Of a DNA stretch of 64,000 nucleotides, positions 1-64,000 are shown piece by piece. Under the pieces are notes generated by a model. It was given only the letters and a program-made list of their open reading frames with translations, searched no databases and was not told where the DNA came from. The stretch spans positions 1,048,545-1,112,544 of the forward strand of contig MU057416.1 in the NCBI GenBank assembly GCA_013265495.1. Reading direction: 5' to 3'. Source of the stretch: Vicugna vicugna. Taxonomy: Eukaryota. Position 1 is the stretch's first letter. Every line of letters starts with the position of its first letter. A program made the position numbers and the translations under genes.

Positions 1-1109
1 CTGTCTCTTCCACAGCACACTGTGAACTCCTGGGGGACGGGGGACTGGGCAGTATTTGTCTAATCACTGCTAACGCCCAGCAGAGACCCCGGGCCATCGG
101 CAACATTCTGCTGACTCGTCAAGAAGAACTGTCATCCTTGCAGTGTAAGAAAGACTACACGATCTATGGTCGTGCACCATCCGGCAAGGGTCAACATAAT
201 TTTACCTGGAACTACACAGGCAAAATATGCGTGTTCTTTTCCTCTTTGTGAGCCCGAGATCACAGGCATCCTGGGACGCAGGTGTCACTCTAAGCTGTCC
301 GTCCCCTAGGCTGCCACGTCCAGCTTCGGCGAATTTTGTAGAAGTCGTGGGGATGTGTGCACATCACCCCCTCTTAGAGCAACGGCGCTTCAGCCTGCCC
401 AAGTTTAATGTCCATATAGAAACCAGAAATGCTCCAAACTGAAGCCTGAAGAAACACTCCCCATGTCTCCTTCAGGCTCTGCCTGCCGTCCGCCCGGCCC
501 GCCGCTCACCTGCATCGGCCCACACTCTCCACAGACCTCATTCCCTGCGGCCCGCTTGGGGCGGAACTAATTACAGCAGTAACGAAAATGGTCCTAGGAA
601 CGCGGCGCTGCGGGGCCAGGCTGCTCTGCCCAGAGGCCGTAGCCGTGGCCTGCGGGCTCCGTTAATGTGCTCTGCCTGGCTTCCCTGCAGACGTACTTCA
701 GAAAATTAAGCCAGCAGTTAAAGCCATAGAAGGCCGGAGAAACCCGGAAAAATAAAGAGCCAAATTCATCTCCTTGGGAATATGGTTGAAAACAACCCAC
801 TAATGGGAAGAAGAGATTTAAGAGGTTCGCTTCAGAGCAGATGATGTCGGACTGAAGGCTGGGTCAGGTCTGTGGCTTCTGTTCACCAGCTGGCTGTCTG
901 CTGCTTTGGATGCACCTCGTTTAGGAAGCGGCCTGAGCCGGCACTCAGAGCAGAAAGGTGGGCCCCCAGCTGGGCAGCAGCGCCCGGGCAGGAAGGGAGG
1001 GGCCGGGCTTCCTCAGACTGGCTCTCAGTCACACGCTCTCTGAAGAGAGCATGGAGTAAAAAATCTTAATTTAATATGGTTTTGTCAAGGTATAAAAGTA
1101 ACCGGCTTT

Positions 1110-1275
1110 GGGGAGGGGGTGGAGTAGTTCAAGTGGTAGAGTGTGTGCGGGGTTCAACTCCCAGCACCTTGATGTAAAAATAATTTTTTTAAGAAAAAAG
1201 AAAAAGAAAAAAGAAGAAAAAACATTCCAAATACACGACCTAACTTAAAAAAAAGAAAAGAAGGGTTTAAAAAAA
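1110..1275 (+). mobile_element. tRNA-Ala-derived SINE (camelid vic-1-like), degenerate, with long A-rich tail
   Basis: ggggagggggtggagtagttcaagtggtagagtg...gggttcaactcccagcacc (A-box/B-box-like head) followed by an A-rich tract. Confidence 0.75.
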
Positions 1276-1299
1276 GTAATCAGCTTAGATTTGCTAGAT

Positions 1300-1540
1300 T
1301 AGGAGTTTGGGATTAACAGACACACACTATGTACAAATACATAGACAACAAGGCACTACTGTCGCGCACAGGGGACTAGATTCAATTCCTTGTAGTGAGC
1401 TGTGATGGGAAAGCATCTGGAAACACACGTCTATGTGTATGTGTGCGTATGCGCACACCTGAGTCACTGTGCTGTCCACTGGAAATTAACACTGTGAATC
1501 GACTGCACGTCAACAAAAAAAAGAAGAATAAAAAAAAGAC
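1300..1540 (+). mobile_element. L1 3'-UTR fragment (5'-truncated LINE-1)
   Basis: ggagtttgggattaacagacacacact...gagtcactgtgctgtccactggaaattaacac...polyA; same element recurs at 22971 and 37410. Confidence 0.8.
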
Positions 1541-1569
1541 AGAAGGAAATATGGGAATAAAAGGCAGAA

Positions 1570-1700
1570 GGCACACAGCATGGTAGTTAACACTGGACTG
1601 TGAGTCAAAACAGAGCTGGGTTTAAACTCAGCTCTTCCACTTACAGCCCCGTGACCTGACCCTCCCAGAGCCTAAGGGCCTCTGCCTGTAAGGAAAGAAG
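1570..1700 (+). mobile_element. MIR fragment
   Basis: agcatggtagttaacactggactgtgagtca...ctgggtttaaactcagctcttccacttacagc resembles the MIR core. Confidence 0.55.
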
Positions 1701-2740
1701 GGAGCTTCTAACTCTGCTCCAAAGAAACACATTCATCAATGAAGTTGAATTATCTCAGCATCCACTCCTCAGAAGTGCAAGGCAGCAGGCAGTAAATGAA
1801 CAAGAGGACGGATCTATGATTTCCTCCTTCGGTGAATATTACAGAAAAAGTGTCACTTAGATGCTGGCCACTTGGCTCAGGGACCAGTGCAAAGGCACCA
1901 AACATCTAAGGAGGCTGCCCTGGGACCACCCACCTCTTCCTCTGACCCAAGATCTCACCTTCAGCGAGCCCTCAGTCAATCTAGTCTATGACAGGAGTTT
2001 TCAACTCATCTGACGACGATAATATATTTGAAGTGCTATTTCTCAGCTTTGGCAACGTTTCTTGGGTCTTCAAACACAAGATTCTATCAAATGATCATCC
2101 ATGCTAAGCATGTAGGCTGTTCCAGGGGCATTTCAACTATCAAAGTCGAAGTCAGGAGCTCAAACCAAGTTTAATTTAGGTCTGATTTGAAAACATTCTG
2201 GTGTTATGGTTCTGTGGTTTTAGACAAAAATACTCAAGACCAGTTCTGGTTTCAACAGGTTGAGTAGGTTAAAACTGAAACATTTCTCCACCGGCTGTGG
2301 TTAACCAATTGGTTTATTGTTTTAGAAACTGAAGTTGGTCAGCCAGCCTCTGGTTTGGGTTCCTGGTTCAATTCAGTTCAAGATCCTGGCAAATGTATAC
2401 TCAGAAAAATGTACAATTCCTAAATTACCATGTGCTAAATATCCCAATTTCCTCCAAAACCACACGTCTTCCACAAACTTCTCTTGCTCTGGAGGGTAAC
2501 AGAGACGTCCTCCCCAGTACCACCCACAGCAGAGCAGAAGGCAGGCAGCACCTCGTCTGAGAGCAAAGAGGACCCTACGGTTCTACTTTCAACAGAGGAT
2601 GGTACCTGCACCAAAACTGCCCCTTTCTTGGCCACTGTCAGCCATGATGTCTGCACACAAAGGTGCACCTCTTTTAGTTAGGTGGCTTGTGTCAAGCAAT
2701 CACTTACAAATATTGTGATTTATTTTCAAGAGGCCATATT

Positions 2741-2741
<1 letters not shown>

Positions 2742-2771
<30 letters not shown>
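2742..2771. repeat. (CA)n microsatellite
   Basis: Uninterrupted AC run seen directly. Confidence 0.95.
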
Positions 2772-2773
<2 letters not shown>

Positions 2774-4809
2774 ATTGTAGACACTGATGCATTCATGTGT
2801 TGTTCTAAGTCACCTGCATTCTGAGAGGCGTTCCTGTCTAGGAATAAAATGCATGGGGTTACAGGGGTGCGTGTTTGGGGACAGACCCCACATGTGGGCA
2901 TAAATGGCTCTGTATGGCAGCTGGAAAATGTGGCAGTAGATACTTAGTTTGGCACCGCCATACTCCTGTTCATACCATAATATATAGTGGAAATGAAGAC
3001 GTGAAACTTGAACGAGGGGCTAAGGGCTGAGGTGTGCCCCCAGGCACCCCAGGTCTCCAACTCCCTGAAACGTGGGCGTGGCTATGAGAGTGGCTGAAAC
3101 CCATTAGCCAACTTGCTCTGAGAACCACCAGCTCTAACAAAATCACGGCGCCTGGATGGGACCCCCGGAAAGTCAGTGGATTCCTCCTTTCATTCTGGCT
3201 TTGGAGGAAAATGGGACCATTCCATTTCCTCGGTCAGCTCCGTTTGTGTTTTCAACCAGATTTCAAGGTCTCTACCTTGGGAGAGGGCACAATGCCAGGT
3301 GACCTTGGTTAATGCAGATTTGCAGGCACTTGAGCAATAAATATTGAGAAAGGAGCCTTCTCAGTATTCCAAATGGGAACTCTGGGTGGGGCAGCCAGGA
3401 GGGAACTGAGAAATCTCCTCCTCCAGTGGTTTCTAACCTTAGCTGACTTTCCAGACAAGCTGACAAGACCTATTGAATAAGAATCACCAGTCACCAATGC
3501 CAAAACCTGGAAATCTAGGATCTGGGAAGTTCTCAGGAAACTCTGATCATCAGTCGGATGTGGACACCACGGATCTAGTCGGCCCCCGTCTTCCATTCAG
3601 GATGATGCAAACACAGACAAGCCCCCGGTTGTGATCATCACAACTGATATGTGTGCGGTGCCTGCCATGGACCAGACACTTTAACACGCATTATCCCCAT
3701 CCTTACTGGTCCTCTTAAATTCATGCTATGAGCAGACAACGTCTTACAGTCTCCTCCCTCCAGACAGCCGGCACTGTTCTCATGTGATTAATCCTCAGGG
3801 GACATTATTCAGCTTCTACTTGTTGCCTCAGCAAGTCCTGCCATCTAAGCAAAGAGGACAAGTGAGTGAACTGTTTCTCACCAGTGTTCTCAGGGATGCC
3901 TCCCAGGACTGTAAGGCACACACTGTACTGTTCTCGGGGTGGTGGCATGAAGCCCCATCATAATAAAGGAGAATAAGAAACTCATAGGAAATTAACATGT
4001 TCATGATTTTTGCACTGGGTGTGAATAACCCAGTGCAAACCCCCGTGCTCCACCACCAAGCATTACAGGAAGCAGGGCTCCCGGAACTCAACCATCCCTT
4101 CCCACCTTCAGCCGTTCCCACGCTGGGCAGCTTTCGGTCTGAACTGACAGGACCACCCAAAGCATTAAGACACCTGGCTATATGACTAGATTTTCACACA
4201 CAAAATGGTTTGGTTCTTATTTAAAAAAATTCACACACACACACAAAACCATGCTTAATTTCAAGCAATGTTGTGGCTGCTCTTTCTACTGCTGTTTGAT
4301 TCCAGAATTTCTAGCAACAAACCTGTTCACTTTAATCAAAATCCACATGCACATCTCACTTTTCAAATGACTGTGTAACATCCTACAGACAACTTACGGA
4401 CTGAGCACAGTTCCCCAAAATGATGAAATTAAGTAAATCAACATCTGACACCATCCCTGGCATCGCGGCCACCAGCGTGTCACTTACCCTCGCTCCTTTA
4501 CATCATTCTGAACCTCCGTCAAAGGCTCCCAGGGGAAAGTTTTTGGCAGCCTGAAGACGTGGCTAATCCCCGTTTAAATAGTTGTTCTTCTGAATTGCCA
4601 GAAAATTGAATGGATTATAACGCAATAGAGCTATAAAAGTTAGGGCCTCTGTAATACATGTCAACTTCACTTCTCTTGTGATTATTTAATCTCCTTCAGG
4701 CAATTATATAAATCATGTTACCCAACTAAATCAATGGATGAAACCGAAAGGAGACATAAAAGATCCTTTTACCAATTTAAAAAACACTCCCTGAGCTCCA
4801 CAAGCGTTT

Positions 4810-5083
4810 CTTGGGGATACGCGGAGATCACCACAACAAAGCGAGTCACGGGGACGTCTCGCTTTCCCAGGGCACAGGAAAGTTACGTTTATCCTACACC
4901 GTAGTCTGTTGTGTGTACAACAGCGTTACGTCTAAAAAGACAAGGTACATACTTCAATTAAAAAATACATTGTTGCTAAAGAATGCTCACCATCACCTGA
5001 GCTTTCAGTCAATCATAATCTTTTTGCAAAGATGAGATCACTGATCATAGATCACCGTGGCAAATATAATGATAAAAAGGTTC
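4810..5083. mobile_element. Tigger7/MER44-like DNA transposon (TcMar-Tigger) fragment
   Basis: aaagcgagtcac...aaagttacgttt...gtacatacttcaattaaaaaatacattgttgctaaa...agatcactgatcatagatcacc matches my recall of the MER44A consensus. Confidence 0.7.
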
Positions 5084-5085
5084 AG

Positions 5086-5182
5086 AGGTGGAGGGTGTGG
5101 CTCATTGGCAGAGCACACGCTCAGCATGTGTGAGGTCCTGGGTTCCATCCCCAGCACCGCCACTGAAAATATATAATAAAAA
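5086..5182 (+). mobile_element. vic-1-like tRNA-Ala SINE
   Basis: ggagggtgtggctcattggcagagcacacgctcagcatgtgtgaggtcctgggttccatccccagcacc plus A-rich tail. Confidence 0.85.
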
Positions 5183-5745
5183 GACATTCAGGGCACAATT
5201 TATGCATGTGCACATATGATGAGTGGGGAGATGGACGCACAAAAATATTTAGCTTGTTTAAGGTCAATAATAAAATCAAGAGAATTGGTCAATAGGGTCT
5301 TTTCTTCCTGGAAATTTGCTTCTGCCTGAAAAGCGACGGCAATCCACATGCCACGGGCATTATGAATGCGTTCCGTCTGGCACCACGGGCACATGAAAGT
5401 CAGAAATTCCTGCCTGGCTCATTTACTGGGCATAAACCAACACCGCTCTGCTGCGAGTTCCCCAACAGAAAAAGCCTGCCTAGCCCCTTCCAAGACGCCC
5501 CAAACCAGAAGAGACAAGAGGCGGAGTGAAAGCCGCACTAGCCAGGGCGCGTCTGTGTTTCTGACAAGTACAGATTATTCAGTAGCACCTCTCGGCGCGC
5601 CGGCAAGCAGGGGCACGGAGCGCTCATAAACGCACTGAAGTCTTTGGAGGACAGGAACTCACTGCTGTTAAATCTCTTCGGAGAAGCGGGGTGAGCCTGC
5701 CAAGTTTGTTAGGAGCACGGCCGGGCCCGTAGGCCACCGAACTGA

Positions 5746-6002
5746 AGATAAGCAGAGCCTTGTGGCAACAGCAGCTGAGATCACGGGGGGCAGAGCTCAG
5801 AAACTGAGCGCTTTATCTAGCCTTCAACTTCACGCAGAGGCGGGTGACGACATAAAACTGGGCTCATCGTGGTTGCACACTTCAGCGAAATCTGGAGATA
5901 AAGACCGCAGTTTGATAACGTCCGAAGCTGGAGTGTATCGTGCGGCTTCCAGCGCTGAGCCGCATCGTGTAAACTTTGCATTCTTCACCTGGTGACTGAT
6001 AG
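5746..6002. promoter_or_regulatory. Candidate enhancer: cluster of five GATA (WGATAR) motifs
   Basis: AGATAA 5746, TTATCT 5813, AGATAA 5896, TGATAA 5913, TGATAG 5997; no recognisable repeat here. Confidence 0.35.
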
Positions 6003-7139
6003 CATTCGCCAGCCCCGTTCCAGGCCTGCTGAAGCCGAGACGATGCTGAGGTCTGTGGAAGGTGGTACCCGAGGGACGGGTGGGTCAGGGACCAAGCAGG
6101 AAGGGCACACCCCCACGTGGAGGGCTTAATGCACGCAGGTCCGGGGCGGTGACAGTGGACACGTCTGTCACCTCGAGACAGACGTGTCCAGTGAAGGGGG
6201 AGGTCACTGGAATCCAGAGATATGAAAGGCTCTGCAGAAAAGAGCTCCCCTCAGGAGCTGAGACCCCAGAAGAGGGGCACAGGCACCCACAGGGAGGACA
6301 GTGGAGGGTCCCCAGCCTCTCCTCCCTCTTGTCTCCAGCAGATGCTGCCCCTAACTGAACCCAGTCAACAGCAGAGGGGTGGGGGAGCCTTCTGAAGCCA
6401 CCTCTGGTGGGAATGAGCAGGTCGGGGCAGCAGGGAGAGGGGATCTGAAGGGGAACGTGAAAGATGCCCAACATAAAGGGAGAGACAGAACTCTGTTTTA
6501 AACAACCTCCAGTGCTGTCTGGGTCTTCATCTCCGTAATTCCCTCGGCAACATTATTTGCTTGGCTTCTCCTCCAGCAGGACCGGTTCTAACACCAGCTG
6601 AGTGAAGGACGCTAATTTCCACTGGGCAATTCCCTTGAGCGTTTCCAGGGACTGCTGTTATCTCCTGCTTCCCTGTAAAAGTCAGGAATTCTCACTCCAG
6701 TCCCCAGGAGAATATTTATGTTCTTCCTACAAGGAGTGCCTATTGTTGCGTGGTGACACCTTTTTTAAGGATAATTAGAGCTCTCAGCTTTTCCTTTTAC
6801 CACTCAGGTGAGCAATGCACTGACTTCGAATGAATGAGGGCAGGTTTTTGGCGGCTTGTGAAGCCTGGAAATACTGATCAGTAAAACCCCTCGGACGCTT
6901 GCGTCTCCTGAATCTGCTTACCGCAGCCCTTCTTCCTGGTCGCCCGAGAGTACCAGCAATTGTGTTACCGTGATAAATCCTCCTCCCTGGGAGGGCACTC
7001 TTTTTTACCTAAAGTCACAATTTGCTCCTTCCTCTGGGTCACAACCTGATTTTTCAGGGTGACAGATTTATTGCTTGCTTTGTGCTCCAAAAAACAAATA
7101 GCCAGCATTGCTCAGAACGCAGCCCTGTCACAACAGCTC

Positions 7140-7720
7140 CCAGCGCGGGTGGGCCCCAGCGCTCGCGCTCCTGTCTGCGTGGGCAGAGGGAGGCCGTTTC
7201 CTCGCGGCTGCGGGCCTGGGCTGGAGGGCGGTGGTCAGGTCTAAGCCAAGCTGCTGGTGTAAGCAACTGGCAAGCAGGTATTCGCTGGCCGTGGTCTCCG
7301 GGGGGTTTTCTTCTTTGGAGGCGGCTCAAAAAATGCAGAGCACAGGGCCGCGTCTGACCTCCAGAGCGAGCCCGTTTTCAGCCCTCACGAAAGCCCACAG
7401 GCCCCACAGAGCGTCCCTGCAGCCTGAGAATGAGACTGTGGTGCTTCCACGGCCGGGGCGGGCCGCGGAGCCGAGCTCCCACGGCGGACCGTGGCCCCGA
7501 GAGGGCAGCAGCCCTCCTGTCCGCGCGACACCCGCGCTCCGTCCGCAGCCCCCTCCCCCCGGCGGCCCCGGGGCGCGGCCCGTGCGCGGGGCGGGGTGGG
7601 GGGCCTCGGTCTGCGCGTGTTCAGTTTTGCCAGGTCACGGAAAACAGGGAAGCACCAACGATGTGCACCCTCAGCCGCAGCGAGCAGAGGTCAGGACCAC
7701 GGACTCGGCACCCAGTGCGT
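7140..7720. promoter_or_regulatory. CpG-island-like GC-rich segment
   Basis: Dense CpG and GC boxes (ggggcggg at about 7455 and 7588); no adjacent exon recognised. Confidence 0.6.
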
Positions 7721-7900
7721 CAGCTTCCAACCCTGGCTCTGCTGGGTCACCTTGCAAACTGACTTAAGCACTCTGTGCCGCCGTTGCCTCATCTGTTCAA
7801 CGCAGGTCATTCTAGGACGTGCCTCATAGGGCTGCTGAGAGAATTAAAAACAATCCTGCTTACGACGCATGTGAAACACGGCCGCTTTGCCCAAGTACCA
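7690..7900 (+). mobile_element. MIR fragment (GC-shifted)
   Basis: ccctggctctgctgggtcaccttgcaaactgacttaagcactctgtgcc...cctcatctgt...cctcatagggctgctgagagaatta. Confidence 0.6.
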
Positions 7901-9163
7901 GGCGGTTTTCCTCAGGTCAATTCAGTGGGAATAAAGGGACATCTTCCCTGTGGTTTTCATTTCCCAGAATGACTCCTCACGCCATCTGCCACTCCTCTCC
8001 TCCACCGTCGGTCTTTCTCCTGCTGATTCATTGGAATTCTCCACGTCGCATCCTGGGCTCGTCACGTCTGTGTGTGGCAAGTATCTTTTCCCAGTTTATG
8101 GCCTGTCTTGTTCACTCCCCTTATGACATACACCGTATAGACGTTAATCTCCGGGAAGCACGAGTTTTCAGAAGAGAGTTAAGGCGCGGCCTCCGGAGAG
8201 CAACTGGCAGACCCTCCCCGGGCTTTGCATTAAGTCAGACTGGCCTAAGTACCCCATCACGTTCTTAAGTCAAAGTAAACTTACAACTGACACTCATTCA
8301 TAGTACGATGCTCAGGGCTACACGGGGAATCACGCACAGGCCTGCCCGCATCGGGCTTCGCGTCGGCTGTGACGGGCACGTAGCCACATGGGAAGTTACC
8401 CAACACCACAAGGTGATGGCGTCCTTTTCCGGGGGGCCCACCACTAAGCGTTCTGCACAATTCATTCCTACATTCAGGGAACTCATTTCATAAGTCACAC
8501 CCACAAAGAAAGCAAAAGGGTGAAAAACTTGTCTCCTGCCCTCCTGATGGGGACCCTGGAAATGTCTCAGGTTAGTGTCCAAGCCACAAAAGAACAGTCT
8601 TCCAAGGTCGAATTAGTGGCCCACGGATGGGACCGCTGTCACTGGTCAGTGTCTGCGAGGATGCTCAGGCTACAGCTAAACCCCGTCCCTTCCCGTCCTT
8701 ACCATTCGTCTCTGGTCTCAAACACATCCCGCAGATGGGGCAACTCCCAGCCTTTAAAAAAAATCCCCATTACCCCATTTCTTGTGGACATTATGGTTCC
8801 TCCATGAGAGTTACTTGAGTTGTTCAAGGGCCTTCCCATATACGTCTTCAGTGGTCCGTGTTGGTTGGTTTTAATTATTCTTATTCTTAATCGTGTTGTG
8901 GTCCACATATGGCCTCCGTGGCCCGAAACTGTCTGAAGTCTATGGTGTCTGTTTCAATCCATTCAACGTTGGTCCCTAGTTCAACGTCAGTTATCAGAGA
9001 ACAAGAAATATTTTAAAACACAGTTTTTCTCTGGATATGAAAAATACCACAAATTTATTTAAATAACCAAAACTTATTCCAAAAATAAAAAACCTGCTCT
9101 AGAGTTCTTATAATAATTATTAGAAGCCAAAAGACGAGTTGGCAGAATTAGTATTTAAATTCT

Positions 9164-9305
9164 CTTTTTTAAATTTTATTATTTTAAAATTTGGGGGGGT
9201 AACTAGGTTTGTTTACTTTTTATTTTAATGGTGGTGCTGGCAATTGAACCCAGGACCACAAGCATGCTAAGCGGGCACTCTATCACTGAGCTATTTCCCT
9301 CCCCC
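9164..9305 (-). mobile_element. vic-1-like SINE with target-site duplication
   Basis: Antisense head ...attgaacccaggacc...actgagctatttccctccccc; TSD taaattct at 9156-9163 and 9306-9313. Confidence 0.9.
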
Positions 9306-9359
9306 TAAATTCTGATTTATTGTTTCAAGTCAATAAATGTTCTCATTCATAACACTAAC

Positions 9360-9480
9360 AGGTAATATTAAATGTGTGTCTTTGTGCCAGGCACTGGGCA
9401 AATCACTTTACACAAATTATTTTATTTTATTCTAACAGTAACCCCACATGGTAGGGAGCACTGGCATTCCCACTGTTCAC
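9360..9480 (-). mobile_element. MIR fragment
   Basis: tgtgccaggcactgggcaaatcactttacacaaattattttatttta...ccccacatggtagg. Confidence 0.55.
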
Positions 9481-10992
9481 AGTCCCTCTGAATCGGGGCT
9501 TGCCTATTCAAGTCAGCAAACATTTCTTGTGCACCTGCTACGTGTGAAGCAGGTCGAGGTGTTTGGGAGGCTCTGAAGGTCACTCCACAAGAGATGGGCG
9601 CTACAAGAGAGTAGGAGGAGGAACTGGAGGAAACACAGTGGTTTCGGGAGCTCAGACAGGAGCGACCGTAGCTCTGAAGGGACCCGGAAAGATGTCACTG
9701 AGCGGATGTTAGCCCGTCATGGCTGCAAACCAGGGAAACCCAGCCCCGTCCTCCCCCCGCCACAGGCAGGCGCGCGGGCAGAGCCCGCAGCGCGCCGTCC
9801 GGACTCCTGCGGGAACTCGGGTCTCCACCCCTCGGCCCCCGTGCCCCCGTGGTCTCTGATTTCGTGTCTCAGTCCTGCTCGTTGGCGTGTCTCCCGCTCG
9901 TGAACTGCTTCCTGGTCCTGACGCATTCTGACCTCAGCCTCTCCCACGTCCCCCGGAAAGATCAGTTAGGACCCAACAGATCTCATCCGTGTAACTCTTT
10001 ATATAAGGAAATACATGGAGACTTAAAGGAAAATCATTATATCCCTGGAAGTAGGGAGGAGAAAACACAGACAGTAAAATACACTGGGTTGTAGTCAGAA
10101 CACTCGGGCCTTCGAGGGGAGCAGCTTGGGCAGAGAATGACTCCCTTCACTACAACCCACTCATATTTTTCCATTTTCATTTTGTAGATGATCTGTAATA
10201 ATATGCCGTCAAAAAATAAATAAATACTTCCACAGGAATCAGCAGAATTTTCCAAGGTCCCATCCAAACCACTCTGTACACATTCATAATCTGAGTAACA
10301 GAATTCCTTTTCTTCTGTCAATCACCCTGTTTTGTTTTCTTTCTGCGGTCCGCAGAAGCTACCCAGAAAACACCGTGCGCAGCGAGCTCACTGGCATGGC
10401 CTCTGCTACTCCTTGGCTCATTGAGGGCAGCCTGCCTCCGGCAAGACGTCTCAGAAGATGGGCAGTGACTCAACCAGCCGTCTGCGTTTCGTAATTCCTT
10501 CCAACCCGCTTTACAGCTCGCCTCCTCTGGGCGTGATCAACCCACAGGGAGGTAAAACCACTGTGGGTCCTTCGTGGCCAGTCCTAGGGTCTGTAATGAA
10601 AATATTCTGTCCTCATCATCACTCAGGGAGACACGTGGTCCAATGGAGAAAGGTCTTGAGAGCCAGTCTGCTGATAAACCATCGCTAGTCCTCGCCTAAA
10701 TCAATCCCTTGGTTTCTTCTGCGGTAAGGGCGTTGGGGGTGAACTGAATAATCTCTGAAATCCTTTGTAGTTATAGCATTTTCTGACCAGACTACTTTCC
10801 ATTCTAGACGTGGTGCTGCCCATCAGGCTGGCTTCCTACAGAGGAAGGGTCCTTAGACATGGCAGAAGTTAGATTTCAGGTCCAATTATTAAGAATTAGA
10901 GTTTCTCTGTGAGTTGAGATAAAGCCACACCACCTCTCCATCTGACAGGGACAAATTGACTCTCTCCATGAGACAAGTCAAACTCATAAAAA

Positions 10993-11102
10993 TTTTATAT
11001 ACATACATATATAATTTTTAACGGAAGTATTTTGAATTGAACCCAGGACCTCGTGCACGCTAAGCACACACCCTCCCACTGAGCTATACCCTGCCCCTCC
11101 CC
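10993..11102 (-). mobile_element. vic-1-like SINE
   Basis: attgaacccaggacctcgtgcacgctaagc...actgagctataccc; flanked by ctcataaaaa duplicates (10983 and 11106). Confidence 0.88.
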
Positions 11103-11500
11103 AAGCTCATAAAAAATTTTAAAGTTACATTTAAAAGCTTTTTACACTTAAAACCCCGTCACTGTTATCACTGAGCCATTCAAATACTTACGAAGAAAAT
11201 GTGCTTATAAGGGACCAGATAAAGATGCCTCCAGCAAGACAGCCTCCGCCCCGCGTCCCCGTGGACACCGGTGGGGCCCCCCCAGGCCCCCTCCCCATCC
11301 CGTCCTCACTCTGACTGTGTTTTCCTCTGTGGTCCTTACCAGCATCCAACACAGGATCTCATTTAACATGTTCTCTGTCTCCTCTCTATGAAGGCAGAGT
11401 TTTGTCCGTTTCATTCACTGTTGAATTAGTAGCACCCAGAAAAGTAGTAGGCATGAGCGTATAAATAAGTAGTATTTACTGTAAGGATCTAACAATTGCC

Positions 11501-11702
11501 TTTTTGATTGAAGTATAGTCCATTTACAATGTTGCATTAGTTTCTGTGGACAGCATAGTGATTCAGTGATACATAGATACATATTCTTTTTCAGATTCTT
11601 TTTCATTATAGGTTATTACAAGATATTGAATATAGCTCCCTGGGCCGGACAGTCGACCATGTTACTTCACGTTATTTATCTATTTTACATGTAGTAGTGT
11701 GT
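11501..11702 (-). mobile_element. L1 3'-end fragment with TSD
   Basis: Antisense L1 tail (ttgaagtatagtccatttacaatgttgc...); TSD atctaacaa(t/c)tgcc at 11487-11500 and 11703-11716. Confidence 0.85.
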
Positions 11703-12476
11703 ATCTAACAACTGCCATTTTTAAAGGAGGGCATATAACCAGACTAAAAGCAGCCCTTTCTTCTGGATGTTTCCAGCTCCAGATTACAAGAGCCCACTTA
11801 CCCCCTCCCCACCAAACAAACTAGAGACATGAACACCGCTCATGGGTCATTGTGACACAGTCTGAAGTCCCTGACACAAACCAGGGGATGTGGCCTCAAC
11901 ATGATGGGAGAATCAAACACGTCACCCCAGAGTGCGCGGAGGGAGCACAGGTGTCTGAAGGGCTTTCCTGCTGGAGAGCATCAGTCTGCACGCGGCCTCA
12001 GCTCTGCCTCCTAAACCTGGGTTATAAGGAGAATTATCATCATTATCCACAACAAAACGCCACTCTGGTTCTGACCTACATGCCGGAAGAGAAGAAAACC
12101 AGGATCTCTTCCCGTGAACGATCCCCCACCTCCAGCGCCTGTTGCAGGCAGCGGGGTGGGCAGTGGGACGCCCGCTGCAGAACGGGGTGGCCGTTCCTGC
12201 CCACCTGCCTCACGCTCAGCCCCGAGACTCCGGGCAGCCTGAGGGCACCGCGGCCAGACACGAGCTGCCGTGCAGCCTTCGGGCATCAAAGTCACTGCTT
12301 GCTTTCCTCCCAGAGATCGGAACGATCTTTTCAATGGCTGATACACAGAGTTTCGTTTTGTTTTTCCCTCTCGCCTTGCTCAGAAAATATTGGTTGATCA
12401 CTTCTAGGAAGCTCAGACCTGGAAACTCAAAGAAACCCTTCACTATCCAGCAACGCACCCCGCCCCCACCCAGCCC

Positions 12477-12630
12477 NNNNNNNNNNNNNNNNNNNNNNNN
12501 NNNNNNNNNNNNNNNNNNNNNNNNNNNNNNNNNNNNNNNNNNNNNNNNNNNNNNNNNNNNNNNNNNNNNNNNNNNNNNNNNNNNNNNNNNNNNNNNNNNN
12601 NNNNNNNNNNNNNNNNNNNNNNNNNNNNNN
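12477..12630. other. Assembly gap (154 N)
   Basis: Run of N; right edge abuts the poly-T tail of a SINE. Confidence 0.99.
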
Positions 12631-12740
12631 TTTTTTTTTTTCTCCGTTTTGTTTTGGTTTTTAATGGAGGTACTGAGGATGAACCCAGGACCTCATGCAT
12701 GCTAAGCATATGCTCTACCACGGAGCTATATTCACCCTCC
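12631..12740 (-). mobile_element. vic-1-like SINE
   Basis: tttaatggaggtactgaggatgaacccaggacctcatgcatgctaagc...ggagctatattcaccctcc. Confidence 0.88.
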
Positions 12741-13015
12741 AGAAGTCTTGCTTTCTTGTCTCACTGTTAATTTACCACCTCCAGGCTCATCCTTTCTGTA
12801 GGCAGAATTCAGTGTCCTGCACTTATGGGACTGCGGACCCTGTTTCCATGCTGGTCACCAGCCAGGGGCCACCTGCAGCCGCTGGAGGCCGCCCACGTGC
12901 CTGCAGTGTGGCCCTCTCCACCCCCAGGTCAGCGGGAGAGCATCTCATCCATCGCGGGTTTCCTGGAGTTGGTAAGTGGTGACCCACCACAGTTGCCCAG
13001 CCACAAACTTAGCCA

Positions 13016-13150
13016 TTTTTCTTCTTTTTTTTTGCAGGGGGAAGTAATTAGGTTTACTTGTTTACTTATTTTAATGGAGGCACTGGGGATTGAACCCGGG
13101 ACCTCGTGCATGCTAAGCACAGGTTACCTCTGAGCCATACTCTCCCCCTG
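13016..13150 (-). mobile_element. vic-1-like SINE
   Basis: gggggaagtaattaggtttac...atggaggcactggggattgaacccgggacctcgtgcatgctaagc. Confidence 0.88.
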
Positions 13151-13990
13151 CCTTTTTTTTTTTTTTGGTCATCTTTCTTAACCCCCCTTCCCCTCACTCC
13201 CCAGGTCTGTTCACTTCCATCTCCACACGTGTATCACATGTACCCACCCATCCCCGCCCCCCAGCTGTCATTATTCTAGGCCCAGCAGCCATTATCTGTC
13301 ACCTGAGATTTTGCAACAGCTTCTTAACTGCTCCCTCACCTCCCTGCAGCCACACAATCCAGTCTCCTTCGTGCACGCAGAAGGCTCCTTTCTGCTATAG
13401 ATCTAACCTGATTTTTTAAAATTGCCTTCCTAATTCCCTGAGGGCGTGTGGAGCAGAGACTGCCCATCAAAGGGGCTCACGTGGGGCCGAGCGACTGGAC
13501 CTCCTGTCCAGGGGGGGGGCCTGTGAGAAGAGGGTGACCTCAGTTTGAAAGCTGACGCCAACTCTGAACTTTTTCACCCATATTACCTGTGGTTTCTGAA
13601 AATTTAGCAAAACTTGATTTTTGCATTCTACGCAACCTCATTTAAAAGCAGCTGCCTTTTGAAGGTGTGCTAGACAACTGGGTCGTATTACCAGCATCAT
13701 CAAAAAATGCTTCCCCCAAAAGAGTGCCATGTGCTCCCAGCCCACGACGGTCCTGTGAGAGTCTCCACGTTGCTCGCACCTTGAGAAGCCAGGGCGCCTC
13801 CTGCAGACCGTCAGCTCTCACTCTAGATTAACGCACCTCGAATGGTTCTTCACCCCGCAGCTAACTTCCCCTCAGAGCAACGGTTCACGGACCAAGGGGG
13901 AGTTATTCACCCAGTTACCATTTACTCGGAGCCTCCTAGGTACCAGGCTCTCACGGAAAGAACCATGTCCCTCCCCGACCCAGCGCCTCA

Positions 13991-14208
13991 GGGCTTTGGG
14001 CTCAGCAGACTCGCGCCACGACAAGTAAAGAGACGCGCAGCGAGGTCCCGCTGCGGAGCCCGGGGAGCTCTGTTCGGTAGCTTGTAACAGCCTGTGATGA
14101 AAAAGAATCTGAAAATGAACATATACGTATTTATAACTGAATCACCATGCTGTCCACCAGAAACTCGCACAACATGGTACATGGACTATACTTCAATTAA
14201 AAAAAAAA
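13991..14208 (+). mobile_element. L1 3'-UTR fragment whose 5' half is heavily A/T->G/C substituted
   Basis: Colinear with the copies at 22971 and 37410; ends gactatacttcaattaaaaaaaaa. Confidence 0.85.
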
Positions 14209-14289
14209 TCTCAAGCCTCTAGGAGCTACTCGTTTCCTCCAGTTGGCATTAAACCTGCGTTGTGTGGTCGCCGGCCTGAAGCGCATCCC

Positions 14290-14530
14290 TGAGGCGGCGC
14301 GGCCGGCGGCTGCCACCCGGGGCTACGGAGTCGCACAGCCTGCGGCCCGGTCCCAGCTCCGCGGCTTCCTCGCCGCGGGATCTGGGGCAAGTCGCTCAAC
14401 CTCCCTGCACCCCAGTTTCATTATCTGAAAAATACCAAACCCGGGGTTGTTATGAGAATGAAACAAAATAAGATCTATAAGCCTTGAGTATTTCTCTTTG
14501 CCTGCCCCACAGAAATGCTCAATAAATGGC
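14290..14530 (+). mobile_element. MIR element (5' part GC-shifted)
   Basis: ggggcaagtcgctcaacctccctgcaccccagtttcattatctgaaaaat...ggttgttatgagaatgaaa...atgctcaataaat. Confidence 0.7.
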
Positions 14531-14760
14531 AGCTATACTGGGGGCACATCTCCTTTGCTTATCAGTTTTCCCTTGTGCCTGACACCCATAGGTGCTAAAT
14601 GAAACAAATGAGTTCATTTTGGTCACATAATTGGACATCAAGCAGGTATTGAAAGCATAACTGAATTCCTTAATTCACTGAAAGAAAATCTGAGCGCCTA
14701 CTCCGTTCCAGGCACAGGAACTACAGCAATCAAGACAATGGGTAGAAATCCCTGTTCTTG

Positions 14761-14916
14761 GGGGGAGGGCACAGCTCAGTGGTAGAGTGCATGCTCAGCA
14801 TGCAGAGGGTCCTGGGTTCAATCCCCAGCACCTCCATTAAACATAAATAAATAAATAAGCCAGCCAGCCAGCCAAATACCCTCCCCACCCCCACACTCCC
14901 CCCCAAAAAACTTAAA
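14761..14916 (+). mobile_element. vic-1-like SINE with 15-bp TSD, inserted in an L2 remnant
   Basis: gggggagggcacagctcagtggtagagtgcatgctcagcatgcagagggtcctgggttcaatcccc; TSD aaatccctgttcttg at 14746-14760 and 14917-14931. Confidence 0.92.
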
Positions 14917-15494
14917 AAATCCCTGTTCTTGTGGAGCTTAGAACAGAAGAAAGACAGAGCCAAAGCATAATGCTCATGGAAAGGCTACACTGCCTGTGAA
15001 GGAGACAAGTGCGAGAGGACAGCACAGAAGAGGCTACGAGGGACTTAGGCCGCAGAGCAGTGGGCTGCAAGTTTAAATCCTCCTTGAAAAGGTTCTATCT
15101 GAGCAAAACCTTAAAGGAGGTGAGAGGGCAAGCCGTACAGTTATTAGGTGGGTGGGGCAAAGCCCGTGAAAAGGGCCTAGGGCAGCAGCACACCCAGCCA
15201 AGGAGCAGCAGAGGACCAGTGGGACTGGAGCAGAGTGAGCAAGAGGGAACAAGCAGTGGGTGGGGGTGGGGAGGGGCAGACCTCGCAGGGCGCTGGGGGC
15301 CACAGGGAGACTCCGTTCTTCCCAAACGAGACAGGAGCCCCATCGAACAGAAGGACGTCAGATACAGACACAGACACAGATGTAGGTACGATGGCGATAC
15401 TCAAGTCAGGTCAGTCTGGCTGTTTTCTTCAGAAGAAACTAGACAAGGAGAGACCAGGTAGGCAGCTGTCATAATAAACCACATGAGATGAAAA

Positions 15495-16150
15495 CAGTAC
15501 GAATATTCCTTAAAAAAACTGAAAATGCACCTACCCTTCGATCCAGCCATCCCATTCCTGGACATACATCTGGAGGGAACTCTAATTTGAAAAGATAACA
15601 CATGCACCCCAGTGTTCATAGCAGCACTATTTACAACAGCCAAGACATGGAAGCAACCTGAGTGTCCATCAACAGATGGCTGGATAAAGAAGCTGTGGTA
15701 TATTTATACAATGGAATACTACTCAGCCATAAAGGAATGAAATAATGCCATTTGCAGCAACATGGATCGACCTGGAGATCATCATTCTAAGTGAAGGAAG
15801 CAAGAAAAAGAAAGAAAAATACCATATGATGTCACTCATATGTGTAATCTAAAAAGAAAAAGGACACAAATGAACTTATGTACAAAACAGAGACAGGCTC
15901 ACAGACAAAAAACAAACTTATGGCTACCAGAGGGGAAGGGGGGTGGGGAGGGATAAACTGGGAGTTTGAGATTAGCAGACACACTACTATATATAAGGCA
16001 GATAAACAACAAGGTCCTACTGAACAGCACAGGGAACTGTCTATTCAATACTTTGTAATGGCCCATAATGAAAAAGAATGAAGACGCATGTATATGTGTA
16101 GAACTGAATCACTTTGCTGTGCACCAGAAATTAGCAAAACACTGTAAACT
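15495..16150 (+). mobile_element. L1 fragment (ORF2 3' end and 3' UTR)
   Basis: gatccagccatcccattcctgg...cacatgcaccccagtgttcatagcagcactatttacaacagccaagacatgg...gactacttcaattaaaaaa. Confidence 0.9.
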
Positions 16151-17796
16151 GACTACTTCAATTAAAAAACCACGACCACAACAACAGGTGAGCGATGGCG
16201 GCAGCTTGAACAAGGGGCGGTTGTCAGTGATCAGATTCTGGACGTGTTTTCAAGACAGAGTCACCAGGATGCCTGAGAGAAAGTGGGAGTCAACGCTGTC
16301 TCCAAAGTTTCTGGCTGGAGCAACCGAATAAACGAGGCTTCCCCGCCCGCGGAGGCTGGGAGCAGGCAGAACGGGGTAAGGGGCCCGGGGCACAGTCGCA
16401 GCCCCAGTGGGCTGGCGTTCTTAGCCTTGCAGCAGAGACGCTGTGCGGCATCCCGGAGTTCAGGGGAGCCTTCATGTGGGATTTATAAACGGGGAGGAAA
16501 GGTACGTGATAAAAAATAAAGTCATGCCAATGTTACAGGTTAGGAGCAAAATGCTCCCAGAGCTCAGCATAAGCAGCTTGGGCGAGGAGGGGGGTCACAG
16601 GGCAGAACCGGGGGGCATGAGCACGTGCCCGGCGTGAGGATGGAGAGGGCAGATTCCCAGAGGAAAGCGGAGTCTCTGAGGACCAGGGGCAGCCGGGGCT
16701 TCGGGGTCTGAAAGGCCAGCCAAGGGGCAGGGGCAGAGGGCAGGGGAGGGACAGAAAGGAAGAGGGTAGCCAGGCGACAAGGGATGTGGAGACACCAGCA
16801 TTAATGTGAGACTCTTGTTTCTGGGGGTCTCCGCTTTATCCGGCCTTGAAAGTTTTGCCTGTTTGATGCTCACCTAAAATGACGCTGAGGGCTTCCGGTT
16901 TCTAGTTCCACGTATAAGGAGACTGGAAGTCACCACTCGATGGGGAAAAATCAAACCCCAGACCTTAAGATCAGAGGGCCAGGCCGGTGCACCCAGAGAG
17001 TCACGGCTTAAGGGACTCAGACGGCCGGGCACGGGAACCGAGCTGCGGGAAGCCCTGAACTGCGGTTGGCAAACTGCTGGCAGCTGAGTGCAGACCCCTC
17101 TGAGAGTGAAAAAGTCCAGGGGGACCAGTCATGGCGGTGGGGCGGGGGGAAGCCATGAAACTGTGAGACTTACCTCCAGGACTCAACCAGGCTCAACAGG
17201 AAATACTGGAGAAAAGCCCTCTGGTCCCTGTTCTTCAGGAGGCCCGCCCTCAGCAGGAGCCAGTTAACCACAGCCTGGCCTGCTGGGGTGGGGTCATCAG
17301 AGCCTCACCTACCTGGGGAGGAAGGAGCAAACCCAGCCCAGTCTAGCCATCTTGTTCCACCTAACGGGAGAATACAGCTCAGAAACACCTGTGAGCCCAC
17401 CGCCCAGAGGCACAGGCCCACTAAAGGCTGACACCTGCTCGCAGGACCGTGGCCCTACTCACAGCGTTAGCCCCTCTCTACGCTTCCCCTCCCCCACACC
17501 TCTCAAGGCCAACCTACAGCAGTTCCTTTAGCTTGGCATTTCACAACCAGCCGTCACGAAAAAAATCCCAAGGCAAACCGAAAGGCAAAGAGCACACCTT
17601 GAAGATGCACAGCAAGCATCACACTCCTTCTTGGTTCTGTCCTGGGATTTCCAGGTGCCCGCTGACACTGGCCACCTGTTCTTGCCGGCTGGCCGCTTGA
17701 CCCGCTGGCATCCTTCGCGTATCAGTCACAGCATTTTAAATTCCCAGTCTGACAATTCCAACATCCCTGCCATATCTGGTTCTGATGCTTGCTGTC

Positions 17797-17911
17797 TTGT
17801 TTTTAATAAGGTTTATTCATTCATTTATTTATTATGGAGGGACTGGGGATTGAATCCAGAACCTTGTGCATGCTAAGCATGCCCTCTGCCACTGAGCTAC
17901 ACCCTCCCCCC
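17797..17911 (-). mobile_element. vic-1-like SINE inside the old L1
   Basis: atggagggactggggattgaatccagaaccttgtgcatgctaagcatgccctctgccactgagctacaccctccccc. Confidence 0.88.
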
Positions 17912-18637
17912 TGCTGTGTATCTCTGTTGTTAAGGTTTTAAAATAAGAATTATGCCCAACTTCTCCTTAGAAACCTTGCAAGCAAGAAGAGTGGAGTGAA
18001 ATATTTAAAGAGTTAAGAGAAAAACTTACCAACCTAGAATTCTGTTCCCTGTGAAATTATCCTCCAAAAATGGAGAATAAATACTTTCTCAGACAAACAA
18101 AAATTAGAAGAATTTATTGGCAGTAGACCTGCCTTGCAAGAAATGTTAAAAGAAGTTCTTGAGAGAGAAGGAGGTTAATACAAATCCAAACTTGGAACTA
18201 CATGGAAAAAGTAAGCCCTTGAGGAAGAAATAAGTGAAAGTAAAATAACAACTTTCTTTTCATTTTCTTAATTGCCCTACCAGGTAACAATTTGTTCAGA
18301 ATAATACCAACAACATGTTGGATTATGTATGTATATATCATTTTATACATGTATGTATATGCATATTTCTGCTTATGTGTGTTTATATACATGAATGAAT
18401 GACAGCAAGGATGCCAGGCACAGTGGGGGGCGGGCTGGGGAGGAATTAGGGTTACTCTGTTAGTGTGAAGCACCTGCACTGCCTGCAAAGAGCTACCGTG
18501 CAATTTGCGCCAGGACTTGGATTCGGTGGAAGTGTCTATGGCAAACTCTAGCGCAGCCACTAAACAAAGTAACAAAGTGCAACAGCTCTGCTCAGAAGAG
18601 AGAGAGAATGGAATCATGTAAAACACTCAGTTAAAAC

Positions 18638-18661
18638 CACACACACACACACACACACACA
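18638..18661. repeat. (CA)n microsatellite
   Basis: CA run seen directly. Confidence 0.9.
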
Positions 18662-18664
18662 ATG

Positions 18665-18995
18665 GCAAGGAGTGGGAAATGGGCAAAATGGGTGAAGGGA
18701 GTTAAAGGTACAAAGCTGCAGAAACAAAACAAGTCAGTCAGGAGGGCATGGCGTACAGCATGTGGACTGTGGGTAACAATACTGTGTATTAATGTTGTGT
18801 ATCTGAAAGTTACTAAGAGAGTAAGTCATAAACGCGATCACGAGAAAAGCAAAGTGTAACTTCGCGTAGTGACACATGTTAACTAGACTTGTGGGGATCG
18901 CTTCCAACATACACGAACGTGGAATCACCATGTCGTCTACCTGCAGCTAATGTAATACATCAATTACACTGCAATTTAAAAAAAATAAATAATAA
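18665..18995 (+). mobile_element. Nested L1 3'-UTR fragment of a different (L1MA-like) subfamily
   Basis: gggaaatgggcaaaatgggtgaagggagttaaaggtacaaa...gtacagcatgtggactgtgggtaacaatactgt...caattacactgcaatttaaaaaaa. Confidence 0.7.
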
Positions 18996-19220
18996 AACTA
19001 AAAACCACAAAAGGAAGACAGAGTGGGAAACAAAAGTAAGAATAAAGAACACCAACAAATAGAAAACTGTAAGGATTATGGTCGATGTTAACCCAACTGG
19101 ATTAATAGCCACTTTGAATGTCAACTAAAAGGCAGAGATTATCAGAGTGGGTTAAAAACCACGACCCAACTATATACTGTCTACAAGAAACCCACTTTTA
19201 TAAATAGAAAGACACATATT

Positions 19221-19318
19221 GGGGGGAGGGTGTAGCTCAGTGGCAGAGCGTGAGCTTAGCATACACGAGGTCCTGGGTTCAATCCCCAGTACCTCCATTA
19301 AAATAAAATTGTTAAAAA
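19221..19318 (+). mobile_element. vic-1-like SINE
   Basis: ggggggagggtgtagctcagtggcagagcgtgagcttagcatacacgaggtcctgggttcaatccccagtacctcca. Confidence 0.9.
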
Positions 19319-19844
19319 GGCAAATATAGATTAAAATAAAGCTAGGGATTGAGATTTCTAACGAATCTCACATCCGTGAGGTCAGTCATCCTAACTGCTC
19401 CTGATTCACTGAGTTTCCGCCCATGATTTGAATATGAAGAAGGGATACGTTCTTGGCCACCTGGCTCACTTGCCCTTTTACAGTAAAACTAGAGAAAGGG
19501 GTCCATGCAGCCGTCCTCCAGGTGAGTGGAGCAGAGCGCTCTCGGGATCGCCCACCCTGAGGGAGAAAATCGTATGGAGGGGCTGGAAAAAGACACCTTT
19601 TAGATCCTTCTAGCTTTAATTGATTCAGCCGGCATTTATTTTACTGAGGGCCTTTGAAGTGCCAGGCCCTGTGGAAGGTGCTGATACAAATACACAGAAG
19701 AAAACAACACAAGGAAAAATCTCCGCCCTCGTGGGAGGTGTTTCATCTTCTCTGAGCCCGTGATGCGGCAGAGCCACCGATCCAAAGGGGAGCTGAAACC
19801 TGAGCGTTCCCGAGGGTTAGTTCTTGAGTGAAAAGTAAGTGAAA

Positions 19845-19972
19845 GGGGAGGGTCTAGCTCAGTGGCAGAGCACGTGCTTAGTGTGCACAAGGTCCTGGGT
19901 TCAACCCCCCGTCCCTCCACTAAAAAGTAAATAAAAGATAAATAAACCTAATTACCCCCCAAAAGAAAAAAA
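19845..19972 (+). mobile_element. vic-1-like SINE
   Basis: ggggagggtctagctcagtggcagagcacgtgcttagtgtgcacaaggtcctgggttcaacc...aaacctaattacccccc. Confidence 0.9.
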
Positions 19973-19979
19973 GTTAGCT

Positions 19980-20620
19980 GCATGTATCCGGAAGTGGGCG
20001 TGTTCCAGAAGGAACTAACTCGAAAAGCTGCGTGCACCCCAGTGTTCACAGCAGTGCTGCTTACAACAGTCAAGACACGGAAGCACCTAAACGTCCATCG
20101 ACAGATGACGGGATGAAGAAGCTGTGGGATATTTACACACTGGAATACTACCCAGCCATAAAAAATAATAAACCAATGCCATCTGCAGCAACGTGGATGG
20201 ACGTGGAGATTGTTATACTAAGTAAAATAAGCCAGAAAGAGAAAAAAAAATACCATATGAAATCACTTATTTGTGGAATCTAAAAAAAAAGACACAAATG
20301 AACTTACTTACAAACAGAAGCCGATTCACAGACATAGAAAACAAACTTATGGTTACGGCGCTGGGGGGATGAGGGGGATAACCTGGGAGTTTGAGATTTG
20401 CAGACACTAACTACTATACATAAAACAGATAAACAAGTGTGTACTGCAGAGCACAGGGAACTATGTTCAATATCTTGTAGTCACCTATAATGAAAAGACT
20501 ATGAAACAGAATATACGTATGTACACATGTGGCTGAAACATGATGCTGCACACCAGAAATGGACACCACATTGTAAACTGACTACACTTCAGCTAAAAAA
20601 AAAAATTAAAATTAAAAAAG
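19980..20620 (+). mobile_element. L1 fragment (ORF2 3' end and 3' UTR)
   Basis: ORF 20032-20283 carries L1 C-terminal-like text (LWDIYTLEYYPAIK, AATWMDVEIVILSKISQ); ends in polyA. Confidence 0.9.
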
Positions 20621-22309
20621 TGAGCTGTTCAAAGGTTTCTCTGGCTTTTACTTTGCTTGTTAGTTTGTCTGTCTGTCTGTTTTTTCATTCAGTAGAGACT
20701 GTGAACCAGGTAGTCACCGCGACCACTTTCCAGAGCATCAGCACGTGAGAAATCAAGGTGGAACATAATTCTTACAAAACTTCCCTCCCTCGGGAGTCCC
20801 GGGAAGAAATGGCCAGAACGCGAGTTTTCTAGATGAAAGGAAAAAATTGTGCAACTTCTGGAATCAATAAATGCCCGCCTCCGTCCTCTCTGCAGCCACC
20901 TGTGTGGAACCTCCCGGGGCGCAGTGTTTTGTGCTGATGTTTGTGCTGATGTTTGTGCTAACGTTAGCACACGCTCCGGGAAAATCAAACCGTGCTCTTC
21001 AGGCCGGCGGGCCTCTTAAAAGCTTCCCCCCTCCCACATCTCCTCAGTGAGACTGACGTGTCCGCAGGGGAATGGAAGGCAGGACACAGCCCCGGCCACC
21101 TACCAGGACGACGGCTAAACTGTCCAGTGCATCCTCCCCAGGTCACTGTCTCGCGCACCTGCCTGGATTCACCAACGGAAGACCGAGTGTCGGGAGGAAA
21201 CCCTGGGGCTCACACGGCCAGCCTCCCCAGATCTCAGGCCTCGGGCACCCTGTGTTCCCTCCGCCCGAAACCCCATTTCCCAAGAGGTTTACTTGGCTGG
21301 CTGCTTCTCCTGGAAGCTTCCAGAGCTCTTACTTCACATCAGAAAGGCCTTCCTCCACCACCCCTCCTTCCAAAGCAGGACCTGCCCCCCCGGGCCCCAG
21401 CCTCCCCACCCTCTGCAGTGATACAGCCGCCTTTCGACACAGGCGCAGGGGTCACTGTGAAATGATCTCAGTTATTCCTTTTCCCAATCTTCCTTGAATG
21501 TGCAGGTGGCTGGTGGGTCTGGTCCTCCCCTTCGCAGCCAGCACGGTGCCCAATAAAGACCCAACATCCAATGAGCAAGCACTCGCCCTGCATCACCTGA
21601 GGGGGGTCTACGGCGGAGTCTGAGGGTCATTTTTCCAACTGCTCCATTTCCATGGGTGAAACCCCTCATAAGCAAGTCAGAAGCAAAGACTGGGGCAATT
21701 ACCCAGGGAGTTCAGGTGCAAAGCCCCCACCCTGGACTCAGATTTCCATTTCGAGAGAAAGTGAATCTTCCCAGTCCCTTCAGCTCCCTTGACTGTGTGT
21801 GAATCCGACTATCAGCAGCTCCTTTCCCGCTGACCGTGGGCAAGAGGTTTGTCTCCTTCCGCAACGGTTGGGGAGTTTCAAGAGGCTGAGGCCTTAATGC
21901 TTTATGGCTACACGTGCGGGCGGGTTTGGGTCTTGATTTTGCTTTTTACACGTTACTTAGAAAAGAATTGGAAAAGCAATGAACTCAGCTCTGAGATCCC
22001 GTCCACTCTGTGCCCAGTTTCCTGTGTTTTGAATAACAAGGGTTAACTGCCAACAGGTAAGTCTCTCCCACCTCTAAAGCGCACATATTTTTCCTATAAC
22101 CCTAGGATGGTTTGTGAGCGGGAGTCTATCTTTTTACTTTACTATCAGGGGAGAGAGCATAGTTGTTGTTTTAACCATTGCTTTAATACGTTTCCTCCTC
22201 TGCTGAACTTGGTTCACCACAAAGTACGGAAGATTTTTGTAAGCAGGCTTCCCCGAAAAGCTTTTACAATCATCATTTACCCACTGAAATGCTTCACTCG
22301 CACAAAGAG

Positions 22310-22570
22310 GGAAATGTGCACCAGCAGCAGCTCTCGTTTATTTAGTGGTGCTTACTGTGTGTCCCGGGGTCTTACGTACACTGTCACTTTAGCCCCCTCC
22401 CCTCCACAAAGCGGGGGATGATAGAAATCATTTCCTTCTTACAGGTGGGGAGACCGAGGCACAGGACGGGCAATGATCCGCCTCTGGGCACGCGGCCCCG
22501 GCGCCGCGGTAAGGTGGGAGCCCTGCGCCGCTCCGGGCTGCCAAGCTCAGTCCCCCTGTTCTGCAGCCTC
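22310..22570 (-). mobile_element. MIR element (distal part GC-shifted)
   Basis: tttagtggtgcttactgtgtgtcccggg...ttacaggtggggagaccgaggcacagg. Confidence 0.65.
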
Positions 22571-22859
22571 TGAGTGTGGGAGATTCCCAAACCCCCCCTG
22601 GGAGAGATGGTGCAAGCCTTAGGGGGGAGAAGGAAAAACTTTTTTAAAGGAAGGTATCAAATGTTTTGACATGTGGCTGCATCTACTTAAAAATGAACAC
22701 TGCTCTGTCAGAAAACAGCATACGTATCATTTGGAAGGCAAATAAAATCCAGAAAAACACATAGCACTCATGGCAGACAGGCTAATGTCAGTTCCATCTT
22801 TTTATACAGTGCTTTTTAAACAAGTAAAGGACCGATATTATAAAAGAAAAATGGGCAAA

Positions 22860-22952
22860 GTAGGACAGGCAGCAGCTCAGGGGCAGAGTGTGTGCTTAGT
22901 GTGCGCGAGGTTCTGGGTTCAATCCCCAGCGCCTCCATTTAAAAAAAAGATA
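22860..22952 (+). mobile_element. vic-1-like SINE (diverged)
   Basis: cagctcaggggcagagtgtgtgcttagtgtgcgcgaggttctgggttcaatccccagcgcctccattt. Confidence 0.85.
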
Positions 22953-22959
22953 AATTAGG

Positions 22960-23190
22960 GGTGGTAAATTGGAGTTTGGGATTAACAGACACACACCACT
23001 GTATATAAAATAGATAAACAAGTTCCTACTGTACAGCAGAGGAAACTGTATTCAATTTCTTGTAATAAATTATATACAAAAAATCTGAAAATGTATGTAT
23101 ATACATACACCTGAATTGCTTTGCTATACACCTGAAACTAACATTGTAAATCAACTACACTTTAATAAAAAAATAAAATCAAAGAAAAAG
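22960..23190 (+). mobile_element. L1 3'-UTR fragment
   Basis: ggagtttgggattaacagacacacaccactgtatataaaatagataaac...aacattgtaaatcaactacac...aataaaaaa. Confidence 0.85.
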
Positions 23191-24044
23191 AAAACTGGGC
23201 AAAGAATATGAATGCACATCCAAAAATAGCAAACACTAGCTGCAGACAAAATTTGAAAGTATCTTCAAACTCCTGGGTATTAAATTAAGTGCAAATCAAA
23301 ACAACACAATAATTTTCTTTGCCTATGAAATTTTTTTACACTAATATTTTTACTAAGGCAGCTCATGGAAATATCAATTGGCACAACCTTTCTTGAATTT
23401 TTTTCAATGAGTACAAGGAACGGTCAAAGTAATCATTCATGAATGTGGAGAAATACTGATGAACATCTTAATAACTTTTGAAACTCTGTGACAGGTGTAC
23501 AGGAGTTCATTGTCTTAGACTTGACCTTTCTGTTTGAATTTTCCGTATTAAAAATGTTTTCAAGAAAGCCTTTTAAATTTAAAAGCATTCAATTTTTTAT
23601 GCAACAACCCAAAAAGCTTATGTACAGGATTATTCCTCTTCACCTTATTTACAATAGCCCCCAAATCACTAAAGGTACATTTCTAACAATAGAAATTTGT
23701 GTTTAGACTAGTGCCAGGTTAATAAAATGGAATATTAAGCAACCATCGAAAGTCGTATTTTCAAAGAATGTTCCACGACAGGAGAAAATCGTCCTGGTAA
23801 AACGTCAAGGAGGAACAAAAGGAAGCTACACGAGTTTCCGTTTCCCAAGTACACGTTTACATCCCCAAAAAGGCTGAGGGGAAAACGCTCCAATTAGACA
23901 CGGGTCTTCTCGGACGGGGCGATTATACATTTTTTAATTTTTTACATTTAAAAATTTTTTTCTACAATATTCATGGAGTCATGTGACAACGAGGGGACAG
24001 TGCAAGCTAAACGCTGAAGCAAGGGGCAAAGCAGCAAGACAGAA

Positions 24045-24260
24045 AATCGCCAGCGTAAAACTCCGCGAGCGCCTGCGCGTCCACGGGCTGCGCGCCCCTG
24101 GAAGCGCGGCTGCCGTGAGGCGGGGCTACGGCCGCGCGTCGCCACCGCGGGCGCCCCTCCCGCGGGCCAGGGGCCCCGCCGCACCGGCGGCGGGACGCTC
24201 TCGGCGGGACCGAGACTCCACCAGCGACAAAGCCGTCCTGACAGCCAGCGAAGGAAAACC
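24045..24260. other. Short isolated CpG-rich patch
   Basis: About 200 bp of very dense CpG/GC between AT-rich flanks. Confidence 0.7.
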
Positions 24261-25119
24261 ACCGTTCCTTCTGCTATTTGATTAGGATCGATTCCCACTC
24301 TTTTTTTTTTTAATGTCCCTGCAAAATGGAAATGTGCATGACCCAACTCATCAAGCAGACATCACACTTTTTCTATGGCCGGCGATTAAAGGTCTGTGGT
24401 TGTCTGATGAATATTCTCCTTTTCCAGATGGAAGAAACCTGAGAAAACTCAACGGAACGTCAAAATGTTGATAAGAAATATGAGATGAGAGAACTTCGTG
24501 ACATGGAGCAGATGGGTAAAATAAATTAATTTGGTCCGTTGCTACCTCTTGGTTCTCATTACAAATCCCTTAACTCCCTGAACCTTGTGTCCGAATTTCC
24601 TCAACTGGGGGGAGAACTGAGGTGAACCAAAAAGCGTACACACAAAAGCGGGGGAAAGTGTCCCGAATAATGCAGAACCCGCTGCCTTCCCCTGGTCCTG
24701 CTCATCCAGGTGCTGGGCGCCAAGGGACTCGCGTCTGCACCGTCTGGCCAAGTGCAGGGCTGTACGTGGCCAGGTGGCAGAAGCCCTACGCCTGGAACCT
24801 GCTTTGCAGAGATCAACACCCACCGATTTGTGAGCCTGGTGGGCAAATAAGACTTGGTGATTGGGGGGTCCCTCGTGAGGACCTGTTTGAAAGGTGACAG
24901 CCTGGTTGACAAGTAGAAATATACTTCTTTGGACACCACTAGCCAAATTAGGTCTAAGAGGATGGCTTTAAAGAAGCAGAGATGAGATTTTAAGTCACAG
25001 GTCAAAAATCAAATACTTCACATTTTTCTCCCTATGAGGTGTGCATTTTAAGTTTCACCTCGGTTCTCTCAGTCCTTAAAAGAAAGAAACCTATATTGGT
25101 CTATTGCTCTCTTGCATTT

Positions 25120-25420
25120 TTTTTAATCTTTTTTTTTAAAAATAGGGTTTATTTTTTGAGCAGTTTTAGATTAACAGCAAAATTGAATAGAAGGTACAGA
25201 GCTTTCCCACATGCCCCCCATCCTCACCCCTTTATCAACTCTCCCCAGGAGCAGGACGTGTGCATCATCACGCAGAGTCCTAGTTTGCATCTGGGTCGCT
25301 CTTGGTGTTATACATTCTACAGGTTTGGAGAAATACATATCCACATGAGTCCACCATGACCGTCTCACACAGAGTAGCTTCTCTGCCCTAAAAACCTCTG
25401 TGCTTGGCCCTCTTCCATTA
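25120..25420 (-). mobile_element. Old L1 (L1MC-like) 3' end
   Basis: tttattttttgagcagttttagattaacagcaaaattgaatagaaggtacagagctttccc. Confidence 0.7.
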
Positions 25421-26042
25421 TTTTTTGTTTTCTACTCTTTTGTCTCTTAAAACTCCAGATGAACCCCTCACTGTGATCCTACTCAATAAAGTTTAAGGAC
25501 AAAATTCCAAATGCATCGATGATGATATGTGGCATTCAAATCCAAAGAGCTGTTGTATAAGATTAACAAGTGATAGTTACATATATTACATATGAGTAAT
25601 TAGCTTTCTTTTAGTTATTTAGGGAAAAAAATGTCAGGTGTTCAAGGCTGTTCATAATCAGACTCTAAGCTCCTCCCTCTAATCTCCTCTACACCCACCC
25701 ATCAGGTCTGCCCACCGCTTCTCCAGCATGTGTCCATTCAAGCCCCTTTATCTCTCTTCAGGCTACTTCTCCCCGAATGCCCTCCATCCTGCACCTCATC
25801 ACCCATCCATCCTTCAAGACCCAGCTGTGTCCTAGCTCACCGGGGATGCTGCTGCTGATTCCCCCACGGGCAGTGACTTTCCCCTCTCTGGACTCTCACT
25901 CGGTCGCCGCTCCATCATTTGGGTTTGATTTATGTACTGGTTTTTACTGCTAGTTAAATTTTCATACGTGTCGGTCTTGTCTCCCCAGTCAAATTGTAAA
26001 CATCTAAAACAGATGGGCTCTGTTATCCTGTTGAAAGAAAGC

Positions 26043-27220
26043 CTATTAGCAATGTTCTCCTAGGGCAGTCTACCCAGGCAGTAGAAATAAAAGCAGAAAT
26101 AAACAAATGGGACCTAATTCAACTTACAAGCTTTTGCACAACAAAGGAAACTACAACCAAAAGGACAACCTGTGGAATGGGAGAAAATGTTTGCAAAGGA
26201 TGCAATTGACAAGGGCTTAATTTCCAGAATACACAAACAGCTTACACAACGTAATAACAAAAAACAAACAGCCCAATCCAAAAATGGGCAGAAGACCTAA
26301 ACAAGCAATTCTCCAATGAAGACATACAATTGGCCAATAGGCACATGAAAAAGTGCTCAATATCACTAATGATCAGAGAAATGAAAATCAAAACTACAAT
26401 GAGGTACCACCTTACACCAGTCAGAATGGCCATCATTAAGCAGTCCATAAACGATAAATGCTGGAGAGGCTGTGGAGAAAAGGGAGCCCTCCTACACTAT
26501 TGGTGGGAATGTAAATTGGTCTAGCCATTTATTGAAAAACAGTATGGATATGCCTTAAAAACCTGAAAATAGACTTACTATATGATCCAGCAGTCCCTCT
26601 CCTGGGCATATATCCAGAGGGAACTCTAATTCGAAAAGATACATGCACCCCAGTGTTCATAGCAGTGCCATTTACAACAGCCAAGACATAGAAACAACCT
26701 AATGTCCATCAACAGATGGCCTGATAAAGATGTTGTGATATATTTATATAATAGAATACTACTCAGCCATAAAAAAGAATAAAATAATGCCATTTGCAGC
26801 AACATGGATGGATCTGGAGATCATCATTCTAAGTGAAGTAAGCCAGAAAGAGAAAGAAAAATACCATATGATGTCACTCATATGTGGAATCTAAAAAAAA
26901 AATGATGCAAATGAACTTTTTACAAAATAGAAACAAACTCACAGACATAGAGAACAAACTTACAGTTTCTGGGAGGAAGAGGATGGGAAGGGATAAACTG
27001 GGAGTCTGAGATGTGCAGATACTAACTACTGTATTTAAAATAGACAACACATTTCTACTGTATGGCACAGGGAACTATATTGACTTTCTTGTAGTCACCT
27101 ATAATGAAAAAGAGTATGAAAAGGACTATGTGTATGTGTATGTATGACTGAAACATGATGCTGGACAGCAGAAATTGACACAGCATTGTAAACTGACTAG
27201 ACTTCAATTAAAAAAGAAAA
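26043..27220 (+). mobile_element. L1 fragment (ORF2 C-terminal Cys-rich domain and 3' UTR)
   Basis: ORF 26330-26524 [35 protein letters not shown]...[22 protein letters not shown] is the L1 ORF2 C-terminus; aaagaaagc flanks both ends (possible TSD). Confidence 0.93.
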
Positions 27221-28789
27221 AGAAAGCATAGTTCTATGCTTAGAGATGCAGCTTATGAAATTCTTTGCACATTTCTCTCATCAACCCAAGTCCATGGTGT
27301 TTCCACCATCAGAAAAGTAGGGATGGTCAGAAGCTGGTAAAGACCATCTCTTTATGTCTCAGTTAAACAGGAAAAGAACCATAACCTGAACCTGTTCAAT
27401 TCACGATGACTAATCCAGGTTTATCTCCAAGCAAATCTTCCCAATCAAGAACCAAGCACTGTGATTCCACCTTCCCTAGATGATTAAATAGCCTGCAGCC
27501 AAGCAGGCCGGCCTTTCCCCCAAACTCCTCCCTCAGCTGTCTGACCATATTCCCCCACCAATAACTGGAACTGTAGCTGACAGAGAAATTATTAGCACCA
27601 GGGTACATTTCCTCTAAATCAACCTGCCCTGACATGCCTTATCAAAAGACAACACTCCTGGTCCTTCTGGAAAACAAAGTACTTTAAAATATTTTGTACG
27701 AGCAAATCCATTTTTGGCACAATCTCTCGTGGAGTTCGACAGAGTGAAGACAACCATAACCTAAAAGGCCTGACCTGAGAACAGCGTGTCTGTGCAATGA
27801 GGGTAAACCGGCTTGGTTGACATAAGGCTACTTTTTGCTTAAAAGCAGTTTTTAGTGCTGTTGAAAGAAACCTGCCCCCCCCTCTTTTTTTTTTCAAGCC
27901 CATCCCTTAGAAGAAAAGAAAATATGGTTGGTGATCATTAGCCAGGTTTATTTTATTTACTAAGATAAGATTTACAGCTTTCAAGTACGAATAACCTCCT
28001 GTGTCCTACCCACAATTACCTCATGACACAGAACATGGTGACCAAGTTTCTTTGTAAATGCTGGACTCTCCCAAGACAGTGAAAATTCCTGGACACCACT
28101 TGCCCCCATGACCTCAAAGAAATGGTCAAATCACAGCCCACCGCTGATTAGGACAATCACATAACAGAAGGTGATGTGTGGAGAATAAGTTATCACAAAA
28201 CAATAGAAAAGGGAAGATAATTTTTAAATGGTATTAGGATGACTAGATAACATCATTGACAGGAAAAAGGAAAACAAAAACAAATGTGTGCATGTGTATG
28301 TGCATGCATGACTGCAACATTGTGCTGCGCATCAGAGACTGACACACTGTAACTGTAAATGACTATACTTCAATTAAAAAAAAAAGGTGGCAAGACAATA
28401 ATTTATATTAAGCCATAAAACCAAACTTTGAAATAGAGTACATCAAGTAACTTTTAAATCATTAAAAATTAGCAGAAAACCATATAGGTCTTTGGAAGAA
28501 TGGCAATACGTCCCTCAGATCTGACACAATTGAATAAAATATGAAAGAAAAGATAACTAGATAAAATATTTGAATTTTTATACAATAAAAAATTCAAAAT
28601 TAGAGGAAAATCCGTAAAAATGCCAGTTGATGAGTGTCATAAATATCTCTTCTTAAGGTTTAAGAATAACAGAACCCCCCAAACAAAAAGGCAAGAGATG
28701 GAAACAGCTAAGGTACATGAAAGAAAATGAAAATTATAAAACAGTACATGTGAGCAGCTAAGGAAATAAAAGTAAATACTAATAACAAC

Positions 28790-29010
28790 AGTAAACATAA
28801 TTAGCATATATTATCCGCTAGGCGCTGGGCTGAACACTTTATAGATGTCCTATTATTTAATCTTAACAATAAACCTAAAGGTAAACATCTCCCCCCCCCA
28901 CTTTGCAGATAACAAAACTGAGGCTTACAGATGTTAGTAACTTAGCCAAGGTCACACAACTTGTATCTGGAGACACAGGGACGGGAACCCAAGCAGCTTG
29001 ATCACAGATC
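28790..29010 (-). mobile_element. MIR element
   Basis: ctttgcagataacaaaactgaggcttacagatgttagtaacttagccaaggtcacacaac. Confidence 0.8.
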
Positions 29011-29462
29011 CTCATACAGGCAGGATACCTACTTGCAAATGATTATCTGCAACGTGGGCAGATGGTGGTGAAACCAGCAGCTCATATGCTGATCAGCACC
29101 AACTGATGTAATTCTCGTGAGAGAAGTGGTAACATGCATTAAGCCATAATGTTGCTTGTCCTGTTTGTACTGATAGTCTCATTTCTTAGGAATTCATCCT
29201 AAGAAAATAATTCTAAAAAAGGAAAAAGGGATGATTTCAGAAAGGTGTCTATTGCATGTTAAGGCAAAAACTGCAAATAATCAGAACTACCACTCTCAGG
29301 AAGATAGAAATTATCAAGTAACTGTTGGCACAAATGCATGGTGGGTAATTAAGCAACTTAGAAAACGTCTTTATAAATCTAAAGTAGCAACAGAGAACAA
29401 CATAGAAAAATGTTAAAATAGAAGGTAACACTTAAATGTTATTCTTGCTCATGATTACAGCA

Positions 29463-29590
29463 GGGGGAGGGTAGAGCTCAGTGGTAGAGCACATGCTTAG
29501 CAGGGCACAAGGTCCTGGGTTCAATCCCCAGAACCTCCATTAAAAAAAAAATTCCTGAAAAAAGTAAATAAATAAATGTAAATAAAGATC
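29463..29590 (+). mobile_element. vic-1-like SINE
   Basis: gggggagggtagagctcagtggtagagcacatgcttagc...ggtcctgggttcaatcccc plus A-rich tail. Confidence 0.9.
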
Positions 29591-29779
29591 AAAAGGAAAT
29601 ACAGAGAAGAAGGAACACCTGTAGTATTTGAATGTCTTGTGAGCATCTCAAACCTACTTGTCCAAGTTGCACTTACCGTCTTTATCCAAATTTTGCAAAA
29701 CAGAAAAATAACTACATAAAAAATTCTAAATGTTTTCACAGGAAACACAGATAAGTATGATCTTATATCCTACTCATAA

Positions 29780-30390
29780 TTCTTTTCTTGTTTCATTTGA
29801 GCCAATTCATCTAAAAACTAGAACAGAGTTAAAAGATCCTACAAAATGTCTTGAAGTTAGTAACAGCTACATCGAGTCTGGCTGAGAAGCCAAGGGCTGC
29901 GCTTCATTTTGGTCTACTCTCCCAAGCGCAAGGTCTTTGCAAAGAACTGGTACATTTTCCCCCACCACAGGGAAATCCTGCTTTTTAATTTGCTGGAAGA
30001 GATGACATGCTGTGTCTAAGATCACATACTAGATGCCTGGCCTCTGGGATCCACTGAAAATAAAATGGCAGGAGCAGTATAAGCACCGACTTTTCAGACG
30101 GCCTCCAAAATGACTCGTGAATTTCCAGAACAGCAGTGCTCAACAAAGCAGTCGAGGCCATGGCCGAACGTCAGATCTGCTGCTGCCAGAGGAACAACGC
30201 TCATCAGATCTGCGTCCAGCTCTGGATAGTTGATGTGGGCGTGATATTTTTGCGATCCTGTTGACCCACAATATGCTCCAGTGTTCACACCCTGGTGTCT
30301 TGATTCTTCTGGTATCTTGTTCATCATCGTCATCAGACTGTATAACATTCTGGCGATAATATGAAAGGTGAACACGAATGCAACACATTA
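29780..30390 (-). mobile_element. Fossil hAT-Tip100-type (Zaphod/Arthur-like) transposase fragment
   Basis: Minus-strand frames give HLSYYRQN..IK..WSIL..IS..QLS, EIHESF, MYQFF and LLSQTRCS, in the order of Tip100/ZMYM1-type motifs; frameshifts and stops present. Confidence 0.5.
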
Positions 30391-31139
30391 TTCGACTACG
30401 TCAACTTGGTTCTCCCTCCAGAGGACAAGCAGCACCATCCAACTGAGCTCCCTACCAGGATGAAAGTGTTCTCTACCCGCGCCGCCCATAGTTGCGGCCG
30501 CTGGCCCCGGAGGGCCGTGAAGCGCTGGCCACGCGGCGAGCGCAGCTGGGGAAGGAACTCTCACCTAAGCCTTGGTAGCCAGCGGCCCCGGCGTCGGACA
30601 GCAGCGGCTGAGCGCACCCTGCCCCTCGGCCGCAGGGGTGCCCATATCCTTTGCTGCTTGAGGGTCTCACCTCTGGAACCAGACACGCCGTCTTCAACAT
30701 CAGACAAATGTCTGCTAAAACAGCCTCAGTTCCCACGTCAAAGACTCGGCCGCGAACTGCTTGACTCAAAGTCCCCGGATGAAATTACTGACACTCCACG
30801 CACACACAGGTTTCAGTTCCATCACAATTCGGTTGATTTGTTCGTTCCAACAGAAGCCTAGTCATTTATACGTTAGCATCACATTGAAAACTTAGATGAA
30901 ACGCTTTGCAACAACCCATGGCCTCGTGCAGTGTTAACCTGTGTTACTATCAGTGTAGACTGGTGCTGCCAACTTGCCCATCTCCATCCCACCACCTGCA
31001 CGTGCTGCTGGCTGCAGACCACACTTTAGCTGAGACAGTGATTTGCACAAGATTGGCAAAGGTTTTTTTTATTTTATTTTATTTTTTAATTTAATTTTTA
31101 AAAATAATTTGTTTACTTGGCATAAATTTTTAATTAATT

Positions 31140-31320
31140 TTTAATTTAAAAATTTTAATTTTCTTATTTTGTAGTCAGTTTACAGTGTTGTGTTAATTTC
31201 TGGTGCATAGTGATTCAACTATACATTCACAGGTGTATGTTCCTTTTCAGACTCCTGTTCATTATAGGCTCTTACAGGTGCTGAATATAGTTTCCTGTGC
31301 TGTACAGTAGGATCCTGTTG
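31140..31320 (-). mobile_element. L1 3'-end fragment
   Basis: tagtcagtttacagtgttgtgttaatttctggtg...gaatatagtttcctgtgctgtacagtagg. Confidence 0.8.
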
Positions 31321-32244
31321 TCAAGACTGGAATAGATTTAAATGTCCTCTGGAGAAACCCCGCGCTCTGTAACAGTGATGAAGTCAGTCCCGCCAGCAGA
31401 ATCATGGCCACCCCAGGGGAAGCAGGAGTCCTTCGCTGGCCGAGAACGTCAGGAGGTGCCGCTTGTCTCCACATACCCCCTCTGCCTTTTCATTAGGAGT
31501 AAGTCATTGTTTTAACTAGATGTGTGATCATTACAAGAAACATTTTTCTCAGCTGCCTTTGCCACCGTGTGGCTGTGTGTCTAAGATCCAGCCAATGGCA
31601 TGCAAGCAGAAGTCGTGCGTGCAAACCCCAGGATGCACCAGGCTCCGATTCCCCGTGAACGTCCTGCCGGTGGAATGTGCCGTATCTTCATGTCTTTGAC
31701 TGATGTGCCTGGCGTGGCCACAGCAGACCCGGATCACCTCCATCTGTGTGGGAGACAAATGACGTGCTGTCTGGGCTGGTGTCGCCGAGACAAACCCTAA
31801 CTAACACACTCGTTACAGTTGACTCAAAGAAATGGCTGCACTTCTCAGGAGTTTCTTCGGGGTTCTCTTCAGTGTGGAAGGCATCTTTATCATCATCAAA
31901 AGAAGGAGCTTTATCAGTACGTTAGTCTAGGGCATCCACAGTAATCAAACCTGCATTAATCAAACCAGAAAGGCTGCCTCTGGTTTCCTGAAGTTCCTCC
32001 GGAAAGCGGCACAGCAGACATCACACCGATGGGTGGAGAGCAAAGCGATTTTCTGCTTCACAGGACGGCTGCTCTCGGGGAACTCCACGTCTTGTGGAGG
32101 GCTCTGTCCTGGGCGCAGCCTCCCATCTGCAGGGCTAGGGCCCACCCAGGCACTCCCCACAAGAGGGGCCAGCAGGCAACTGAGCACTGGAAGCTTCCCT
32201 TTCAGGTTGATGTCTCCCCCACAGATTCCCCTGAGCACCCTTCT

Positions 32245-32474
32245 ACCTACACTTGAGCAACACAGGCCTGAACTGCCTGGGTCCACTGAGATGCAATGGT
32301 TTTTGTTTTCAGTAATAAGTATCACAATAAATTCATGGCTGATTGAATCTGCAAATTCAGAGTCGCCGATATGAAGACTCCACAGGTAGGCGGGCCAACG
32401 ATAAATTATACAGGGACATCTCGCTGTGCAGAGGGTGGGCTCCGCTGACGCCTGCCTTGTTCGAAGGTCAACTG
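32245..32474. mobile_element. Tigger2a-like non-autonomous DNA transposon
   Basis: Left end cttgagcaacacaggcctgaactgcctgggtccact; right end ttgttcgaaggtcaactg, matching Tigger2 terminal inverted repeats as I recall them. Confidence 0.72.
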
Positions 32475-33000
32475 CACTTCTGTCCCTGCCTCCTGACCAG
32501 AGGAACCAGAGGCTCCTGGATCTTGAGGCCGGTCGTGAGCCAGTGGGAGAGGAGGAGGCTGAGCACAACTGAAATTTCAGTCCGTGTTTGTTTACCTTCT
32601 CCTCCCCAGGGCTTTAAGCGCCTTGAAGGGAGGGCTGAGCCTGGGGTCTTCACCGAAGCAGTGTCTGCCCAGGGCAGGAGCTCACGCATGCTTTTTGACA
32701 TTTTATTCACTTCCTCGTGGCTGTCGACTTACTAAGGGATGAGTTATGGCAAGTGGGATCATGTGTGTTACGGCCTTTATTTCTTTTATGGTATCAGAAA
32801 GTTCTCACAGTATTAACATCGGAGCCTGGGGCTCACTTGGGTAATATCTCTCTGGATAAAGCAAATACCACGAGGAAGAGACGACGCTTTTATCCTGCAG
32901 GCACACATCGCGTGCTTATCACACACTAGGAACTGAACTGCGCGTGTTAGAGGACGCGGGGGTGAGTAAGACAAAGTCCTTGCCCCCCAAAACTTAGTCT

Positions 33001-33135
33001 TTTTTAAGTTTAACTATCTGTTGTAATTTATTGTCTTTAACTTTTGTTTTGTTTTGTTTTGTTTTTGAATGCAGGCATTGGGGACCTCACACACACTAAG
33101 CATGCGCTCCACCACTGAGCTATCCCCTCCCCTCC
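33001..33135 (-). mobile_element. vic-1-like SINE (internally deleted)
   Basis: ctaagcatgcgctccaccactgagctatcccctcccc; flanked by aaaa(c/g)ttagtct duplicates. Confidence 0.8.
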
Positions 33136-33815
33136 AAAAAAAAGTTAGTCTCATAATTCAGGGAAAAAACAAACAAACAAGGACAGGTATGCACAGAAGT
33201 AGCACAGGCAGCAGGTGACAAGTGTGGAAGCAGCTCAGAGGGCTCGCTTCTCGCCGGGGGCGCTCAGCGTCCTCCGTGGACGTCCCCTCCCCACTGAGCC
33301 CTCGTTTCTGACTACCGGCTAACTGGCCTGAATCGCCTCCTGAACTAGAAAAATGCCTAGAAACTCGAGGTTTATGTTTTAGCCACTGGAGTAGCTCCCC
33401 TCCTGCGGGGTGGCCCTGGCTGCTCCTCCCAGGGAATACCAGACAGGACGGCGGGACCTGGCGGAAGGCGCCACGACGGACACACACTCCAGTTCGGCAA
33501 GAACAAACAAAGCAAGACCGTCAGGGCTGCACGTGAACGAACGGTTCAGAAAGAGCTAAATAGCGAGAAAGACTATGGTTACTGAGATGAGCAAAGTCAC
33601 AACGCTCACTTCCCATGCAGGCTGGCGCTCTTACTACAAACTTCTAGATCTTACCCCTTTTCGTAAAAATCAAAGAGGGAGGGGATGCTTCTGCGAAGCA
33701 CTTAGAAGAGGCTCTCCTTGTAGTGTTCCCTTCTCTAGAGGCTCCTTGTGGTGTGAAAATTCACAAATCACGTCTTGGCAGTGACCGCTGGCCGCAATCT
33801 TTAAGGTCTGCCCCC

Positions 33816-33891
33816 TTAACAGAGGCACTGGGGACTTAACCCAGGACCTCGCGCACGCCGAGCGCAGCTCTGCCACTGAGCTCAGCCCCCC
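33816..33891 (-). mobile_element. vic-1-like SINE, GC-shifted
   Basis: agaggcactggggacttaacccaggacctcgcgcacgccgagcgcagctctgccactgagctc. Confidence 0.8.
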
Positions 33892-34149
33892 ACGCCAAGA
33901 CCCGCCATGCATGGCAGCGGCGGCACCAGCCACGGTGCTGGTGAGAGTCACCGCCCTGGGGCCTTCAGCACACCCGTCTGCATCCCTCGTAAATTCGCAG
34001 GTGGTCATCGTCCCCATCGTGCAGATGAGGAAGCAGAAGTCCAAGCGTGTTCAGAAACTGGCGCAAGATCAGACAGCAGGTGACTGAGTCAGGATTTACA
34101 CCTCCATCAGTGTGACTCAAAGACCCACGCGCTTCCCTCTCCCTGGCTT

Positions 34150-35050
34150 CCTGCAGGGAAAGCCGCACACGCGCGCGGAGCAGCTCGCCTCCGCGCAGCC
34201 GCCGTGCTCACCGCCCGCGTCCGCTCCACGAAACCCACCGACGGCTGGTAACGCTGGGCGCGGGGTTCCCAGAGCCACCCTGCCTTCTGCCTCCTCCCTC
34301 TGCCTCCCGGCCCCTCTCCGAGGGACCCCCAGCTCCTCTGTCCGCGGGCGGTCTACCCAGTGCAGCCCTGCGTTCACATGTGCTGGACACCGGTAAAGCC
34401 TCCACTCGCAGGAGCTGCTCCGCCCTCTGCGTCTCAAACAAACAAAGAGTCAGAATAAACGGGAGCCTGCAAGCCCAGGGACACCGTCACACACATCCTC
34501 GCTTCTCATTCTGGGTTTCGCACCGATGCCGGGGTTTCCAGGGCCTGGAGACGGCGAACGCCGAGTGCGCGCCGCGCGCACGCGTCACTGCGACGTGACA
34601 CTCGTCGCCCGAGGGAGTCACCACGGCGCCGTGGGGCGCGCCCCGTGAACTGGCCCCGGCTCACGAACCAAGGAACGGGAGTTAAAGTCAGCAGCTTACG
34701 CGGAAGGGCTGCCCCTCGAGTTTCAGGCTCCAGAGCCCGCCCTCCGCGGCCCTGCCCCGCCCGGGGCCCCCATCCATCTGCATCCAGACCAGCCGTCCAG
34801 CGCCAGCTGAGGTTTAGAGGCTGCGTGGCGCCGCGCTCGTCGTTGCTTCGAGTCCACGGCTCCCCGCGGCTGAGCTCCGATCCGTAAGCGGAGGGCTCGT
34901 CCCTCTCTTCCCCACGCACCCAGCGCCGGGACCAACGCGCAGCAGGCGCTCCCGGACCTGGCCTGGGGGAGCCTTTGCGAAGTCCAAAACAGGCCGGCCA
35001 GACGCCGCGGCAGACTGGGGGGGCAATATCCAGGAGCAAACAGCTTCTCA
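34150..35050. promoter_or_regulatory. CpG island (orphan; no linked exon recognised)
   Basis: About 900 bp of high GC and dense CpG, including an NRF1-like tgcgcgccgcgcgca at about 34566. Confidence 0.7.
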
Positions 35051-37401
35051 GCACCCCCCGACTTAAAGGTGTTTTTCTGGTTGCTTTGATACTAACCAGG
35101 TTAAATCAATTAATACTAGCAGAGAAATACTTCAAAACCTGAAACTGCGTTTTCTCCAATTACAATGAGAGCAGTTCAAATTCCAGCACACCGCGTGTGA
35201 GGTCCTACACGTCAGAGAGTCTGCAAAGAATTATAGGTCACAGTTCTTTTCCTTGAGAAATTCGCCACGGACAGAGTCTTTCCTAAGGAACAGAAATTGA
35301 AACAAGCAAGAATAAATGACAACTCGATGAAGTTGGGGGGGTGGGGGAACGACAATACAAAACACCAGCCAAAAAAAACCAAAAAAACCCAAAAAAACCC
35401 TGGCAAGTTATGTAATTAATTGCTAGATGAGAGCATATACAATAAATTTGTCCAAACATTGCTGAAGCAGATTAAATAATCTAATCAAAAGCAGCCGGTA
35501 TGTTTGTAAATCAGAGAATTGACTCAAACAATTACTCAAGAACTGCCTGAGGACTCAGGTAGTAAAGCCAGGTTGGAACCAGGAGACTGGCTTTTGCTGA
35601 CTCCTGGGCTGTTCTGAAACTATCACTTAGTGTTTCTATTTCTCGGTCTGAAAATTGGGGCCAGTAGGTTAAACTAGCCTAGAGATGGATTCTGAAAAAT
35701 AATTAATCTACCAGAAGGGCAGGAAAAGGCTTTTCTAATGTTATAGAGGGGGGAAAAAAACAAAATTTACACTATGGCACAAGTTCAGCAGACTCAAAGC
35801 AGCACGTGGAAATTAAACCCCACTTGAATGTAAAAATGTAGAAACTTCAGGAGACCTCAGACAGGCTTGTATGTTACCAATGGCGGTTCAGTCCAAATCA
35901 GGTCAGTTTCACCACTCTGATGGGATGGTCCTTTTATTTTGCACAAAATATCAGGCACTATTGGATTGTATAGTTTTCTGCAAAGATACCCTTTATTTGA
36001 ATTGATGCTCAGTTGAAAATAGAAGAGAAAATTCGTAGAGATAATTGGGACTTTTAGGGGCAGGATTTCAGTCACTCTCTTTGGTGTTTCCTATCACTTG
36101 AGAAAACAATGTAATCTTTGTAGCCTGTAACGTTCCCAAGGCCCTGAAAATAGATACCTAACATCAAATTGTGCCCTTAATGGACACTAAGTATTGGCAT
36201 AGATGGGGAGGTTTTACTCAATGAATACAAGATATTGCCACAATTTAATTTTACCCTCAGATGGACCAACTTGAGAAAGTCTTCCGATTCTCAGGGACAC
36301 TGGAATGTCAGCTTAACAGTGTTATCTGACATGGTCAGGTCAAGGCAAATTATCTGCCTGGTCTTAGGCGTCCTAACCATCAACTCCCAGGTCCTTAAAA
36401 ACCTAGTTCAACCTGAATCCTTTCCCTTTTTTCCTCTAAGCAACCCGTGGAAGCCTCTATAATTCTCATCTTATAAAAGAATTCATTTAAAGGTGGCTTG
36501 AGAGTTAATGGTTAAACCCATTGTTTGTAGTTTCATGAATATAGGTCACAAGCCTTTAGACAGAAGGTACATAAAGGGGTGGCGAGCAGTTCAGGACCTG
36601 ATTACAACATGTCTGTCAAACCCAGAGGAACAAACAATGTATCTGATTGATTTAAAAAAAAAAAAAAGTCAGCAGACCACTCTTGTGCTTTTAGCCCCAA
36701 ACCTTGCTCCTAAATAAGACTGGAAGTTGAAGAAAAAGCCTTCAACTCCCCAGGAGCCACTCCCTTTAGGGCAAAACTCTCAGTTACATTCAAAATTCTC
36801 ATCTTTCCTCTCGCAGGTTCAGCTGCTGGTGACAGAAGAGCCCACCCATGGACAGTGGCCCCGAGGATGGAGAGATCTCTGGAGAGCAAGACCCGCCCCA
36901 GCCGCGCAGGGCAGAAGAGCTCCTTCACTGCTGTCATTTCTGCTCCGCTCGGCCTCTCGTCTTGTTACAGGGAAGGCCAAATACTAACCCTGCAGACGAA
37001 CAATGTGAAAGAACGACCCTTTGAGAACAGTTTAGGGGGAGGAATATAATTTCTGAGCAGTCATTTTTATTCCTCAAACTAATAGCACATCTCAGTCTCT
37101 CAGTACCAGTGATTTGGACTCTTTGAAGCTGACTGTAATGTGATGTCATCTCCCATGTGAGCATGAACTGTCCCCTTGCCTGTCTGCTCACCAGCACCAC
37201 GTTCGGCATGTGTCATTCAAAAGGTTCTCAGTAATGTGTTCGGTGAACAGCTCTGCGGACGACTCTGGTTTAAACTTAACTGGTGGGGATTTCAGATGAA
37301 AGGTGCAAAGCACGTGTCTGATTGTAAAAGAATATTTAGACTCAAACAGGTAAATAAAATGCAGTTGGAAACTGTGGACGATTAATTAAAAGATTATATG
37401 G

Positions 37402-37650
37402 ATAAATTAGGAGTTTGGGATTAACATATACACACCTGTATATAAAATCGATAAACAACAAGGACCTGCTGTACAGCACAGGGAACTATATACAATTTCT
37501 TGTAATAAACTATAATAGAAAAGAATCTGAAAATGTGTGTGTGTATATATACATATGTGTGTATATATATATATGAATCACTTTGCTGTACACCTGAAGC
37601 TAACATTGTAAATCAACTACACTTCAATAAAAAAAAATTAAATAAAAAAA
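37402..37650 (+). mobile_element. L1 3'-UTR fragment with TSD
   Basis: TSD aaaaga(t/c)tatatgg at 37388-37401 and 37647-37660; internal (TG)/(TA) run. Confidence 0.9.
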
Positions 37651-39324
37651 GACTATATGGGTCAATTCATACAATCACATTTAAGAGTTATAAAGCCCAA
37701 ACAACTGAATAATAAAAATCGGACATGGGGATTGTATAAGCTTTTATAAATGTGTTCCAATGTTCCCATGGTATGAAAGAGGGCTGCATTCGTGATTATC
37801 TACATGAAGAATTATCCTGCTATACTTTCAGAGCCAAGGGAATCATAAACCAGAGATCTCAGAGTAAGTAAATGATACACTTGGATACAGCACTTCAATT
37901 CTGCCTTTCGCACAGACTGGGTCCTGACCAAATGGAAAAAGGAATTAACTAGCTCAGTAAAATGCCAAACTGAACTCCTTTCCCTGCCACCAGGGAAAAA
38001 TGCAAAAAGGCTCTCCTCACATGCTGTGAGGTCCTTGAGGGCAAGGATGGTGTCTTCAACGTCTACTGCATTTTCCATAACACCCACCAATACGCTAAGG
38101 GATGGTTAACAACACTTTGGTAATAGGAGCTGAGTGATCAATCTTCTGAATCTGAAAATACAGCTCACAGCCACTTCTATGACCACATGCCTCTACCTCA
38201 ATATTGGAAATTTCCTCAAACATGAAAAGAATGAGTAAATTGGAGAGAATTTGATCTTTTTTAAAACGCAGGGATTTTACCGTGATGCTGTTTGGAGGTG
38301 GTCAGCTGCGAGCACGGCCAGGCAGGGCCCCGCGCTCACAGCCCCTTCCCTGGCCTCCCGGCGCAGGACTGGCCGCCGCAGCTCACGGCGCGCCCGGCTC
38401 GAAGCGGGGCCTGAGCAGAGGCCGGGTCGCTGGCTCTCACACGCTGAAAAGTTTTCTTTTTAGGATTCGACCTCTCTTTGGCTTGCTTCTGGCACTAAAA
38501 TACCTGAAGGCTACCAAACTCTGTCAAAAAAAAAAAAAAAACTTTTGAAAATAAAACCAAAAAAACCTTGAAAAAACAAGGGTAGAAGCTGATCAGCGGT
38601 GTGAAAGCCGAGGACACGAGAACCCAGGGGAGGGACATCTGGAAGAGCAGGGTGCAGGGAGCCGCTCTGTTTTGTCAAAAATATGAGAGACAGTGGTCCA
38701 GAGACAGAAGAAATGCAGGATTTGGGGGTTTTTTTTGTCCTGGGTTTTTCTTTCAAACTTTTCATTTTAAAAGAAAACAGAAGATTTGAGTTGGCAGGTA
38801 TTTTGTTCCATTAGTGTGAAGTGTAAACACGGGGAAAAAAATTAAATTTTAAAAAAGCATTCTTGGAATAAATGAGCGAGTCACAGTAAAATAAATTAAT
38901 TAATTAAACAAATCAGAAATGATCTTTACGAGCAAATTTAATTATGCTTAATACATTTTTTGGTTTGTTTCTAAAGTAACAAAACATCTTTGATCTTAAG
39001 ATTCTAAGTATGTGCACTACTGTGCTGTTTATCTAAAACGCTAGGCTTTTTTCTTTTTCTGTACCAAAAGTGCTTATTCCCCAGTAGCTTGAAAACTCTG
39101 AATATTTTATCTCTTTCTCTCTTTTGACTAATCAGGTCAAAATCAAGACGCTGTAAGAACTGAAACACAGGCAGCTGCATGAGCCACTGTGCTGGGCTCT
39201 CTCTGGGGGTGGGCACCCCCAGCTCGGCCTCGTCTCGGGGAGACGCTGGACCTTGCAACCTGCCCCAGATGCCCAGGGACTCACCTGGCTCCTGAAGGAA
39301 AGGGCAGGCACAGCGGTCTTCTCT

Positions 39325-39353
39325 TGTGTGTGTGTGTGTGGGTGTGTGTGTGT
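39325..39353. repeat. (TG)n microsatellite, imperfect
   Basis: Seen directly; followed by poly-T. Confidence 0.9.
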
Positions 39354-40071
39354 ATTTTTTTTTTTTTTTAGGTAGAAAAAGGAAAAGGGGGAACCTGAAA
39401 GCTGGCATAAGTGAACAGAACACCCACCAGCCTCACAACAGTGACGTGCGGACTCTGGGCAAAGGCATCGTCTTTCACAAATCGCAGAGGCGTTTCCTGG
39501 GACTCAGCAGTGCCTGGAAAAAGACTCAAGTCAGAGGCACAGAAAGGATGTTTTTACTAAGAGATGTTGGATTGTTTCGGTGTATGATCGGTACAGAGGA
39601 AACCTGTGTTAGGTGACCGTTCTGACATTACAGACGGAGCAGGAGTCATCTGCCTTTTGAGAGATGTTAGGAGACCGACATTTGCTGGTTTTCAGGTGTG
39701 AGGCAGAGGAAGGGAACAGCCAGGTTCTTCACATTAAGCCAGGGTGAAAATGCAGCTGCATCCAGGCCGGGCTTCCGGGGGTGGGGTACACCCACCTGTG
39801 GGCAGCTTTACCCAGGGAGCGAGAGGTGGCTGAGCACGGCCACTCCCGCCTGAGTCCCTCTCACACCACCTCAGCCCTGCTGCTGATCTGCGGCTCTGAC
39901 TTGCCCAGCGTGAGCACTCGTGCCTGAGTTCTCCCATCTCATTAAGCGGAGGTAATGGTGTTTGTGCTTTCCTGCTGGCACAATGGGAGTGGAAGTGAAC
40001 GGAGTATTAAAATCTCAGCAATCTAAATAAAGACATCCTGCAAGGCTCCTGGAACACACCTCAGGAGAAAG

Positions 40072-40186
40072 GAGATAGATAGATAGGTAGACAGACAGAC
40101 AGACAGATAGATAGATAGACAGACAGATAGAAATAGACAGAGATAGATAGACAGACAGACACAGATAGATAGAGATAGATAGATAT
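40072..40186. repeat. Compound (GATA)n/(GACA)n tetranucleotide microsatellite
   Basis: gatagatagataggtagacagacagacag... seen directly. Confidence 0.95.
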
Positions 40187-40404
40187 GTATGTATATACAT
40201 GCATGAGGCCATATATGTACATACATGTACATATGTGTGTGTGCTTATATGTACGCACACATTGAATTAACAGCCATCCTGAGTGACATTGGGTGAGGTT
40301 TACATTCTGTAATTTAAAATAGAAAAGCAATGACAAAAATGAAACACTAGCTAGCTTTCAAAGTGATTTTAAAATTCCAAGATGGATAGCACTTTGTGTG
40401 TTTT

Positions 40405-40406
<2 letters not shown>

Positions 40407-40439
<33 letters not shown>

Positions 40440-40446
40440 TGTGTGT
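40407..40446. repeat. (CA)n followed by (GT)n microsatellite
   Basis: acacac...acacgtgtgtgtgt. Confidence 0.9.
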
Positions 40447-41654
40447 TCCTAGTTACAGAGTTCTATTTTAAGATAAGCCGGGAAGAGTAAAATACTTCAT
40501 GGAGATCACAGATTACAAGAGCTGTAAACAAAAATTCCCTAAAGTTATAAAGTACAACTTTTATGTTGCATGCAGAAAGATATTTAAATATTCCGTAAAG
40601 GGTTCTGGAATCATTTTCCTCCATCATCCCTTTCAGGGGCTTGAGGCAGATTTATCATTTTAACCAGTTTTTGTAGATGAGGTAACTAAAGTTGAATAAA
40701 AAAAAAACAGCATCAAAGAAAAATTCAAATTTTAGCTCTTGAAATCCCACTCCCCCGTGACTGGGTATAACAGAAGAATTTGTTTTCAAATTCACAAGTT
40801 TATGGTAAACTCAGTTAAAGGTCTTTAGATGTCTAGGTCATCTTTCTAAAATGTTTTTGAAAACTATTTCTTTAAGAAGCTGCATTTGAAGCACATTTGA
40901 AACTATCTAATAAAACATTTAGAGGGTGTTAACACAATAGCAATTCACATAAAACTTCAGCAGTTGTCAGCACAATAGGCCTTTTGTACCTCTTGGTGAC
41001 TTTGGGACTACGGCAGTAGTCCTGAAGTCCTTGCAGTAAATCAAATTGTCCAGCCTCCTTCTAGAACAATGACAGTCGTCCAGCGGGGGCTTAAGACAAG
41101 GCACAGAGCATTGTGGGTCCTAAGTTGGGCCAATAGTCGATAACGCTGTTACTGATGTCAAACAAGATAAAACCAGAAATACCTAATTTGTTGTCAAATG
41201 GGTTTGAAACCCAACCTTAAAAAAGAAACAAAACCCTAACTGATTCCACAGACGCGAGCACGTCTCTGTTTTCTGCCTTTCACTTTTAGACTTGGGCGGC
41301 TCCCACGCGCCTTCGTTGATCAAATAATTAATGGATGGGTACTTTCTGCAGAAAACAGAACGTCAGCATTTGCAGGCGGGAACAGACGTCCTGCACAGGG
41401 GACACGAGGACACCTTCTCTGCTCCGACCGTCTCCTAGTGCTCACAAGCGAAGGCCAGGTCGGCAAAGTCAGTGACACCCTGCCCCCAACGTGGTGAGGC
41501 AAAAACTTATCCAAGCGGCATCCGTGGCAGGTTCAAGCCCCCTAAAGAGGCAGCCGGGGGCAGAGGCCAAGTGCAAAGCGGACATAGCGGAGTCCCACTT
41601 TCCCCATTTACCATCTCTCCCACCTTGTGCCGTTGCACAGACGCGCCGTGGGGC

Positions 41655-41785
41655 CGCTCTTGACCTTTAAAGTGGGGACAATCACAGCACCTACCTCACA
41701 GGGCTGTGGAACAAATAAGTTAATTCACATGAAGCGCCTAGAACAGCGTCTGGACAGAGTAACCAGGACTTAAATGTTTGCTCTG
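41655..41785 (+). mobile_element. MIR 3' fragment
   Basis: aaagtggggacaatcacagcacctacctcacagggctgtgg...gaagcgcctagaacagcgtctgg. Confidence 0.7.
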
Positions 41786-43625
41786 GCCAGTGAGATTGAA
41801 AGAAGGCAGGGCAGGAATATTCCAATGAGATCATTTCTATAAAAGCACCAGGGACGTTTTGACAAGTCAGGATATATTTTCATCTATTGTTTTCATGGTG
41901 AGAATGATCTATCCTTTTACTTACATCCAAGCTGATTTTCAACATCCCCTCAATAAACTTGGTATAAAAAAATACTTTGAGCTGTACGGGATACAGAATT
42001 GTGGGTTTTATCCATGGCAAAGACCAAAATCACTTTAAAATTTTTATCAAATGCCTCCAGTTTACCAGCTAGTCAAACTGGAAGTCACATCCACCCACGT
42101 TACAAAGTATGGCGCTTACCCTGGGTGCTATCATGAAAAGAAAATCGGCGTGAACTGTTCAAATCGCCGGCTCTCTTTAACTGACGCTGCAGACCGCTGG
42201 CACGGTGATCAGCCGCAGAAAACCCCAGCCAGCCACGGGGCCCCGACTGAGACTGCATCTGGGAGAAGGTAAAAGTGTCTTTATTTTTGATGAACTAAAT
42301 AAAGGGGAAAACATTCCTCAAATTCTTCTCCAGTTCCGAGCCTCTCTGCAAGAATCTGAACTCCAATCGTATCAGGAACGGGAGCCCTGCAAGCTGGGAG
42401 AAGCCCCTAAAACCTGTGTGTTCAACTTAGAATTTACGCACAACCAGGGACAGCAAGAACGTGTAGCTGTTTGTGGTTCTGTTGCAATGGGCTGTCCCCA
42501 GACGTGTCCCTAGAATAGCAACTAGAAAGCCAGGTGCCCTCCGTCTAAAAGCTCTAAGTTTTTTTTAAAATGATCCTTCATCTCCGGCATCTCAGCTGTG
42601 GCTTCCCTGAAGCTCACACGCTTGGGGGTTTTTCAAAAAATTGTTTTCTCAGGTGTTGTCACCCTTCACTTCTCAACCGTCAGAAGTTTTCAGATTTCTA
42701 TCTCTGTTGAAAAATAAAATAGGTTTTGGTTTTGCAATTTACCTTGTTACTATGTCCCTGCCTATGGGACCAGCACGGTGCTGCCCTCCCCGCCTCGAAC
42801 ACAGGAAAATACGGCCTCCTGCCCTGTGGCTCTCGTCCCCTGTTTTCCTGTCTTTTCACTGATGACTCATAAGCGGTGAGATGACAGAGGCGACTCTGCA
42901 GGGAGGCCAGGCTGTAGGACGAGGGAGGAAAAGGGCCCGACCACTGTGTCCTTCCACCTGGTCCACGTGACCAGGCTCTTCTGCCATCTCCCAGGGGACA
43001 TTCTGACCTTCTTCTTGTGGTTTCCTCCGACAGGCCTGTCTCCTCACAGATCGCCGGGCAGCCCCGTAAGAATGTCAATGACCGTATGCCAACCTCTTAG
43101 CGGAGCAGAACATTGAGGACCAGGCTGGCTGTGGAGTTTACCGCGGTCACTGCCGGGACACACTTGACCTCATTTGAAGCCAGGTCTGGTCCCAGCTCCA
43201 TAAAGGATCGGGGAAGCAGAGTGATGGGCGCCCAGGCTCTAGGACCAGACAGACCTGCGCATCATGGCTCCAGGCCTTTGAAGCTGATTGGCTCTGGGCA
43301 AGTGATTGAACCCCACAAATCTCCAGTGTCCTCATTCTTAAAAGAGTTCTGGTGAATATTTCCCCATGGAGGAATTAAAATCATTTACCCAAACCAGGAT
43401 GCTTGAAATGATTAAACGAGACCCTCTACATCGGAACTGGGCCCAGTCTGGCCACATAGCAGGGAAAAGTCAGCGGTTAATCCACATGGCATAGCCAACC
43501 GTGCACCCTACCAACCAAGGACAGAGTCACCTTCCTACTTCCTTCCCCAGGTGATCAGCCCCAGTCCACACCACCAGGGTCCTCACCATCTCTCCCCTTT
43601 TTCCACCTTCTCCATTTCTCTAACA

Positions 43626-43715
43626 TTTTCTTTTTCTTTTTCTTTTTTTTTTTTTTTTTTTGAGGGTATTGAACCCAGGACCTCGTGCCCTGCTAAGTAT
43701 GTGCTCTGCCACTGA
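43626..43715 (-). mobile_element. vic-1-like SINE (partial)
   Basis: poly-T then gggtattgaacccaggacctcgtgccctgctaagtatgtgctctgccactga. Confidence 0.85.
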
Positions 43716-44470
43716 CCTGTAGTCATCCCAGTTTCCCTAACATTTAATCCCATTTCCCATGATCTCCCTCTTTTTTTTTTTTTGTCTTTTTCTTTCCTTT
43801 CTTGGTCTAAGATCTTCTTTCTCAATACCATCCCTTCCCCAGATGTTCACTGAGGGCCCACAAGGTGTGAGCCTTGTGCTGGGGACCAGGGACAGACAAG
43901 TAAAAGTCTCCCCTCTAAGCAAGCAAGTCAAAGGGAAAGTGCGCTGTCACAGCACAGACGTGAGTGTTGCACATAATGCAGAACGTGGATAATAACACGG
44001 CGGGCCGTACATAAGGGAGCACACGGGGGCTCAACAGCAGAGGAAGAACATTCGGCGGAGACTGGAGACGTGCAGAGACCCAGGGAAATGCCCCGAGGGC
44101 CCGTCATGTGCCAGGTGTCACACTGACCACTTGGAACAGACTGTTAAGTGTTCACAGCAGAGACCAGAGGTGGGCACTGGCATCCTCCAACTAGAACTTC
44201 CCTGCACTGCTTCAGAGCCCCAGAGGGTGAGCGCTCGCTGAGCACCTGCTGCACGGCAGTCTCAACGATAAGGAAACACACTTCAAATCATTTCACTCTT
44301 TACAACTACCCTGTACTATTACTAGCGCCATTTGACTGAGGCACAGAAAGACATACAACTAAGAAGTGACAAGGCCGGGTTGTTCAAATCAGCAAAATTA
44401 CTTCATGAGCACTAAACGTCCAACAACCGAAGAAGGATAAGTTATGAAGGAGCCATTTAGAGGAACAGTA

Positions 44471-44560
44471 GGGGAGGGGAAGGCTCAGTGGGAAAGCGCG
44501 TGCTTAGCATGCATGAGGTCCTGGGTTCAATCCCCAGTACATCCATTAAAAAAATAAAAA
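44471..44560 (+). mobile_element. vic-1-like SINE
   Basis: ggggaggggaaggctcagtgggaaagcgcgtgcttagcatgcatgaggtcctgggttcaatccccagtac. Confidence 0.88.
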
Positions 44561-47500
44561 CAGTGGCCAGAAGTCTAAAATAATGTTTTAGAAAAAAATG
44601 CAGTGGGATGGGAAAATATTTATCATATAATGGTAAACCTTTAAAGGGGCTGAACATAAAACAGTGTATACAATATGGTGCCAATCTTGTGTTGAAGTAC
44701 TCAGATGCACAGGAAAAGACTGGAAGAAATACTTCAAAGCTTTAAGATCTCGAGAAGTCAGGATTGCAGGGGAGTCGCATGTCTCCTCTTTATGCAGGTC
44801 TGCATTTTCTAAGTTGCTTGAATCTCTCTATCTGTATATATATCTACATGCATGCAGATTTTCACCTGAAGGCACAAATGTGATCATACGCCTATACTTT
44901 GTTTTCTTCTCTTTTGCTCAGATCTCCCACTGACACAGTCACCTTGCATTGCTCAGGCAACAATAAACACACATGACCCCGCCTGGCCTTGCAGAAGTCT
45001 CTGCTGAGCTTGTTTTAATGGCTGCATTGTAGCCAACGAAGTGGAGACACTGTAATTTATGCAGCCATTCCTCAACTGCTGGCCACTCTGCTTGCATGTA
45101 TCCATTTTGTTTACCCCGTTAAAGAGTTGCTCCAAGCACATATCTTAAACACAGGCGGGGCGCAGCTCCCGTGGGCCAGGGCGAGGACCCTGCGCGTTCC
45201 ACAGCCGCTCCTGGCCCCACGGCGCTGCGTGCGCTGCATCTCTGGGGAGAACCTTTGTGACTTGGCTCGCTCTGATTTGCCCTCAAGGATACTCCAGCAC
45301 TGCCTCCTCCAGGATGCTGCCTCTCATTCCCCCTCAGATGGATTAGGGTCACCTAGGTGTCGCCCAGCATCTTCAGCTCTGAAAAACAATTCCCATTACT
45401 TCTGTCTTTCACCAAATTGAACCTCATGAGGTCAGCACCAGTTAGAGGCTCCAGCATGTTTTAGCTGATAAAGTAAATGGATGGATGGAGACATGAACAA
45501 ATGAAGAGATGGCTGAATGGACAGAGGCATGAAACATTATGCCCTTTGGAGGAATGACCAGTAGTTCTTTGTAGCTGGAGTGTAGAATGAAAGAGAAGAT
45601 AGAGGAGAAGACAGATCGGAGAAGTTTAAAAAAAAGAAGGTCAGCTCCTAACAGGTCTTGTGCATTAAACTCAAACAGTATGAACTTTATCCTAAAGAGG
45701 ATGGCAAATCACTGAAGAATTCTAAGCAGCAGAATATCATTCTTAAATTTTACAAAATCTTTAAGCAAGAGAGTGGGGAGAGTTCTAGAAGAAGCCAGAG
45801 CAAGGGCAAAGAACCATGGGGAGATAAAGGAAGTGATCGAAGGGGAGAGTGGTGAGGGTCCTCCGTGTGCCCATCAGCAGGCTGGACCTGCCATACCTGC
45901 GTTGTCATTCAGCCTTCCCACCATCTCAAGAGTTGTGGTTGGTGCTGCTGAGAAAGCAATGTTAAAGGAAACAGAGAACTCACCAAGGGCCAGGCTGTCA
46001 ATCAGTGCGGTGCCCAGACCGGACCTGAAGCCCCTCTGGCTCAAAGCCGGAGAGCTGCCCAGCGTGGACGTCAGAAGCCAAGGCAATGGGGGGACTAGAG
46101 CGGAGGGGACGCCCTGGAGGGGTGTTAAGGAAGCGGAAGGGACTGAGCTCGGCAACTGAGTAGACAGGGCAAGTGAGAGAGAGACTTTTAGGACGACACC
46201 CAAATTTCTGATTTAGGAATTTGGTGATGTCCTTCATCAAAAAAAGGTATTTGAAATTAAAGATGAGTTCATCTGGGGCGTGGGGAGTTGGTGCCACACT
46301 TACGATTTGTTGCTATTTCATACATGCTTACACCGTTTCAGGACATGACGCATCAGCGAATCTACCTTTAAAGTCGCCTGCGTTTCCCCAGGGTGTCTCC
46401 CCAGCCATCAGAATTAACCATGTTAGCTGGTGTTTATTGAATGACTGCCATGAGCCAGGCATATATAGTATTTAATTCAGAAAATAATTTTACAAGGCAG
46501 AATCTTGTCATTCTCAAGATTTAATTTCAGACCTTGAGCAGTGAAGTCAGACTAGGATTTGAACCCAGTTCTGTCATATACCACTGCTGTAGTGCTGAGA
46601 AATTACTTAAATTTTCCAATATTTTCATATGCAAAGCAGAGGTAAATAAAATAATTAGTCTTAGGATTAAATGACAGAGTGTATGTAAAGCACTTAACAG
46701 AGGGCCTGACATACAATACCTGCTTGATAAATGGAAAACACATGAAGATATATATAGAGGTGAAAAAGGTTGAAAAACTAGTCAAAAACCACCTACCTAG
46801 TAACAACTGTCCCAAATCTCATATATATCCTAACATTAATATAATTAATTGGAATAAAGCTTTACAATCATAATAAAGGCCAAAAAGGCACTAAATTTAA
46901 ACACAGCACAGTTAAGTTTGGGTAGTCATGGAAGTTAATGGAAAAGAATCAATAATTAAAATTTCACGACAACTCCATTTTTTTATTTATCTGTAATATC
47001 AACTGTCTTTTTCTTTCATATTAAGAACAGAAAAATTGGATGGCTTGTGGGTTTCTGGGAAATGCAAAAGAATTTGAAAAATCTAAAAGACAGTGGCATC
47101 TAAATAAATAATGCTTGAGGGTAAACTTGTTAGATTCGTGGAATTAAAAATAAAAGGTCAAAAGTAAGGCTACCTCCTTCCAGCCCATTTGCGTTTTCCT
47201 CAGTTTCATGCAGCTTAAGACGACCTTTCTGAGTATCTTCAGGTTTTTTTCAATTAACCCTTTCTTTTATTCTTTTATCTTTTCTTTCCCCAAACAATGT
47301 GCGTTTATGCCTTTACTACCGTCAGCAGATGGATGGCTGAGGTTTTGACTAGTCACAGATGGCTGTGTATTAAGAAATTGTGTAAGGAGTAGATAGTTTT
47401 AAATTATACTTTATCATTTTTGATTAAACATTTTCTTTTATCACAAAGGATTGAAAAGGCAAAAAAAGAAAAACCCCAGTAAAGCAGTGTCTCTTAGAAT

Positions 47501-47679
47501 AACTGGAACACAATCAAGGTTGAGTTATGTTAGCGCCATGTAAGATTTAGCCGTGAGAAATGCTTCAGTCTAGAAGAATGATTACTTTATTCAGGTGGTC
47601 TATCAGATGATGATAGTTAGTAAATACATAATGTTCAGTTTCATGCATTAAGAATGTCTGAGATCTATTTTGTGTGTCT

Positions 47680-47811
47680 ATATTTTTTTGTGTTTTTGGG
47701 GGGGCGTAATTAGGTTTGTTTGTTGGTTGGTTTATTCATTTCAGTGGAGGTCCTGGGGACTGAACCCAGGACCTCATGCACAAACTCTATGACCGAGTTA
47801 TGCCCTCCCCT
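47680..47811 (-). mobile_element. vic-1-like SINE
   Basis: gggggggcgtaattaggtttg...tggaggtcctggggactgaacccaggacctcatgc. Confidence 0.85.
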
Positions 47812-47909
47812 CTGTGTCTCCATAGTTTGTTTTTAATCACTATATAATTTCTAGGGAAATCACTTTGGATACGCTACGGATCCCCCTTTAAAAACAGTTT
47901 AGACAATGG

Positions 47910-48065
47910 CTTGCAGTAACTTGTAATGGAAAAGAATATGTATATATATATATATGTCTGTGTGTAACTTAATCACTATGCTGTACACCAGAAACTAATA
48001 GAACGTTGTAAATCAACTATACTTAAAAAGGAAAAATATCAAAAAACCAAAAAAGGAAAAAAAAT
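47910..48065 (+). mobile_element. L1 3' tail fragment
   Basis: tgtaatggaaaagaatatg...aatcactatgctgtacaccagaaactaat...gtaaatcaactatac. Confidence 0.8.
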
Positions 48066-50769
48066 CGACTCTATCACTAAATAAATAAACAATAAAAACC
48101 GCTTAGATAATTTAGTTATTTGTCCAAAAGTTTTAAATGGCCTTCCATGGAGACAAAATGGCACTGAGTTTATTTCGTTTACTCTGATAGGAATCGTCCG
48201 TCATCAGACTCAGGTCTCAGGTTCTAAGAAACGTGGGGAACCCAGCACAAGCCTACAGAATAAAGTTTTAAACGTTTCAATTGCTGAAAGATTGCCTGGG
48301 GCTCTGTTCAATTATTAGTGCTATAAAAAGTGACTAATATTTACCTGGCCATAAGAGCTCTGTGTAAAGGTAACTTATCTTCCCTGCCAGGTGCTGTATT
48401 TCTCACCGTTATTGAAAAGAAGGGGAAGAAATCTTTACACGGTCATTACTTTTCCAAGTCTGCCACCCCACCATCTTCTATAATTTGAGGCTTGGGCATT
48501 GTTAAGGCAGCTGGTTTTTTTTTTTTTCAACAACACTAGCCCAGCTCCTAAATGAAATCAGCGACAAATAACTTTGTGAGTGAAGGGTACCAGCAAAAAT
48601 GCCCCGGTAAGCAACGGCTTGGCGCTAACTGGTTTCTGCATTTACAAGTCCTTTGCAAACACCTTAAAGATCTGGTGCAATCAGTCCCTTCGAGGGACGA
48701 GTAGTTTAGGGTGCTTGTTCTTAATCAATCCAAATGTAAACCCACCTAAAGGGCCTTTCTGGTATCTGCCTCTGCCTGGTGCTCACCAGAAATCCAATAT
48801 TGCAAGAATATCAGTTCCTAATGGATATGTCTCAACGTCTTGGAAGAGTGTATGCAGGAAGTTTACAGCGACTGTAACTCATTAACCGAACTCCAGCGTC
48901 ATCACGCACTGTGGGTTTAGTCGATGTTACCGAACACCTTTTGGCTTTTGGCAAAGATGCCCAGGTGTCATTAGTTATCTGTCAATCATTTACAAATCCT
49001 CTCCAAAATCGTGTTTTCTCATTATGAACATGTATCCCTGTAAATGTGAGTCATTGCACGTTGCTCCAAGGTGGTGCCCGATGAGTGGAGAGTGAAAGTG
49101 ATAAAAACAGAATGCCCCCCTTCGCCGAAGGAGACGGCCAGACCGCGCCTCGAGTGAGAAGAAGAATCGCTCAAAACTGAGGCTACGATTCGCTTGGTGC
49201 TTTTCCAGCATAGCTGGGACCGAAATCGCCCGTTAACCATCTTCGGGGCTGAGTTCCAAGCACCTGCTGTCGGTATCACATGTGAATGTCACACCAGCCT
49301 TTCTTTCACAAAAATATGTTCGTTTCTCACAAAGTACTGAGTGTCTGTTTCTATTAAATTAGCCTGCTAGATAAGCTTCAAAAGACCGAGGTCACTCATT
49401 AATGTGACGTTTCCTCAGCGTGCCAGTAAGTCCCACAGGAAAGGGAGTCAGAGAGTGACAAACAACAAACAGTATTTTTAAAGGTTCTGGTGGGAGTCAC
49501 TAGGAACCCAGCAACGCTATCACCCCTCAACGTTCATGGAGTATTTTGTAAACAATCCTGTCAGCATAGCATATAACAAACACGACCTATAACAAAGTAC
49601 AAAGCTCAGTCTTTTTCACTGTTTCATATTTTGTCAACCGTACACAAAAAGGAGGAGAACCGAAGCCGAGCACCACGGAACGCTATTGAGCCACACACGC
49701 AAGGTCTCCCGCGGGGTGTCAAGCAGCACCCGTGAGTGAGAGCTGGCATCCAAAGCCAAACGCACACAGAAGCTTGCGTGTGTCTTCCAAAATCCCACTA
49801 TGGAAAACGAGTCTCTCCCAGGACCCCAGTCACAGGGTCCCTACTGGTTTCTCATGGCGTCAAAACATGCACTTGCTCTCTGGCACCACACTGAGCACTT
49901 TCTACATACAATCTCACTTCTCACAACAAACACTACTGGATTCCATAATTTTTGTCCTTTTTACTTGAAGACTTCAAAGCTCAAAGAGGTCAAGCATTAC
50001 TTGGCCCCTGAGTAGGGGACAAAGTTGTGAACTTTCTGATCCTAAATTCTAGGCTCTCATGCACAGGTGGGCTGCATTCACCAACTACAGCTGAATGGTT
50101 TTTCAGAGGAAGACAGATGTGTGGGAAGATCAGATGGACGACGCTATTTCATGGACTGAATAACATGTGAAGCCTTAACAAATGTGTGTCTGACACGCAG
50201 GCATCTATGAGAGAAGCTCTACATCTTCCAAAGCAGTTACAGGCGTGAGCTACGCCTGCAAAAATGTATGCCCCTTCTGGATTTCCATCTGGAAATTCGG
50301 GGAGAAATTGTTGTTTCAGTAAAAATCGTATTCTGAAATTCACTGTGTATCTAAAGGAAAGATGTAAGCTAAGTAAACAGTATCTACTACTGCATGAATG
50401 CCGAGTAGAGTGCACACAAAAGCTCACATCTCAAAGGAAAAGCAGCCTGTCCGTCAAACACCATCTCCAGCGACCAGCCAAGGTCACAGCTCCCTCACCC
50501 GGGGAGCACCACTGCCGGTTCTAAACCGCTCACCCCCTATGACAGGTCTCCTCCGCAGTCCCACCCTGAGGAGGCTCTATGCACGTCTCACGGGGCCCAC
50601 ACGGCCACCTCTCACCTCGACTTCCAGGCGGCGCCCAGACCCCACCCATCCAAACCGGAGCCAGAGGTGAGCGTGCCGGGCGGGGCTCGGAGTCAGCGGC
50701 GCAGAGCGAGGCGGCGGCAGGCCTTTCTCCGTTCTCATTTCTCTTCCATCTGGTCTCTCCATATGGCGC

Positions 50770-51155
50770 TTTTTTAAAAAACCTTCAGTCTAGTCAGTTC
50801 ACAGTGCTGGGTCAATGTCTGGTGCACCGCATCACGTTTCAGTCACACACGGACATACGTATATTCATTTTCATATTCTTTTCATCACAGAGGCTGCAAG
50901 ATATTGAATAGAACTCCTTGTGCTCTACGGTAGGAACTTGTTGTTTATCTATTTTACACATGATAGTATCTCAGACCTCGAACTCCCAATTTATCCCTTC
51001 CCACCCCGTCTCCCCCCAGCAACCGTAAGTTTGTCTTCGATGTCTGGGAGTCTGTTTCTGGTTTGTAAGCAAGTTTGCTTGTGTCTTCTGTTTTTCGACT
51101 TCACACATAAATGATGCCATGTGGCATTTTTCTTTCTCTTTCTGGCTTCCTTCAC
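50770..51155 (-). mobile_element. L1 3'-UTR fragment
   Basis: atctcagacctcgaactcccaatttatcccttcccacccc...ttttctttctctttctggcttccttcac. Confidence 0.85.
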
Positions 51156-52539
51156 GTAGACCCACACAGCACTATCATCATTCCGATGTGGTATTCCAGC
51201 ATTTATTTCAACCTAGTAACGCAAAGCGAGAGGAGAAGCGAAAGCAACAGTAATCAGAGCAAACAGCAAAGAGGAAAAGGGGATTATAGACTCTGCATGT
51301 GACTCTTCAGACAACGACAGCTCAGTCGATTATGACGTGTGCAATTATGTTGCAACGAACGCCCACATACAGAGTTACACATGATCTGCAGCTGTACACA
51401 CACCCCACTTACTCAGTTTAAAAGAAGCATCGATGTTCATACTGTTTCAAGCCACATAAAGGCTTGAAAATGTGCACCCATGGGCTCGAGTCACTCACTG
51501 AGGAGGAGTCTCTTCCAGCAACCTAAAAGAAGAAAATTCAACTTAAATTTCAACATTGAAATTAGCTAGTGTCATACATTTACATTCCAACTTGCCTGGT
51601 ATCATCATCCAATCAAAATTCAGAAAAGATCCCTTTCCTTTTATCAACTATACAATAAGTGTATCAAACTGACCCCTCCCCAATTAAGGCACAAGACTCT
51701 CGTGAGACTAGAGACACCAGTCGTCCACGTGATCTTGCAGATGGTTCTTCCATTTATAAAACTTCTTTCCATAGAAGTTAAAACCTGGATTTTAGCCTTA
51801 TTAGCATCCGTGATTTAAACAATTACTCTAATTAGCTTATAATGTGTTAATTAAGGGAATATATATACATATCCCATTTATATAAATATAGCCCCTCGTC
51901 AATTTATCTCTCTTTTCTTCTTAGGTCCTGGGCCAGAGGTGCACTTGTTCTGGCTCATCACAAACACCAAGTCCTTCTCTCCAGAGAGTTTCAAAGACTC
52001 AAGGAAACATCCTTGAGCTTGCTAACTTTACTGCCCTGAAGAAAATGAATGAAACTGTTGATTCAAAAATCAGTCTTCTAACCAACTGACAATGTAACCT
52101 TGAGGTGTAGGGAGGTGCATTTTTAAATAATCTTGACATTTATTTCAAAGACATGAAAAGCCAGAAAAAGAGCCAGAATCCCAGGTTCCTATGGTAAGCA
52201 TCCAACTCCTCTGTGTTCCACAAATCTCTTCATAGCAGGGCGCAGGCAGCCCAGGCAGGACACTGAGGCTGCGGCACCAGGAAGTTTCTGTGTATTTAAC
52301 AAAAGAAGATGTCATCTATTTTAATTCAATTCCAATTTCTTCCTTGCCCTGAATTTCCCAAAAATAGAATTATGAAAGCACATTGTGAAAACAGACAAAA
52401 TTAACACACTATTTTGTTTGACAAACGATTCCAAACCTTGTATTCTCTGACCAGAACAACCAGTGTATTCCACACAGGATGCGCTTTGTGAAAATGTGTT
52501 AACGTGCTACCCTTGAAGAACATGACTCCTTTTTTTCAA

Positions 52540-53405
52540 AGGAACGTTACCTTTAGATTTTGAGAATGACCGACAGACAAACTGCCGTCGTTTAGATGTG
52601 GGTGCTTGGGGGACACTTCTCAAATATGAAGTGAACCAGTTACTTCAAGGAAAAAATAGAACATTTTTCCACTGATAAAATTCAGACGTTCAAGCGAAAA
52701 GTTGTATATTTCACTGCAAGTCTGACGGCCTCCCAGGACTGAAAGACTTTTGATGACATCAGTGGTGACATTAGCAAGTAGAATTTTTGACACTTGTCCA
52801 CATGTGGAAAATTTGCCACATTTGATGAACCTCTATTTTTCAAATCACCAGTATAAGATGTAACAAAATCATGCATAGGAAAAGGTGTATTTGAAGTGTA
52901 GAAAAGGCCAGTGAACTTCAGTGCAGTAGAGCACAAGGCGTCCACAGAAACGGCTTCAGAGTCCATATTTCAACTGAGAAGACATCGCTTGTGGGCTTCT
53001 GGCGTAGTGCCAAAGAAAAAGGCAATCATTAGCTGAAGAAGCTGTTGTGAGACTCGTCTTTTTCCTGACTTCGTATTTTGAAGACCACATTTTCTTATAA
53101 ACTTCAACCAAAACAATATATCACTACAGACTGAGTGCAGAAGCAGATGTGAGAATCCAGCTAGACGTTAAAGAGACTTCTCAAAATGCCACTTTTTACA
53201 GATTTTTTTTTCAATTTGGAAAATAATTGCTTTCAATTTTAAATGTGTTATTCAGTCACATATTTTTAAGAACAATACACTAATATACTTATAAGTCATT
53301 AATAATTTTTTTACATTCTCAGTTTTAACTCTGAACACAATAAACACTAATAGACATTGACTTACATAAGCAAAAACCGTTTGGAGTCCTAATAATTTTG
53401 AAGGG
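52540..53405 (+). mobile_element. Charlie1-like hAT DNA transposon fragment
   Basis: gacaaactg...cttcaaggaaaa...tgataaaattcagacgttcaagcgaaaa...aaaatcatgcat...gcagaagcagatgtgagaatccagct matches my recall of the Charlie1 transposase 3' region. Confidence 0.8.
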
Positions 53406-53494
53406 AACAGCTGCATAGTTTGTACGTAGGTACATTTCTGCTATTGTGCCATGTTATTGCCTGATTGTTTAAAGAAATAACAACAAAGGACTGA

Positions 53495-53904
53495 CGTGGA
53501 TGATTATAATCACCCAATCCTTTTTACTCTGAAATGCATATTTACTTGCCCAGCTAAATACTGCCCAGCCTCCCTTGCAGCTAAGCGTGGATATGTGCCT
53601 AATTTCTGCCTAGTGAGATATGTGCAAAGTGTTTATGTGGTGCTTTCAGGGAATGTCCTAAAAAAGGAATATGTGTTTTCTTCCTTCCTCCATACTGTTT
53701 CCCAGTAGTGATGGCTGACCCCTCGCAGCTGTTCTGGAACCTGAGGACAAGAGACAGAGGATGATAAATTGCAACAACTTTGTAGGGCCACTGTACCACC
53801 CCAACCTCTGAATTTTTTTTTATGAGAGAAATAAATGTGTTATTTAAACTATTGTCATTCCAGCTTTCCTATTATATACAGTCAAATTTAATCCAAAAAG
53901 TACA
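53495..53904 (+). mobile_element. ERVL-class solo LTR (LTR33/LTR16-like)
   Basis: cccagcctcccttgcagctaagcgtggatatgtgcctaatttctgcctagtgagat...gagagaaataaa...aca. Confidence 0.65.
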
Positions 53905-54689
53905 ATTTTGATGGGGAAAATGCTGTATATAAAAATTTGGGGTTTTCCAAATAGAATCTCAGGCAAGAAAAAAAAAAGTTTGCTCCATTAGCAAAATCAA
54001 AACATACAAGAAAACAACTAACTGTCCCACAAAATATGGAAAGACATGCTTTGCTCTAAGAATTCAGGTTTTATAACTTTGAAGAATTAGAGAGATTTTC
54101 AACAAGAGCCTAAAACCCTTGGTCATTTGAGTAATAGTTCTTTGATGATGAAGAGTGATCCAGATTTTTTCCCATGGATTCAAGAAAGAATGATGATTTT
54201 GAAATTATGGGAAATGTGTTACACGTTCATCATTTTGCCAGCATTAACCTCAGAGTATAAGTTTTAGTCTATCAAGAGTAAAGAGATAGGTCGGCTGCCC
54301 TCTTAACCAACTGACCAATGTGCAAACCAGTTCAGGCGAATTCCTCAGCTAACGAAGAGGCAGATCAAAAACTGTTTAACGAAACACAAATAAGTCAGTC
54401 AGCACAGGCTTGGAAAGGCTGCCTGTAGCCCTGCAAAGTGTCAGTCACATCCCCAGTCATCACTTCAAGAATTACTGTCTGCCAACGTTGTCATCTAAAA
54501 TGCGCTTACAGAGGTCGGAGAGCCCCATCTGTGCTCTGCGCAGAGGTGATGACATCGAGGGAGCGCGTCACAAGCCTCAGGTTAGTCAGTGGGTTTGAGC
54601 TGGTTTGGAGTCCCTCCCACTGACTGTGATCTTCTGACCCCTCAGTTTACAGCTTTCCGCTCTCTGTGCTGCACAGCACCTCTCCACTT

Positions 54690-54830
54690 CTGAGTTAATC
54701 ATTTCTCTGCCGTTATCTGCCAGGAGTTCTTATCTCTCCTGCTGTCACTTTATAACAGGGTCCCCTTATCAGCCCGCACAGAGTCATGTGATTAGCCCAA
54801 GCCTATCGAAAGTTTCCATTCCTCTGATTA
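54690..54830. promoter_or_regulatory. Candidate enhancer: three co-oriented GATA sites plus an HNF1-like half site
   Basis: TTATCT 54713, TTATCT 54730, TTATCA 54766; gttaatcatt at 54694. Confidence 0.4.
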
Positions 54831-56319
54831 GAAACCATCATGAAACTCGACACATGGTTTACAGCAGGGCACTGATGCTGGAAAAAGTACAGAGTCCAGG
54901 AAAAGACTTGCTTGTAACTTTCTGAATTCCTGGATTTTTTTTTTTTTTTTTTGCTTTTTCTTAACTTTCACTCAGGGAGTACTGTAGTCTGCATGTGTGC
55001 TCCCGACCACTACCAAACTTGACAAGCTGCACTGTTTCTTATGCTCAATGACTTCTGCTTTAAGCCAAAGGACTGCCTGTAATTTCACTAAGAATGTCTT
55101 CTAGTTCGGAGACTGGGGATTTACAGGAATCTCTAAAGCGCGGGCTTACACCTATTGGTAAGTAGGAGTTGCTCTATCTGTCAGCTACTTACTATCCTGC
55201 TGCTACGCTAATACATGTAGTAACTCAACCTCACTGATGTGTCTACTGTTAGAAGTCACGGCTCTTCCAACTGTGTTTATCAAAAGCACATAAGGCCATG
55301 TAAATATCACACATTTATCTTTCTGAAAGCTCAAAAGAGGCAAATGAATATTTCAAATATTATTCATTTGGTCCACTGTTTTTGGATGTCATTCTGTTAG
55401 CCTAAAACAGACAGGAAGCAAAATGTGCAATATATCAATTTCATCCCTAATACTTCCTGACGATTTTAAATGAGAAATAATAAGCTAAAATTTGAACAAC
55501 TTAAAATAAGTTAACCATATGGAGTCATCACTGATCAAACTTTAACAAATGCTTTCAAGTATCTGTGGAGTTTCAGATCACACCACAGTACCGATGTCTC
55601 ATTCATTGCAGATACTATAGAAAACTTCTGTTTTACATGCCAGAAAAAGCAAAAATTATACCATCATTAGTTAAGGATTAGAAGGTAAGGTTACTGTCTT
55701 CTTTTTTTTTCCTCAAAATAGTAAGCATGTCTTCTTTTCATAAACAGAATAAGTAAGTAAAGCTAATTTTCATTTTAAGAAAGAACAAATAATGGCGAGT
55801 CACAAGCATTAACGTTGCGGCAAGAATACCTTCACTTAAGCCTAAAAGCAAAGGACTAAAGGAAAGTGATTCCAGCCGTCTGTAATTCTTATCTGTGGAA
55901 ATCATGCCCAGCTTCCTTCCCACTAGTGTCCGAGAGGCCTGGGCCGTTTTGTAGCCCTGCCTGAGGCTGTCGGGCTGGAACTTCCCTGTAACTGGCAGAG
56001 GCCTGTCATCAGCGCTGGGTTCCTTCCAGCTCTGCTGGAACAAGAAGGAAAATCCAGGCTCCGGCTTTTCTTCTTCCTCCCTTGATAGCCAGATGACTCC
56101 ACTGAATGCAGTGATTGCTTTTTTTATGGGCCAACTACACCCTAAAGTATATCAATTGAGGAAATGGTTACCAAAAAATGTTCTGTACTTACGAGAAAGA
56201 AAACGCGGGGAAGGCAGGCAGAGTGCAACAGAGAATCAAGTGCTCCGCAGATAAAAAGGAACTATGGGCACGGAAGGGAGCTGGAAGAGGACGCAGAGCC
56301 ATTTCAAATCTTTGCTGGG

Positions 56320-57010
56320 GGCGAAGCCCCCGGGGCGCGCTGGCGAAGGGTCCCTCCAGGCAGCGGCAGCTGGAGGGGCGGCCTTGGCTGACGTCGGGGG
56401 CGCGCGGAGAGGCGCGGCCGGGCGGGGGGCGCGGGGGCGCGCGGGGAGGCGCGTCCCACCGCCAACGCGCACGTCGGGCGAGGGGATGCCGAGGCCACGC
56501 ACGCCGAGCCCCAGGGCGCACGCGGGGTGGCGGCCGGAGACGCCTTCACGCGGCGGACGCGGATCTTCGCTGAGCCCGTGGGCGCTCACACCGCGCGGGG
56601 TCCCTCCCGGCACGAAGCCAGAGCACCTGCACGTCTGGGGGCCGCGGGGTCCAGAGGGGCGACCGCTAGCGGCCGAACCTCAAGAAAGTCTCGAAGGAGG
56701 CGCCCAGGCCTCCGCGTGCCCGCGAACAGCCCAGACCCCTGCGGGCACTTCCGGGCGCCAGACCGGGGGAGGGAGGGGAGAGGTTCCCGTCAATTTTCCG
56801 GTTAAAGAGGACCTCTTTCCGGAACGCACTGGCTGCCAGCCGCCACTTCCCGGCCCAGGCGCGCGCTCTCCCGCGTCCCCGGACGCTGCAGCCCCAAGGA
56901 TGGGGGAGAGGTGTCCCCATTTGAGACGTCTGAGTCACCTGGAGGCGGCGGTTGGCACCGAGAGCCTTCTGTCCACAGGGAAGCCTCCCAGCAGAGCTGA
57001 GGGCCGTCCC
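56320..57010. promoter_or_regulatory. CpG island
   Basis: Very dense CpG with GC boxes, CRE-like tgacgtc at 56389 and ETS-like cacttccgg at about 56746. Confidence 0.8.
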
Positions 57011-59109
57011 GAGGGTTCTTGGCTAGACAGTCACCCGGGAGGCGGACAGAAAGGATGAGGGGACACTGGGGAGCCATCAGACGGGACAGTTGGGTCCCTG
57101 ATGGCCAGTTGCCTCTTGGATGGGGGTCTGATGGCCCAGGGCAGGCCCACTGAGAAACCACAGGTGCAGCTCAGAGTGGCTGCGGCCCTGGCGGCTTTGA
57201 GATGGCAAATTGCACGTTGGGATCAGGTGGGCAGAATTTCACAACACTGAGCCCAATGTATGTATGGCCCAGTCAGGATTTGAGCTCGGCAATTCAGCTG
57301 TGTTCTGCCGGGAAAGGTGCCTCTGTTTGTCTAAAAGGCTGTCTCTCTGCATCCTAGTTGAGCATGGCATTTTTCTAAAATGCACGTTGGTGGTTAAATG
57401 AAAATTGTGTTTAGCTGCCTGTGCTCACGTAGAAAAGTGAAAATAGGACGGCCTGCTCCTCCTGCCCGCCTGCAGGATCACCAGAGGGGCGTAAAGCAGC
57501 GGACTCGGGTTGTACCAGATCGGCCCCCTGACGTTCCCCAGCCCTGCGACGCTGCCCAGATGCTTGGGTTCTGCCTTAGGTTTTTTTTTCTTTTTCATGA
57601 GTGGAGTGACTTTACTGAATGATACGCAGTACTAATTTCAGTGCCATATCAGCCAAAGGGCCAAGTCTGTGTGATAGGAAATACATCATGTGACAAGTAT
57701 ACATTGACCCTCCTGCAATGTGCCCAACATTATGCTGTGATTTGTATTCCGTTTATGTAGTTCTTCAAATTCAGTGCATTTTCCAAGAATATTTATTAAA
57801 CAGTCAATCTGACGTCGCATGCCTGCCACAGGAAGTTCTGTCTGCGTAGTTAGGGGTTCAGAATACACAATGCACATGCCGTATCGAGACGTGATGTAAA
57901 TGTTGCTATCTGGTCCCCTTCACACTCTTGGAGTCTGATTTTCTTCTGGTGATAACCTCTAGTAAGCTCTGTGCCCTTAAAGATCTCTGGAAGTAGATGT
58001 CACACATGGAAAGTGAGACAGCCTGTATGTAACCTCTAGCTGATTTATCGGCAATGCAGTTTAGAACACCAGTCACCCAAACCCGTGTTCTGATTCTTTC
58101 TGCTGGGGATGGGCAGCCAGTTCCCTCCAGGAAGCTAACCGTGGGACCTCCTCACCTGCCCACCTCCAAAACAATGCTTCCCAGAGTCTCTTCCTTGGCC
58201 TGGATCCTCAAGTTGTGATGGGACTTAAAGGATTTCTTAATGTCTCTTTTAATAAACCAAGAGAGACGTGTGGAGTACAGGAGAACAGAGGCTTAGCAAT
58301 GCTTTACTCGACCCCTCCACCCAGACACAATGCCTAGGGTTATCTTGGATTCAACCCCGAAGTTGAGCTGGGCTAGAGATGGGCTCTGGGACAGTCCCCC
58401 ACCTGGTGATCCAACCCCCCCCCAGACACCTCCAGGGATGCCCTGTGTGGGGCAAGAGTCAGACGTCTTGCTCCCCAAGTCCAGAGCCCACTTTAGGAGA
58501 AAGCTACTTCTTAGTGTGTATGTCCTTCCTCTCCACTTGCTGGAACAATAACTTGAATGAGAAATCCAGTTGGCTTCAAGGAACTTCAGGAGTTCAGGGA
58601 GCACTGTGGTCTGGGGAAGAGCTGGAACGTGACCAGTCTGAGTGTGAGAGATTAAGCCTGGGGGAGCCAAGGGGACCAGACTGATCAATAAAGGCCTCTT
58701 TCAGGGCCTTTTGGGAGCGCCATTATGTGTGTTTTTGTGTGACTGATAAGTAACAAGACAGACTTTAACTTTTAAACTTCAAACAAGCTGAATAGCTGAA
58801 GCTCATGTGACTGAGCCCTGAGAACTGTGTCAAACACTGCAAAAGATGGTGGAGTTGGCCAGAACCTCCCACTGGGAAGATCTACTTGTCATGGTCCTTA
58901 GAATGGCTGTGACTCTCTTCCTGGTTTTTTCCTTACAGAAGGGTGATCTGGGGGAAGTTAAGGGGAAAAAGAAAAAGAGAAAAGAGAACTGCTATTAATG
59001 ACAGCCTGGTGGGCTCCTCTTGGGGCACCAGCTCATACATAAAGGTCTACTTATTACAAGAAAAAGTTTTCTGTGTTAACATTTTATTTTTTTAACATTT
59101 TTTATTGAT

Positions 59110-59670
59110 TAAAAAAATGGACTCAGATGATGAAATACTACTCAGCCATAAAAAAGAATGAAATCATGATACTTGCAGCAACATGAATGATCTGGAGATC
59201 ATCATTCTAAGTGAAGTAAGCCAGAAAGAGAAAGAAAAATACCATATGATGTCACTCATATGTGGAATCTAAAAAGAAAAAAGAATTTGATACAACATTG
59301 TAAAATGACTATAACTCAATTAAAAAATGTTAAAGAAAAAAAGAAAAAAGAGGACACTAATGAACTCATTTATAAAACAGAAACAGACTCACAGATATAG
59401 TAAACAAATATTTATGGTTACTGGGTGGAAAGGGGGTAGAAAAGGATAAATTGGGAGTTTGAGATTTGCAGATACTAACTACTATCTATAAAATAGATTT
59501 AAAAAAGTATTTCTTCTGTATAGCACAGGGAACTATATACAATGTCTTGTAGTCACCTATAATGAAAAAGAATGTGAAAACGAATATATGTATGTACATG
59601 GATGACTGAAAAATTATGCTGGACACCAGAAATTGGCAAATCATAACTGACTATATTTCAACAAGAAAAC
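59110..59670 (+). mobile_element. L1 3' fragment
   Basis: aatactactcagccataaaaaagaatgaaatc...ctggagatcatcattctaagtgaagtaagccag...gggagtttgagatttgcagatac. Confidence 0.9.
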
Positions 59671-60234
59671 AATTGTTTAAATTTTAAAAATAGACTTCTC
59701 AGTCAAGTGATTTACCCAGAATCACTCAGCTTGTCAGAAGAATGAGCTGTAAATGACACCCATGGATATGATTCTGAAATCCATGCTCTTTCAAGGTGTT
59801 ACCTTTTTGCCCTTGTTGTCATAACCAAATTATGATTACGAACAATGTTGGTCTACTCAGACTGTCTTCCGAAAGGCATTTTGGGCTGAAGAAAGACATT
59901 TGTAAATGGCTCTTTATTTTCCTCTTCAATCCACGGTGGAAATCTGATTTAGGACCCGCAAGAGTTCAGAAGGCTGGGGTGGGCGTGGTGTCTGGGTGGG
60001 GTGGCGCAGCCTGTGGAGCCCGAGGGCAGGGCAGAGATGGGTGGGAAGGCACTTCTGGTCTTCCACTCTGGAATTTCCTGAAAGGATTTCTGGAGCCTGA
60101 CGTTCAGCCTGCAGTTTCACGGTTTATGGTGCAGGGCGGCTGAGCGCATGGCAAGGAAATCGGGAGGACATGGGAGCACTTCCTTGTTAAAGGGTCCGTG
60201 GGTAGCAGGACAGGGAGGTCACTCAAAGTAAGTG

Positions 60235-60663
60235 ACTGAGTTTAGACAGGACTTTTTATTCCTAAGAAACAAACAAATGTTGTCTCATGAGGGGAGGAGA
60301 CAGGGAAAGATGGGTTAAGCACCACCTCCACCCACCACCCTTCTGAAGCACTTTTGACAAACCCGGGTGCGTCTCCTCCCGAGAAATGCTGATCTCACGC
60401 GCGGCGCTAATATTTTTCACAATAAATGCTGATTCTGGCTCCGGATCTGGACGTGTACATCCTCAGTGGCCCAAAGCCCCACCTCCTCCAGCTGTCCGTG
60501 TAGGATTGGAAAGAACTGGTCAGAGCGCGCCACCAGGTCCCTGAAGCAGCGTCCCACAGTTTCCAGACAAGAAACCCCGAGGGAAAGCGAAAGAGCTCGT
60601 CCCCAGGCTCGGCGCACGCTGGCCACCGTCTCTTAACCGCAGAAGTTGTCTTCAAGTTGGAGG
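60235..60663 (-). ncRNA. Candidate terminal exon of an antisense non-coding transcript
   Basis: Minus-strand acceptor gctccttttctaaccag|CCTCC at 60663 and minus-strand AATAAA at 60255-60260; non-repetitive and CpG-containing; no convincing ORF. Confidence 0.3.
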
Positions 60664-62199
60664 CTGGTTAGAAAAGGAGCAACCGCGGCACCTCGGGGAC
60701 CCCAACACTCTCCTTGCGTCCGCGTGGCAAGCCCCAGGGGGACGACACCACCGCGAGTCTTGCCTCTCCAAACCCCACTTTCTTTGCTGTCCCAGAGGGA
60801 CCCAAACTGCTGGACGCCTGCAGCTCTGCGGGTCCAGGACTCTGGGATCTTAACCAGAAACCCCCTGCGTGGGGGCTTTCCTAAGGGAAGAGCCTCTGGG
60901 TGGTCCACCCCCTCCAGGCCATAGCGGGAGACTCGGAAGCTAGGCAGCTCGTGACCCCTTCCCTCTGGTTGCTTCCAATCTGACCAGCTTCAGTGGAATG
61001 TCAGCCCAGAATCATCTAGTGTCAAGGATGGAGCGCCTGGTCCAGGTTGGGGGGTGGGGGTGGGGGGTGGAATCGCCAAGTGGGTGTCCAGCTGATTTCG
61101 CCAAGGGTTGGGTGGCGGGTCAGAGACCCTCACTCAGAGCTCTGGTTGGTTCCGAAAGTGGAGTCTCCAGTTCTGAGTTGGAGCTGACTTCCATCTCCAT
61201 TTCAATTACAGAGAGGAAGAGATAGATTAGATTGGACCACCTACCCAAGATTATTTCCCCGCCAGCTCCTTTCTAAGACCGGATCTCCCTGTTCACTTCA
61301 AAGGGCACCGGCCCTCCCAAGGTGGGACGCGCCTGGACCCCTGGGCTGGGGCAATTTGCCCCAAAGAAAATGAAGTCCAGAAGTTCCACAGCGAAGCCTT
61401 ATTAGCGAGAGCTGCAGATTCCAATCATTGAGGCCAAACTTTCCTTCAGGGCTAGGATGGGAGTTTGTTTTGGGGGAGGCGGGGAGGAGTCTGGATTACC
61501 CAGATAACTGCATCACCTTGCATCTTCTGGTGGGTGAAGACGGGGCGTGGTAAACTAAGATACTTCCGGCGTGAATGTGGTTCCCTCGCCGTCCCCGGGC
61601 CACCTCGTCCAGGGCGCAGTGTCTAAACTGGCGGCAGTTCTCCCTACTGCCCTCGACACTGTTGCTGAGGAGGTCTGAAGTAGTAATTGGCGAAGGGATT
61701 TTTTTTTAACATGACACGACTTCTCACCTATTCAAGTTTATTTTTTGAAAGGTTCGGCCAATTTGATGCTCTTTGGTAATTTATGTCTGCAGTGAAATTT
61801 AACCCCTCCTAAAAAAAAAAAAGGGCTTGAACGTGGGGGCGGGGCGCCTAGAGGCAGGGGCGGAGAGCCCAGCCCCCCCCCAGCTCAGGAGCGAAACTCT
61901 GTTCTTGCTAAACTTAATTTTCAGAGAAAGGCAAGAGAAATACAAAAATGGCTTACGGTGGGCTTTTCGGGGGGGGGGGGCGAAAAATTAGGCAGAGTCC
62001 AAGTTTCAGGAGACCAGTAAACCAGCTTCTCTTTGCCCTCGGGCTCTCTCGGCCTGGTGGTGGAGACTTTCTGGAGGGGATAAAAGTGTCTAAGCTTCCT
62101 CTGGGGCCGAAAAGTACACACGTGCTACGAGAAATGTGTTCTGGTCTCTCGAAAGCACCAAGTAGTCATGGAGGAGGCCTTCGAAATTGTTTGCAAGGA

Positions 62200-63620
62200 T
62201 GTGGACGGGCAAGCGTCGTGCGAGGCTGGCTGGGTGGTGCGAGGCTTCCCACCCGGGCGCGCGGGAGGCGAGGGTCTTCCACGCTGTGCTTCCGGGGATC
62301 TGTGTTTGCTGAGCCCAGGAAACTCGAACCTGTCCTCAAAGTCTTGACACTTTGTGCCTTTGCAGACTGCACGCGGGAAGTGCGCGGGGCCGACCGACAC
62401 CCCCCCCCCAGGTCAGGTCAAGGTCAGGCTGTTCCAGGCGCGCGCTCGGGAGCGCGGCGCGGAGGCGCGGGAAGGCGGAGGCGGGAGAGCAAGGCAGTGA
62501 CCTCCTCGCGGGCGGGGAGGCCCAGATCTCCTCAGCCCCTGCCCGCGGGTGGATGGGGCGCACGGCCCGTGACGCTGAGCCCGGATAAAATATGCCAGAA
62601 CTGTCTTCTTGGGCTCATCAAGGCTGCGGGAGCCTCCCCAAGCCATCATCCTTTGTAATTGCAACCGTCAATCAACGCTTTAAGACAAAGTCAGAGCCGG
62701 GAAGGACGAGCCTGGAGACCAGCCTCGTAGGAAAGAAGGTGGGGGCGTGGGGGACGTGGCGGGGAAAGGGAGCGAAGTTTGCCAGGGCTTGGCAGGAGAA
62801 CAGGGAGGAAACTGAGGAGGCGCACGGCAGCCGAAGCCAGAGCTGCCTCTCCGGGCCCCCCGGGTTCCCGTCTCCGGCCCCCACCTGTTACACTTCCCGC
62901 AGCTGGGGTGGATTCTTCAGTGTGCCTCCCCTAAGAGGCGGTGGGTGAGACGGCCCCGCCGAGGATGGGAGGCGTCGGCCCGCCTGCGGGGGCTTTATCA
63001 TTCCAAGGCGGTGGGTGTATCTTTCTGGGAGTGCAGACCACCGCCAGCATCGACGTTTCAGCCACACAGACCCTGCTCCCCCACCCCCATCTCATCTGCT
63101 TCCCCTCCTGGGGTCCGCTTGGCCCCCCTACCACGTGCTGCGGCCTCTGCCACCTACAACCATCCCCAGGCGACCGACCCGGCCCCGCGGCGGGCTCGGG
63201 CACCTCCGCCGCCGCCACCCTTCCCCGAGGGTGTTCTTGGGAGCCCAGCCCACCCCGGGTCACAGGGCTCCAGTGCGGAAAGGGTGCGCTTGGCCGAGGG
63301 CGGTAACGAGCGCGCGTCCGAAGCCAGGTACCGCCGCCCCTTCCTCGGCCTCTGCCCCAGGGTTGCGGACTCCGCTGCTCCCCTAAACCCCACGCGGAGC
63401 GCCCGGGGAAAGTGGACTGGACCCTCGGGTCTCTCCTGTGGGAGATTTCGGTGGACGAGGCGGGGTTTCGAGATACCCCGAGGGGATCCGGATGGCTGTG
63501 GCCCTCGGGAGCCCTTCCGTTCCTGGAACTGGAGGCCTGCAGCACCGAGGGCTCCATTTCTAAGCAGAGGAGGCTTTCTCTCGGCGTGAGACCTCCGCAA
63601 TCTCGGCGCCTGGAACAGGG
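62200..63620. promoter_or_regulatory. Large CpG island, probably the upstream part of a gene promoter domain
   Basis: About 1.4 kb of high GC and CpG; no interspersed repeats recognised from about 60.0 kb to the window end. Confidence 0.8.
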
Positions 63621-64000
63621 CTCGCATCTTACTAAGCAGGGCCGCCTGCCTGCACTGGCGCTTCAAAGCAGGCAGAAAGCTTCGGACCTTTCCTCTGAGT
63701 CAACTGTGGGTTCTTTTAAAAAGGGCGGGTTTTTAAAACATTGACCCCAACCCCTTTTCTCCCCCGTTGCCGCTGTCTTTTGTGAGGAAGCCACATGGAT
63801 GCCAGCTAGTCCTTTATCACCATCCCTCCAGGTCTTTGGGGGTCTGATGGGAAGGCAGACTGGCCTAGAATGAAGACACCAGTGTGGCTTAAACAGGTCC
63901 CTTCTGGGGTTGAGGCCGGGTTATGAACGTGATCACGAAGTTTGCCACCAGCCAAGTCAGGCTCAGCCTCGAGAGCCGGTAAAATGTGTGCCACACTGCA

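What the first reader, a model, noticed from the sequence alone, without database searches (positions are those of the whole stretch)
13991..14100. L1 3'-UTR copy rewritten by one-way A/T->G/C substitution (GC-biased gene conversion scar)
Seen: this 110-bp stretch aligns by eye to sister L1 tails in the window (22971, 37410, 15961). For example attaacagacacacaccact becomes ctcagcagactcgcgccacg, and actgtacagcacagggaactata becomes gctgcggagcccggggagctctg. Against a rough consensus of those copies I count about 30-35 A/T->G/C changes and essentially no G/C->A/T changes. The rest of the same copy (14100-14208) is much closer to normal. The changes include A->G, T->C, A->C and T->G, so ADAR (A->G only) or APOBEC editing of the retro-copy does not fit. 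Established: GC-biased gene conversion (gBGC) produces such weak-to-strong clusters at recombination hotspots. Inference: an unusually strong or long-lived hotspot acted here after the L1 inserted and created CpGs in a repeat that normally loses them.
Basis: partly seen in the sequence, partly recalled or inferred. Interest (0 to 1): 0.7.

Follow-up and report, generated by a model that had tools for sequence, protein, structure and literature searches.

The report
One-way AT-to-GC rewriting of repeats
An old L1 tail and the neighbouring MIR repeat have had about 40% of their A/T bases turned into G/C at this one locus, which looks like an ordinary but very clean footprint of GC-biased gene conversion.

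Summary
Against genomic sister L1 tails, 13991-14100 carries 30 W>S and 0 S>W changes in 102 scored columns. It is the most extreme of 47 L1 tails examined; the next has 16/3.

New here is an old paralogous copy of window 7682-21614 on another contig. It shares the same L1 insertion and the flanking repeats and keeps the AT-rich state. With sister copies as outgroup, the window branch has 26 W>S and 0 S>W; the paralog branch has 5 and 6. The rewriting therefore happened in place, after insertion and after duplication.

It is not L1-specific. A second lobe at 14250-14400, partly a MIR, shows 14 W>S and 1 S>W. The whole duplicated segment is GC-shifted, 1290 versus 531. The L1 3' end between the lobes is at background.

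Contigs from four public runs reproduce lobe A, so it is not an assembly artefact. RNA editing, a GC-rich subfamily and a hairpin are rejected.

GC-biased gene conversion is the best explanation, but recombination itself was not measured. This is a new instance of a known process.

The parts
13991..14100 (+). Lobe A: the 5' part of a truncated L1 3' UTR tail, rewritten W>S. GC is 0.63, with 10 CpG and CpG o/e 0.94.
   Evidence: 30 W>S and 0 S>W against 29 sister rows; window branch 26 W>S, 0 S>W; paralog branch 5 and 6. for CpG.
14101..14208 (+). The remaining L1 3' end and poly(A) run (14199-14208). GC is 0.31 and the substitution level is near background. This is the trough between the two lobes.
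   Evidence: window branch 6 W>S, 1 S>W; 13 versus 5 over 14100-14249; bin 14100 has 8 of about 70 paralog-W sites changed.
14250..14400 (+). Lobe B: flank plus the 5' part of a MIR, rewritten W>S. GC is about 0.74, with 20 CpG, 18 of them absent from the paralog.
   Evidence: 37 window-S/paralog-W against 2 the other way; within the MIR part 14290-14400, window branch 14 W>S and 1 S>W; paralog branch 0 and 1..
14290..14548 (+). MIR-type SINE copy shared with the paralog. Its 3' part, 14401-14548, is not GC-shifted (2 W>S, 3 S>W).
   Evidence: nhmmer E = 4e-76 to a profile seeded with the paralog copy, plus 30 further copies in the held DNA.. The name MIR is recalled, not given by any library.
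13661..14510 (.). Two abutting patches that meet CpG-island sequence criteria (13661-14130 and 14141-14510). They are built from repeats.
   Evidence: 200-bp scan with GC >= 0.55 and o/e >= 0.65. For 13700-14420, GC is 0.57 with 48 CpG and o/e 0.83.
7682..21614 (.). Segment paralogous and colinear (inverted) to G000:C9998:550671-527466, at 74-82% identity per piece. GC is 0.487 here against 0.449 in the paralog.
   Evidence: Searches find only these two copies in the genome.
11488..11707 (-). Neighbouring L1 tail, shared with the paralog, used as a control on the same branch.
   Evidence: window branch in the lobe-A columns 8 W>S, 2 S>W.
15932..16171 (+). Neighbouring L1 tail, shared with the paralog, used as a control on the same branch.
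   Evidence: window branch in the lobe-A columns 4 W>S, 2 S>W.

Best explanation
After an old segmental duplication, the window's copy evolved under a fixation bias that favours G/C over A/T alleles. This is GC-biased gene conversion, meaning biased repair of A/T:G/C mismatches in meiotic heteroduplex DNA. The bias was moderate across the whole 14-kb segment. It was very strong in two narrow lobes, 13991-14100 and 14250-14400. There, about 40% of ancestral A/T sites became G/C, almost no G/C site was lost, and a CpG-island-like patch was built from an L1 tail and a MIR.

Shown: the direction, the timing (after insertion and after duplication), the locality, the spectrum, and that the sequence is real. 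Inferred: that the cause is recombination-associated biased fixation and not biased mutation or selection. The retention of the new CpGs suggests, but does not show, low germline methylation.
For: 1. Polarised counts with the paralog and 18 sister tails. In lobe A the window branch has 26 W>S, 0 S>W, 2 W<>W and 1 S<>S; the paralog branch has 5 W>S and 6 S>W; 4 W>S and 1 W<>W are shared. The branch difference gives p = 2e-5 for W>S and p = 0.025 for S>W.
2. The MIR part of lobe B has 14 W>S and 1 S>W on the window branch, against 0 and 1 on the paralog branch. Two unrelated repeat families are therefore hit in the same way.
3. The spectrum is mixed: A>G 15, T>C 6, A>C 4, T>G 1. There is no significant A versus T asymmetry (19/38 versus 7/23, p = 0.18). 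This fits biased fixation of ordinary mutations.
4. The region as a whole is asymmetric: 1290 window-S/paralog-W sites against 531 the other way, over 12,586 aligned sites (p = 1e-72). CpGs are 321 window-only against 82 paralog-only. There are 10 CGI-like patches in the window segment and 3 in the paralog segment.
5. New CpGs are not depleted: o/e is 0.94 and 0.97, and CpG/GpC is 10/14 and 20/24.
6. No coding or RNA-family signal explains the patch. No ORF of 90 aa or more crosses it, 0 of 148 long ORFs hit Pfam, and Rfam gives only tRNA-SINE hits elsewhere.
7. Literature. [quoted passage not shown] PMC3469460 (passages read) states that new CpGs arise as a by-product of BGC.
Against: - No recombination rate, DSB map, methylation data or allele-frequency spectrum was available, so the link to recombination is untested.
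- The trough at 14100-14249 between the lobes is not predicted by a simple single-hotspot model. It stays unexplained.
- W>S gain is not enriched around the 8 other poly(dA:dT) runs of the segment.
- Lobe A shows no listed variation among the four runs, so ongoing activity is not shown there.
- In lobe B, three of the six differences in run X1 are CpG transitions towards A/T. CpGs there are therefore not fully protected.
- The family reference is a majority of genomic sister copies, not a curated subfamily consensus.
Confidence: 0.7

Rival explanations
1. Selection built a new regulatory element, such as a CpG-island promoter, an enhancer or GC-rich binding sites, from the repeats. The G/C gains would then be adaptive.
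For: The patch 13661-14510 meets CpG-island sequence criteria. New CpGs are retained at o/e of about 0.95. The two lobes have sharp edges.
Against: - The same one-way shift, in weaker form, covers the whole 14-kb segment. The window holds 31 such patches in 64 kb, which is hard to ascribe to site-specific selection.
- About 40% of all W sites changed, with no motif-like pattern seen.
- No ORF, Pfam or Rfam signal was found.
- Expression and chromatin were not tested.
Confidence: 0.12
2. A local mutational bias, not a fixation bias, turned A:T into G:C. Candidates are error-prone repair synthesis or transcription-associated asymmetry.
For: A>G is the commonest class, 15 of 26. The substitution rate in lobe A is 29 changes in about 101 sites, against 11 on the paralog branch.
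Against: - A->S and T->S do not differ significantly (p = 0.18), and lobe B shows no asymmetry.
- The absence of S>W changes (0 of 35 against 6 of 35) needs suppression of fixation, not only extra W>S mutation.
- I know of no mammalian germline process with this spectrum (recalled knowledge, not from any call).
Confidence: 0.1
3. The GC-rich stretch was copied in from another GC-rich locus (ectopic gene conversion), or it reflects a GC-rich L1 subfamily.
For: Four W>S changes are shared with the paralog and may be subfamily or older changes. A few other L1 tails are moderately shifted: 15/2, 12/3, 12/1.
Against: - Whole-genome searches with 13981-14215 and 13700-14100 find no other copy of the GC-rich version. 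Only the locus itself covers query bases 1-46, and the only long match is the AT-rich paralog at 71% identity.
- The stretch aligns base for base to the family with only W>S changes.
Confidence: 0.03
4. It is an assembly or polishing artefact, or RNA editing (ADAR/APOBEC) of the L1 transcript before insertion.
For: The assembly is fragmented (12,405 contigs) and has an N gap at 12477-12630. A>G is the largest class.
Against: - Twenty listed runs from 7 studies and 3 organism labels hold at least half of the sampled words.
- Contigs of X1, X15, X4 and X5 span 13450-14161 with 1, 1, 4 and 4 other letters. None of the listed differences lies in 13991-14100 (16 rows of that table were not shown).
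- The paralog shares the insertion but not the changes, so editing before insertion is excluded. T>C, A>C and T>G also occur.
Confidence: 0.02

Closest known systems
gBGC tracts, also called biased clustered substitutions (human and chimpanzee phastBias tracts; GC-biased fast-evolving regions)
   Same: A dense, lineage-specific cluster of substitutions that is almost all W>S, includes transversions and lies in presumably neutral sequence within a GC-rich region. PMC3744432 and PMC3157837 describe such tracts; I saw only their abstracts in a search listing.
   Different: Each lobe is very short (about 100-150 bp) and very saturated (about 40% of W sites). There are two lobes with a background-level gap between them. 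No recombination data tie it to a hotspot. It is polarised by an in-genome paralog, not by sister species.
CpG islands enriched or created by gBGC at hypomethylated, PRDM9-independent hotspots
   Same: A CpG-island-like patch with undepleted CpG arose by W>S change. PMC11161765 (passages read) links gBGC, hypomethylation and the GC-richness of CpG islands.
   Different: Methylation state, PRDM9 status and hotspot use are unknown for this organism and locus. The patch is made of an L1 tail and a MIR, not a promoter.
Lineage-specific CpG 'beacon' clusters
   Same: High density of lineage-specific CpG gains: 10 in 110 bp and 18 in 150 bp that are absent from the paralog. PMC3469460 (passages read) uses a threshold of 20 per kb and discusses overlap with BGC.
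   Different: That work compares primate orthologues. Here the comparison is between paralogs and covers a much longer time span.
GC enrichment of one copy after relocation into a highly recombining region (the mouse Fxy / pseudoautosomal case, recalled from memory and not read here)
   Same: One of two homologous sequences becomes strongly GC-enriched through W>S substitutions after a change of genomic location.
   Different: That case concerns coding and intronic sequence of a gene straddling the pseudoautosomal boundary. The chromosomal position of this window is unknown, and no telomere repeat was found in the first 6 kb of its contig.

Membership tests
L1 (LINE-1) 3' UTR tail | Aligns along its length to other L1 3' ends and ends in a poly(A) run | tested here: met
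   The nhmmer profile of 18 tails places it at 13991-14213. Poly(A) is at 14199-14208.
L1 (LINE-1) 3' UTR tail | Target-site duplication flanking the insertion | tested here: inconclusive
   No duplication was evident by eye in the flanks shown, in the window or in the paralog. No formal search was run. The element is old.
gBGC tract | Substitutions clustered above the regional level | tested here: met
   bins 14000 and 14300 are the top two of 126; the lobes have sharp edges.
gBGC tract | Strong W>S excess over S>W on one lineage only, including transversions | tested here: met
   Searches (26/0 against 5/6; 14/1 against 0/1), and for the substitution types.
gBGC tract | Acts regardless of function, so it is seen in neutral repeats of different families | tested here: met
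   The L1 tail and the MIR are both affected. No ORF, Pfam or Rfam signal.
gBGC tract | Coincides with high recombination or a hotspot | not testable with these tools
   No recombination or DSB map is available. There is only indirect regional GC and CGI-patch density.
gBGC tract | W>S variants segregate at higher derived frequency than S>W variants | not testable with these tools
   Only contigs of 4 runs were laid. They drop rare variants and give no frequencies.
CpG island | Length >= 200 bp, GC >= 0.5-0.55, CpG o/e >= 0.6-0.65 | tested here: met
   13661-14130 (GC 0.56, o/e 0.75) and 14141-14510 (GC 0.55, o/e 0.85).
CpG island | Unmethylated in the germline, or has promoter activity | not testable with these tools
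   No methylation or expression data. Near-expected CpG is only suggestive.
ADAR/APOBEC-edited retrocopy | A single editing class (A>G, or C>T/G>A), already present at insertion | tested here: not met
   Four classes occur. The paralog shares the insertion but lacks the changes.
Segmental duplication | Long colinear homology that includes shared repeat insertions, at a second locus | tested here: met
   11 colinear pieces, 12,586 aligned sites. Three L1 tails and a MIR are shared. Only two copies exist in the genome.

The most novel reading that the evidence does not exclude
The two lobes mark the two sides of one long-lived, PRDM9-independent double-strand-break site. The site would sit on the nucleosome-excluding, A/T-rich L1 end and its poly(A) run. 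Heteroduplex repair on either side drove G/C gain, while the break zone itself, repaired by gap filling, escaped. In this way a CpG island was born from an L1 tail and a MIR. If so, base-resolution substitution footprints could map ancient break sites.
Probability: 0.1. Interest if true: 0.55.

Novelty: new member of a known kind. Interest (0 to 1): 0.3.

Why it matters
This is a clean natural experiment. Two copies of the same 14 kb, carrying the same repeats, have sat in different genomic places for tens of millions of years, and only one has been driven towards G/C. The paralog gives base-by-base polarity without needing other species. The locus shows that an AT-rich L1 tail can be turned into CpG-island-like sequence with no sign of function. 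That is a warning for anyone reading 'accelerated' GC-rich elements or orphan CpG islands as adaptive. It adds no new mechanism.

Tried and rejected
- Hairpin or compensatory-stem idea (lobe A pairing with lobe B, the trough as loop). Inverted matches exist. However, the 421-nt fold has z = -1.5, with 11 of 100 shuffles as good. Of 300 dinucleotide shuffles, 143 give a duplex at least as stable. Rejected.
- Poly(dA:dT)-centred lobes as a general rule. The 8 other A/T runs of at least 8 bases in the segment show no flanking W>S rise. No support.
- Gene context. 0 of 148 ORFs (87 aa or longer) hit Pfam. Rfam gathering hits are 6 tRNA-like SINE heads only. Short exons were not tested.
- Telomere proximity. 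There is no TTAGGG run in the first 6 kb of the contig, which is 1.67 Mb long, and 991 of those bases are N. The other contig end could not be fetched.
- Deeper orthologues. The run search returned only near-identical holders under three organism labels. X4 and X5 give near-identical figures and may be one data set. X4 and X5 have no contig over 14242-14373, so nothing can be said about lobe B in them. No distant relative was available to date the changes.
- Earlier notes of this scan: three look-ups, nothing found.
- A curated (Dfam/Repbase) subfamily consensus was not on hand. Majorities of genomic copies were used in its place.

Full report
**What is there**

Window 13991-14208 is a 5'-truncated L1 3' tail ending in a poly(A) run at 14199-14208. 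It aligns to other L1 tails in the window and across the genome. The window is G000:C107:1048545-1112544 in a 2.03-Gb mammalian assembly of 12,405 contigs.

In one search, genomic matches to the focal copy cover mostly query bases 58-228. Nothing except the locus itself covers the first 46 bases.

**Check of the observation**

I aligned the focal tail with 29 genomic sister tails and counted against the column majority.

| Stretch | W>S | S>W | W<>W | S<>S | Unchanged | Scored columns |
|---|---|---|---|---|---|---|
| 13991-14100 | 30 | 0 | 3 | 1 | 68 | 102 |
| 14101-14197 | 9 | 1 | 0 | 0 | 83 | 93 |

Some of the 29 rows are truncated in the first stretch and add noise to the majority. I therefore repeated the work with the 18 rows that are full length there. 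The 12 rows dropped were:
- the locus itself (L001);
- the window's own second copy (L010);
- ten truncated rows (L003, L004, L009, L013, L014, L015, L020, L027, L029, L030).

A wider control used an nhmmer profile of these 18 tails on all 342,641 bases I held. It gave 68 hits, 47 of them with at least 80 scored columns in this stretch. The focal copy is the extreme, with 32 W>S and 0 S>W of 108 columns. The next copies are 16/3 and 15/2. Loci L033-L038 in that set were found through similarity to the focal GC-rich part, so they are biased towards GC-richer copies.

**The key new fact: a paralog**

A genome search with 13700-14100 found a second locus, G000:C9998, that matches both the flank and the L1 part at 71% identity.
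- The homology is colinear and inverted over window 7682-21614 and C9998:550671-527466. It consists of 11 pieces at 74-82% identity, with 12,586 aligned sites.
- It does not extend further within the 166 kb of C9998 that I fetched.
- Searches with three separate parts of the segment find only these two copies in the genome.
- The paralog shares the focal L1 insertion, two other L1 tails and a MIR-type SINE. The duplication therefore postdates those insertions.
- Two tRNA-derived SINEs, at about 13045-13150 and 14760-14861, fall in gaps of the alignment. They probably inserted later.
- Pieces matching the paralog version also appear among the contigs of runs X1 and X15 (records 8 and 13-16; checked at 14484).

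**Polarised counts**

Sites where the paralog agrees with the family majority assign a change to the window branch. Sites where the window agrees assign it to the paralog branch (MIR rows).

| Stretch | Window W>S | Window S>W | Paralog W>S | Paralog S>W |
|---|---|---|---|---|
| Lobe A, 13991-14100 | 26 | 0 | 5 | 6 |
| L1 3' end, 14101-14197 | 6 | 1 | 1 | 1 |
| Neighbour L1 at 11488-11707, same columns as lobe A | 8 | 2 | 3 | 1 |
| Neighbour L1 at 15932-16171, same columns as lobe A | 4 | 2 | 3 | 1 |
| MIR part of lobe B, 14290-14400 | 14 | 1 | 0 | 1 |
| MIR 3' part, 14401-14548 | 2 | 3 | 1 | 3 |

Further details for lobe A:
- The window branch also has 2 W<>W and 1 S<>S changes.
- 4 W>S and 1 W<>W changes are shared by both copies and so predate the duplication.
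- The 26 W>S changes affect 26 of the 61 A/T sites whose ancestral state is fixed by paralog and family together.
- Fisher tests: window versus paralog W>S, p = 2e-5. S>W 0/35 versus 6/35, p = 0.025. Focal versus the two neighbour tails, p = 1.5e-6.
- Substitution types: A>G 15, T>C 6, A>C 4, T>G 1. A->S (19 of 38) does not differ significantly from T->S (7 of 23), p = 0.18.

**It is not L1-specific**

The pairwise alignment shows that the GC-rich block at 14260-14400, which looks like a CpG island, is the 5' part of a MIR. In the paralog this MIR is still TG/CA-rich.

I collected MIR copies from the held DNA by two rounds of nhmmer seeded with the paralog copy. This gave 32 hits, of which 30 served as the family reference. 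The resulting counts are in the table above.

At 25-bp resolution, window-S/paralog-W sites against the reverse are as follows:

| Stretch | Window-S / paralog-W | Window-W / paralog-S |
|---|---|---|
| 14000-14099 | 32 | 4 |
| 14100-14249 | 13 | 5 |
| 14250-14399 | 37 | 2 |

There is a weaker shoulder at 13925-13999. The thing is therefore a two-lobed patch of about 400 bp, with the L1's own A/T-rich end and poly(A) at background level in the middle.

**Regional setting**

- Over the whole duplicated segment the window has S where the paralog has W at 1290 sites, and the reverse at 531.
- CpGs are 321 window-only, 82 paralog-only and 52 shared.
- By a 200-bp scan (GC >= 0.55, o/e >= 0.65), the window holds 31 CpG-island-like patches in 64 kb. 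The 166 kb of C9998 holds 19.
- Within the duplicated segment there are 10 such patches in the window and 3 in the paralog.
- Among the 126 100-bp bins, 14300 and 14000 are the two strongest.
- In the lobes, CpG is at the level expected from base composition: o/e 0.94 and 0.97, and CpG/GpC 10/14 and 20/24.

**Is the sequence real?**

Twenty of the 24 listed public runs hold at least half of the sampled words of 13640-14760. They come from 7 studies under three coded organism labels.

I laid contigs of four runs on the stretch.
- X1 and X15 (organism A), X4 (organism B) and X5 (organism C) each have one contig spanning 13450-14161, with 1, 1, 4 and 4 other letters.
- The listed differences lie at 13557, 13754 and 13942. 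None lies in 13991-14100. Sixteen rows of that table were not shown, so at most one unlisted difference per run could fall there.
- X4 and X5 give near-identical figures and may be one data set.

Lobe A is therefore not an assembly artefact and was already fixed before these three labels diverged.

In lobe B, X1 differs from the assembly at six places within 14315-14393. Three of them are CpG transitions towards A/T at sites where the paralog agrees with the window. That lobe is still variable.

**Mechanism**

The pattern has four main features:
- many W>S changes of all four types;
- virtual absence of S>W;
- restriction to one lineage;
- indifference to the repeat family, on top of a regional GC shift.

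This is what GC-biased gene conversion is established to produce.
- PMC3744432 and PMC3157837 describe such tracts; I saw their abstracts in a search listing.
- PMC3469460 notes that BGC creates CpGs passively, and that methylated CpGs would then fall behind GpCs (passages read).

As my own rough arithmetic, not a tool result: the W>S rate in lobe A is about 5-7 times that of the paralog branch. This would need a strong population-scaled bias averaged over the branch.

The link to recombination, and the suggestion that the patch is unmethylated in the germline, are inferences. The trough between the lobes is unexplained.

**Rivals**

- A GC-rich subfamily is excluded by the paralog and the sister copies.
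- Editing of the L1 RNA before insertion is excluded, because the paralog has the same insertion without the changes.
- A donor locus for ectopic conversion was not found.
- A hairpin between the lobes is no better than shuffles.
- Selection for a new regulatory element cannot be excluded without expression or chromatin data. It does not explain the region-wide shift or the density of similar patches.
- A purely mutational bias does not explain the missing S>W changes.

**Verdict**

The gBGC reading is the best one, but it rests on pattern alone. The feature is larger than reported: two lobes inside a GC-shifted duplicate. It is a new and unusually clean example of a known process, and interest is modest.

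Noticed in passing
window 7682-21614 and G000:C9998:527466-550671: An old inverted segmental duplication, 14 kb here against 23 kb there, at 74-82% identity. It has only two copies in the genome. Its left edge abuts a CpG-island-like block at 7041-7890.
   Followed up: partly
window 14315-14393: Run X1 differs from the assembly at six places within about 80 bp of lobe B (X15 at two of them). The same run shows 1 difference in 712 bp upstream. Three of the six are CpG transitions.
   Followed up: partly
window 14017-14063: One contig in X4/X5 joins 14017 to 14063, skipping 45 bases of lobe A. Only 28 letters lie on the shorter side. It could be a deletion allele or a stray contig.
   Followed up: no
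window 13045-13150 and 14760-14861: tRNA-derived SINE copies that lie in gaps of the paralog alignment. They probably inserted after the duplication. Six further tRNA-like SINE heads reach the Rfam tRNA threshold elsewhere in the window (5091, 12665, 19226, 19848, 29467, 44478).
   Followed up: no
window 12477-12630: An assembly gap of 154 N. It is flanked by strongly A-skewed sequence on the left and T-skewed sequence on the right, and lies between two GC-rich blocks.
   Followed up: no
whole window: There are 31 CpG-island-like patches in 64 kb and overall GC is 47%. None of 148 long ORFs hits Pfam. The window looks like a GC-rich, repeat-derived region poor in long exons.
   Followed up: partly
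window 13880-13960: This stretch resembles the 3' part of a MIR in reverse orientation, by eye and from memory of the MIR sequence. It is shared with the paralog. The L1 may have landed between two MIR fragments.
   Followed up: no
They may be one data set filed twice.
   Followed up: no
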